Notes: generated from the letters alone by a model not told the origin. A stretch of DNA of 44,482 nucleotides from Limisphaerales bacterium (GCA_046595315.1 JBKJOZ010000220.1:1-44482); one strand, 5' to 3'; shown: positions 1 through 44,482, numbered from the stretch's first letter. Numbers and translations: made by a program.

Positions 1-3000
1 GCCAAGTGGATTCAAATCTGCAACCCTCGTTCGTGGTGGGAGCGGTGCCCAACAGCGGCAGACCGAGTGTGCGTTTCGACGGCATCATTTCACCCTCTAC
101 CGGAGACTTTTTGCAGGGGACAGGAAACGTGGGTATCCCAAATGATTATACTTCGTTCCTGGTTTATTCGCGGGCCAATCGGGTGGCGGGTGAAGAAGCT
201 TTGGTGGTGATCGGAGTTCCCGGAAACTCGAGCGCGATTCGTTCGCACTACGTTCGTAGCGGTGTGAGCGTGAATAACGAAATGGCCTTTAGTGGTTGGG
301 GGATCGATGTCGGGACCGGGTTCAGCATTCCGTCCGATACGTGGAGAATTTGGACGGATCGATTGATTGGAAATCAATTGGGATTTTTTGATACCGATGG
401 AACCAGTTCCATGACGCAAACGCAAAGTATCAACGGCTTAACCTCGCCGGGAGTTGGTCTTTTTCTCGGTGGTCTGGGCGCAAACACGAGGAACTTTCAG
501 GGGGACATTGCCGAAGTGCTCATCTATCAGGGTGCAGTGAGCGAGGCGGATCGGGTGGCAGTTGAGTCCTACTTGAAACAAAAATATTTTCAAGTATCCG
601 AGCCAGGAGCAGGCACCCTGACCTATCAGTGGAGTTTTAATGGCAACGCCATCAGCAATGCTACGAGTTCATCGCTGATCCTTTCGAATGTTTCGACCAA
701 CAACGCCGGGCAATTTCGGGTGGCCGTTTCCAATAACTTTGGTGCAACGCTCAGTTCCAACGCGGTGTTAACGGTTTTCAATCCGGTGGTGATCACGGCC
801 CACCCACAATCTGCAGGTGTTTTGGTGGGCTCAAACGTGACGTTTAATGTCGCCGCCACGGGCAGCGAACCGTTGAGTTTTCAGTGGTTGTTCAAGGGGA
901 CAAATATCAGCGGTGCGACCGGTGCCAGTTTTTCGATCACCAATGTTCAAGAAACCAATGCGGGGCTTTATTCGGTGCTGGTGACGAACGCGGTTTCAGC
1001 GGTGCAAAGTTCGAATGCCTTTCTTTCCGTGTTGAGTCCACCCCAAATCATTACGCAACCGCGCGGAGCGACGGTGCTGGCTGGAACGAATGTGGTTTTG
1101 AACGTGTCGGTGCTAGGAGGGGGAAGCAGCAGTTTACCCACGGTGAGTTCGGGGACGTTGGAACTTTGGTTGCGAGCGGATGCGGGCATTTCCATGGACG
1201 GCAGCAATCGGGTTAACCAATGGCAGGATCAATCCAGCCGGACGAATCATTGTGTACAGGGAAATGTTAACCTACAACCCGTCTGGGTCGCCTCAGGGAT
1301 GAACAATCGACCGGTGCTCCGTTTCGATGGAATTCAAGACGGTGTCAATGGCGATTTCCTGCAAGGTTCCGGCGCGGTGCAAATCCCGAACGGTTTCACA
1401 TCGTTCTTTGTTTATTCTCATGCGAACCGGATCGTTACGGAAGAAGTTCCAGTGGCAATCGGAGTTCCGGGTAGTGCTGGCCGCATGCGCTCCTATTATT
1501 TGCGCTCTGCCGGGTCTGTGGTGGAGATGGCCTTTAGTGCGTGGGGCTTCGACTTCGGCACTGGGTTTAACATCGCTCCCTCGATTCCGCGGCTCTGGAC
1601 TGACCGCGTCAACGCGGCCAAGACGCAACTGGAATTTTTCGATTATGACGGCACCAATGCTTTCTCCGTCACGAAAGCAATCAGTGGCTTTACGACCATC
1701 TCCCCCGGTTATTTCATTGGTGGACTCGGCGGGAATGTTCGTAACTTCCAAGGAGACATTGCCGAAGTGCTCTATTATCAAGGCACGTTGTCGGATGTCG
1801 ATCGTCTGGCCGTGGAAGATCATTTGAAGAGCAAGTATCTGCAAGCGGGTGGTGGGTCTGTCGCTTACCAATGGCTATTCAATGGCACCAACGTGGTGGG
1901 CGCAACCAATGCATCGCTGCTATTAACCAATGCGCAGCCGATCAGTTCGGGTAACTACACCGTCGTCATCACCAACTCGGCGGGTTCGGTCACGAGTGCC
2001 CCGGCGGTGGTCAATATTCGTTTTCTTTTCGCGGCGGCCAACGGCCAGCGCTTGACCAATGCGCAAACCAGTTTTGTCACTTCAGCCCAAATCTCGTTCC
2101 AAAGTTATTTCACGAATGGTTCGATCTTTTACACGTTGGATGGCTCGACTCCTTCGTTCTCGTCCAGGGCGTACACCGGCCCGTTCACCTTGAGCCGCGA
2201 CGCCGTCATCCGCGCGATTGTGTTCAGCCCCGATTTTTCGCAATCGGGTCAATCGGATCCGGTCACGGTCAACATCATTCCCACTTTTACCCTGGCCAAA
2301 GTGACGGCGGGCGGCGGGACGATTGCCAACACGGGCACGAGTCCGTTCTTGAGCAACACGGTGATCACTGTCACGGCGACGCCGTTGAGTGGGTGGACCT
2401 TTCTGCAATGGCTCGGCGATGCCAGCGGGACCAATCCAATGACCTCCGTGAACATGACGCGAAATAAATCGGTGCGCGCGGTTTTCGGGACCACTTTGAG
2501 CACGACCACCTCGGGCAATGGCGCGGTTTTCCTGAATCCGTCGGCGGGACTGTATCCGTTCGGTTCGACGGTTCGACTGACCGCGTTGCCGGAGACGGGC
2601 AATTTCTTCGGCGTCTGGGGAAATGCGGCGAGCGGCAACACTAATCCCTTGGATTTTGTGGTGATCAACGCCAACCAAACAGTGTCGTCACTGTTCTCCG
2701 CCTTAAGCGGTGGTCAATTTGCCCTGACCCTTTCGTCCAGCGGTTTTGGTCGCGCCACGGCCAGTCCGCGCGCGAATGCGTATTCCAGCGGACAAACGGT
2801 CACGCTCACGGCTACGCCGGATGCAGGGCAAACATTTCTTGGCTGGACGGGCGGCGGAACCATTGGGACTAACAATCCGTTGGCCGTGACCATGAGCCAG
2901 AATCGGAATGTCACGGCGAACTTCAGCAAGAGCCCGCTTTTAACGGTGCAGTTTGATCCGAGCACAGTGGGTTTTGAAGGTTTCCAACTCACCTTGAACG

Positions 3001-3155
3001 GCGCGTTTGGCGAGAGCTACTCGCTGCAACGCTCGAGCAATTTGGTGGATTGGGCGACGTTCCTGACCGTGACGAACTCCTATGGCACGAGTCAAACTTC
3101 CGATTTGCCTTCGACCAATTCCACTGGGCAGTTCTATCGCGCGACTCAGCCATAA
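1..3155 (+). CDS. Giant secreted/surface protein with its 5' end outside the window: two LamG-like + Ig-like units, further Ig-like modules, a chitobiase/Hex-C-like module, InlB-B-repeat-like modules and a C-terminal ...FYR module
   Basis: The reading frame is open to the window edge, and the GTG at 6 is only the first in-window start. Residues ~1-196 and ~383-617 are paralogous (RFDGI..GDFLQG..IPN..TSF.VYS.ANR ... RNFQGDIAEVL.YQG ... KY.Q). Each is followed by an Ig-like YQW.FNG..(G)A..S.L.L.N....G.Y.V segment. FYTLDGSTPSFSSRAYTGPF, GWTFLQWLGDASG, FFGVWGNAASG and TFLGWTGGG resemble known extracellular repeat modules. The protein ends ...SLQRSSNLVDWATF...GQFYRATQP. Confidence 0.6.
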   Translation, partial: QVDSNLQPSFVVGAVPNSGRPSVRFDGIISPSTGDFLQGTGNVGIPNDYTSFLVYSRANRVAGEEALVVIGVPGNSSAIRSHYVRSGVSVNNEMAFSGWGIDVGTGFSIPSDTWRIWTDRLIGNQLGFFDTDGTSSMTQTQSINGLTSPGVGLFLGGLGANTRNFQGDIAEVLIYQGAVSEADRVAVESYLKQKYFQVSEPGAGTLTYQWSFNGNAISNATSSSLILSNVSTNNAGQFRVAVSNNFGATLSSNAVLTVFNPVVITAHPQSAGVLVGSNVTFNVAATGSEPLSFQWLFKGTNISGATGASFSITNVQETNAGLYSVLVTNAVSAVQSSNAFLSVLSPPQIITQPRGATVLAGTNVVLNVSVLGGGSSSLPTVSSGTLELWLRADAGISMDGSNRVNQWQDQSSRTNHCVQGNVNLQPVWVASGMNNRPVLRFDGIQDGVNGDFLQGSGAVQIPNGFTSFFVYSHANRIVTEEVPVAIGVPGSAGRMRSYYLRSAGSVVEMAFSAWGFDFGTGFNIAPSIPRLWTDRVNAAKTQLEFFDYDGTNAFSVTKAISGFTTISPGYFIGGLGGNVRNFQGDIAEVLYYQGTLSDVDRLAVEDHLKSKYLQAGGGSVAYQWLFNGTNVVGATNASLLLTNAQPISSGNYTVVITNSAGSVTSAPAVVNIRFLFAAANGQRLTNAQTSFVTSAQISFQSYFTNGSIFYTLDGSTPSFSSRAYTGPFTLSRDAVIRAIVFSPDFSQSGQSDPVTVNIIPTFTLAKVTAGGGTIANTGTSPFLSNTVITVTATPLSGWTFLQWLGDASGTNPMTSVNMTRNKSVRAVFGTTLSTTTSGNGAVFLNPSAGLYPFGSTVRLTALPETGNFFGVWGNAASGNTNPLDFVVINANQTVSSLFSALSGGQFALTLSSSGFGRATASPRANAYSSGQTVTLTATPDAGQTFLGWTGGGTIGTNNPLAVTMSQNRNVTANFSKSPLLTVQFDPSTVGFEGFQLTLNGAFGESYSLQRSSNLVDWATFLTVTNSYGTSQTSDLPSTNSTGQFYRATQP

Positions 3156-3254
3156 AGGTTGAGTCGGCACCGGGTGGTTGCGCCAACTAAAGTGGTGATG
3201 GGTTCCGTTGGCCCGACCCGCTGCTGGTTGCGATGGGTAAATTTCCTGCCGCAA

Positions 3255-3899
3255 TCACGGCGGAGGTAGATTTTTATCGGTTAGCACTTGGAACCGTTGG
3301 ATAAACCATTCCTGACTGTTTTTTGGGTGGCCTTGGATCGGCGATGGAAAATCAAAGCGCGGCACAATCGCCACCTGCAAAATTTTCTTTTCAAAAAGTT
3401 TGGGCAACTTTTCTGTCGCCATCGATTCCGCAATAAATTTGGGCGCGATGAATTTGCTCAATTCCTGGTAGTCGCTGTCCGAAAGATGCGGCGCGCCGAC
3501 GAACGAAACCAGCGCATCCACATTTTTATGTTTCTTCATCGTGCGCACAAATCGACCCGCTGAAAATCCGCCGCCCGTTCGATATTTCGGCTGGTCTTTC
3601 GTGTCCAACATCATCACGTCATCAATTTTTATCGCCGATTTTTCCAATGCGGTTTTGAACGCTTCCAACTGCACTTTCAATTCAGGTGTCTTGGGCGTGT
3701 CAATCGCCACGACGAGGATTTTTCCTTTGCCGCCCAGCAAGCGCACGGTTTCCTCAGCCATGATTTGGCCGATGCCGCGATGAAGGGGTTCGTTGATTTG
3801 CGGCGGACGAAATTGCGTGAAATAAATCCAAACCGCTGACGCAGAAATTGCCGCTACGCAAGCGAGCACCAGGCTAATATTTTTTGTGCGCGGTTTCAT
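3255..3899 (-). CDS. Hypothetical N-terminally membrane-anchored protein, probably co-transcribed with the pseudopilin-like gene
   Basis: 214-aa ORF with a single N-terminal hydrophobic helix (ISLVLACVAAISASAVWIYF). Its start at 3899 lies 3 nt after the stop of 3903..4706. An alternating beta/alpha pattern (KILVVAID, ALVSFVGAP) is visible, but I can name no diagnostic motif. Confidence 0.5.
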   Translation of the reverse strand: MKPRTKNISLVLACVAAISASAVWIYFTQFRPPQINEPLHRGIGQIMAEETVRLLGGKGKILVVAIDTPKTPELKVQLEAFKTALEKSAIKIDDVMMLDTKDQPKYRTGGGFSAGRFVRTMKKHKNVDALVSFVGAPHLSDSDYQELSKFIAPKFIAESMATEKLPKLFEKKILQVAIVPRFDFPSPIQGHPKNSQEWFIQRFQVLTDKNLPPP

Positions 3900-3902
3900 C
3901 GT

Positions 3903-4706
3903 TCAATATCTCCAGCGAATGTTAGTGCTGTTGGTGGAGCGGACGTTGGGGATGGCGAAAGTATCGAAGGTGGAAGCGCTGCCGTCAAAAAAAACCATGT
4001 TGGACCGCGTGTTTTTCCGGTGCCGTGCGTTGATGCGTTCGTCTTTGCCGTTGTGAATCCAAAATCCGTCGAAGAGCATCGGCATTCTCGCAATGCGCGC
4101 CGCTGAATTGAATTTATTGACGCTGACCGATTTCGTTCCATCCATCGGCACGCGCGTAAAGGGCCATTTTTTGGAACTGCCGGTGGAACCGTTCATCCCA
4201 TACCAGCAATCAATGTAAAATTTTTTCCCGGTGCTTTCCGAGGCGTAGGGCCAGGCCTTGGCGCCTTCGGGATCATCCCGGCTGGTGGGAGGAAACGAAT
4301 ACGCTTCGGGCAAGCCGGAGGGACAACGAAAAACGGATTTGGCAGACGGAACACTAAAAAAGGTAGGCGAGGTCGGCGCGGGCAAATATTTGGCATTGAA
4401 AAGAATGGTGGGCCAACCTTCTTGAAATTTCGCGCCGTTGCTGACGTCGTATTCGGCCGGAATAAGTTGGTCGCGGTTGTCATCGGAATAAAGAGTGATG
4501 GCCAGCGCCATTTGTTTGAGATTGCTGACACAGGAAATGCTGCGGGCTTTTTCCTTGGCGGCCGACAGAGCGGGCAAAAGCAACGCCGCGAGAATTGCGA
4601 TGATGGCAATCACCACCAGAAGTTCGATCAACGTAAACGCCGCAACGACTTTTCCATCCCTGTAAAACTTCCCTTTTTCCAATTGGCGATGAACAATTCG
4701 CAACAC
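3903..4706 (-). CDS. Prepilin-type N-terminal cleavage/methylation domain protein (DUF1559-like pseudopilin)
   Basis: N-terminal [50 protein letters not shown] is the canonical type IV pilin-like methylation motif plus helix. The C-terminal ARH...NMVFFDGS resembles the H-x-DG tail of the DUF1559 family that is expanded in Planctomycetes and Verrucomicrobia. Confidence 0.75.
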
Positions 4707-4790
4707 AACCCTAAAGTATTTGAAGAGGAAATTCGGTCAACCTTTCTCTCGCTTGCGGGAGCGCGATTCTGCTAGGCTACGAACAATTTT

Positions 4791-6608
4791 ATGACGCATT
4801 CTCGCCAACACTTTTGGATTATTTTCTTCTCTTTGATTTCGATTTTCGCCGCAATGGTTCCCGCTCGTGCCGACAACGTTTGGACCAATTCGCTCGGCGG
4901 TTTTTGGCACATTACCAACAACTGGTCTGGCGGCCTGCTGCCCACCAGCAGTTCGACGGTTCAGATTACAAATTCAGGAACGAAAACTGTCAGTGTAGAT
5001 TCCGCGACGCCCTTAGCCAATCTGGCGGCGAACCGCATTTTTCTCAATGCACCGATCGGTTCGACCAACACGCTGGAGCTTTCCAATATTTCAAGCAATT
5101 CACCTTTCACCAATTTTTACCTCGTGAATGTGGCGCGCGGTGGTGCCCTTGTGTTGTCGAATTCAACGCTGGTGGTGGATGGAATTCTTGGCGGCGCGTT
5201 GAACATTCTCGCTGGGACGGCGACCCTCGAAAGCAGCAAGCTTGATTGCAGCGCAGTCACGGCGCGCATCGGAAGAACCAACAACGCGGTGGGATCTCTG
5301 ACGCTCAAAAGTGGTGAATTTATCGCGGACACTTTACTGGTTGGGGAAACGTCCGGCGCTCAGGGATTTTTAAATTTATCCAATGGGTTGATCACCGTTT
5401 CCACGTTGCTCAGTTTGGGCGAAACCGCAAACTCGACAGGAACCGTGAATGTGGCGGGCGGCACACTCCTCGTTACCAACGGCTCCGCCAAAGTAGGAAA
5501 TCTCGGCGTGGGACAAATGACGTTGACCGGGGGGATGGTTAATTTTTCTTCAACATTGCGTATCGCCGACACCATCGGCGGCACCGGAACGATTTCTCTT
5601 TTGGGCGGCCAACTTGTCGCCATTAACGACATCACTTCAATTGGTCGATTTGGCCTTGGCCAGATGATTGTCTCCAACGCCACCGCCACCTTGACGAATG
5701 TGTCGGTGGGACGACACCTCGGCGCGCGCGGCACGTTGACGATCCAAAGCAATGCGCTCGTCAATTGTTTTGGCGACCTTTCAATTGGTCGATTCGCTGG
5801 CTCGACTGGAACTGTTTTTCTAGCGGGTGGAATGCTGAAAATGACTAACGACTCCATCTGGGTCGGACGTGAAGGTTTCGGTCAACTCACCGTTTCCAAT
5901 GGAATTGCGAGTGCAAAAAATTTATTGGTCGCAGCAAATTTCACCAACTCCGCCAGCGGCAACGTGTCCGTCGCGGGCGGAACTCTTCTGTTGTCTTCCA
6001 ATCTCGTGGTCGGCAGCACCGGACTTTCCACCGGGCTCGTTTCAATTGTCAGCGGGAAAATTTTTCTCACCAACTCGGCGAACGCAGCTTATTTGGAAAT
6101 TCCGCAAGGCTCGGTCACGCTGTCCGGTGGTAATCTCACGGCGGATATTTTGCGTCTGACGAATTCAACCGGCCAATTTATTTTCAGCAGCGGAACTTTG
6201 GAAAGTAAAAGCACCACTGTGACCACAGGCGCTCCGTTTGTTATTGGCGATGGCACAAATGCGGCGACATTCCGACTGCTCGGCGGGACCCACACGTTTC
6301 AAAATGGGTTGATTATTTCCAGCAACGCGACGGTGACGGGCTGCGGAAACATTGTCGGCACCATTTTCAACAGCGGAACTCTTTCGCTCTGCTCCTCGAC
6401 GATTGTCAGCATTCAGAAAGTTAACGGAACAACCATTTCGTTCACGACGCTGAGCGGGAAAACTTACACGTTGCAGTTCAAAAATCTCTTGAGCGATGCA
6501 AGTTGGACTCCATTGCCAAACCCGGTTATTGGGACTGGAAACGTGATGTCGATTCCCGATTCCACCGCTCAACCGGCCACGCGGTTTTATAGAATCGCGT
6601 TCAACTGA
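4791..6608 (+). CDS. Secreted beta-helix repeat protein (autotransporter-passenger/PATR-like repeats) with a C-terminal ...FYR module
   Basis: Signal peptide MTHSRQHFWIIFFSLISIFAAMVPARA. There are many ~22-25 aa G/N/T/S/L-rich repeats of the form G.G.L.L..G.......(V/I)G......G (e.g. GTVNVAGGTLLVTNGSAKVGNLGVGQMTLTGGMVNF, GTVFLAGGMLKMTNDSIWVGREGFGQLTVSNG). The C-terminus is YTLQFKNLLSDASWTPL...ATRFYRIAFN. Confidence 0.65.
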   Translation: MTHSRQHFWIIFFSLISIFAAMVPARADNVWTNSLGGFWHITNNWSGGLLPTSSSTVQITNSGTKTVSVDSATPLANLAANRIFLNAPIGSTNTLELSNISSNSPFTNFYLVNVARGGALVLSNSTLVVDGILGGALNILAGTATLESSKLDCSAVTARIGRTNNAVGSLTLKSGEFIADTLLVGETSGAQGFLNLSNGLITVSTLLSLGETANSTGTVNVAGGTLLVTNGSAKVGNLGVGQMTLTGGMVNFSSTLRIADTIGGTGTISLLGGQLVAINDITSIGRFGLGQMIVSNATATLTNVSVGRHLGARGTLTIQSNALVNCFGDLSIGRFAGSTGTVFLAGGMLKMTNDSIWVGREGFGQLTVSNGIASAKNLLVAANFTNSASGNVSVAGGTLLLSSNLVVGSTGLSTGLVSIVSGKIFLTNSANAAYLEIPQGSVTLSGGNLTADILRLTNSTGQFIFSSGTLESKSTTVTTGAPFVIGDGTNAATFRLLGGTHTFQNGLIISSNATVTGCGNIVGTIFNSGTLSLCSSTIVSIQKVNGTTISFTTLSGKTYTLQFKNLLSDASWTPLPNPVIGTGNVMSIPDSTAQPATRFYRIAFN

Positions 6609-7623
6609 TCCCCAATTTTTCTTCGCACAATTTCACCAATGCTTCGGTGGTTTTCCGTCGCTCGGGGTGTTGCGTGCTGAGAAAAATGTGTCGGACGAGC
6701 GTGAGTGTTGCGTAAATTTTTACTGAGACGCGGCTGGTTTCCCCGCTCAATTCGACGAATCGATTTTCCAACGCGCGCTCTACTTCGCCGAGAGCGCTCG
6801 CGTTTCCAAAGTGTCGTAAACTTTGTTCGGTGAGATGGCCTAGAAAATTTCCAACGTCCAAGCCCACATCGCCGCTGCAATATAAATCAAAATCAATCAG
6901 GTAAATTCGCGCGCCATCGCTGATGACTTGTGCTGGATAAAAATCCCGATGACTTCCGCATTTGGGCAAATCAGGATGCGTCGCGGCCAGTGCGTCGCAA
7001 GATTGCAAAATCTTCGTCAGGCGAGAGTTCCATTGCGGCTGAGCGACGGACACTTTCTCCATGCATTCGTGCAAAATGCGCAACTCGTCGGCAATCGAAT
7101 GCTCGCGTTCCGTTGGAACTTTTGTTTGATGCACTTTGATAATTGCTTCAGCAATTCGCCCGGCCAAAGGTGCGGAATTGGGTAGCAACAAAAGTTCCGT
7201 GGCAGTGGTGCCGGGAACTTTTCGCTGAAACCACATTTGCACTTTTGGAATAACGCCGATCGGTTCCGGCACCGAAATTCCATCGCCACTTTTGACGTCG
7301 AAACCAGCGCGCCAAAATTCATCGAGCAACCGATAGCCTTCGTTGCCAAAACGCCGCGCTCGCATTTTTCCGATGAGCGTGACGGTTTCTGACGGTGAAT
7401 CGGGTCGCTCGATATTGACGTCGTATTCGACGACGCAACGTCGCCCCGGTTTGTGTCGCACCACGCGAATGGCCTGAAGGCGAACCAAACTGTTTTCGCC
7501 AGTAAGCCGAGGCAGGCCACGCTTCATTTCTTTTCGGGCGATTTGTGGATCGAGCGCAAAAGCCAGCGCGGGAAGCGCAGGGTCGCTCAACGAATTAAAT
7601 GGATCGCTAACGGAAATATTCAC
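6601..7623 (-). CDS. Protein-kinase-fold phosphotransferase (APH / LPS-kinase-like family)
   Basis: Catalytic-loop-like SHRDFYPAQVI followed by YLIDFDLYCSGD (metal-binding D.D). HRD.Y resembles WaaP-type HRDCY. The GTG start at 7623 overlaps the stop of the upstream GT4 gene (GTGA). Confidence 0.55.
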   Translation of the reverse strand: MNISVSDPFNSLSDPALPALAFALDPQIARKEMKRGLPRLTGENSLVRLQAIRVVRHKPGRRCVVEYDVNIERPDSPSETVTLIGKMRARRFGNEGYRLLDEFWRAGFDVKSGDGISVPEPIGVIPKVQMWFQRKVPGTTATELLLLPNSAPLAGRIAEAIIKVHQTKVPTEREHSIADELRILHECMEKVSVAQPQWNSRLTKILQSCDALAATHPDLPKCGSHRDFYPAQVISDGARIYLIDFDLYCSGDVGLDVGNFLGHLTEQSLRHFGNASALGEVERALENRFVELSGETSRVSVKIYATLTLVRHIFLSTQHPERRKTTEALVKLCEEKLGIS

Positions 7624-8696
7624 GAAGCGGCTCCTAAAATTTTTGACCAGAGCGAAATCAATTGTCCAACTTGCTTTGCTTGGTCGAATTTTTGTTCTGC
7701 GCTTTTTCGAGCCGCTTGGCCGAATGCCCTGCGTAGATTTTTATCGCACAATAATTTTTCCAAGGCGGAGGCGAATTGTTCAACATCATTTGCGCCGACG
7801 AGCAAGCCGGTTTTTCCGTCGTCAACCAATTCGGGAATTCCACCGACGGAAGTTGCCACCACCGGAACGCCGCAGGCCGCTGCTTCCATGAGGCTGACGG
7901 GCATGCCTTCATTTTCACTGCTGAGAACGCCAATGTCCGCCTGTTGCCACCAGCGATGAACTTCGGCCTGAGTCGCCGCGCCTCTGAATTCCACAAAATT
8001 TTCCAAGCGTAAATTTTTTTGCAGCAAATTTAATTCTTCACGACATGGGCCGTCACCGATCAATACGCAGCGAAAGGAAATCTCGCGGTCGCGGAGGAGC
8101 GCACAGGCATTGAGCAACAATTTTAAATTTTTTACTTTGACCAAACGAGCGACGCAAAGAATTAGCGGCGGCATTTTCTCGGCTGAAGATATTGGCGCTG
8201 GGCAAAATTTCTCTAAATCAATTCCGCAGGGGATGACGTGAACATGTTTGGCTGGGACCGAAAAAGTTTTGGCGATGTATTCGGCATTCGCTTGCGAAAC
8301 CGTGACAACGCCCGCCGCAGCCAAGGCGCGTTCGGCAAAATCAACCGGCGGCTTGCGGAAAACATCATAGCCGTGAGCTGTAAACGTGAACGGAATATGC
8401 AACTTGGCGGCGAAGTCACGAGCAGCTTCCGTCGGCTCGGTGGCGAAATGAGCGTGTAAAATTTGTGGCTTAAATTCCTTGAGCGCTGCGGAAAAATTTT
8501 CGGTGTCGTAACTGGTAATTTGATCCAAGCCAGAATCCACGATCATTTCGTGGCGCATATCCTCGGTCGGTTTTCGCAGCGAAAAGACGCGAACTTCGAC
8601 ACCCTGACGACGCAGTTCAATGATTTCGTTTGCAATAAATGTTTCCGATAATTTCGGAAACACGTTCACCAGATAGGCAACGCGGATGGGCGTCAT
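7620..8696 (-). CDS. Glycosyltransferase family 4 (WcaL-like)
   Basis: MTPIRVAYLVNVFPKLSETFIANEIIELRRQGVEV is a typical GT4 N-terminus. The C-terminal half has the EGMPVSLMEAAACGVPVVATSVGGIPELV (E.7E-type) motif. I chose the ATG at 8696 (M55 of the track ORF) because it overlaps the upstream stop as ATGA and because the longer N-terminus is Arg-rich junk lying inside the upstream gene. Confidence 0.7.
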   Translation of the reverse strand: MTPIRVAYLVNVFPKLSETFIANEIIELRRQGVEVRVFSLRKPTEDMRHEMIVDSGLDQITSYDTENFSAALKEFKPQILHAHFATEPTEAARDFAAKLHIPFTFTAHGYDVFRKPPVDFAERALAAAGVVTVSQANAEYIAKTFSVPAKHVHVIPCGIDLEKFCPAPISSAEKMPPLILCVARLVKVKNLKLLLNACALLRDREISFRCVLIGDGPCREELNLLQKNLRLENFVEFRGAATQAEVHRWWQQADIGVLSSENEGMPVSLMEAAACGVPVVATSVGGIPELVDDGKTGLLVGANDVEQFASALEKLLCDKNLRRAFGQAARKSAEQKFDQAKQVGQLISLWSKILGAAS

Positions 8697-9964
8697 GCAG
8701 AAGTTTTTTTCGATTTCTCTCCAGCCGCAATGAGTTTGGAAGCGAGTGCCGCCGCGCGTTTTGCATTTTGATCCCAAGTGAAGTTTGAGTGAATTTCTTT
8801 CGACGCTGATTGGCCGAGTTGAGCGCGCAATTTTGGTTCCGCGAGCAGTCGCTGGCATGTCGCCACCAACTCTCCAAGATCGCCCGGTGGATAGAGCAAT
8901 CCAGTTTTGCCTGGCTTCACGATTTCAGAAATTTGCCCAAGATCAGCGCAAACCACTGCGACGCCGCACGCCATGTATTCAAAAAGTTTCAGAGGCGAAA
9001 AATAAAAATCATGTTCAGGTTTCGAATACGGCGCGAGCGCAATGTCGAATTGCCGGATGAGCGCGGGCATTTGTTCATGCGGCAAAAGTCCGGTGAACAC
9101 CACGTGCTTGAGTAGGTTCCGCTTTTTAAATTCCGTTTTGAGTTCGGAACGCAACGGTCCTTCGCCCGCGATAACGAGTTGGAGCGCCGGAGATTTTTTC
9201 ACAAGTTTCTCCAGCAAGCGCGGAAAAATTTGAACTCCATGCCACGGGCGCAAGTTGCCGATAAAGCCGAGAACGGGGCCGTCGCCCAAGCCAAATTGGC
9301 GGCGCAAATTTTCATCGCGGGGTGCGGGTTTGAAAATTTCTGGATTCACTCCGTTGGGAAAAACATGAACGCGACTCGGTTTTGCGCCGAGCGAAAGAAC
9401 ATGTTCGCGAAGTTTGGTTGAGACGGTGAGCACGGCATCAGCGCGAGTGAGCGTCCATTGCTCGGCTTGTGCGACGAGTTTCTCGAAACCGGTCGCGCGA
9501 TAGGTTGCTTGTTCCAGAGCAAGGGGCGCGTTGAGTTCGGTGAGCAACGGAATTTTGAGTGCGGCGGCGAGCGAAACTCCCGCTGTGCCGTAGAGCGAGG
9601 CGCGTTCGTAAATAAAATCCGGCGGATCATTTTCAAAGCGGCGCAGGAGATCGTCGCTGAATTCTTTGTTGTGCAAAATGCGACGCAGTTCTCCGGGAAT
9701 GGAATTCTCGACGCCCAACGTTTCGTTAAATTCTTTCAACGCCATGATTGCGGAAAGAGATTGTGACGGCGGGCGAATTTGCAGAACCGGAACGTCGAGA
9801 GTAGCCGGTTTTTCCCACGGCGATTTGTTTAAAACGGTCGCGGCCAAAATGACGTTGTGTCCGGCGCGGCCAAAGGCGCGCACCATTTCGCGGACGTGCA
9901 CGGCGGCACCTTTGCCCCCCAAAACGGGAATTCCTGAGTCGGGACAAAGGTAAAGAATTTTCAT
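8693..9964 (-). CDS. Glycosyltransferase family 4
   Basis: MKILYLCPDSGIPVLGGKGAAVHVREMVRAFGRAGHNV (GT-B N-domain) plus FSPLKLFEYMACGVAVVCADLGQISEIV (GT4 C-domain). The ATG at 9964 (M55 of the track ORF) overlaps the ABC gene stop as ATGA. Confidence 0.7.
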   Translation of the reverse strand: MKILYLCPDSGIPVLGGKGAAVHVREMVRAFGRAGHNVILAATVLNKSPWEKPATLDVPVLQIRPPSQSLSAIMALKEFNETLGVENSIPGELRRILHNKEFSDDLLRRFENDPPDFIYERASLYGTAGVSLAAALKIPLLTELNAPLALEQATYRATGFEKLVAQAEQWTLTRADAVLTVSTKLREHVLSLGAKPSRVHVFPNGVNPEIFKPAPRDENLRRQFGLGDGPVLGFIGNLRPWHGVQIFPRLLEKLVKKSPALQLVIAGEGPLRSELKTEFKKRNLLKHVVFTGLLPHEQMPALIRQFDIALAPYSKPEHDFYFSPLKLFEYMACGVAVVCADLGQISEIVKPGKTGLLYPPGDLGELVATCQRLLAEPKLRAQLGQSASKEIHSNFTWDQNAKRAAALASKLIAAGEKSKKTSA

Positions 9965-11820
9965 GGCGTAGTTAATTCTGTGATGACTTCGGACTGCGGA
10001 GTGGAGCGACCACGGGATTGCGATTCGCGATACATCGCGGCGTAGCGTCCGTTTAACTTGCACAAAGTTTCGTGCTGGCCGCGTTCGATGATTCGACCGT
10101 TTTCGAGATAAAGAATTAAATCGCAACGGGTGGCATGTTCCAGATCGTGCGTGATGAAAAATGTGGTTTGGTTTTCGTAAAGATTTTCCAACGCTTGCAA
10201 CACAGCGGTTTCATTTTTTTTGTCCAGACCGGTGGTCGGCTCGTCCAAAATTAAAATGGGCGCTTTGCGAATGGCGGCGCGGGCGATGGCGATGCGTTGG
10301 CGTTGTCCGTGGGAAAGTGTGACGCCGCGTTCACCCAAAACGGTGTCGTAACCTTGCGGTAAATTTTCGATGAACTCATGGGCGTTGGCCAAACGCGCGG
10401 CGGCCATAATTTGTTCGAGCGACGATTGCGGTGCGCCGTAAGCAATGTTGTCGCGGACGCTGGCGGCAAATAAAATGTTGTCCTGCAAGACGACGCTAAT
10501 TTGCGCGCGCAACGATTCCAAAGTGAATTTGCGAATGTCTTGTCCATCAATGAGGACGCTGCCTTGGATGGGATCGTAGAGGCGCAAAATCAAGCTGACC
10601 AAAGTGGATTTGCCGCCGCCGGACGGGCCGACGAGCGCGATGTGTTGGCCGGGTTGAATTTCCAATTTTATTTCGTTGAGCAAATCCTGGCCGTGTTCGT
10701 AAGCGAAGGTGACATTTTCAAAATTTACCTGGCCGCGAAAATTCGGCGCGCGGATGGCGTCGGGAAGGTCACGCACGTCGGGGACGCGTTCGAGCAAATC
10801 AATGACGCGTTCGCCGGCGGCGGAGGCTTTGGCCATGCGGCCGGCGTATTTGGCAAAATCCTGGACTGGCCGATACGCGGATTTCAGGTAGGCGAGAAAA
10901 ACCAACAGGTCGCCCGGAGAAATTTCGTGAGTGAGCACGAGGCGCGTTCCATACCAAAGCACCAACGCAGTGGCGACGGCGACGAGGACATCGACGGTTC
11001 GTTCTAGCGCGGCGGAAAGACGTTTGCCTTTCACGTCTTCGCTCATGTTGCGTTCGCTTTCGTTGGAGAAGGCAAGCGCAAAAGTTTTTTCGAGCGAGAG
11101 CGCTTGCACAGTTCGGATGGCGTTGAAACTTTCGGCGGCGGTGGAAGCCATCGCACCTTCCTGGCGGCGTTGTTTTTTGGCGATTTCCTGAATGCGGCGT
11201 GTGAGGGAAATGGTGCGCAGCCAAAACAACGGCAAAACGCAAATGGCGCAAAGAGCGAGTTGCCATTTCAAAAAAAACATCAGGCCGATCATGCCGATGA
11301 CGATCAAGCCTTTCGCGACGGTCGGGAGCAGCGCGGTGACGGCGACATCTTGCAACATTCCAACATCGCTCATCATGCGGACAACGAGATCACCGGTTTT
11401 AGATTTGGTGTGAAATGAGAGTGAGAGGAATTGAATGTGGCAATAAAGTTGGTTGCGAATTTTCCTCAGAACGCGATTGCCGATCTGGGCGAAGCCGATG
11501 GTTTGATAATAGGAAACCAGCGCGCGCAAACTGGTGATGACGACGATGCTGATCGCGGCAATGGCGAGCAAGGTCATTGGAGTAAATTGATCAAACCATG
11601 CGGTGATCCAGTGCGGGGCGCGATTTTTTCCGGTGCCGATGACGCGGTCGAAAACAAATTTCAGCGGCCACGGTTCGAGGAGTCTAAGGCCGACTTCGAC
11701 GAAAAGTGCGGCCATCGAGGTAATGATGAGACCGCGATATTGGCGCGCGTGCGGCCAGAAATATTTCGAGATGCGCCACAAGCTCGGCAGACTTTCCGGA
11801 AATTTTTTCGGAGACGCCAT
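9961..11820 (-). CDS. ABC exporter, fused permease/ATPase (MsbA-like half transporter)
   Basis: N-terminal ~300 aa with six hydrophobic segments. Walker A GPSGGGKST, ABC signature LSHGQRQRIAIARA, Walker B ILILDEPT and H-loop FFITHD are all present. Confidence 0.85.
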   Translation of the reverse strand: MASPKKFPESLPSLWRISKYFWPHARQYRGLIITSMAALFVEVGLRLLEPWPLKFVFDRVIGTGKNRAPHWITAWFDQFTPMTLLAIAAISIVVITSLRALVSYYQTIGFAQIGNRVLRKIRNQLYCHIQFLSLSFHTKSKTGDLVVRMMSDVGMLQDVAVTALLPTVAKGLIVIGMIGLMFFLKWQLALCAICVLPLFWLRTISLTRRIQEIAKKQRRQEGAMASTAAESFNAIRTVQALSLEKTFALAFSNESERNMSEDVKGKRLSAALERTVDVLVAVATALVLWYGTRLVLTHEISPGDLLVFLAYLKSAYRPVQDFAKYAGRMAKASAAGERVIDLLERVPDVRDLPDAIRAPNFRGQVNFENVTFAYEHGQDLLNEIKLEIQPGQHIALVGPSGGGKSTLVSLILRLYDPIQGSVLIDGQDIRKFTLESLRAQISVVLQDNILFAASVRDNIAYGAPQSSLEQIMAAARLANAHEFIENLPQGYDTVLGERGVTLSHGQRQRIAIARAAIRKAPILILDEPTTGLDKKNETAVLQALENLYENQTTFFITHDLEHATRCDLILYLENGRIIERGQHETLCKLNGRYAAMYRESQSRGRSTPQSEVITELTTP

Positions 11821-11823
11821 GAG

Positions 11824-13050
11824 CTACGAAACCATGCGAATTATTTTTTCAGGCGACTCGACGTGTTGGTGGGCGAGCTGGAGTAAAAGTTGAGCGGCTT
11901 TTTTTGCGCCATCAAAGCGAAGGCGAGAGGGCGACTGGGCGGAGCGTTTTTGACGTGGTTCGCGCAGGGCGATTTGGATTTCGTGTTGGAGCGTTTGCGA
12001 ATTTAATTTCTCAGGATGAAGCGAGCGAAGCAGATTGAGGCGCTCGAAACATTCCGCGCGAATCAGTTGCTCGGAACGCGGATAAACGCGCGGCACACAA
12101 ATGGTCGGCACACCGAAAAACGCGCTTTCGGCCAGCGTGTTGTAGCCGCCCATGCAGACGAGCGCGTCAATTGATGGAAATAATCCCGACAGATCAGAGA
12201 GAAAAGTAAAGATGGGAATCCCGGCCTTGGCGGCGGACGCGTGGAGTTTTTCCAATTTAGTTTGGGGAATCATAGGGCCGGCGACAACGACTCCTTGCCA
12301 CGGGGCGTTGGTCGCGGCTTGAATAAAATTTTCCAAAAGCGTGAAGCCATCTTCTCCGCCGCCGGGGGTCGCGAGCACAATGGGACGTGAGCGATTTTTT
12401 AAAAGGGCGACTATGCCTGCGTCATTGCTTTCCTTGTGGCTGGCGGGGTTGACGATGTAGCCGCAAAAAGAAGTTTTTGCGGCGATGGTTTTAGGGAAAT
12501 CATATTCAGCAATGGGATCGAACACGGCGCGATCTCCGTAAATTAAAACCTGATCATAATTTTCGTCGATGCGTTCGAGCATGTTGTAAGGCGCCCATTC
12601 CTGGAGAACCGTCATGCGGTCATCCAAAATGTCGCGAAAGCCAAGGGCGGTGCGAGCGCCGTGGGAACGCGCAGCTTCGAGCGCAGCGCGAAATTCTCCT
12701 TTGGCACCGAACGGATGTTTGTCCACAAGCAGGACGGAGGGTCGGAAAGATTTGACAGTGGTGAGAAGAAGATCAGCGCGAAGCGAACGAATTTCTTCGA
12801 CTGTAATTTGTAACCGACGCGAACCATAAGAATCGTTTGCTAGTTTTCGCAGGCCCGGAAGTTTGAGCACTTCAACTTGTTCAGGAAGACCGAGCCGATT
12901 GACTTCATCCGCACCAGTGACAATGAGGATGGAACTTTTCGGCGTGAGTTCAGTCAAAGCACGCGCGACCGCAATGTGGCGTCGAGTATGTCCCAGCCCT
13001 AATCCGTCATGAGAATAAAGTAAGTAACGCATTCGATGCTGGGATAGCAA
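11824..13050 (-). CDS. MurG-fold (GT1/GT28-like, COG4671-like) glycosyltransferase
   Basis: N-terminal MRYLLYSHDGLGLGHTRRHIAVARAL (glycine-rich GLGH loop typical of this predicted GT family). The C-terminal half has ALVCMGGYNTLAESAFFGVP, similar to the GT28 C-terminal domain. The alternative start MRY is at 13032. The stop lies 3 nt before the ABC start. Confidence 0.55.
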   Translation of the reverse strand: MLSQHRMRYLLYSHDGLGLGHTRRHIAVARALTELTPKSSILIVTGADEVNRLGLPEQVEVLKLPGLRKLANDSYGSRRLQITVEEIRSLRADLLLTTVKSFRPSVLLVDKHPFGAKGEFRAALEAARSHGARTALGFRDILDDRMTVLQEWAPYNMLERIDENYDQVLIYGDRAVFDPIAEYDFPKTIAAKTSFCGYIVNPASHKESNDAGIVALLKNRSRPIVLATPGGGEDGFTLLENFIQAATNAPWQGVVVAGPMIPQTKLEKLHASAAKAGIPIFTFLSDLSGLFPSIDALVCMGGYNTLAESAFFGVPTICVPRVYPRSEQLIRAECFERLNLLRSLHPEKLNSQTLQHEIQIALREPRQKRSAQSPSRLRFDGAKKAAQLLLQLAHQHVESPEKIIRMVS

Positions 13051-13211
13051 TAAAGCAGCCAGTAAATAACAGAGCCGACCTCATGCCAACAGCACATTTG
13101 TTTGCTAATTTTTTCTAAAACTGGTGATTTTTGTTTATCGAATGACTCATTTTGCGACGACCGAATGAGTATGTCCTCTCAAGTTCACAGTTGGCAGTGC
13201 AGCTTTTCCCG

Positions 13212-13230
13212 TTCATGTTTTGAACATGAA
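13212..13230. promoter_or_regulatory. Perfect 8-bp inverted repeat, candidate operator upstream of the YfhO-like gene
   Basis: TTCATGTT-ttg-AACATGAA, lying ~50 nt upstream of the ATG at 13282 in the 231-bp divergent intergenic region. Confidence 0.25.
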
Positions 13231-13281
13231 TAGCCGAAAAATGGAGTAATTTCTTCCGGCCGGATTATTCGCGGAAAATTT

Positions 13282-15870
13282 ATGCAAACCAGTTCAATTG
13301 GAAAAAAGGCGTCGGGAAAAACGTTTGTCCTTTGCGCGATTCTGCTCCTGACCATTCTCTGCGTTCTTTTCCACAAAAGTTTTGATCCCAACCAGGTTCT
13401 TTTCGCCAATGACGCTCCGCTCGGCGCGATCAAGGCGACGATGAATACCTTGCCCGGAACGTTCACTGGTAATTGGCAGGACTTGAACTGGATTGGCGGC
13501 GAATCACCCAGCGCGTCGCCGAATATTTCCGCCTTCTTGGGAACCCTCGTTTCGCAGGAAGTGCTTATGAAAATTTACGCGCCGTTCACGATGCTTTTGC
13601 TCGGCTTGAGCGCGTGGCTTTGCTTTCGCGAACTCGGATTTCGTCCGCTGGTTTGCATCCTCGGCGGTTTGGCAGCGGGACTGAACATGCACGCTTTTTC
13701 CATCGCCTGCTGGGGGCTCGGCACTTGGGTTATTTCATTTGCCATGATGTTTCTGGCGATTGCCGCACTGGCCAGTCAATCGATCCGGCGCGGTTGGATT
13801 CGCGGAATCCTGGCGGGCGCGGCGGTCGGAGTTGGATTGATGGAAGGTTTCGATGTTGGCGCGATTAACAGTCTTTACGTGGCCGCGTTTGGGATTTTCG
13901 TTGGCGTGGCATTTGAAAGATTTTCCGGAAAAGTTTTGGCGAAATCCGCTGTGATCGTCGCGATTGTCGCCCTCTTTGCGGCCTTCACCGCAGCGCACAC
14001 CCTCTCGACTTTGATTGGCACGCAGGTCAAAGGGATCAACATGGCCCAGCAGGATGGAAAATCTAAAGATGAGCGTTGGATCTGGGCGACGCAATGGAGT
14101 TTGCCGAAAATGGAACTCCTGCGCGTGGTCATCCCCGGAATTTTCGGTTACCGGATGGTGGATGGCGAAAGTCAGCTCTACGAAAAATCTTATTGGGGCG
14201 CCGTCGCCCAGTCGCCCGGCTACGAACAAAGTCATCAAGGCCTCGCGCGCCACTCCGGCTCGGGAGAATATTCCGGAATTTTCGTCCTGCTCATCGCCAT
14301 CCTCGCCACCGCTCAATCGTTCCGAAAACAAAATAATCCCTTCAGCGCGATCGAAAAAAAATTCGTCTGGTTTTGGTCGGCCACGGCGTTGATTTCGCTG
14401 CTTCTCGCTTTGGGACGTCATGCGCCGTTTTACCAATTCGTTTTTGCGCTTCCGTATTTTTCCACCATCCGCAACCCCATTAAATTTTTACATCCCTTCC
14501 ATGTCGCGCTGCTGATTCTTTTCGGCTACGGGCTGGAATCGCTGGTGCGAACCTATTTTAACGACGCCATCGCCAAGGCCAATGCTGCTCGGAAATTTAC
14601 GGTTTCCGCCTTCGAAAAAAAATGGACTATTGCTGGCGGTCTGCTCCTGGGCGGCAGCCTTCTGGCCTGGATGGTTTACGTTTCGAAAAAGAAAAGCCTC
14701 ATCAGTTACCTCGAGAGATTTGATTTCCGGAGCGACATCGCTCCCAAAATCGCGGAGTTCAGTATCGGTGAAATGGGTTGGTTCGTTCTCTTTTTTGCCG
14801 CCTCCATCATTCTGCTCCTCCTAATTTTGCGTGGGAAATTTGTCGGAAAAATTAAACTGGCCGGAATTTTAATGGGCGCGCTGATCATTTTCGATTTGGC
14901 CCACGCCAACGTCCATTGGATTGTTTATCAAAATTACAAAGAAAAATACGCGAGCAATCCGATCATCGATCTTCTCAGGGAAAAACCATACGAACAGCGC
15001 GTCATGGTGTTTCCATTTCAGATCAACGACACCATGTCCTTTTTTCAGCAAAACGTTTATTACCTCGAATGGCTGCAACATCTTTTTCTTTATTACAACA
15101 TCCAGACGCTCGACGTCGCTCAAGAGCCTCGCGTTCCGGCGGACAAAGAAGCGTTTCTCACCGCGTTTCGTAAAGCAGGACTCAGCGGGCAAGTGCGCCT
15201 CTGGGAATTGACCAACGTCAGATATTTTCTCGGATTGAGCGGCGGATTTGCGGACTCGCTTAACCAGCAAATTGATCCCGCGCAAAAACGTTTTAAAGTC
15301 CACACTGCTTTTGCGGTCGGAAACTCCGGCGGGGCAGGGCGGTATGTGGTGCAGACCAATTTAACGGGTCAATTTGCGCTGATCGAATTCACGGGCGCAT
15401 TGCCGCGCGCCAAGCTTTACAGCCAGTGGCAAGTCGTCACGAATGACCCGAGCGCGCTCGAACAATTGGTCAATCCCGCATTCACCCCGGACAAAACCGT
15501 TTTGGTGGCCAATGAAATTCCGGCGGCACAAAATCTTGCGACGAATTCTGAGGCGGGTTCCGTTCAAATTATTGCCTACTCGCCGAAGCGGGTGGAGTTG
15601 AAGGCCAAAGCGGAGATGGCGTCAGTCTTGTTGCTCAACGATAAGTTTGATCCGAAATGGAAAGTGTTCGTGAATGGACAGGCAAAGCCGTTGCTGCGTT
15701 GCAATTTTATGATGCGTGGCGTGCAGCTGGAAAAAGGAGAACACAAAGTAGAATTCCGTTTCGAGCCGCCTCTGCAAACTTTGTATGTCAGTCTGACCGC
15801 TCTGGCCGCAGGACTTGGCCTCTGCGCTTTTGTCGCGTTCGGGCGAAAACGGAAAGATTCAGGAATTTAA
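13282..15870 (+). CDS. Large polytopic membrane protein, YfhO-like GT-C glycosyltransferase candidate
   Basis: 862 aa with more than 10 hydrophobic helices in the first ~560 aa, then a soluble domain and a final TM. The C-terminus KVFVNGQAKPLLRCNFMMRGVQLEKGEHKVEFRFEPP...LTALAAGLGLCAFVAF matches the characteristic YfhO tail (..NG....AN..fRgV.l..G.H.Vef.y.P + last TM). Confidence 0.55.
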   Translation: MQTSSIGKKASGKTFVLCAILLLTILCVLFHKSFDPNQVLFANDAPLGAIKATMNTLPGTFTGNWQDLNWIGGESPSASPNISAFLGTLVSQEVLMKIYAPFTMLLLGLSAWLCFRELGFRPLVCILGGLAAGLNMHAFSIACWGLGTWVISFAMMFLAIAALASQSIRRGWIRGILAGAAVGVGLMEGFDVGAINSLYVAAFGIFVGVAFERFSGKVLAKSAVIVAIVALFAAFTAAHTLSTLIGTQVKGINMAQQDGKSKDERWIWATQWSLPKMELLRVVIPGIFGYRMVDGESQLYEKSYWGAVAQSPGYEQSHQGLARHSGSGEYSGIFVLLIAILATAQSFRKQNNPFSAIEKKFVWFWSATALISLLLALGRHAPFYQFVFALPYFSTIRNPIKFLHPFHVALLILFGYGLESLVRTYFNDAIAKANAARKFTVSAFEKKWTIAGGLLLGGSLLAWMVYVSKKKSLISYLERFDFRSDIAPKIAEFSIGEMGWFVLFFAASIILLLLILRGKFVGKIKLAGILMGALIIFDLAHANVHWIVYQNYKEKYASNPIIDLLREKPYEQRVMVFPFQINDTMSFFQQNVYYLEWLQHLFLYYNIQTLDVAQEPRVPADKEAFLTAFRKAGLSGQVRLWELTNVRYFLGLSGGFADSLNQQIDPAQKRFKVHTAFAVGNSGGAGRYVVQTNLTGQFALIEFTGALPRAKLYSQWQVVTNDPSALEQLVNPAFTPDKTVLVANEIPAAQNLATNSEAGSVQIIAYSPKRVELKAKAEMASVLLLNDKFDPKWKVFVNGQAKPLLRCNFMMRGVQLEKGEHKVEFRFEPPLQTLYVSLTALAAGLGLCAFVAFGRKRKDSGI

Positions 15871-15905
15871 AACTCAGGAACTTTTCTTAATCGTGAGTTT
15901 CTCAT

Positions 15906-16667
15906 TCACAGTCCCGTCGGATGATCCAAAAACGTCCAAGGCAAATTAAATTTTTTCGAGAGATGTTGGGCGAGCGCCTTGACGCCAAAGGTTTCGGTCG
16001 CGTAATGGCCGCCGTAGAAAACATTTAATCCCGTTTCTTCCGCCAGCGCATAAGTCCAATGTGGCCCTTCCCCTGTGATAAACGTGTCCACCCCTTCGCT
16101 GGCCGCTTTTTTCAATTCACTGCCCGCGCCGCCCGTCACGATTCCGATGCGCTCGCACACTTCGGCGCCGCCCGGCAGTTCGATGGGCGTTTTGCCTAAA
16201 ATTTTTCCGAGCCGCCGCGATAATTCATTTCGCGTAATTTTTGTTTTGGTTTGGAGTCCAATAAATTGTTCTTTTGAGAAAAAAAATGGTTTCAAATTCT
16301 TGAATCCCAGCGCAGCGCAAAGTTGCGCGTTGTTGCCCAGCTGCGGATGCGCGTCCAGAGGCAGATGCGAACTGTAAACCGCCAAATTATTTTCAATAAG
16401 TAACCGGAGCATTTCGTGACGGCGACCTGTCCACGGATGCGTCGCGCTCCAAAACAAACCGTGATGCACGATGAGCAAATCGGCTTTCGCTGCGACCGCC
16501 ATTTGGATCGTGGCCAGACTGGCATCGACCGTCGCGGCGATTTTCGTTACCTGTCCGCGATTCTCGACTTGCAGCCCATTCGCCGCGCCGTCCCAGTCGT
16601 TAAATTTTTCCGTGCGCAAGATTTTCTCGCAATAAGTGACCACGGAAGACAACGAAGTTTTCGCCAT
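15906..16667 (-). CDS. Nif3-like dinuclear metal centre protein (GTP cyclohydrolase 1 type 2 family)
   Basis: 253 aa. ADLLIVHHGLFW (the HH metal ligands), LAVYSSHLPLDAH and TGEGPHWTYALAEE follow the NIF3/YbgI pattern. Confidence 0.7.
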   Translation of the reverse strand: MAKTSLSSVVTYCEKILRTEKFNDWDGAANGLQVENRGQVTKIAATVDASLATIQMAVAAKADLLIVHHGLFWSATHPWTGRRHEMLRLLIENNLAVYSSHLPLDAHPQLGNNAQLCAALGFKNLKPFFFSKEQFIGLQTKTKITRNELSRRLGKILGKTPIELPGGAEVCERIGIVTGGAGSELKKAASEGVDTFITGEGPHWTYALAEETGLNVFYGGHYATETFGVKALAQHLSKKFNLPWTFLDHPTGL

Positions 16668-16673
16668 GTGAAA

Positions 16674-16709
16674 AATCCTAATCTTAATCGTAATCTTAAT
16701 CCTAATCTT
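16674..16709. repeat. Tandem repeat: 6 x AATCNT hexamers = 3 x 12-mer AATC(C/G)TAATCTT
   Basis: The sequence aatcct aatctt aatcgt aatctt aatcct aatctt was read directly. It starts 7 nt upstream of the NIF3-like start codon, in the divergent NIF3-like/speA intergenic region. Confidence 0.9.
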
Positions 16710-16791
16710 TTTTGACGGAGCGAGATTAAGAGCCAGATTACGGCTGGGATTGAGAGTGAAAATAACGCCGCAAAATTTTTCATTCCGCGTA

Positions 16792-16819
16792 TTGAATTCT
16801 CGCGCAACGTTCGTATAGT
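16792..16819 (+). promoter_or_regulatory. Candidate sigma70-type promoter of speA
   Basis: TTGAAT (16792-16797), a 16-nt spacer, then TATAGT (16814-16819), lying 21 nt upstream of the speA ATG. Confidence 0.3.
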
Positions 16820-16840
16820 GCGGCGATTTGAAATTTTTAC

Positions 16841-18778
16841 ATGAGTGATTCTTCCGCTTCGACGCCAGCTTGGGACATTCCGGCCGCGCGAAATCTCTAT
16901 AATATTAATCGCTGGGGCGCGAAATATTTTGACATTAACGATGCCGGCCGCGTCGTGGCTAAACCGCTGCACGAAGCCGGCGCGTCGGTGGATATCAACG
17001 ACGTCATCGAGGAAGCAAAAGGGCGCGGACTGAAATTTCCGTTATTGATTCGTTTTCAAGACATCCTGCGCCATCGCGTCGAGTCGATTAATTTGGCCTT
17101 TCGCAGTTCGATTTCAGAATTCAATTACCAGGGAAAATACAGCGGCGTTTTTCCCATCAAGGTCAATCAACTCCGCGAAGTGGTTGAAGAAATTTTAGAC
17201 GCGGGCAAGCCGTATAATTTTGGCCTCGAAGTCGGCAGCAAACCGGAATTATTTGCCGGACTCGCGCTGCAAAGAGAACCCGGCGGAATGATTATCTGCA
17301 ACGGTTACAAAGATTCCGTGTTCATCAAGATGGCACTGATGGGCACCAAGCTCGGACGCAAAGTCATCATGGTCGTGGAAAAACTGGAGGAACTGAAACA
17401 GATCATCACGGTTTCAAAACAGATCGGAGTCGAGCCGCTCATTGGAATTCGCGCGCGGCTCTTGAGCAAAGGCGCTGGAAAATGGGCCGAGAGCGGCGGT
17501 GAAAATGCGAAGTTTGGTTTGAGCACCGCGGAGTTGCTCGCCGCCACTGATTTGTTAAAAGCGGAAAATCTTTCGCACTGTTTCAAGCTGCTGCATTTCC
17601 ACATCGGCTCGCAGGTGCCTGATATTTTGATCGTGAAAAAAGCGGTGCAGGAAGCCACTCGCTTTTACGCCAAGCTCTACAAAATGGGTTTCAAAATTGA
17701 TTACCTCGATGTGGGCGGCGGGTTGGGCGTGGACTACGACGGCAGTCGTTCGGCCTTCGACAGTTCGACCAATTATTCTTTGCAGGAATACACCAACGAC
17801 ATCGTTTATTACATCGGCGACGTTTGTAATGCGGAGAAAGTTCCCCATCCCGATATCGTCAGTGAAAGCGGCCGAGCCATCGTCGCGCATCACAGCGTTT
17901 TGATTGTGGAAGTTTTCGGCGCAATCGAAAAAATTCGCGAGAACAGTGGTTTAGAATACGGCGACAACGAGCACGCGCTCGTGAAAGAGTTGCTCGATAT
18001 CCGGAAGAACCTCGCGAAACTCAATAAGCTGGAAGCGTTTCACGACGCGCTCGAGCGCAAGGAAGACGCGCACAACATGTTCACGCTTGGCTTAATGGAG
18101 CTTCCGGACAAAGCGAAAATCGAAACACTTTATTGGGAGATCAGTCTCGAAGTGGTGAAAAGTTTTGAGGGCCAGGCTTATATTCCTGAGGAGATTCGCA
18201 AACTGGAAGACAGCCTCGCTGACCAATATCTCTGCAATTTTTCTGTGTTTCAATCGCTGCTCGACCACTGGGCGCTCGGTCAACTTTTTCCCATCATGCC
18301 GGTCAATCGGCTTAACGAAAAACCGACGCGCGAAGGAACCTTGGTGGACATCACGTGTGATTCTGATGGACAGATCAACAAGTTCATCGATCTACGCGAT
18401 GTCCGGGACACCTTGCCGATGCACAAATTAAAAGCCAGCGGGCAGGGGATTGAACCTTACTATCTCGGTTTCTTTTTGATGGGCGCATATCAGGACATCA
18501 TGGGCGATTTGCACAATCTGTTTGGCCGCGTCAATGAAGTCCACGTCTTCCTCGATCCGGATGAGCCGGCTGGTTATTACGTCGAAGAAGTCATCGAAGG
18601 AACCACCATTGTTCAGGCGTTGGGTGCTGTGCAATACGACGAAAACGAATTGAAACGCCTGATGAAAGTGCAGATCGATGAAGCGATAAAATCCGATCGC
18701 TTGAAACCGTCCGAAGGAATGCGTTTGCTCGACGACTACGAGCGCGGCTTAAAAGAATACACCTACCTCGCCATCTGA
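16841..18778 (+). CDS. speA: Biosynthetic arginine decarboxylase
   Basis: 645 aa. The N-terminus W.I..ARNLYNINRWGAKYFDINDAGRV, then FPLLIRFQDILRHRV and FPIKVNQ (PLP lysine region) ... HFHIGSQ ... LDVGGGLGVDYDG, is the SpeA signature architecture. Confidence 0.85.
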   Translation: MSDSSASTPAWDIPAARNLYNINRWGAKYFDINDAGRVVAKPLHEAGASVDINDVIEEAKGRGLKFPLLIRFQDILRHRVESINLAFRSSISEFNYQGKYSGVFPIKVNQLREVVEEILDAGKPYNFGLEVGSKPELFAGLALQREPGGMIICNGYKDSVFIKMALMGTKLGRKVIMVVEKLEELKQIITVSKQIGVEPLIGIRARLLSKGAGKWAESGGENAKFGLSTAELLAATDLLKAENLSHCFKLLHFHIGSQVPDILIVKKAVQEATRFYAKLYKMGFKIDYLDVGGGLGVDYDGSRSAFDSSTNYSLQEYTNDIVYYIGDVCNAEKVPHPDIVSESGRAIVAHHSVLIVEVFGAIEKIRENSGLEYGDNEHALVKELLDIRKNLAKLNKLEAFHDALERKEDAHNMFTLGLMELPDKAKIETLYWEISLEVVKSFEGQAYIPEEIRKLEDSLADQYLCNFSVFQSLLDHWALGQLFPIMPVNRLNEKPTREGTLVDITCDSDGQINKFIDLRDVRDTLPMHKLKASGQGIEPYYLGFFLMGAYQDIMGDLHNLFGRVNEVHVFLDPDEPAGYYVEEVIEGTTIVQALGAVQYDENELKRLMKVQIDEAIKSDRLKPSEGMRLLDDYERGLKEYTYLAI

Positions 18779-18829
18779 AGACACAATCCAACTCGTTCAT
18801 TTCTCTGCTTTGTTTGGCGCGAATGAACG

Positions 18830-19561
18830 ATGGGATCGAGCAAGCTCGTGACAAATAACTTTTCGCAATCGACCGAGCCAGCTCCGCCAGCAGAATTGCT
18901 CCGCCGCCTTGGGCGTTTGGTGCGCGGATTGTCCGCTTTATTTTGGGGGTTGCCCTTGACGCTCTTGATTTACATCCAGACCGCGCGCACCGATTTTTTT
19001 GATGGTCTCGGTTTCCTCGCAATTGTTCCCCCGACCCTAGTGAGCGGCCTGCTCTTGTACGGGTTGTCGCAACTGGGTCATTTTCAAAAACAGGAACGGA
19101 TCTGGCAGAACACTTTGGAACGGGCCCGCCTTTTTGCAGTATTAGATCTGGGTTTGTGTCCATTTTTGGCGTGGTGGCATCGTCTCCCATTTGTTGAGCT
19201 CTATACCCTTGCCATTATGCTTCTGGCCGCGTCGAGCCTGATTTTTATTCTCATTCTGAACCGAGTTTTGGATCGATTAGCCGCCATGCTCCCCGACGAA
19301 ACACTTCGGCTCGAAACGAAATTATTTACAACCTTCAACCGCCGCGTCCTGCTCGCCATTCCGATTTTATTGCTCGCCTATTTCGCGATGAATTTTGTCC
19401 CAATTCTACCCGAATTCTTGCGCACCATTTTAGAACGAGCCGAACCGCAAGGAGTTTGGTTCCTCATTTTTCTGCTCCTCATGCCGCTGGCGATGACCAT
19501 GGCGTTGATTTGGAAAATTAAAGAAGTTGTCTTCGCGAGCATCCTGGAAACCGAACGCTAA
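18830..19561 (+). CDS. Hypothetical polytopic membrane protein
   Basis: 243 aa with ~6 hydrophobic segments, lying 51 nt downstream of speA on the same strand. No motif recognised. Confidence 0.5.
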   Translation: MGSSKLVTNNFSQSTEPAPPAELLRRLGRLVRGLSALFWGLPLTLLIYIQTARTDFFDGLGFLAIVPPTLVSGLLLYGLSQLGHFQKQERIWQNTLERARLFAVLDLGLCPFLAWWHRLPFVELYTLAIMLLAASSLIFILILNRVLDRLAAMLPDETLRLETKLFTTFNRRVLLAIPILLLAYFAMNFVPILPEFLRTILERAEPQGVWFLIFLLLMPLAMTMALIWKIKEVVFASILETER

Positions 19562-19619
19562 TCCCGGCGGAAAGATTTCTCGATCAAAGGAGCGCGTGAA
19601 GTGCGCCACCAAAACGCGG

Positions 19620-20351
19620 CTAATTCATGCGTTCCGCAATGGCAAACCGGAACATCCGTTTTTTCATCCAGCGCACTGCGAGCAAATCGTAGAACGACGA
19701 GAACAACCGGTTCCAAACGCCATAATTTGTTTTCCCCGCAAACCTGGGATTAGTGGAGATTGGAATTTCAGTCACGCTGAACCCTTCCATTTTGATCAAG
19801 GTCGGCATGAACCGATGCATGCCTTTGAAAAATTTAAGATCCGCAATGCATTCGCGTTTGAACGCGCGAAAACAACAGCCTGAATCGGAAATCGTTTCAC
19901 CGCTCAACCGATTGCGAACGCGATTGGCAATCCGCGACGACACAACGCGAACAAAACTATCTCCTTTGGCCCGGCTTTCGACGCGTGAGCCGCAAACGCA
20001 ATCAAAGCTTTTCAGCGCCTCTAAAAATTTTGGCAGATCACGCGGATCGTTCTGCATGTCTGCATCGAGCGTCGCAATAAATTTCCCGCGCGCCGCCTTG
20101 ATTCCAGCCCAGAGCGCAGCGGATTGGCCCGCATTTTTTTGGAAACGCTGCACGCGAATTCGTTTATCAGCCTCCGCAAATTTTTTGAGCAAACCCCAGG
20201 AATTATCTCGGCTGCAATCGTCGGTGATCACGATTTCGTAATCAATTTTTTGCGGCTCGAGAGCCTCGCGAACTGCGCTGATGAGCGTGTGCAAATTTCC
20301 TTCCTCGTTGTAACAGGGAAGAACAATGCTCAGAAGCGGTTCGGAATTCAT
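19620..20351 (-). CDS. Glycosyltransferase family 2, polyprenol-phosphate sugar synthase-like (DPM1/GtrB/CsbB/ArnC type)
   Basis: LSIVLPCYNEEGNL, VITDDCSRDNS, TLDADMQNDP (D.D) and a conserved C-terminal half. 243 aa with no clear C-terminal TM pair. Confidence 0.75.
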   Translation of the reverse strand: MNSEPLLSIVLPCYNEEGNLHTLISAVREALEPQKIDYEIVITDDCSRDNSWGLLKKFAEADKRIRVQRFQKNAGQSAALWAGIKAARGKFIATLDADMQNDPRDLPKFLEALKSFDCVCGSRVESRAKGDSFVRVVSSRIANRVRNRLSGETISDSGCCFRAFKRECIADLKFFKGMHRFMPTLIKMEGFSVTEIPISTNPRFAGKTNYGVWNRLFSSFYDLLAVRWMKKRMFRFAIAERMN

Positions 20352-20384
20352 TCGGCAAAATGAAACGTGAAAAAAGCGGCGGGG

Positions 20385-21476
20385 TCAATTCACCAAACGA
20401 TACCAGTTATCGCGTTGGCGCGGGTCGTAGCCGAGTTCTGTGATGAGTCGCTGCATGTCGGCGACACCCATGCGGAAAGTTGTTCCCGCCTGCGAAACAA
20501 CATTTTCTTCGATCATGATGCTGCCCAAATCATTTGCGCCGTATTTCAACGCGATTTGCCCGATCTCTTGACCTTGCGTCACCCAGGAACTTTGGATGTT
20601 CGGAATGTTATCGAGGTAAATTCGCGAGAGCGCCTGCATCCGCAAATATTCGTGCGCGCCCACCGTCGGCGCTTTCAGCTTCGTATGTTCGGCTTGAAAC
20701 GTCCACGCGATGAACGCGGTAAAACCTTTGCTTTTGTCCTGCTGCGTGCGCACTCGCTCGAGATGTTCAATGCGTTCCTCCACTGTTTCGACGTGTCCAA
20801 ACATCATCGTCGCCGTGGAAGCCAATCCAAGCCGATGCGCGACATCCATCACGTTCAACCATTCGTCGCTCATCGCTTTCAACGGTGCAATTCGCTGGCG
20901 CACGCGATCCACCAAAATTTCTCCGCCACCACCGGGAATTGAACCAAGTCCGGCTTTGACAAAATCGCGAATGATTTCCTCAACCGGCTTTTGAAACACT
21001 TCCCGAAAATGTACGAACTCACTCGGGCTAAATCCGTGAATATTGATCTGCGGAAATTTCGTTTTGATGTGCGACAGCAAATCGAGATACCACTGCATCG
21101 AGAGTTTAGGATGATGCCCGCCTTGCATCAAAATTTGCGTGCCGCCGAGCGCGATGGTTTCCTCAATTTTTTTGTCCATCTCGTCGTGCGTGATGACATA
21201 GGCGTCATCGTCTTTCTCCACGCGATAAAACGCGCAGAATTTGCAATAGACGTTGCAGACGTTGGTGTAATTGACGTTGCGGTCAACGATGTAGGTGACG
21301 ATTTTATTGCCGCGTCCTTCGAACGCGGTTTCCTTCGCCAGTTCCCGGCGTCGGTCGGACAGCGACCCGAGTTCTTCCAGCGGCAAATGATAAAGGCGCA
21401 GCGCCTCGGCAGAATCAATGCGCTTTCCAGCCCAAACTTTTTGCAGCAACTCGTCGAGTGACGCGTCGTAAATCAC
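20385..21476 (-). CDS. mqnC: Radical SAM enzyme of the futalosine menaquinone pathway (MqnC-like cyclic dehypoxanthinyl futalosine synthase; MqnE not excluded)
   Basis: VTYIVDRNVNYTNVCNVYCKFCAFYR (C.3C.2C) and GANDLGSIMIEENVVSQAG are typical of the CofH/MqnC/MqnE clade. The VTY..DRN context favours MqnC over MqnE, judged from memory of family alignments. Confidence 0.55.
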   Translation of the reverse strand: MIYDASLDELLQKVWAGKRIDSAEALRLYHLPLEELGSLSDRRRELAKETAFEGRGNKIVTYIVDRNVNYTNVCNVYCKFCAFYRVEKDDDAYVITHDEMDKKIEETIALGGTQILMQGGHHPKLSMQWYLDLLSHIKTKFPQINIHGFSPSEFVHFREVFQKPVEEIIRDFVKAGLGSIPGGGGEILVDRVRQRIAPLKAMSDEWLNVMDVAHRLGLASTATMMFGHVETVEERIEHLERVRTQQDKSKGFTAFIAWTFQAEHTKLKAPTVGAHEYLRMQALSRIYLDNIPNIQSSWVTQGQEIGQIALKYGANDLGSIMIEENVVSQAGTTFRMGVADMQRLITELGYDPRQRDNWYRLVN

Positions 21477-21524
21477 GTCAAAAATTTACTCCATCAATTT
21501 GGAGGGACAATAGAATTCCCCAGC

Positions 21525-23330
21525 TTACTTGATCGTCAGAATGCTGGAAATTTTCAATTCCGGAATTCTGGTTTCGACCCAGCTTTCGCCTTTTCCGCGG
21601 CGCGATGTGAAATATAGTTCCTGCGTAGAACCGGCGTCGGCACTGAGCATTGTGATCGAATGAACTTTCGCAAAAGGCACGCGGATTTTGACCAAAACAT
21701 TCGTGGCTGGAGTGACTTTGTCTTCGAAGGAAGAAAGGCGCTGAATGTTCAGGTTCAAAAGATGAACGATGGTTTGTTTGTTTTGATCAGAAACGGTGGC
21801 GCGAACCGTTGGGGGTCCGTTCACCACGATGGAGGGGTTGGCTAAAGTGGTTTGAAGTTCAGAAAGCCAATTTGTTTTTTCCGCAAAAATTATTCGGCCC
21901 TGCTTTTTTAGAAAGTTTTTCAGCGTTAGTTTTTCACGTGCATTCAAATCAGACTGCGTTTCCAACAGGAGAATGGATTTTCTCGCCGAGTCAGAATTCA
22001 GGCGCTTGGAGAAATCAGTTTCACAAACGACTTGAAACTGGATGTTGGAACGGCTCAGCGCTGCGGCGGCGTCCAAGGCCCAACAGTTTAGCGTGTCGGC
22101 CCATTTGCGGAATGGAAGAAAAAGGAGCACGTCGGCTCGCGGTGCAACGTCATTCAGCAAGGCGGCGTTCTTCCGAAGAAAATCAGCTTGCGGGCGAATG
22201 GTGGAACTCATGCGCGCCCGTTGATCTTCCGGCCACGTCGGCCACGCAAGATACGAGGCGCGATGGGCGGCAGCTTCGGCCATGGCGAGGCGCACCAAGC
22301 TCGGCGCGGTGTGATAATCGCCGTCGGCAATCGTGCAGGCCACCACTGGCTTGCGATGAGAAATCGCTTGGAGCATTTCGTAAATCGGACCGTATTCCAT
22401 CACCGTGCCGTTTGGCAAAACGCGCGGTTGCGTTGCCATATCCTCGACGACCACCAAGTCTTCCGTTTTGCTCATTTCAGAAATGTTGTAGCCGTAATCG
22501 CGGCATTGAGAAAAAAATGCGGCGGGTGCATTGAGACTGTTGTTGCAGGTCACGAGTGCATCGCGCTGGATGGATCGCGCAAACCGCCGCATCTCGCCCA
22601 TAAAATCCCGCGCGGTGGTGCAGCGGAACCGCATGAAATCTTTCGGCTGATTAACTGCGATCTGCCGAATAAAATTCACCACGTTCGTTTTCGGCAAATT
22701 AAACTTACCGCCTTCGTCTGTCAGAAATTTAGCGAACTTTGTCATGCAATATTCGCAGTAACATCCCTGTGGATGCACCGTGGGATTGTCGAAAAAGATT
22801 CCGTCGTGGCCTGATTTTATTTGCTCGCACACGATTGATTTTTCGTAAGTTCGCCAATCAGGATTGTTCATGCAGGCGGGTCGATAATCACCGCCATACC
22901 ACGAAGGCAGCGGGTTTCCGTTGCGATCCTGTTGCAGCCATTGGGCAGGCGGCGAAGAAAATTGTGCGCGATATTTTTGCGTCCAATTACGGTCAAAAGT
23001 TTCCAGCTTCACGATGGAGGTCGCGCAGACATAGCCGAGGGCGAGTCGAATTCCATTTGCTTTCGCACGGCGTATGTAGTCCGCGCTGCTCCTCCGGATT
23101 TTTTCCATTTCTTTCCCGGAACGCACCCCTTCATAGCCAACCCCGCCGAAACCTGTGGCGTAAATAATGGTCGCACCACTCGCAAGGGCAGCGTCCGCTT
23201 GTTCTCCAATATTTCCGAGATGATCGAAAGCATGACCGGCCACGCCGACCCGCAATTCGCGGCGCTCGGCTGCAAGAGTTGTGAGGCTAATCAGAAAAGC
23301 GCTGGTGAAGAGCGCGACTTGTTTGTGCAT
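21525..23330 (-). CDS. Secreted GH42-like TIM-barrel protein of uncertain catalytic status
   Basis: Signal peptide MHKQVALFTSAFLISLTTLAA. PACMNNPDW plus GCYCEYC (C153, C190, C192, C195) resembles the Cys4 zinc site of GH42 beta-galactosidases. The preceding FFDNP sits where GH42 has DNE. The C-terminal part (ADVLLFLPF...) is compatible with the GH42 domain B. Confidence 0.4.
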   Translation of the reverse strand: MHKQVALFTSAFLISLTTLAAERRELRVGVAGHAFDHLGNIGEQADAALASGATIIYATGFGGVGYEGVRSGKEMEKIRRSSADYIRRAKANGIRLALGYVCATSIVKLETFDRNWTQKYRAQFSSPPAQWLQQDRNGNPLPSWYGGDYRPACMNNPDWRTYEKSIVCEQIKSGHDGIFFDNPTVHPQGCYCEYCMTKFAKFLTDEGGKFNLPKTNVVNFIRQIAVNQPKDFMRFRCTTARDFMGEMRRFARSIQRDALVTCNNSLNAPAAFFSQCRDYGYNISEMSKTEDLVVVEDMATQPRVLPNGTVMEYGPIYEMLQAISHRKPVVACTIADGDYHTAPSLVRLAMAEAAAHRASYLAWPTWPEDQRARMSSTIRPQADFLRKNAALLNDVAPRADVLLFLPFRKWADTLNCWALDAAAALSRSNIQFQVVCETDFSKRLNSDSARKSILLLETQSDLNAREKLTLKNFLKKQGRIIFAEKTNWLSELQTTLANPSIVVNGPPTVRATVSDQNKQTIVHLLNLNIQRLSSFEDKVTPATNVLVKIRVPFAKVHSITMLSADAGSTQELYFTSRRGKGESWVETRIPELKISSILTIK

Positions 23331-23429
23331 GGGAATCAGCTTTGAACAGAATTTTTAGAATGAACAGATTTTCTAAACGGGCGCTGAACAAATACTGTAA
23401 ATCCTATCAACTCTATCTAACTTTCGGCC

Positions 23430-24164
23430 ATGAGTGCGCTTGATGATTATTTCCAAACTGTTCAAAGCCAGATCGCGGAAATCCATCGCACGGAACGAGC
23501 GAGATTGGAGCAAGCCGCCGAGTGGGTTGCCGCTGCATTAATCCAGGAAAAATTCATTTACGCGTTTGGTTCCGGACATTCCCACGCGCTTGCCGAAGAA
23601 ATGTTTTATCGCGCCGGAGGCTTGGCGCGGGCAATTCCGATTCTTGATGAAAATTTAATGGTTCACAAAAGCGCATTCGCCAGCACGGAATGGGAACGCA
23701 AGGAGGGTTATGCCGCTCAAGTTTTAAAACGATATGCGCTGGGCTTCGGCGATGTGTTGTTTGTCGTCTCCAACTCCGGGCGCAACGCCGTTCCAATCGA
23801 AATGGCGATGGTAGCGAGCCAGCGTGGCGCGAAGGTCATTGCGGTTTTGAGCGCAAAGCATAGCGGTGCATTTGGCTCGCGGCATTCTTCCGGGAAAAAG
23901 TTAGCCGACGTGGTGGATCTAGTGATCGACAATTGCAGCGAAGCCGGGGATGCCGCAGTTGAAATTCCTAGCGGGACGGAAAAAGTCGGCCCGACTTCTA
24001 CCATTACGAGCGCGTTTATTTTGCATTCAATTATCGCTGAAGCGGTTTCTCGCGCGAGTGCTGCGGGCAAATCACCTGAAATTTATCCGAGCCTCAACAC
24101 TGATTCGGGTGAAATCACAAAAGCTCTCGCGGCAAAATACAAAGGCCAAATTCCCCATTTGTGA
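23430..24164 (+). CDS. SIS (sugar isomerase) domain protein, UPF0309-like
   Basis: FGSGHSHALAEEMFYRAGGL and LFVVSNSGRNAVPIEMA follow the SIS phosphosugar-binding pattern. 244 aa. Confidence 0.6.
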   Translation: MSALDDYFQTVQSQIAEIHRTERARLEQAAEWVAAALIQEKFIYAFGSGHSHALAEEMFYRAGGLARAIPILDENLMVHKSAFASTEWERKEGYAAQVLKRYALGFGDVLFVVSNSGRNAVPIEMAMVASQRGAKVIAVLSAKHSGAFGSRHSSGKKLADVVDLVIDNCSEAGDAAVEIPSGTEKVGPTSTITSAFILHSIIAEAVSRASAAGKSPEIYPSLNTDSGEITKALAAKYKGQIPHL

Positions 24165-24309
24165 TTTCCTGCGGTTTCAAACCAGTAATGTTTTCAGTGT
24201 CACCAAATCTTTGCGAAATGTGTCGGCTAATTTTTTTTGTCGTTCCCCTGATTAAGAAATTCGACATGACCCTAACTTTTGAGCGAGGGCCGTTTTTCAA
24301 TAAAACAAT

Positions 24310-25362
24310 TTACCAATAAAGATCTGCGATTTTATGCGACAGTTCAGGATTCTTCGCATTGCGACGATTGATGAGAATAATGACGGTTAGTTGTTTTTCA
24401 GGAAACCGATCCAGCTCGGTCGAGAATCCACAGGTGCTGCCGTAATGCCAGATTCGATCCGAGCCACGATGTTTCGCAACATACCAACCGTAGCCGTAGC
24501 CGCTGCCTTCAATATCCGATTTCGCGGAATGCGCGGTGAACGCTTCTTGAAGCATTTTCCGGCTGACCAGTTTTTCTGTGGAGAGCGCTTGGTCCCATTT
24601 GTAGAGATCGGTGAGTGAAGAATAAATTCCGCCGTCGCCCAGCACCGCGCTGGTGGTGCTTTGATCGCTGAACTCAAAACCGCCTCCCACTTTCGCGTAG
24701 CCGAACGCGCGGTTGGGCACGACGGAAATGCCCGGTTCGTAGGCGATGCTGTGGGTCATGCCGAGCGGTTGAAAAATGTTCTCCGTGAGAAACGTCGCAA
24801 ATTTTTGACCGGAAACGATTTCAACAATCAGCGCGAGAAAGGAATAACCCGTGTTGCTGTAATCAAATTTTTCGCCGGGCGAACATTTCAAGTGATCCTG
24901 CTGACGCAAAATCCAAAGCACGTCTCTGTCGCTCAGCGGGATCGTCACGTTGGCAGGCATAACCTCTTCGTAATCGAGCAAGCCGGATTGGTGCGTGAGC
25001 AAATGGCGAAGAGTGATTTCTTTTCCGTAATCGGGGAATTCGGGGAAAAATTTCGTCATTTTATCGTCCAACGTAAGTTTTCCACGCTGGGCCAAAATTA
25101 AAATCGACATCGCAGTGAACTGTTTGGTTACCGAGGCGAGGCGAAAATTGGTGTTGGTCGAACAGCGTGTTTTTTCAGCGAGATTTGCCAATCCGTAAGC
25201 TTTGGCGAAAACAGGTTTGCCTTCTTTGATCACCATGACCGCTGCGCCGGGTGCGTTGGTCTGGTTGAATTCAGAAAAGAGCGCGTCGATTGTTTTTTCG
25301 TTCTGGCTCATCGCGGGAAAACTAAACAAAAACCAAATTAAAATGGAGAGCAAACGGTTCAT
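24310..25362 (-). CDS. Serine hydrolase, class C beta-lactamase/DD-peptidase family
   Basis: S..K motif in ASVTKQFTA and Y.N motif in YSNTGY. I chose the start at M48 of the track ORF (25362) because MNRLLSILIWFLFSFPAMSQ is a signal peptide. Confidence 0.75.
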   Translation of the reverse strand: MNRLLSILIWFLFSFPAMSQNEKTIDALFSEFNQTNAPGAAVMVIKEGKPVFAKAYGLANLAEKTRCSTNTNFRLASVTKQFTAMSILILAQRGKLTLDDKMTKFFPEFPDYGKEITLRHLLTHQSGLLDYEEVMPANVTIPLSDRDVLWILRQQDHLKCSPGEKFDYSNTGYSFLALIVEIVSGQKFATFLTENIFQPLGMTHSIAYEPGISVVPNRAFGYAKVGGGFEFSDQSTTSAVLGDGGIYSSLTDLYKWDQALSTEKLVSRKMLQEAFTAHSAKSDIEGSGYGYGWYVAKHRGSDRIWHYGSTCGFSTELDRFPEKQLTVIILINRRNAKNPELSHKIADLYW

Positions 25363-25509
25363 GCGCTTGAATCGAAGCGGAACGGATTCCGGAGCGCAAT
25401 CCTCGATTCGTGGATAAATGAAATTGTTTCCGGGCGAAATATTTTTACTGAATTGGCCTCGTCTGTCCATTGTTTCGCCGCGTTTTTGGGCTACAGTTTC
25501 CATCTCCGC

Positions 25510-26766
25510 ATGGATCTACAAAAGAAACTCGAAATACTCGCCGACGCCGCGAAATACGACGCTTCCTGCGCCAGCAGTGGCGGCGAAAAGCGTAACTCGC
25601 GCGCAGGCGGAATCGGTTCGGTCACGGGCGCGGGAATATGTCACAGCTTCACGCCGGACGGACGCTGCGTGTCGTTGTTGAAAATTTTACTCACCAATTA
25701 TTGCACCTACGATTGCCTTTATTGCGTTAACCGCGTTTCCAGTTCGGTTCCGCGCGCGCGTTTTACCCCGGACGAAGTGGTGCAGCTCACTTTGGATTTT
25801 TATCGACGGAATTACATTGAAGGACTTTTTCTGAGCTCAGGAATTATTCGCACCGCCGACTACACGATGGAACAGGTCATCGCGGTCGCTCGAAAACTTC
25901 GCCTCGAACATCATTTTAAGGGCTACATCCATCTCAAAACAATTCCTGAGGCGAGCCAATCCTTGATTGAAGAAGCAGGCAAATATGCGGACCGCCTCAG
26001 TATTAATATCGAGATGCCAACCAAGGATGATCTGCAACGGTTGGCGCCGGAAAAAAATGATGAGCGAATTCAGGTTGCGATGGGTGAAATCGCCAAACGC
26101 ATTTCGAACGCAGAAGAAGAACGCGGAAAAAATTTGAAGGCGCCGGGATTCGCGGCCGCCGGCCAAAGTACCCAAATGATTGTGGGAGCCACCGCCACCC
26201 CGGATCAGGCCATTTTGCAACGCGCTTCGACCCTTTACAGAAAATATGAATTGAAACGGGTTTATTATTCCGCGTTCAGCCCCATTCCAGATTCGTCAAA
26301 CAAACTGCCGCTGATTGCGCCGCCGCTGATGCGCGAACATCGTTTGTATCAAGCCGATTGGCTAATGCGTTTTTACGAATTCAAAGCCGACGAGATTATT
26401 GAAGCCAACTCGCCGAATTTGGATCTGCGAATTGACCCAAAACTCGCATGGGCGCTGCGGAATCGACATTGGTTTCCAGTGGATATCAACAAGGCCCCGA
26501 AGTTTTTACTCCTCCGCGTCCCCGGATTGGGCCTGAGAAATATTCAACGCATTTTGCAGGCGCGCCGATGGGCGTCGGTCCGCTTGCAGGATTTGATTCG
26601 CTTGAGAGTGCCGCTTAAAAAAGTAATGCCGTTTATCGAAACTTCGGATCACCATCCTCATCGACTCGATCTAGAAAGTGACCAACTCGCCGCGCGCTTT
26701 GCCCGACCAGCCGAGCAACTTGATTTGTTTGCACCTGACTCCTCCGCTCTGACTGGCGAACTTTGA
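25510..26766 (+). CDS. Putative DNA modification/repair radical SAM protein (partner of the DUF4130/UDG fusion)
   Basis: MDLQKKLEILADAAKYDASCASSG is an N-terminus typical of the family I recall as TIGR03916. The radical SAM cluster motif is CTYDCLYC. I chose the start at M20 of the track ORF. The stop at 26764-26766 lies 1 nt before the next ATG. Confidence 0.75.
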   Translation: MDLQKKLEILADAAKYDASCASSGGEKRNSRAGGIGSVTGAGICHSFTPDGRCVSLLKILLTNYCTYDCLYCVNRVSSSVPRARFTPDEVVQLTLDFYRRNYIEGLFLSSGIIRTADYTMEQVIAVARKLRLEHHFKGYIHLKTIPEASQSLIEEAGKYADRLSINIEMPTKDDLQRLAPEKNDERIQVAMGEIAKRISNAEEERGKNLKAPGFAAAGQSTQMIVGATATPDQAILQRASTLYRKYELKRVYYSAFSPIPDSSNKLPLIAPPLMREHRLYQADWLMRFYEFKADEIIEANSPNLDLRIDPKLAWALRNRHWFPVDINKAPKFLLLRVPGLGLRNIQRILQARRWASVRLQDLIRLRVPLKKVMPFIETSDHHPHRLDLESDQLAARFARPAEQLDLFAPDSSALTGEL

Positions 26767-26767
26767 A

Positions 26768-28198
26768 ATGCAAAGCGTGACTTTCAACTCAACTTTTGAA
26801 GGTTGGCAAAACGCCGCCCGCGACTTGCTGCGGCAAGGGATCCCGCCGAATGAAATTTTGTGGCGTGAGGCAAATGATGAACCTTCGCTAGAACTTTTTG
26901 ATCCCATGGAAATGCCTGCAACAGAGAAATCTGATTCCACTAATTTTCGAGTTCCAAAAGCATTTTTTAAATTGGCGCGAGCGGTGGTTGATCATTCCGA
27001 TAAAAATAAATGGACGCTGCTCTATCGCATGATCTGGCGACTCACGCACGGCGAGCCGAAACTTTTGGAAGATCCAGTGGATGCCGATGTTATTTCACTC
27101 GCGCATTTGGAAAAGGAAGTCAGCAAAGACGCCTATCGCATGCGAGCCTTTCTCCGCTTTCGCGAAACCCAAATTGAAGCCCAACCGTGGTTTGTCGCGT
27201 GGTACGAGCCAGAACACGACGTGGTCCATTTGAACGAAGCGTTTTTCGTCGATCGGTTTGCCACGATGAGATGGTCCATCCTGACTCCGCAGCGCTGTAT
27301 GCATTGGGATGGTGATTCAGTCAGTTTTTCACCCGGCGTGGATAAATTACATGCGCCCATCAGCGATGATATTGAGCCGCTTTGGATTGCCTACTACTCC
27401 AACATTTTCAATCCGGCTCGGCTCAAACCGCGCGCGATGCAGGCGCAATTACTTAAACGCAATTGGAAAAATTTACCCGAGGCGGCCGTCATAGGACCGC
27501 TCCTGCGCGCCGCGCCGCGCCAGACTTCGGTGATGATCGAGCGGAGCGATTTTCAACGGCCGCGTGAATCTGATTTTTCACTTCCGCAACTTCCCGCACG
27601 CCGCGATTTGGATTCTTTGCGGGACGCGGCGGCAAACTGCCGCGCCTGTCCGTTGTGGCGCAATGCAACCTGCACGGTTTTTGGAGAAGGCCCACGTGAT
27701 GCAAAAATTGTTTTTGTCGGCGAACAGCCGGGCGATCAGGAAGATCGGGTGGGCAAGCCGTTCGTGGGTCCGGCGGGACAAGTTTTTGATCGTGCGCTGG
27801 CCGAGGCGGGCTTAGAGCGATCCCAAACTTACGTCACCAATGCGGTAAAACATTTCAAGTTCGAGCCCCGCGGCAAACGGCGTATTCATAAAACTGCAAA
27901 CGCGCGCGAAATTGCAGCGTGCCGACCGTGGCTTGAATCCGAATTGGATTTAATTCGCCCCGGACTTGTCGTCGCTTTGGGTGGAACGGCGGCGCATTCG
28001 TTGATGGGTTCGCCCGTGAAAATTTTAAAAGAACGCGGCCAGATAATCGAAAACCTTTCCGGTTTTAAGACATTGATCACAGTTCATCCGTCGTCGTTAT
28101 TACGTTTACCGGTGGAGGTTAATTTCGAGGAGCAGTTTGCACGATTCGTCGATGATCTGAAGAAAGTGAATTTGTTTTTCTCCACCAGTGGAAACTGA
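26768..28198 (+). CDS. Fusion protein: N-terminal DUF4130-like 'probable DNA metabolism' domain + C-terminal family-4 uracil-DNA glycosylase domain of UdgX type
   Basis: The C-terminal ~190 aa carry CRACPLW....C (Fe-S ligands), motif A GEQPGDQED, FVGPAG, VTNAVKHFKF, an insertion GKRRIHK (KRRIH at nt 27875-27889), ACRPW, and motif B HPSSLLR. The N-terminal ~280 aa have no catalytic motif I recognise, but they occupy the position of the domain commonly fused or paired with this radical SAM family. Confidence 0.75.
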   Translation: MQSVTFNSTFEGWQNAARDLLRQGIPPNEILWREANDEPSLELFDPMEMPATEKSDSTNFRVPKAFFKLARAVVDHSDKNKWTLLYRMIWRLTHGEPKLLEDPVDADVISLAHLEKEVSKDAYRMRAFLRFRETQIEAQPWFVAWYEPEHDVVHLNEAFFVDRFATMRWSILTPQRCMHWDGDSVSFSPGVDKLHAPISDDIEPLWIAYYSNIFNPARLKPRAMQAQLLKRNWKNLPEAAVIGPLLRAAPRQTSVMIERSDFQRPRESDFSLPQLPARRDLDSLRDAAANCRACPLWRNATCTVFGEGPRDAKIVFVGEQPGDQEDRVGKPFVGPAGQVFDRALAEAGLERSQTYVTNAVKHFKFEPRGKRRIHKTANAREIAACRPWLESELDLIRPGLVVALGGTAAHSLMGSPVKILKERGQIIENLSGFKTLITVHPSSLLRLPVEVNFEEQFARFVDDLKKVNLFFSTSGN

Positions 28199-28262
28199 CG
28201 CGGATTTTAACGACCTCTTTTTTTGAGGAGAAATCGAAAGCGGGGAATGCGCTGGACTGAAA

Positions 28263-28739
28263 TCACAGAAATTCCCACGCACTAAACATCGCGGCTTGAC
28301 CAGAAGGTTGGCCATTTTCGGAAATCAAATTCCAGACTGTGGCGCGGGCGATACGAAAGCGCCGTCCACTTTTCGAAATGCGCACACCGGAATAATTGTC
28401 AATGAAACCTTGTTGCGTGACTTCGGCGAGCAGGCGCGCGCGTTCTTCGCGGTTGGGTGCTTCGGCAGTAAAGCGCGACGGCGTTTGCGTGAGTTCATCC
28501 CACGACATCTCCCAGAGATCGAGAGCCGAACGATTTCCGTAATTCAGAACCGGATCGGCTTCAGTTCCATGCGAGACGAGCACGAACGGTGCTTCAAAAA
28601 GTTTCCGGGAAAGTTCCAGTGGAGTTGAAATTCCCGGCAACAATTCGCGCCCCGTCCACTGTTTCAAACTGCGGGAAAGACATACAGAGTGCGCGATTAC
28701 GAAATCCGTTTTCCAAATCAAATTTTCTTCAGATGACAT
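28263..28739 (-). CDS. MEKHLA (PAS-like) domain protein
   Basis: 158 aa. PFVLVSHGTEADPVLNYGNRSALDLWEMSWDELTQTPSRFTAE....ERARLL..V...GFIDNYSGVRISKSGRRF.I..ATVWNL matches the stand-alone bacterial MEKHLA pattern. Confidence 0.55.
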   Translation of the reverse strand: MSSEENLIWKTDFVIAHSVCLSRSLKQWTGRELLPGISTPLELSRKLFEAPFVLVSHGTEADPVLNYGNRSALDLWEMSWDELTQTPSRFTAEAPNREERARLLAEVTQQGFIDNYSGVRISKSGRRFRIARATVWNLISENGQPSGQAAMFSAWEFL

Positions 28740-28795
28740 GCTGCGCGAAGATGAAGTTTTGATTTCGAAAACGCAACCGCCATGGCAAAAGGAAA

Positions 28796-29617
28796 TTATC
28801 GCGCTCGCGTTTTTTCAAATTCGGCGACGGCTTTCGGCATGAACAACTGCAGTTGTTCGATGCGCGATCGGTTCGATGGATGGGTCGAGGCGAATTCGGG
28901 CGGTTGACTTCCGCCCGCTTCACTCATTCGTTCCCAAAACGGGATGCTTTCGCGGGGGTCGTAGCCAGCGCGCGCCATGTAGATCAGCCCCATCTGATCG
29001 GCTTCCGTTTCGTGGTCGCGACTGAAGGGAAGAAGCACCCCGAATTGGGCGCCGGCGCCGAGAGCCGCCATCACCGCTTGTCGCTGTTGATAATCCATGT
29101 CGCCCATTGAAAACTGTGCACCCATCATCAAGGTTTGGGTCAGGCTGCTGCGGAGCAAACGTTGCGAACCGTGCCGCGCAATCGCGTGCGCCATCTCGTG
29201 ACCCATCACTGCCGCCAGGCCCGCTTCGGTTTTTGTGAATGGCAAGATGCCTGTGAACACGGCAATTTTTCCGCCCGGTAAACAAAAGGCGTTCGCTTGC
29301 TCGCTGCGAATCAAAGCCACTTGCCAATCGAAATTTTTCGCGGCATCGCCGGTTGCGCTCGCGAGTTTTTGTGCGACGCCTCGCACGAGTTCGTAATCGG
29401 GCCCGTTGTTAATCGTCTCCGATTGTGACAACACTTCTTTAAAACTTTGCAGGCCGAGCGTCGCTTCCTGTTCGGTGGAAAGGGCGACGCGAACTTTTTT
29501 ACCCGTTTCGGGATTCACTACTTTTTCCGCATTAAAATATTGAAAAAGCATCACCAGGGCAGCGATGGCCAGCGGCAGGAAAAAAATTCGGCGACGACGC
29601 ATAAGATTTGCATCCAA
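28796..29617 (-). CDS. M48 family zinc metallopeptidase (LoiP/YcaL-like), membrane-anchored or secreted
   Basis: HEMAHAIARH (HE..H), a downstream E...D (HETEADQMG), and an N-terminal hydrophobic anchor RRRRIFFLPLAIAALVMLF. Confidence 0.75.
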   Translation of the reverse strand: MDANLMRRRRIFFLPLAIAALVMLFQYFNAEKVVNPETGKKVRVALSTEQEATLGLQSFKEVLSQSETINNGPDYELVRGVAQKLASATGDAAKNFDWQVALIRSEQANAFCLPGGKIAVFTGILPFTKTEAGLAAVMGHEMAHAIARHGSQRLLRSSLTQTLMMGAQFSMGDMDYQQRQAVMAALGAGAQFGVLLPFSRDHETEADQMGLIYMARAGYDPRESIPFWERMSEAGGSQPPEFASTHPSNRSRIEQLQLFMPKAVAEFEKTRAR

Positions 29618-29775
29618 CTAACAGCGGGAGTTGCAAAAATTCAATCGGTGGAAAGGAGAATGAGTGCACTGGGTGAATCCGGAGGTTCTACTTCGAGTTA
29701 TAGTGGAGCTGAATTGTTCGGATAAAAGAAATTGAAAAGGGAGTCATTCCCGGTGTTCTCTTTTGCAGTAGTAAA

Positions 29776-31176
29776 ATGAGCATGATGCAAAATTCATTGT
29801 TGGCTGGCACAGGACGGCGCGGGATTAACCCGCCATCCAATATCGCGCACGGCGGCTGGGGCGCGCAGAAACACGAACAGGCCGAGGGTATTGACATGGA
29901 GTTGTGGGTCACCGCGCTGGCGTTGTCCGATGGAAAAACCGCCACGCTCGTGCTGGATATTGATATCCAAATTCTCACCAACCGCCGCGCTGACCAGATT
30001 CGCGCGGCGGTCAGCGTGGCGACGGGGGTTCCAATTTTAAACATTCGCGCCTCTGCGACGCACACTCACTCCGGTCCGGTACCCTACAAAAGTTGGATTG
30101 AAAAAGGATTTGAATTGGTCGAGCCGTGGTTCGCCGAAGTGGCGCGGCGGTCAGCGGAAGCGGCGCAGGAAGCAATGGGAAATTTGCAGGCCGTGGAAGT
30201 CCGGGGAGGGCGGGGCGAATGTTTGATCAATGTCAATCGCCGCGCCGTTACAGATCAGGGCGAGCAATTTCTCGGAATCAATTCTAAAGGCACAAGCGAC
30301 CATGAAGTTTTGGTGGTGAAGTTGGATTCCCTCGACGGAAAATCTGTTGCCACACTGGTGAATTTCGCCTGTCACCCCACCGTGATGGGGCCGCTCAATC
30401 GATTGATCACACCCGACTATCCCGGTGCCATGAAACGCGTCGTCGAAGAATCGCTCGGCGGCAAATGCGTTTTTTTGCAAGGCGCGGCGGGGGATCAGGG
30501 GCCGGTGCAAGGGTTTCAAGCCGACCCGAAAGTCTATCAGCAACTCGGCAAAGTCCTCGGGCATGAAGTGGTTAAAGTGGCGTTGAGTTTGACCACGATT
30601 CCTTCGAACCAAATTTTTCGGGAGATTGTTCCCTCCGGCGCGCCGTTGGGAAAATATGATTGCCGGTTTGATTGCATGAACGCGCTGCCACTGCGTGTTA
30701 TCGAGAAAGAAATTTTTGTCCCTTTGCGCGAAAGTTTGCCGGAGAAAAAATCGGCGACGGAAAAATTGGATCACTGGAAAATACAGTTGCAGGAGGCGCG
30801 GGCTAGAAATGATGACGCTGCCATCACGGAAGCGATTTACATGGCGCGCCGCGCGGACATCCAGTTGCGCATGGCGGATGATTTCGGAGGGAAAACTTCC
30901 GCGGGTGTGCGAACGCATTTCATTTGCTTCGGTGACGTGGCGCTGATCGGCTGCAACATCGAGCCCTTTGCTAAAACCGGTTTGGCGATTAAAGCGCAAT
31001 CGCCCTTCGCGATCACTTTTTTCTCGGGCTACACGAATGGTCGCCTCGCCTACCTGGCTACGCCCGACGAGTGGACGAAAGGCGGTTACGAAGTGGAAAA
31101 CTCACCTTTCGGCCAGGAAGCGGCAGCGGTTCTGGAAACGGAAATACTGCAAACGTTACGCGATTTGCGACGGTAG
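29776..31176 (+). CDS. Neutral/alkaline ceramidase N-terminal-domain-like hydrolase
   Basis: GINPP...GGWG....AEGIDMELWVTALAL.DG..ATLVLDIDI ... ASATHTHSGP follows the pattern of the non-lysosomal ceramidase N-domain (..aGY....a.Gi.d.L.aRA.vl ... saTHTHsgP). Confidence 0.5.
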   Translation: MSMMQNSLLAGTGRRGINPPSNIAHGGWGAQKHEQAEGIDMELWVTALALSDGKTATLVLDIDIQILTNRRADQIRAAVSVATGVPILNIRASATHTHSGPVPYKSWIEKGFELVEPWFAEVARRSAEAAQEAMGNLQAVEVRGGRGECLINVNRRAVTDQGEQFLGINSKGTSDHEVLVVKLDSLDGKSVATLVNFACHPTVMGPLNRLITPDYPGAMKRVVEESLGGKCVFLQGAAGDQGPVQGFQADPKVYQQLGKVLGHEVVKVALSLTTIPSNQIFREIVPSGAPLGKYDCRFDCMNALPLRVIEKEIFVPLRESLPEKKSATEKLDHWKIQLQEARARNDDAAITEAIYMARRADIQLRMADDFGGKTSAGVRTHFICFGDVALIGCNIEPFAKTGLAIKAQSPFAITFFSGYTNGRLAYLATPDEWTKGGYEVENSPFGQEAAAVLETEILQTLRDLRR

Positions 31177-31257
31177 TTCGCACTCGAGAGCAATGGGTTC
31201 AAGGACGGCACGCCACTTTTCAGTAGGCATTTCATCTCGCGCTGATAAATTCGCGCC

Positions 31258-31740
31258 ATGCGAACGGTGATTTATCCCGGCAGTTTCGATCCGCTGACCA
31301 ACGGCCATCTCGATGTCATCCAGCGGGCGATAAAACTTTTTGACAAAGTTATCGTCGCCGTCGCACAAAATGAGAGCAAACAACCGCTGTTCAATTTGGA
31401 GGAACGCGTCGCGTTGGCCAAACAAGCGATTGGCCATCTGCCGCAAGTCGAAGTCGATTCGTTTGACGGACTTTTGGTTAATTATGTTGAAAGTCGTGGT
31501 GGTCAGGCGGTGGTTCGTGGACTGCGGGCTATTTCCGACTTTGAATTTGAATTTCAACTCGCACTGATGAATCGTAAATTGAACGAACGCGTTGAAACTA
31601 TTTTCATGATGCCCAAGGATACTTATACTTTTCTCAGTTCGCGCATCGTTAAGGAAATCGCGCGTTTGGGAGGCGATGTCAGTTCGTTCGTTCCGGCGCA
31701 CGTGCAGACCGCGTTGAAAACAAAGTTGAGCAAGTCGTAA
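31258..31740 (+). CDS. coaD: Phosphopantetheine adenylyltransferase
   Basis: VIYPGSFDPLTNGHLDVIQRA (T/H.GH nucleotidyltransferase motif), VRGLRAISDFEFEFQLALMN and ISSRIVKEI. 160 aa. Confidence 0.9.
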   Translation: MRTVIYPGSFDPLTNGHLDVIQRAIKLFDKVIVAVAQNESKQPLFNLEERVALAKQAIGHLPQVEVDSFDGLLVNYVESRGGQAVVRGLRAISDFEFEFQLALMNRKLNERVETIFMMPKDTYTFLSSRIVKEIARLGGDVSSFVPAHVQTALKTKLSKS

Positions 31741-31778
31741 CGGCGGATGTCTGAACTTGAGTAAAAGGAGATTTGTTT

Positions 31779-32267
31779 ATGCCTCTAATCGTCAACCTTC
31801 GCCACCTGGAGCACAAAAATCTCGAACTTAAGGGAGAATTGCCTGCCGCTGATTTGGAGCTGGATCAGTTGGACGAACTGATTCACGCGCCTCATCCCCT
31901 ACAATACGACCTGGAAGCGCAACGATTGGAAAACGATTTGTTGGTGCGGGGGAATTTACATTTGACGCTGGAATGCGACTGCGCCCGCTGCTTGAAACCG
32001 TTTCAACGTGAGCTGGATTTCGAGCAGTGGGCCGTTCATTTGCCTTTAACCGGTGAGGAGAAAATAGCGACAGTCAGCGATTCCGTGGACTTGACGCCTT
32101 ATATTCGCGAAGATATTCTTTTGGCCTTTCCGCAACATCCGTTGTGCGAGAGTGAGTGCGGGGGATTGAAAAATCCGCCAGTATCCGGAGCAAAAGGCTC
32201 AAACGGTGCCGATCAGATCGAGGAAATTTCGTCTGCGTGGTCCGAATTAAATAAACTGAAATTGTAA
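31779..32267 (+). CDS. yceD: YceD/DUF177 family protein (large-subunit rRNA accumulation protein)
   Basis: It sits immediately upstream of rpmF. C.RCL ... C.ESC cysteine pairs are typical of DUF177. I prefer the ATG at 31779 over the TTG at 31773 because AAGGAG lies 8 nt upstream (31765-31770). Confidence 0.7.
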   Translation: MPLIVNLRHLEHKNLELKGELPAADLELDQLDELIHAPHPLQYDLEAQRLENDLLVRGNLHLTLECDCARCLKPFQRELDFEQWAVHLPLTGEEKIATVSDSVDLTPYIREDILLAFPQHPLCESECGGLKNPPVSGAKGSNGADQIEEISSAWSELNKLKL

Positions 32268-32271
32268 AATT

Positions 32272-32460
32272 ATGGGTGTTCCCAAACGTAAACCATCACG
32301 AAGCCGCCAGCGCATGCGCCGAGCGTACAACAGTGTTTTGAAACTGCCGCAATTGAGCATTTGCCCTCAATGTGCCGCCCCAGCCGTACCGCATCGGGTT
32401 TGCCCAGCGTGCGGTTTTTACAAAGGTCGTCAGGTCAAAACAGTCCAAGCCACGGCTTAA
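32272..32460 (+). CDS. rpmF: 50S ribosomal protein L32
   Basis: MGVPKRKPSRSRQRMRRAY... with C.QC....H..C..CG zinc ribbon. 62 aa. Confidence 0.9.
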   Translation: MGVPKRKPSRSRQRMRRAYNSVLKLPQLSICPQCAAPAVPHRVCPACGFYKGRQVKTVQATA

Positions 32461-32513
32461 TTCGTTTTTAGGGAGCGCGGAGCGGAATTTTTCCTTCTGC
32501 GCTCTTTCTATTT

Positions 32514-33554
32514 ATGCGAATCGCAGTCGATGTCATGGGTGGCGACCACGGAAGCGGGGTTGTCATCGATGGGGTCAAACTCGCATTGCAAGCCAATGCG
32601 AAAATCAGCGAGCTGTTTCTCGTCGGCAAGCAAGACGAAATTCAGGCTGGGCTTACTCGCGCCCAACTCCAGGATTCCCGCATTCAAATCGTCCACGCCT
32701 CCGAAGTTCTCACCATGGAGGATAAACCGGTCGAAGGCCTGAAGAAGAAAAAGGATTGTTCCATTCTTCGCGCCGTTGACTTGGTCAAAGAAAAAAAAGC
32801 GGACGCCATCATTTCCCAAGGCAACACCGGTGGAATTGTGGCCGCGTCCCACATTCGCCTTCGCCCGTTGGAAGGTGTGGAGCGTCCCGCCATTGCCATT
32901 GTCATGCCACGCGTCAAAGGTGAATGGCTCTTGCTGGACGGCGGTGCAAATTCTGAAACGACACCTGTTCAATTGGCGCAAAGCGCTGTGATGGGAAGCG
33001 CTTATTACAAAACGATGCTTGGAAATTCATCTCCACGCGTTGGCATTTTGAGTAATGGTTCGGAAGACATCAAAGGCAACGAACTCACCCGCGCCGCTCT
33101 GGCGCTTTGCCGAAAGCTTGATTTGAATTTTATTGGATACGTCGAAGGTCCAGACATGTTTCAGGGGAACGTCGAAGTGGTCGTTGCCGATGGTTTTGTG
33201 GGCAACATCGTTTTAAAAACCGTTGAAGGCATGGGCAAAGCCATTCAGGAAATTTTGAAGTCGGAACTAACCGCAACTCCCCTGCGGAAGCTGGGGGCGT
33301 TTTTGGCGCAAAACGGTTTACGTGGCTTAAAACGACGGATGAATCCGGAAGCTTACGGCGGAGCTCAAGTGCTTGGCTTGAATGGAAACGTGATCAAAGT
33401 TCACGGCTCGGCCAAAGCGGTAATTATTGCCAATGCGGTTCGACAGACTGCCACTGCTTTTTCGACCAACTTGAATCAGTTGATTATTACGGAAATGGCC
33501 AAGGCAAACCAACGGCTCGAAGAAGATAAACCCACCGGACAGGTTCGAACATGA
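32514..33554 (+). CDS. plsX: Phosphate acyltransferase PlsX
   Basis: MRIAVDVMGGDHGS, GNTGG, LLDGGAN and VVADGFVGNIVLK, in the conserved position between rpmF and fabH. Confidence 0.9.
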   Translation: MRIAVDVMGGDHGSGVVIDGVKLALQANAKISELFLVGKQDEIQAGLTRAQLQDSRIQIVHASEVLTMEDKPVEGLKKKKDCSILRAVDLVKEKKADAIISQGNTGGIVAASHIRLRPLEGVERPAIAIVMPRVKGEWLLLDGGANSETTPVQLAQSAVMGSAYYKTMLGNSSPRVGILSNGSEDIKGNELTRAALALCRKLDLNFIGYVEGPDMFQGNVEVVVADGFVGNIVLKTVEGMGKAIQEILKSELTATPLRKLGAFLAQNGLRGLKRRMNPEAYGGAQVLGLNGNVIKVHGSAKAVIIANAVRQTATAFSTNLNQLIITEMAKANQRLEEDKPTGQVRT

Positions 33555-34585
33555 GCCCCACGAGAAAAAAATTTAAAAATCCACGCGCTCAACATAATTT
33601 CGAGGGGCGCACCTGCTCCATTACCGCAGTGGGTTCCTATGTCCCGGAGCGGGTGATGACCAACGCTGAGCTGGAAAAGTTGGTGGACACTTCCGACGAA
33701 TGGATCACGTCGCGAACCGGGATCAAAGAACGCCGCATTGCCGCCGCCGACGAATTTACTTCCGACCTCGCCGCAAAAGCGGCCTTGCGCGCCATGGAGC
33801 GGGCTAAAATTACCGCCGATCAAATTGATTTAATCATCGTCGCAACCATCACGCCCGACATGCCATTTCCGTCCACGTCGTGCCTGGTTCAACAAAAAAT
33901 TGGCGCACGGCGCGCGGCGGCGTTCGACATCGAAGCGGCCTGTTCAGGATTTATTTTCGGTTTGGAAATTGGCCAGCAATTTATTATGTCGCGCACTTAC
34001 GAGACAGTGCTCGTCATCGGCGCAGAAAAACTTTCCTCCATCGTCAATTGGAAAGACCGCAACACCTGCGTGCTTTTCGGCGACGGAGCAGGCGCGGCCA
34101 TTCTGCAACACCGCCCACAAGCGCACGGTTTGTTGACGGCTTGCATGGGTTCAGACGGTGCAAAAGCTGATTTGCTTTCTATGCCGGGCGGTGGCAGTCG
34201 CTGTCCCGCGACCACGGAATCGGTTGCAGCGGGTCACCATCATTTGCGCATGGACGGCAAAGAAACGTTTAAGAGCGCGGTGAATGCAATGTACACCGCC
34301 GCGCAGGAAGCGATGCGCCGTTGCGAAATTGATATTTCCCAAATCAAATGCGTCATCCCGCATCAGGCCAATCGCCGGATCATTGACGCCGTGGGTGAAC
34401 GGTTGGGGGTCACTCCAGACCAGGTTTTCGTCAACCTGGAAAAATACGGAAACACCTCTGCGGCTTCCGTGGCAATTGCTTTGGATGAAGCAGTGGCCGC
34501 CGGAAAAATTAATCGTGGAGATCTTGTGTTGCTCGTAGTCTTTGGCGCCGGTCTGACATGGGGCGCAGCCGTAATTGAATGGTAA
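33551..34585 (+). CDS. fabH: Beta-ketoacyl-ACP synthase III
   Basis: SDEWITSRTGIKERRIA, active-site Cys in EAACSGF, HQANRRII, and GNTSAASV (Asn). The start overlaps the plsX stop as ATGA. Confidence 0.9.
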   Translation: MSPTRKKFKNPRAQHNFEGRTCSITAVGSYVPERVMTNAELEKLVDTSDEWITSRTGIKERRIAAADEFTSDLAAKAALRAMERAKITADQIDLIIVATITPDMPFPSTSCLVQQKIGARRAAAFDIEAACSGFIFGLEIGQQFIMSRTYETVLVIGAEKLSSIVNWKDRNTCVLFGDGAGAAILQHRPQAHGLLTACMGSDGAKADLLSMPGGGSRCPATTESVAAGHHHLRMDGKETFKSAVNAMYTAAQEAMRRCEIDISQIKCVIPHQANRRIIDAVGERLGVTPDQVFVNLEKYGNTSAASVAIALDEAVAAGKINRGDLVLLVVFGAGLTWGAAVIEW

Positions 34586-34631
34586 AAAAATTGGACGCAC
34601 GAATAAACAGTGCTAAAATTTTAATACTAAT

Positions 34632-34940
34632 ATGAGCGCTAGAAAAATCGAACTCACTCCATTGATACCCACAGTTCCGCAAGGCCAAATGCGCCTCACG
34701 CTTTCTGCCAGTGCGGTAAAAGTCCGAAAAAGCGGTATCGAATTTCGCACCGTCAGTGCCATTCCCGCCTGGACCGAGCTATCCCTTGATTTGCAGTATC
34801 CCGACGCCAAAAAAGTTCATTGCACCGGCGTCGTTGTGGCATGCAACGGCAATCGCCATTCCGGTTACTGTGTTTCCCTTTTGTTCACCCGGCTTTCACG
34901 CCAATCGCAGGCTCGTTTAAGTTCCCTCGCTTATTCCTAA
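34632..34940 (+). CDS. Small hypothetical protein, possibly a degenerate PilZ-like beta-barrel
   Basis: 102 aa. VKVRKSGIEFRT....P.WTELSLDLQYPD.KKVHCTGVVVAC......GYCVSLLF..LS follows the hydrophobic pattern of PilZ domains but lacks the canonical R...R and D/N.S..G motifs. Its TAA shares one nt with the next ATG (TAATG). Confidence 0.3.
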   Translation: MSARKIELTPLIPTVPQGQMRLTLSASAVKVRKSGIEFRTVSAIPAWTELSLDLQYPDAKKVHCTGVVVACNGNRHSGYCVSLLFTRLSRQSQARLSSLAYS

Positions 34941-35602
34941 TGCGCGGCGCTCGTGTCTATCCAGATCGCCGCCAATTTTTGGCAAAACTTGCGCTGGCGA
35001 CGGTGTTTCTCAATGTCCTCGGCGCCTTTGCCGAAGAATTAATTCGCACTCCTCGCCAAACTGAAGGCCCATTTTATCCCAACAAACTTCCGCTCGACAC
35101 CGATAATGATTTGATTGTCGTCAACGACGCGATCACTCCAGCCGCAGGCGAAATTACATATTTGAGCGGACGAATTCTCGATGCGCGTGGCGAACCGATG
35201 CGTAATGCGCTGGTCGAAATTTGGCAGACGGACAAAAACGGTATTTATCTCCATAGCGATAGCGATAATCGTAAAAAGCGCGACCGTAATTTCCAGGGAT
35301 TTGGTCGGTTTCTCACCGGCACAACGGGTGAATATCTCTTTCGCACGATCAAACCGGTCGCTTATCCGGGTCGCACGCCACACATTCATTTCGCAGTAAA
35401 ATTCAAAGGAGAGGAAAAATTCACTACCCAATGTTACATCGCGGGCGAACCTCAAAACGAACGCGACGGAGTGCTCAACGGCATTAAAAATCCGAAAGCG
35501 AAAAAGTCGGTAATCATTCCGTTCCTCCCGATGAAAAATGCGAACGCCGGTGAACTGGCCGCACGTTTTGACATAGTCCTCGGGTTCACTCCACCCGCCT
35601 GA
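34940..35602 (+). CDS. Tat-exported intradiol ring-cleavage dioxygenase-like protein
   Basis: I chose the start at M41 of the track ORF. DRRQFLAKLALATVF is a twin-arginine signal. TEGPFYP, GRILDARGEPMRNALVEIWQTDKNGIY and YPGRTPHIHF follow the protocatechuate/catechol intradiol dioxygenase core pattern. Confidence 0.65.
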   Translation: MRGARVYPDRRQFLAKLALATVFLNVLGAFAEELIRTPRQTEGPFYPNKLPLDTDNDLIVVNDAITPAAGEITYLSGRILDARGEPMRNALVEIWQTDKNGIYLHSDSDNRKKRDRNFQGFGRFLTGTTGEYLFRTIKPVAYPGRTPHIHFAVKFKGEEKFTTQCYIAGEPQNERDGVLNGIKNPKAKKSVIIPFLPMKNANAGELAARFDIVLGFTPPA

Positions 35603-35698
35603 TTTTCTGGGGGAATCCAGGTAATCGGTTTGGTATCAAATGCTCATCTCGTTTGCCGACGCTTGTCTCCGCGCTTTTTTCTCTGCTAGACTTTTTGC

Positions 35699-36787
35699 AT
35701 GGAAATTTTTCGTCGCATTTTATCCACGGCTGTTGAAGGTGGCGCCTCGGACGTTCATATCAAGGTCGAGAACCCAGTTGTTTTTCGCATTAACCGAAGA
35801 TTAGTTGCCATCGAGGCACCCGCACCGACGGAGGCATGGATGCAGACGGTCGTGGAGCACATTGTGCCCAAACATTTGATCAAGCGTTTTGAAGAAGATC
35901 ACGAGATTGATTTTTCCTATTTTCTTCCGGGCGTGGGGCGCTTCCGCACCAACCTGTTTCAGCAACGCGGCCAATATTGTTTGGCCATGCGCTTCGTCAA
36001 AACGCAGGTGCCCACTTTTGAAGAACTTGGCTTGCTGGAAATCCTGAAAAAAATAGCGCAATCCCCTCGCGGCATTGTTTTGCTCGCCGGTTCCACCGGT
36101 TCTGGAAAATCGACCACGCTCGCTGCGATGATCGAATACATCAATGCGAACAGCCGCAAACACATCATCACCATGGAAGATCCGATCGAATACGTTTTTG
36201 AAGATAACCAATCGGTCATCGAACAACGTGAAGTCGGTCTGGACACGATGTCGTTTGCGCACGGATTAAAACATGTTTTGCGTCAAGATCCGGACATCAT
36301 CATGGTCGGTGAAATGCGTGACGCGACCAGTTTTGCTGCGGCGATGAGTGCCGCCGATACAGGCCACTTGGTGCTGTCGACCCTTCACACAACCAACGCC
36401 GCGCAATCGGTTGGGCGCATTCTCGATTTCTTCAAAGCGGACGAACGCGAACAGGTTCGCCGTCAACTCGCTGGAACGTTGCAGGCCGTGATTTGCCAGC
36501 GCATGGTGCCGACGATTAGCGGCAGCATGACGCCCGCGCAGGAAATTTTAATCAACACCGGCACCGTGCGAAAATTGATTGAGGAAAATCGCTTGGATAA
36601 ACTACCGGCCGCAATTGAAACCGGCAGCGAAGATGGAATGCAAAATTTTAATCAGGCATTGTTTCAGTTGGTGCAAGCGGGAAAAGTCTCCCGCGAAGAA
36701 GCCTTGGCCAAAGCGACGAATCCACAGGCGCTGGAAATGAATTTCCAAGGAATTTTCCTCAGCGAAGGCAAACGAATTCTTGGGTAA
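35699..36787 (+). CDS. pilT: Type IV pilus retraction ATPase, PilT family
   Basis: Walker A GSTGSGKST, Asp box/Walker B DPDIIMVGEMRD, His box TGHLVLSTLHT, and an N-terminal ASDVHI motif. 362 aa. Confidence 0.85.
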   Translation: MEIFRRILSTAVEGGASDVHIKVENPVVFRINRRLVAIEAPAPTEAWMQTVVEHIVPKHLIKRFEEDHEIDFSYFLPGVGRFRTNLFQQRGQYCLAMRFVKTQVPTFEELGLLEILKKIAQSPRGIVLLAGSTGSGKSTTLAAMIEYINANSRKHIITMEDPIEYVFEDNQSVIEQREVGLDTMSFAHGLKHVLRQDPDIIMVGEMRDATSFAAAMSAADTGHLVLSTLHTTNAAQSVGRILDFFKADEREQVRRQLAGTLQAVICQRMVPTISGSMTPAQEILINTGTVRKLIEENRLDKLPAAIETGSEDGMQNFNQALFQLVQAGKVSREEALAKATNPQALEMNFQGIFLSEGKRILG

Positions 36788-36794
36788 ATTTTAG

Positions 36795-36850
36795 CCACCG
36801 AGGACACAGGGAAAATGTAATTTTCCCCGTCGTCTCTGTGTGCCTCTGTG
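36795..36850. terminator. Composite stem-loop between the convergent pilT and waaA genes
   Basis: Inner stem GGGAAAA/TTTTCCC with a 5-nt loop. Outer arms CCACCGAGGACACAG / CTGTGTGCCTCTGTGG give ~14 bp with one mismatch and one bulge. There is no clean U-tract. Confidence 0.3.
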
Positions 36851-36861
36851 GCAAAATGATT

Positions 36862-38163
36862 TTATTTGGGCAAACCAGCCAAAATCATATCGACGGTGCG
36901 ATCGATTGCGCCGAGATTTTCATGCACGACTTGCAGCGCGTTTTTGCCGAGCGCGTTTCGACGGTTTTCATCGGCGAGCAAATCCGCAATAGTTTTTTCC
37001 AATTCCGCTGCATCGCGCACTTGAATGGCGCCATCTTTTTTCACGAACGCTTCGGCAATCTGCGCAAAGTTTTGCATGTTCGGGCCAAAAACCATCGCCT
37101 TGCCGAGCGCACCGGGTTCAATCGGACTTTGCCCGCCTTCCGCTGTTAAACTTTTTCCGACGAAAATCACGGAAGCGTGTTCGTAAAAATACACGAGTTC
37201 CCCGGTGGTGTTGACGAGCAGGCAATCGATTTCTCCGGGAGTTTTGCGCGTTTCAGAGGTGATCGTGCTGCGATAAACGAACTTCACGCCGCGCCCTTCC
37301 AGTTCGCGCGCCACTTCTTTGCTACGCTCAAAATGACGCGGAACCAGCACGAGGAGCAGGTCGGGAAATTTTTCGCGCAAACGAAGGAAAATTTCCGCGA
37401 GAATCGTTTCTTCCCCAGCGTGAGTGCTTCCCGCCACTAAAATTGGCGTACCATTTTTAATCCCTAATTGCGCGAGCATTCCAGGAACATCGAGTAAACG
37501 GCGGTCATTCAGTTTTGCTGCGTCGAATTTTAAATTGCCGAAGGCGTGAACTTTTTCCTTGGGAAAACCGAGTTCGCGAAGCCGCGTGGCGTCCGTTTCA
37601 TTTTGGCAGCCAACGCCGGTGAACGATTTGAAAATGGATCGAAACAAAAATCCGAAACGTTTGTAGCCGCGAAAGGAACGTTCGGAGAGTCGGGCATTCA
37701 CGAGAAAAAGCGGGATGCGATAATCCGCCGCCGTCCACAAAAGGTTTGGCCAGATTTCCGCTTCGATCAGCACGATGGCAATGGGTTGAAGGGTGTTGAT
37801 CGCGCGCCGGACAATGCCTTGTCCATCGACGGGATAATAAATTTTGTCGATGTGCGGCGGAAGTTTTCGCAACAACTCGCCCATCCCGGTGGACGTGGTG
37901 GTGGAGACGACGATTTTTAAATTCGGCGCGCGCGGTTCCAGAGCTTTGATGAGGTGAGTGCAAATATTAACTTCGCCGACGCTGACGGCGTGGAGCCAAA
38001 GGATGTTTCGGTTCGTCAGGCATTGTTTCAGTTTGCCATCGTAAAGTCCGAAGCGTTGCCCGAAACCTCTTTTCCAATTTCCGCGCCGCCACATTTTTAG
38101 AAAATAAAACGGCGCGCTTAGCAGAAAACAAATCGGGAAAAGGATGTTGTAAAAAAAGCGCAT
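36862..38163 (-). CDS. waaA: 3-deoxy-D-manno-octulosonic acid (Kdo) transferase
   Basis: N-terminal membrane anchor FYNILFPICFLLSAPFYFL, then FGQRFG and LWLHAVSVGE, and a C-terminal GGSL-like FVGKSLTAEGGQSPIEP, typical of WaaA/KdtA. Confidence 0.8.
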   Translation of the reverse strand: MRFFYNILFPICFLLSAPFYFLKMWRRGNWKRGFGQRFGLYDGKLKQCLTNRNILWLHAVSVGEVNICTHLIKALEPRAPNLKIVVSTTTSTGMGELLRKLPPHIDKIYYPVDGQGIVRRAINTLQPIAIVLIEAEIWPNLLWTAADYRIPLFLVNARLSERSFRGYKRFGFLFRSIFKSFTGVGCQNETDATRLRELGFPKEKVHAFGNLKFDAAKLNDRRLLDVPGMLAQLGIKNGTPILVAGSTHAGEETILAEIFLRLREKFPDLLLVLVPRHFERSKEVARELEGRGVKFVYRSTITSETRKTPGEIDCLLVNTTGELVYFYEHASVIFVGKSLTAEGGQSPIEPGALGKAMVFGPNMQNFAQIAEAFVKKDGAIQVRDAAELEKTIADLLADENRRNALGKNALQVVHENLGAIDRTVDMILAGLPK

Positions 38164-38168
38164 GAAAA

Positions 38169-39656
38169 TTAATTGCGGAAAAAAATCAGCCAGATGATGA
38201 AGAGCACCGGCACCAGAAATGGCAGCGTGTATTTCAGGACATAACTCATGAAACCGGGTGTGTGAATTTTTTGGTGATCGGCGATGGCTTTGACCATGAA
38301 GTTTGGGCCGTTGCCAATGTAAGTGGCCGCGCCAAAAAAAACGGAGCCGACACTGATTGCGACAATGAAGTTATTGAAAGAGCGATTGCCGAGAAGAAAA
38401 GCGATTTCAATATTTTCAATGGTGATTTTTCCGGCGGCGAGTTCGCTGGAAAAATATTGATTCAAGGCACTAAAGGTTGCGCGAATTTGTTCTGCGTCAG
38501 GGCCGGTGAGAGTTGTCAGTTCTGCCCCGTGTGAACCGACCAGTTGTTGAACTTGCGCGATAAGATGGTGATCGATGGTTCCTTCAATGGCGCTTAAAAA
38601 ACTGAGGTAAGTCGGCGCATTGTCGAGGAATCCGGAAAGACTTCCGCAAGCCCAGTAGTAAAGAGAAGGGGAAGGGGTGCCCAGCATTCGGGAATTCACC
38701 TGAAGCCAGTCGAGCGCGGGCATCATAGTTGCAAAAATTCCGATGAACAAAATCGCAACTTCCTGGATGGGATGGAAATTAAAATTGTTGGCTTCATGCA
38801 CCGATTTTTTGGTCGTGAAATAGGAAGCAACCGCCGCGCCGATCATCAAGCCTTCGCGGAGGAATGGAGGGTTTTTAATGAAAACGGCTGCGATAATCAC
38901 CGTGAGCAAAAGCACATTGGGAATTCCGTCAAAACGCCATTCTTCATGCTGAGTTGCTTCAGCGCGAATTTGTTTGGGCGCTCTACGGAAATTGTGAGCG
39001 TCCACCACGTAAAACATGGCGAGAAGAATCCCGATTCCAACCGCCCACATCGGCCAGCAATGTTCGGCCACCCACCAGAATGGAATTCCTTTGAGATAAC
39101 CGAGGAACAAAGGCGGATCGCCTATGGGCGTGAGACACCCGCCGACATTTGACACGATGAAAATGAAAAACAAGACGTGATGCGCGGTCACGCGATATTT
39201 GTTCATGCGCAACCACGGACGAATCAGGAGCATCGAGGCGCCGGTCGTTCCCAGAAAATTCGCGAGGATTGCGCCAACCAAAAGAAAAACGACATTGGTA
39301 ATTGGCCTGGCTTCACCTTTGACGTTGATGTGAATTCCGCCAGAAACGACGAACAAAGAACCGATCAACGCAATGAAGCTGATGTATTCGTGCAGCGTCT
39401 CAAAAATTTTGTGATGGGCGGCGGAAGGTGTCCAGAACCAGCGCCAAATCTCTTTGTAAAAGGAAATTCCATGACCTTTCGGCAACTCGCCTTGGAATCC
39501 GAAAAGATAATAAGCCAACGTAATTGCGCCTAAAACGAGAGCGACTTTTGGATAATTTTTCGACCACCATTTTGAAAAGAGGAGGGGACCGAGCGCGATG
39601 GACGCCAGAAGCAAACCAAAGGGCAAAATCATCCAAGGATTCGGTGTGTATTCCAC
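38169..39656 (-). CDS. ArsB/NhaD-superfamily permease (putative Na+/H+ antiporter-like)
   Basis: 495 aa with ~12 hydrophobic segments. LLIRPWLRMNKYR....HVLFFIFIVSNVGGCLTPIGDPPLFLGYL resembles the conserved loop of this permease family. GTG start at 39656 (alternative ATG at 39632). It lies 5 nt upstream of waaA on the same strand. Confidence 0.6.
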   Translation of the reverse strand: MEYTPNPWMILPFGLLLASIALGPLLFSKWWSKNYPKVALVLGAITLAYYLFGFQGELPKGHGISFYKEIWRWFWTPSAAHHKIFETLHEYISFIALIGSLFVVSGGIHINVKGEARPITNVVFLLVGAILANFLGTTGASMLLIRPWLRMNKYRVTAHHVLFFIFIVSNVGGCLTPIGDPPLFLGYLKGIPFWWVAEHCWPMWAVGIGILLAMFYVVDAHNFRRAPKQIRAEATQHEEWRFDGIPNVLLLTVIIAAVFIKNPPFLREGLMIGAAVASYFTTKKSVHEANNFNFHPIQEVAILFIGIFATMMPALDWLQVNSRMLGTPSPSLYYWACGSLSGFLDNAPTYLSFLSAIEGTIDHHLIAQVQQLVGSHGAELTTLTGPDAEQIRATFSALNQYFSSELAAGKITIENIEIAFLLGNRSFNNFIVAISVGSVFFGAATYIGNGPNFMVKAIADHQKIHTPGFMSYVLKYTLPFLVPVLFIIWLIFFRN

Positions 39657-39768
39657 TGACTAAAAATTACGTTGCCGTTTAAAACCGGGTCAACCTGAAT
39701 CACTTTTAATTCGTGAATTGATTTCGGCGTTGTTATCTGTTCGCCGTTTTTTAGCGAAGGCAGATCGA

Positions 39769-39823
39769 CATGGGGAGGCGTGGCTGCGAATGCGGTGTAA
39801 GCTCGCAGCCACGGCTCCCCATG
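39769..39823. other. Long near-perfect stem-loop (21-bp arms, 13-nt loop)
   Basis: CATGGGGAGGCGTGGCTGCGA (39769-39789) pairs with TCGCAGCCACGGCTCCCCATG (39803-39823) at 20 of 21 positions. No U-tract follows on either strand. Confidence 0.5.
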
Positions 39824-39841
39824 CCGAGGTTGGATGGCACG

Positions 39842-39873
39842 ACAGAAATTATTTTTTCACATTTCTGTTTTTT
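39842..39873 (+). terminator. Plus-strand terminator-like hairpin + T-run
   Basis: ACAGAAAT (39842-39849) / ATTTCTGT (39861-39868), followed by TTTTT. It overlaps the stop codon of the minus-strand 110-aa ORF. Confidence 0.35.
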
Positions 39874-40205
39874 CATGCCGCCTCCGCGAGAAGCGTCTCG
39901 CTGCGGAGGCGGACTTGCTTTTGTTTTTGCAACTGCAAACGAGCGCGTAATGCTTTTTCTTCCAGCAAAGCCGGGAAGAACAAAAGCGGGAACGACGTTG
40001 TCCAAGCTAAAGCTGCGGCGTCGTTGGCGGCACGGCGCAAGGGCGCATTCAATTCCGGCCTCACGGCGTCGTCGAGCAATCGCCGCAACAAGCGGCCTTT
40101 TAATTGTTCGAATTTATCGTCCTGCGTCACCCGAAATGGCGTCGCCAAATCGAAGCGCGTTTCCGTCGCAAATTGCGTCGGTACTGTTTGTTTTCTATTT
40201 TTCAT
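39873..40205 (-). CDS. Orphan 110-aa hypothetical protein (helical, Arg/Leu/Ala-rich)
   Basis: It has the most protein-like composition of three overlapping long ORFs in this GC-richer patch (LLRRLLDDAVRPELNAPLRRAANDAAALAWTTSFPLLFFPALLEEKAL). The ATG at 40205 is preceded by an A-rich leader. No family recognised. Confidence 0.45.
   Translation of the reverse strand: MKNRKQTVPTQFATETRFDLATPFRVTQDDKFEQLKGRLLRRLLDDAVRPELNAPLRRAANDAAALAWTTSFPLLFFPALLEEKALRARLQLQKQKQVRLRSETLLAEAA
39878..39930 (+). terminator. Plus-strand GC-rich hairpin followed by a T-rich tract
   Basis: CCGCCTCCGC (39878-39887) / GCGGAGGCGG (39903-39912), followed by ACTTGCTTTTGTTTTTGC. It lies inside the 3' end of the minus-strand 110-aa ORF. 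Confidence 0.3.
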
Positions 40206-40248
40206 TTTTTCTTTCTAGCTCGCCGTTCTCCATGAACGGCAAATTCTT

Positions 40249-40290
40249 AAAACAAAAAACCCACGATTGACTGGCAATCGTGGGTTTTTA
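40249..40290 (-). terminator. Orphan intrinsic terminator (bidirectional architecture) ~45 nt upstream of the 110-aa ORF
   Basis: 10-bp stem CCCACGATTG (40260-40269) / CAATCGTGGG (40275-40284) with a 5-nt loop. It is flanked by AAAACAAAAAA (which gives U6GU4 on the minus strand) and TTTTT on the plus side. Confidence 0.55.
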
Positions 40291-40323
40291 AAATCTTTGG
40301 TTGTATCGTTTAGAAGATTTTTG

Positions 40324-40336
40324 CCACGTTGCCAGT
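40324..40336 (-). promoter_or_regulatory. Candidate anti-terminator strand of a minus-strand leader RNA
   Basis: Minus-strand ACUGGCAACGUGG pairs with CCACG-A-UUGCCAGU (the 5' arm plus loop of the 40260-40284 terminator) through 13 Watson-Crick pairs and one bulge. Confidence 0.4.
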
Positions 40337-40521
40337 AACCTGGTGCAAACGCCAAATCGGCATCGCTACGGAGCGACCGGAGACGCGCAGGCTCAATTTT
40401 ACTGTGAACGTGTTTTTCATCTAAGCGGCTGAAAGAAACAGCAGGGTGTCCCATTTGTCAAAAGAATTTTCTGCCGCATCAGACTTGAGCGACATCTTTT
40501 GGATGCTAGTATTTTCTTGTG

Positions 40522-41541
40522 ATGGGCAACTCAAACGAAGGCAACAAACCGTTAAAAATGGTGAGTTGTGGCGCATGCGGCGCAAAGAATTTTATTCCAG
40601 GAGACTTGCCGCAATTTGAAACCATTGCCTGTTTGAAGTGCGGCCATCCGGTGATGTTGCCAGTGACTTTTCGGCAATTTGAATTGCGCGAAGTGATTGC
40701 GTCCGGTGGCATGGGAACGGTTTTCAGCGCGTTCGACGTGAATCTTCAACGTGCCGTTGCGTTGAAAATGATGAAGCGCGAAATGCTCGAGGATCCGGAA
40801 GTTTTGGAGAGCTTTTACCGTGAAGCCCGCGCCGGCGCCGCGCTCAATCACACCAACATCATTCACATTTACACGTTCGACGAATTTGAAGGTCAACCCT
40901 ACCTCGTCATGGAACTGGCCAACAATGGCAGTCTCGATACGCGGATCTCCGCAGAAACCCGCGTGCCGGAGCTCGATGTTCTTGATGTGGGAATCAAAGT
41001 CGCCTCCGCGCTGGCCACAGCGCTCAAACACAATCTCCTCCATCGCGACATCAAGCCCGGAAATATTTTGTTCAATAGCGATGTTCCACCCGAGCCCAAG
41101 CTCATTGATTTCGGTTTGGCGCGCGCGGCGGAAGTGGACGTGGACCCCTCTAGTGAATCCAGTGTTTGGGGAACGCCTTACTATGTCGCCCCGGAAAAAA
41201 TTAAGCGTGAACGAGAAGATTTTCTGTCCGACATGTATAGCCTGGGTGGAACGCTTTACCACGCCTTGACCGGTCACGTCCCATTCGAAGCACCCACGGT
41301 GGAAGATTTGGTTTCGGCACATGTTCACACGCCACTCACGCCGCCCAATCAGGTTGTGTTGGAGATTACACAAACGACGAGCGATGCGTTGGTTCGCGCG
41401 ATGGCTAAAGAACCGGCGAACCGCTTTCAATCCTACGACGAATTGATTCTCGTCCTCACCGCCGCGCGCAGCGAACTCCTTGTCAACCGATACAACCAGC
41501 CTGCTCCTGACAGTAAAAAAAGCTGGTGGCGCGGTTCATGA
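40522..41541 (+). CDS. Ser/Thr protein kinase (Hanks type) with an N-terminal zinc-ribbon
   Basis: CGACGAKN...CLKCGHP (C..C-x17-C..C), then GGMGTVF, AVALK, HRDIKPGNILF, DFGLAR and GTPYYVAPE. I prefer the ATG at 40522 over the adjacent GTG at 40519. Confidence 0.8.
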   Translation: MGNSNEGNKPLKMVSCGACGAKNFIPGDLPQFETIACLKCGHPVMLPVTFRQFELREVIASGGMGTVFSAFDVNLQRAVALKMMKREMLEDPEVLESFYREARAGAALNHTNIIHIYTFDEFEGQPYLVMELANNGSLDTRISAETRVPELDVLDVGIKVASALATALKHNLLHRDIKPGNILFNSDVPPEPKLIDFGLARAAEVDVDPSSESSVWGTPYYVAPEKIKREREDFLSDMYSLGGTLYHALTGHVPFEAPTVEDLVSAHVHTPLTPPNQVVLEITQTTSDALVRAMAKEPANRFQSYDELILVLTAARSELLVNRYNQPAPDSKKSWWRGS

Positions 41542-41574
41542 AAAACAAAAAAGGCAGGCCGTTAAGGCCTGCCT
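41541..41574 (-). terminator. Intrinsic terminator of the lysine-rich protein gene, overlapping the kinase stop codon
   Basis: 9-bp perfect stem AGGCAGGCC (41552-41560) / GGCCTGCCT (41566-41574) with a 5-nt loop. Read on the minus strand it is followed by TTTTTGTTTTT (41551-41541). On the plus strand there is no T-run. Confidence 0.6.
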
Positions 41575-41603
41575 GTAATATCCGTTTGAAAAACTTCTTG
41601 CTC

Positions 41604-42011
41604 TTACTTCTTCTCTTTCTTGTCGGCAGATTTGCCAGTCGCTTCAGCTTTCGGTCCGATACGCAACGACCCGGCTTCTAGTTTTCCGTCAGCGCTTTCA
41701 CGATAAGAACCGCCGACTTCATCGCCGACTTTGGCGTCCGCCAAGGTCGCTGGTTTGCCATCTTTTTTCACCTTGGTTTTATCCGTAATGTGAATGGTTT
41801 TCTTTTTCGTTTTCCCGATACTGATCGTTTTTGCGGCCTGATCAATTTCGTTGATTTTGCCAAAAAATGGAGAAGGACGATCCTTTTTGCCTTCAGCAGT
41901 TTCAACTTTTTTCTCAACCTTGTCCGCTTTTTTGTCTTCTGCTTGAACAGTGACAATTGCCCCGGCAGCGAAAGCTGCCACTAAACCAATTCCAATGAGT
42001 TTTTTAATCAT
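41604..42011 (-). CDS. Small secreted lysine-rich protein
   Basis: Signal peptide MIKKLIGIGLVAAFAAGAIVTVQA, Lys-rich flanks, and a central IHITDKTKVKKDGKPATLADAKVGDEV beta-rich segment. It is followed by an intrinsic terminator. Confidence 0.55.
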   Translation of the reverse strand: MIKKLIGIGLVAAFAAGAIVTVQAEDKKADKVEKKVETAEGKKDRPSPFFGKINEIDQAAKTISIGKTKKKTIHITDKTKVKKDGKPATLADAKVGDEVGGSYRESADGKLEAGSLRIGPKAEATGKSADKKEKK

Positions 42012-42106
42012 AATTTTGTAATGAATTTGAACGGGTGTAACAAAACCGGCTTTTTTGTAAAGTAATCTTTCTTGTTTTCAAAGTACCTGCTGGTTATCAA
42101 ATTTGA

Positions 42107-43411
42107 ATGAAAGCCAGAATTTTTACCGCTGTCGCCAGCCTGCTTTTACTTGCCTCTTTGCACGCGGAAAACTGGCCGCAATGGCGCGGACCCAATTTCA
42201 ACGGCTCGACCACTGGAAAAAATTTACCCACCAACTGGAGCACCAGCGAAAACATTATTTGGAAAGCGCCAATGTCAGGATTGAGCGGCGCAACTCCGGC
42301 GATTTGGGGCGACCACGTTTTTGTTTCCAGTCCAGACGCTCAAAAAAATTTGAACCTCATTTGCCTTAACCGTGTTGATGGAAAAGTTCGTTGGCAAAAA
42401 CAAGTTGTGGTCGGCGACAAAGTCATCGGGCGAAACAACATGGCCTCGCCCTCGCCCGTCACCGATGGGAAAACTGTTTTTGTGATGTTCGGCACCGGCA
42501 ATCTCGCTGCGTTTGATTTTTCAGGAAAAGAAATCTGGACGCGCAACCTCGGAAAAGATTTCGGGAAATTTTCCATCATGTGGCTCTACGGCTCCAGTCC
42601 GTTGCTCTACAAAGGCAAACTTTATGTCCAGGTTTTGCAGCGGGAACCGATTCCCGCCGATTACGCCCACGCCATTGACGATAAACCGAATCGCGATTCT
42701 TATTTGCTCTGTCTCGATCCGAAAACGGGCAAAGACCTCTGGCGTCACATCCGCAAAACCAAAGCGAAGATGGAATCCGCCGAAGCGTATTCAACCCCGA
42801 TTCCTTTCGAGGGAAAAAATGGATCTGAAATAATTATCGTTGGTGGAAATTGCACGACCAGTCACAACGCTGAAACCGGTGAAGAAATCTGGCGTTGCGA
42901 CGGCTTGAACGCGAAAGACGGACAGTGGATGCGCATTGTTCCGTCCCCCGTGACTGGAGCTGGAATGATTTTCGTTTGCGCCGCAAAACGCGAACCTGTT
43001 TTCGCGATCAAATCCGGCGGCAAAGGCAACATCACCGCCACGCACGTTGCCTGGAAATTTGAAGAATTTCCGAGCGATTGCGTCACCCCTTTATTTTATC
43101 AGGACAAACTTTTCGTCCTCGATGGCGACAAACAAATGATGACCTGTCTCGATCCAAAAACCGGTGAGAAGAAATGGCAGGGAAATCTGGGCGTGCGCGA
43201 TATTTTTCGCGCTTCGCCGACCGGCGCGGATGGAAAAATCTATTGTTACAGCGAACGCGGCACCGTGGTTGTCCTCGATGCGGGTGAAGAATTTAAAATC
43301 TTGTCCACCATTCGCATGGAAGAAGAACCGTGTCGCTCCTCTATCGCCGTGTCACAAGGCCAACTCTTCATCCGCACCGCAGAGAATCTTTACTGCATCG
43401 GGAAGAAATAA
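42107..43411 (+). CDS. Secreted PQQ-like beta-propeller repeat protein (BamB-like fold)
   Basis: Signal peptide MKARIFTAVASLLLLASLHA followed by ENWPQWRGPNFNG. Repeated G.(V/I)(F/Y)(V/C)......(L/V).(A/C)(L/F)D..(T/S)G(K/E)..W units occur throughout. Confidence 0.7.
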   Translation: MKARIFTAVASLLLLASLHAENWPQWRGPNFNGSTTGKNLPTNWSTSENIIWKAPMSGLSGATPAIWGDHVFVSSPDAQKNLNLICLNRVDGKVRWQKQVVVGDKVIGRNNMASPSPVTDGKTVFVMFGTGNLAAFDFSGKEIWTRNLGKDFGKFSIMWLYGSSPLLYKGKLYVQVLQREPIPADYAHAIDDKPNRDSYLLCLDPKTGKDLWRHIRKTKAKMESAEAYSTPIPFEGKNGSEIIIVGGNCTTSHNAETGEEIWRCDGLNAKDGQWMRIVPSPVTGAGMIFVCAAKREPVFAIKSGGKGNITATHVAWKFEEFPSDCVTPLFYQDKLFVLDGDKQMMTCLDPKTGEKKWQGNLGVRDIFRASPTGADGKIYCYSERGTVVVLDAGEEFKILSTIRMEEEPCRSSIAVSQGQLFIRTAENLYCIGKK

Positions 43412-43429
43412 TTCAGGCCATAATTTCGT

Positions 43430-43702
43430 CTAGCGCAACCGGAGCAATTGATCGTAAGCCGAATGGTGCCCAATCCAAAACCACTGAAGTCCATCGGGAC
43501 GTTCTTTGGCTAGGGCGCGATAGTGAAGCCCTATTCGCGCTGAATAAAGAACGCCAATCTTTTTCAAGCGAACGGATGGATGCCGGGGATTTTTTTTGAG
43601 AAGTTCAAAATTTTTATCGGCGAGGATGCGGATGCTCTCCGGGAGTTGGCGGTAGAAAAACCAGAAATCTGGATCGGCGAAATGATTCAAAGCGGTTTGC
43701 AA
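43430..43702 (-). CDS. Type II toxin, RelE/ParE superfamily
   Basis: 90 aa. FW..YRQLP..I...A.KNFELLK.NPRHPSV.LKKIG..YSARIG..YRALA.......WFWIGHH..YD matches the RelE/ParE-like toxin pattern. It overlaps the upstream small ORF by 16 nt. Confidence 0.6.
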   Translation of the reverse strand: MQTALNHFADPDFWFFYRQLPESIRILADKNFELLKKNPRHPSVRLKKIGVLYSARIGLHYRALAKERPDGLQWFWIGHHSAYDQLLRLR

Positions 43703-43884
43703 CGGCCTGCTTCGTAATGGTCATCGGCACGTTTGAGTGCGGAATCCAGTCGTCCGGCTTGCATGTCTTGCTCAATTTGCCGATCCCATTGTTCCGCGAT
43801 GAACTCCTCAAACCACTCGGAGAAACGAGCCAGTTCCGCAGTCGGGAGCTTGGAAACAACTGATTCAAGTTCTTCAACGCTCAT
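43687..43884 (-). CDS. Putative antitoxin (addiction-module component)
   Basis: 65-aa acidic helical ORF (LESVVSKLPTAELARFSEWFEEF...) immediately upstream of and overlapping the toxin ORF, which is the classic antitoxin-toxin order. Confidence 0.5.
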   Translation of the reverse strand: MSVEELESVVSKLPTAELARFSEWFEEFIAEQWDRQIEQDMQAGRLDSALKRADDHYEAGRCKPL

Positions 43885-44025
43885 GGGGAAATAATACTCA
43901 TGCTATCTGGTTACGGCAAAGGAAAGAATGCTGGGGACCAACGGTAATCCGGCGCGAATCGCCATTCTCAAAACCGTCGCAGGCTCCTCGTGGATGAGGG
44001 AAACAATGCATTCGAGCGCAAAGAA

Positions 44026-44482
44026 TCATTTTAATTTGAATGTCTGTCGGATCTTCGCAAAATCGGCCGCAAACGTTTTTAGATCCCCGACCGTTGCATA
44101 TTCGGTAATCAAACAAACGTTATCATCTTTCTCAAAGGTAAACATCCGTGCTTGAGAGCGAACGATTCCTTGAATCTTTCCTTCTATCTCAAAACCTTTC
44201 CCCTCGTAATTCGACCATTTCTTTATCGGACTGGATTTCATCTCTGTAAACTTTTTTTGCCATTGTTCCATTTGAGTTTTGATCAAGACATCGGCTGAAG
44301 CTCCTTTTGACTTTTTACCGATAATGACTATGAAAAGGCAGGATTCCGGATTTTCAAAAAAAACAAAAGAATCAGGATCGTGCATGTCATCTTTTGTGTC
44401 CTCGGTCCAATTTTGAGGAAGCGAAACCGAGAACGTCTTCCGATTTATCTCTGCCGTGTGGCCGACCATGCAAGAGAAGACC
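44026..44482 (-). CDS. Hypothetical protein, probably a lipoprotein with a PsbP/DcrB(DUF1795)-like domain; 5' end outside the window
   Basis: The frame stays open to the window edge (..VFSC precedes the in-window M, and VFSC looks like a lipobox). FSVSLPQNWTE... resembles the first strand of DUF1795/PsbP-like domains. By eye this segment is AT-richer than the rest of the window. Confidence 0.4.
   Translation of the reverse strand, partial: VFSCMVGHTAEINRKTFSVSLPQNWTEDTKDDMHDPDSFVFFENPESCLFIVIIGKKSKGASADVLIKTQMEQWQKKFTEMKSSPIKKWSNYEGKGFEIEGKIQGIVRSQARMFTFEKDDNVCLITEYATVGDLKTFAADFAKIRQTFKLK

What the first reader, a model, noticed from the sequence alone, without database searches (positions are those of the whole stretch)
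40206..40470. Orphan terminator plus a perfectly matched upstream anti-terminator strand ahead of a 110-aa orphan gene: candidate novel riboswitch or attenuator
Read on the minus strand, a 10-bp hairpin (CCCACGAUUG-CCAGU-CAAUCGUGGG, 40284->40260) followed by UUUUUUGUUUU sits only ~45 nt upstream of the ATG at 40205. No coding gene lies upstream of it on that strand, because the neighbour at 40522 is divergent. A terminator in the middle of a divergent intergenic region needs an explanation. Positions 40336->40324 (ACUGGCAACGUGG) are complementary to the 5' arm plus loop of that terminator, with 13 Watson-Crick pairs and one bulged A. That helix is longer and more GC-rich than the terminator helix, so the two helices are mutually exclusive. 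This is the classic logic of an expression platform. The 5' part of the anti-terminator strand can also close into a small local hairpin (UUG-CA-CCAG GUUA CUGG CAA). An AU-rich 8-bp hairpin (40288-40321) separates the elements. A 36-codon uORF (ATG 40420, stop 40310-40312, MKNTFTVKLSLRVSGRSVAMPIWRLHQVTGNVAKIF) runs exactly across the anti-terminator strand, so ribosome-dependent attenuation is an alternative to ligand sensing. By eye the leader matches none of the riboswitch classes I know (TPP, SAM, ZTP, fluoride, guanidine I-III, c-di-GMP, preQ1, Mn2+).
Basis: seen in the sequence. Interest (0 to 1): 0.6.

Follow-up and report, generated by a model that had tools for sequence, protein, structure and literature searches.

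The report
Leader-peptide transcription attenuator, Verrucomicrobia
A short translated mini-gene overlapping a switchable stop signal sits before a 110-aa gene of unknown function in one order of Verrucomicrobiota; it is most likely a classical ribosome-sensing attenuator, of a family I found in no database, whose signal is unknown.

Summary
On the minus strand there is a conserved promoter-like site, a 36-codon ORF (40420-40310), a strand inside it (40336-40324) that pairs with the 5' arm and loop of a strong intrinsic terminator (40289-40255), and then the 110-aa gene.

The cassette recurs in about 100 loci of one verrucomicrobial order (Pedosphaerales-like MAGs):
- The small ORF is kept in about 97% of loci, at 32-40 codons.
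- Its stop codon always lies 16-27 nt before the terminator.
- Its peptide sequence is poorly conserved (31% mean column identity).
- The antiterminator pairing holds in 91% of cells across 83 leaders.
- One position covaries across all four segments: start of the ORF, antiterminator strand and both terminator arms.

Rfam has no match. The 110-aa gene is not an orphan: it has at least 391 homologues, all hypothetical.

The best reading is a ribosome-mediated transcription attenuator, not a ligand riboswitch. The leader has no run of regulatory codons, so the signal is probably general translation lag. This is inferred, not shown.

The scan found the same element family earlier in another genome (e1-2281294); my independent tests agree with it. 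It is a new member of a known kind, of moderate interest.

The parts
40456..40461 (-). -35-like hexamer TTGACA of the leader promoter
   Evidence: Read. A TTGACA-like hexamer is present in 80/82 homologous loci, lying 33-39 nt before the small-ORF ATG in 74 of them. Inferred promoter; no transcript data.
40433..40438 (-). -10-like hexamer TTTCTT, 17 nt after the -35. It predicts a start near 40426 and a 5' UTR of only about 6 nt.
   Evidence: In other lineages the same position reads TATAAT, CATAAT, TTTAAT or TTTATT, while the spacer varies in sequence. Inferred.
40310..40420 (-). 36-codon leader ORF (MKNTFTVK...IWRLHQVTGNVAKIF, stop TAA 40312-40310)
   Evidence: An ORF of 32-40 codons ending 16-27 nt before the extended terminator is found in about 97/99 loci. 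Stops are TAA, TGA or TAG. Other frames hold such an ORF in 1 and 5 of 83 loci. Peptide mean column identity is 31%. pN/pS is 0.49 against 0.27 for the downstream gene.
40399..40412 (-). Segment 1 (CACGUU..CAGUAA, codons 3-8), which pairs with segment 2 as the anti-antiterminator
   Evidence: MFE folds. 74% of cells are paired across 83 leaders, against 27-55% when the partner is slid. Pair 16:140 reads AU 61, GC 6, GU 4. The MFE of the ORF RNA joins its two ends in 62/83.
40340..40396 (-). Inner helices of the long hairpin formed by the ORF RNA. The Trp-Arg codons UGGCGU pair with GCGC of codons 11-12, and there is a central small hairpin.
   Evidence: Folds. ORF RNA alone has mean z = -2.2 against shuffles, and 47/83 are below -2. 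Sequence differs between lineages while a hairpin remains (alignment). No formal pair count was made for these helices.
40324..40336 (-). Segment 2, the antiterminator strand ACUGGCAACGUGG (codons T-G-N-V-A)
   Evidence: It pairs with the terminator 5' arm plus loop at -19.4 kcal/mol. 91% of cells are paired in 83 leaders, against 28-40% when slid. Pair 140:200 reads UA 39, UG 32, CG 7. The best duplex partner of the arm sits at this place in 75/83.
40290..40321 (-). AU-rich hairpin enclosing the stop codon (AAAAUCUU / AAGAUUUU)
   Evidence: Present in the folds. At least 4 pairs span the stop codon in 63/83 loci, but the mean energy (-4.1) is barely below shuffles (-3.4). Weak support.
40249..40289 (-). 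Intrinsic terminator: A-tract, 10-bp GC-rich core (40284-40275 / 40269-40260), loop CCAGU and U-tract UUUUUUGUUUU
   Evidence: 14 consensus pairs, 8 of them with compensatory changes and almost none broken across 83 loci. Loop length varies from 3 to 8 nt. The loop bases CC are kept in over 90% of loci and pair with GG of segment 2.
40222..40240 (-). Second hairpin GCCGUUC-AUGGA-GAACGGC between the terminator and the ribosome-binding region of the 110-aa gene
   Evidence: Present with other sequences in the same genus and some other lineages, but not universal. Role unknown.
39873..40205 (-). 110-aa gene under the leader: a conserved hypothetical protein with a disordered N-terminus (motifs RF-E/D and PFR) and three helices
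   Evidence: Homologous gene follows the leader in all loci examined. 391 homologues, no Pfam or NCBIfam family. AF2 pLDDT 85. No significant fold match.
40519..41541 (+). Divergent zinc-ribbon Hanks-type Ser/Thr kinase (context, not part of the switch)
   Evidence: Pfam Pkinase, E = 2.9e-43. It is the divergent neighbour within 800 nt in 40 of 66 loci that have enough upstream sequence.

Best explanation
This is a ribosome-mediated (leader-peptide) transcription attenuator that controls the 110-aa gene.

Proposed sequence of events:
1. Transcription starts from a conserved sigma-70-like promoter only a few nucleotides before the AUG of a 36-codon leader ORF.
2. The ORF RNA folds back on itself, so that codons 3-8 (segment 1) hold codons 28-32 (segment 2).
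3. Segment 2 can instead pair with the 5' arm and loop of the terminator (segment 3). That prevents the terminator hairpin (3:4).

Three outcomes follow:
- No ribosome: 1:2 persists, 3:4 forms, and transcription stops about 45 nt before the gene.
- A ribosome follows the polymerase closely and reaches the stop codon, which lies 12 nt after segment 2. It covers segment 2 and the terminator forms again.
- A ribosome has opened the ORF hairpin but lags or stalls upstream of segment 2. Then 2:3 forms as soon as segment 3 emerges, and the polymerase reads through into the 110-aa gene.

The leader has no run of codons for any one amino acid, and its peptide is poorly conserved. The switch therefore most likely reports general translation lag or stalling, not one amino acid.

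Shown: the elements, their conservation, the conserved reading frame and the covariation.
Inferred: the promoter, the order of folding, and the signal.
For: Conservation. The cassette of small ORF, terminator and 110-aa gene is found in 8/8 genomes of the genus, in about 12 other families of the order and in 78/80 further loci. The terminator motif was not found in about 398 genomes of other orders and classes of the phylum.

Translation.
- The ORF is kept in about 97% of loci at 32-40 codons, across ten different distances between the ATG and segment 2 (80-110 nt, steps of three).
- All three stop codons are used, at a fixed distance before the terminator.
- The other two frames hold such an ORF in only 1 and 5 of 83 loci.
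- Third codon positions vary about 1.5 times more than first or second positions.

The peptide is not the product that matters.
- Mean column identity is 31%, against 59% for the 110-aa protein.
- pN/pS is 0.49 against 0.27, and pS is lower (0.24 against 0.33).
- The conserved residues (T4-F5, W-R, G-N/I-V) coincide with the paired segments.
- Codons GGC and GUG are almost fixed at their third positions.

Structure.
- Terminator: 14 pairs, 8 with compensatory changes.
- Antiterminator: 91% of cells paired, against 28-40% when slid.
- Helix 1:2: 74% paired, against 27-55% when slid.
- Four-way covariation at columns 16/140/200/220: A-U-A-U 30, A-U-G-C 31, G-C-G-C 6. C at column 140 occurs only with G at column 200, and with G at column 16 wherever that column is aligned. 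This changes Val to Ala and Thr to Ala in the peptide.
- The terminator loop bases CC are conserved and pair only in the antiterminator.
- The duplex partner of the terminator arm sits at the same place in 75/83 loci, at -19.3 against -12.8 kcal/mol for shuffled upstream RNA.
- In the nascent RNA that lacks the 3' arm, the antiterminator is the MFE structure in 77-79/83. With a ribosome placed at the stop codon, the terminator forms in 83/83.

No room for a separate promoter. Only 12-60 nt separate the terminator from the start codon in most loci.
Against: - No transcript data exist. No RNA run was listed, so the start site, termination and read-through are all inferred.
- There is no run of regulatory codons, and the downstream gene has no known link to amino acids or translation, so the signal is a guess.
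- At equilibrium the full-length leader keeps the terminator whatever upstream part is blocked (78-83 of 83). The switch must therefore be kinetic.
- Without a ribosome, the nascent RNA also prefers 2:3 over 1:2 thermodynamically (77/83). The 'no translation means termination' branch thus depends on 1:2 forming first.
- The compensatory G-C-G-C state may stem from as few as one or two events on the tree.
- Five closely related leaders carry a mismatch (A or G) at column 140.
- The peptide is under some constraint (pN/pS 0.49). The terminal Phe before the stop is kept in 64/83 without a clear RNA reason.
- TTGCCA in the terminator, followed by a T-rich stretch, resembles the leader's own promoter. 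A promoter embedded in the terminator cannot be excluded.
Confidence: 0.6

Rival explanations
1. The small ORF is a gene in its own right, encoding a 36-aa micro-protein. The terminator is a leaky stop that sets the ratio between an abundant short mRNA and a rarer read-through mRNA for the 110-aa protein, as after precursor-peptide genes. On this view the complementarity to the terminator has no regulatory role.
For: - The ORF is conserved in frame and length.
- pN/pS of 0.49 is below 1.
- Trp, Gly-x-Val and a terminal Phe recur.
- The pair always travels with the 110-aa gene, also at a second locus in one bin.
Against: - The peptide is only 31% identical on average, while the neighbouring protein is 59%.
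- Its conserved residues lie exactly on paired RNA segments and change together with the terminator arm (Val to Ala with U to C, Thr to Ala with A to G).
- Synonymous sites are more constrained than in the neighbouring gene.
- A leaky terminator gives no reason for its loop bases and stem sequence to be conserved across families, nor to match the coding sequence.
- No Pfam or NCBIfam family was found.
Confidence: 0.14
2. A non-coding regulatory RNA: either a cis-acting riboswitch that senses a metabolite, protein or tRNA, or a stand-alone small RNA of about 175 nt with its own promoter and terminator. The reading frame would be incidental, and the 110-aa gene would be transcribed from a promoter overlapping the terminator.
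For: - A conserved promoter-like site and a strong terminator bracket about 175 nt of structured RNA (z = -3.6 to -4.5).
- Alternative pairings are conserved.
- TTGCCA-N17-19-T-rich within and after the terminator resembles the leader's own promoter.
Against: - An incidental frame would not survive in about 97% of about 100 diverged loci with in-frame indels only and a fixed stop position, while the other frames are closed.
- There is no conserved unpaired pocket or junction typical of an aptamer. The middle of the RNA varies in sequence and length.
- Rfam has no match.
- The spacer after the terminator is as short as 12-20 nt in several loci.
Confidence: 0.13
3. The conserved palindrome acts at the DNA level, as an operator for a dimeric regulator (possibly the 110-aa protein) or as a bidirectional terminator serving plus-strand transcripts.
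For: - The inverted repeat is unusually conserved in sequence across families.
- A-tracts and T-tracts flank it on both sides, so it scores as a terminator on both strands.
Against: - Loop length varies from 3 to 8 nt, which changes half-site spacing. Stem positions change in compensating pairs. Both are expected for an RNA hairpin and not for an operator.
- No plus-strand gene ends near it; the genes on its low-coordinate side are on the minus strand.
- This reading does not explain the matching strand inside the ORF, or its covariation.
Confidence: 0.03

Closest known systems
Classical leader-peptide attenuators of amino-acid operons (E. coli trpL, hisL, leuL, thrL, pheL; Rfam RF00513, RF00514, RF00512 and others)
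   Same: A short translated leader ORF; four segments giving 1:2, 2:3 and 3:4 helices; an intrinsic terminator just before the regulated gene; a stop codon placed so that a terminating ribosome masks segment 2.
   Different: - No run of codons for a cognate amino acid.
- The downstream gene is a 110-aa protein of unknown function, not a biosynthetic operon.
- The leader is longer (36 codons), and nearly the whole ORF folds into one long hairpin.
- The predicted 5' UTR is only about 6 nt.
- No Rfam leader family matches above threshold. His_leader scores 25.8 bits against a cut-off of 49, on the terminator only.
Antibiotic- or stall-responsive leader-ORF attenuators found by Term-seq before resistance genes (from my own knowledge: for example leaders of vmlR, lmo0919 and msrD-type ABC-F genes; Dar et al. 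2016).
   Same: A leader ORF without amino-acid codon runs. Read-through is expected when a ribosome stalls within the ORF and frees an antiterminator.
   Different: The regulated gene here is not a recognisable resistance determinant. No inducer is known. The leader peptide shows no known arrest motif.
   Same: By its description it is the same element family: a terminator/antiterminator switch over a conserved 33-38-codon frame, about 90 loci, controlling a 110-aa protein of unknown function.
   Different: It lies on other DNA. I did not see its sequence or alignments.

Membership tests
Leader-peptide (ribosome-mediated) transcription attenuators | A short ORF in the leader that is translated | tested here: met
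   By comparative evidence only. The frame is kept in about 97% of about 100 loci, indels are in-frame, the stop position is fixed, and the other frames are closed. Third-position variation is in excess. No ribosome data.
Leader-peptide (ribosome-mediated) transcription attenuators | An intrinsic terminator between the leader ORF and the regulated gene | tested here: met
   A 15-bp hairpin plus U-tract. 14 pairs, 8 of them with compensatory changes, in 83 loci.
Leader-peptide (ribosome-mediated) transcription attenuators | An antiterminator helix mutually exclusive with the terminator | tested here: met
   91% of cells paired, against 28-40% when slid. Pair 140:200 shows UA, UG and CG. Fixed position in 75/83 loci, at -19.3 against -12.8 kcal/mol for shuffled RNA.
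Leader-peptide (ribosome-mediated) transcription attenuators | An anti-antiterminator (1:2) overlapped by the translated ORF | tested here: met
   74% of cells paired, against 27-55% when slid. G16-C140 occurs in 6 loci, all with G200. The MFE joins the ORF ends in 62/83. Support is weaker than for the other helices.
Leader-peptide (ribosome-mediated) transcription attenuators | A run of regulatory codons for the amino acid made by the operon | tested here: not met
   No amino acid is enriched or repeated. Trp is single and is replaced by Cys in some loci. The downstream gene has no known pathway.
Leader-peptide (ribosome-mediated) transcription attenuators | Termination and read-through that depend on translation of the leader | not testable with these tools
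   No RNA run was listed for this stretch. Term-seq or reporter assays are needed.
Riboswitches (metabolite-binding cis-regulatory RNAs) | A conserved ligand-binding aptamer, independent of translation, upstream of the expression platform | tested here: not met
   No Rfam family is matched. The only RNA upstream of the platform is the conserved ORF, whose middle varies in sequence and length.
Sigma-70 family region 2 (PF04542), considered for the 110-aa protein | Sequence-profile similarity to sigma region 2 | tested here: not met
   Pfam gives no hit at E <= 1 for 52 members. hhalign against 20 sigma region-2 domains of the same genome gives probability 0.14%.
Sigma-70 family region 2 (PF04542), considered for the 110-aa protein | A three-helix fold superposable on sigma region 2 | tested here: inconclusive
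   About ten sigma region-2 chains are among the top 50 VIA-align rows (Z 5.5-7.5, 70-87 residues aligned). Z below 8 is ordinary for helical models. Foldseek finds nothing at E <= 0.001.

The most novel reading that the evidence does not exclude
The leader is a general sensor of translation state. Read-through happens whenever the first ribosome lags behind the polymerase, for example under starvation, ribosome-targeting antibiotics or reduced initiation on a near-leaderless mRNA. It would switch on a 110-aa helical protein specific to this order. That protein would act together with the conserved divergent zinc-ribbon Ser/Thr kinase, for instance as its substrate or as a factor binding RNA polymerase or the ribosome. 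Together they would form an undescribed stress module of Pedosphaerales-like Verrucomicrobiota.
Probability: 0.2. Interest if true: 0.6.

Novelty: new member of a known kind. Interest (0 to 1): 0.45.

Why it matters
- It adds an order-wide conserved leader-peptide attenuator to a phylum where regulatory RNA is little studied. I found no Rfam family or paper covering it.
- It shows the dual constraint clearly. Peptide residues change (Val to Ala, Thr to Ala) to keep RNA pairing, and the terminator's stem and loop are frozen in sequence because they must match a coding segment.
- It gives the 110-aa family of at least 391 hypothetical proteins a first handle. Its expression is gated by translation of an upstream mini-gene, which suggests stress conditions under which to look for a function.
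- For annotation, the 36-codon ORF and the terminator should be marked as a leader, and the 110-aa gene should not be called an orphan.

Tried and rejected
- Rfam, at gathering thresholds and in a permissive search: no family. The His_leader, STnc240 and TEG147 rows are sub-threshold matches to the terminator hairpin alone.
- tRNA/tmRNA scan: nothing.
- RNA-seq evidence: no RNA holder listed.
- Literature search for Verrucomicrobia + leader peptide + attenuation: five papers, none relevant.
- Binding of the 36-aa peptide to the 110-aa protein (complex prediction): no verdict, score 0.00. This is not evidence either way.
- Function of the 110-aa protein:
  - Pfam and NCBIfam: none.
  - PDB sequence profile: only E = 0.19 to TOM22.
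  - Foldseek PDB: nothing at E <= 0.001.
  - ESM Atlas: only verrucomicrobial hypothetical clusters.
  - VIA-align: sigma region-2 look-alikes at ordinary Z, not backed by hhalign.
- Trp-sensing idea (a single conserved Trp codon five codons before segment 2): rejected as general. The Trp is replaced by Cys or shifted in several loci, and its codon is part of an RNA helix.
- 79-aa ORF reading through the terminator: not conserved.
- AU-rich hairpin around the stop codon: present in 63/83 but hardly better than shuffles.
- Second hairpin before the 110-aa gene: not universal.
- RNAalifold on the whole alignment recovered only the terminator. The other helices had to be tested as named structures.
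- Second copy in one bin (G036): it has the same synteny and the bin has 7% contamination, so it may be a second strain and not a paralogue.

Full report
**What is in the window**

All of the following is read on the minus strand.
- TTGACA at 40461-40456, a 17-nt spacer, then TTTCTT at 40438-40433.
- ATG at 40420, opening a 36-codon ORF (MKNTFTVKLSLRVSGRSVAMPIWRLHQVTGNVAKIF) with stop TAA at 40312-40310.
- An AU-rich hairpin around the stop codon (40321-40290).
- An intrinsic terminator: A-tract, CCCACGAUUG, loop CCAGU, CAAUCGUGGG, then UUUUUUGUUUU. The stem is 40289-40255, 15 pairs.
- A second hairpin at 40240-40222.
- A purine-rich ribosome-binding region, then the ATG of the 110-aa ORF at 40205.

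RNAduplex gives 12-13 pairs with one bulge, at -19.4 kcal/mol, against -19.0 for the terminator hairpin. The region folds better than shuffles (z = -4.5 for 291 nt, -3.6 for 186 nt). Rfam has no family for it and there is no tRNA or tmRNA. The caveat is that the antiterminator is not stronger than the terminator.

**Conservation**

- A DNA search of 40 relatives found the region in all 8 genomes of the genus (77-82% identity over about 300 nt). An 85-nt core, running from the antiterminator strand through the terminator, was found in about 12 other families of the order at about 80% identity.
- The 110-aa protein has 391 homologues, all hypothetical and all labelled Verrucomicrobiota, Pedosphaera or Limisphaerales.
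- A scan of species-representative genomes found 256 encoding loci. I took 80 of them.
- Nearly all 80 carry the same terminator 60-90 nt before the gene.
- The terminator motif was not found in about 398 genomes of other orders and classes of the phylum, and it occurs once in the window's own genome.
- One sequence of the 83 used below (L014, from G009) comes from an unpublished genome. No conclusion depends on it, but the counts include it.

**The small ORF is conserved as a reading frame, not as a protein**

Evidence that the frame is kept:
- About 97 of 99 loci have an ATG ORF of 32-40 codons (mostly 35-36) ending 16-27 nt before the extended hairpin.
- The stop is TAA in 42 loci, TGA in 38 and TAG in 3.
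- The distance from the ATG to segment 2 takes ten values from 80 to 110 nt, always in steps of three.
- The two other frames have a comparable ORF in only 1 and 5 of 83 loci.
- The 79-aa ORF that reads through the terminator is not conserved.

Evidence that the peptide itself matters little:
- Mean column identity is only 31%, against 59% for the 110-aa protein.
- For the same genome pairs, pN/pS is 0.49 against 0.27. Synonymous divergence is lower in the small ORF (0.24 against 0.33).
- The few recurrent residues (Thr4-Phe5, Trp-Arg, Gly-Asn/Ile-Val) lie on the RNA segments that pair. The codons GGC and GUG are almost fixed at their third positions.

This is the signature of a leader ORF: what matters is that it is translated and where, with RNA structure superimposed on it.

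**The helices (alignment A2: 83 distinct leaders, 236 columns)**

| Helix | Cells paired | When partner is slid | Notes |
|---|---|---|---|
| Terminator (3:4) | nearly all | not computed | 14 pairs, 8 with compensatory changes |
| Antiterminator (2:3), columns 133-143 with 197-208 | 91% | 28-40% | pair 140:200 is U-A 39, U-G 32, C-G 7 |
| Helix 1:2, columns 14-20 with 136-142 | 74% | 27-55% | pair 16:140 is A-U 61, G-C 6, G-U 4 |

- The four columns 16, 140, 200 and 220 read A-U-A-U (30), A-U-G-C (31) and G-C-G-C (6). C at 140 is found only with G at 200, and with G at 16 wherever that column is aligned. The same change is therefore mirrored in all four segments, at the cost of Val to Ala and Thr to Ala in the peptide.
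- On a tree of the 110-aa proteins the G-C-G-C state needs between one and four events. A seventh leader (L013), with C at column 140 and G at 200 but a gap at column 16, lies in a separate clade. The covariation is real but rests on few events.
- The two loop bases CC of the terminator are conserved in over 90% of loci. They have a partner only in the antiterminator, the GG of the Gly codon.
- The best partner of the terminator arm in the upstream RNA lies at the same place in 75 of 83 leaders. The mean energy is -19.3 kcal/mol, against -12.8 for shuffled upstream RNA.
- The ORF RNA alone folds with mean z = -2.2. Its two ends pair in the MFE of 62 of 83.

**How it most likely works**

Constrained folds show the following:
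- The full-length leader keeps the terminator at equilibrium whatever is blocked (78-83 of 83).
- The nascent RNA that ends before the 3' arm prefers the antiterminator (77-79 of 83).
- A ribosome placed at the stop codon leaves only the terminator (83 of 83).

The switch must therefore be kinetic, as in classical attenuators. The outcome depends on whether segment 2 is free at the moment segment 3 emerges:
- A ribosome that has opened the ORF hairpin but lags upstream of segment 2 gives read-through.
- A ribosome that keeps pace and reaches the stop codon, 12 nt after segment 2, gives termination.
- No ribosome gives termination too, provided 1:2 forms first.

The promoter is inferred from conservation. 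A TTGACA-like hexamer lies 33-39 nt before the ATG in 74 of 82 loci (present at any distance in 80). A variable 17-nt spacer follows, then a -10 position that reads TTTCTT, TATAAT, CATAAT, TTTAAT or TTTATT in different lineages. This predicts a 5' UTR of only about 6 nt. In most loci only 12-60 nt separate the terminator from the start codon of the 110-aa gene, so that gene should depend on read-through.

**What it senses is unknown**

No amino acid is repeated in the leader. The single Trp is replaced by Cys or displaced in some loci, and its codon is part of an inner helix. I therefore favour a sensor of general translation lag or stalling, but this is inference.

**The 110-aa protein**

- The model shows a disordered N-terminus and three helices (pLDDT 85).
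- It has no Pfam or NCBIfam family and no significant PDB match.
- Sigma region-2 domains recur among the structural neighbours, but at ordinary scores and without profile similarity.
- A zinc-ribbon Hanks kinase is its divergent neighbour in 40 of 66 informative loci. This may reflect function or only conserved gene order.

**Rivals**

- A functional micro-protein with a leaky terminator would explain the frame. It would not explain the covariation with the terminator, the frozen synonymous sites or the low peptide conservation.
- A riboswitch or small RNA would not keep a frame open in about 100 diverged loci.
- A DNA operator would not tolerate loop lengths of 3-8 nt.
- A promoter embedded in the terminator (TTGCCA plus a T-rich stretch) cannot be excluded without transcript data.

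**Comparison and novelty**

The mechanism is that of the trp/his/leu attenuators. The defining feature that fails is the run of regulatory codons, and the target is not a biosynthetic operon. In that respect it is closer to stall-responsive leaders before resistance genes, a comparison that rests on my own knowledge and that I did not check in a paper. No Rfam family and no paper that I could find describes it. This scan had already reported what is evidently the same family in another genome (e1-2281294). I read that note after my own tests, and they agree with it.

Verdict: a real, conserved and undescribed member of a well-known class. The switch architecture is well supported. The signal and the target's function are open.

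Noticed in passing
window 40519-41541 (+): The zinc-ribbon Hanks-type Ser/Thr kinase is 60-86% identical across the order. It is the divergent neighbour of the leader cassette in 40 of 66 loci with enough upstream sequence. CitMHS_2 and the KdtA-like gene follow downstream in 28 and 25 of 80 loci. This may be a functional link or only conserved gene order.
   Followed up: partly
window 39762-39828 (-): A long, nearly perfect hairpin lies between the 110-aa gene and the CitMHS_2 transporter gene. It gives a spurious sub-threshold Rfam hit to a plant microRNA precursor (MIR531, 32.9 bits against a cut-off of 70). It has no U-tract and its role is unknown.
   Followed up: no
window 39873-40205 (-): In the AF2 model of the 110-aa protein, about ten of the top 50 structural neighbours are sigma-factor region-2 domains (Z 5.5-7.5). 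There is no profile similarity (hhalign probability 0.14%). This is a lead only.
   Followed up: yes
L039, L052, L057, L059, L065, L068, L083, L091: Public MAG records labelled Saccharimonadales, Acidoferrum, Limnocylindria, Bifidobacteriaceae or Baltobacteraceae carry this verrucomicrobial cassette. They are probably mis-binned contigs or mislabelled bins.
   Followed up: no
L010 (G036:C161) and L124 (G036:C317:6000-7800): One bin holds two copies of the module (kinase, small ORF, 110-aa gene), the C317 copy shown to keep the kinase and KdtA-like gene beside it. The bin is 7.4 Mb with 7% contamination, so the copies may be two strains and not paralogues.
   Followed up: partly
window 40222-40240 (-): The hairpin GCCGUUC-AUGGA-GAACGGC lies between the terminator and the ribosome-binding region of the 110-aa gene. 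It is kept with other sequences in the genus and some other lineages, but is not universal.
   Followed up: partly
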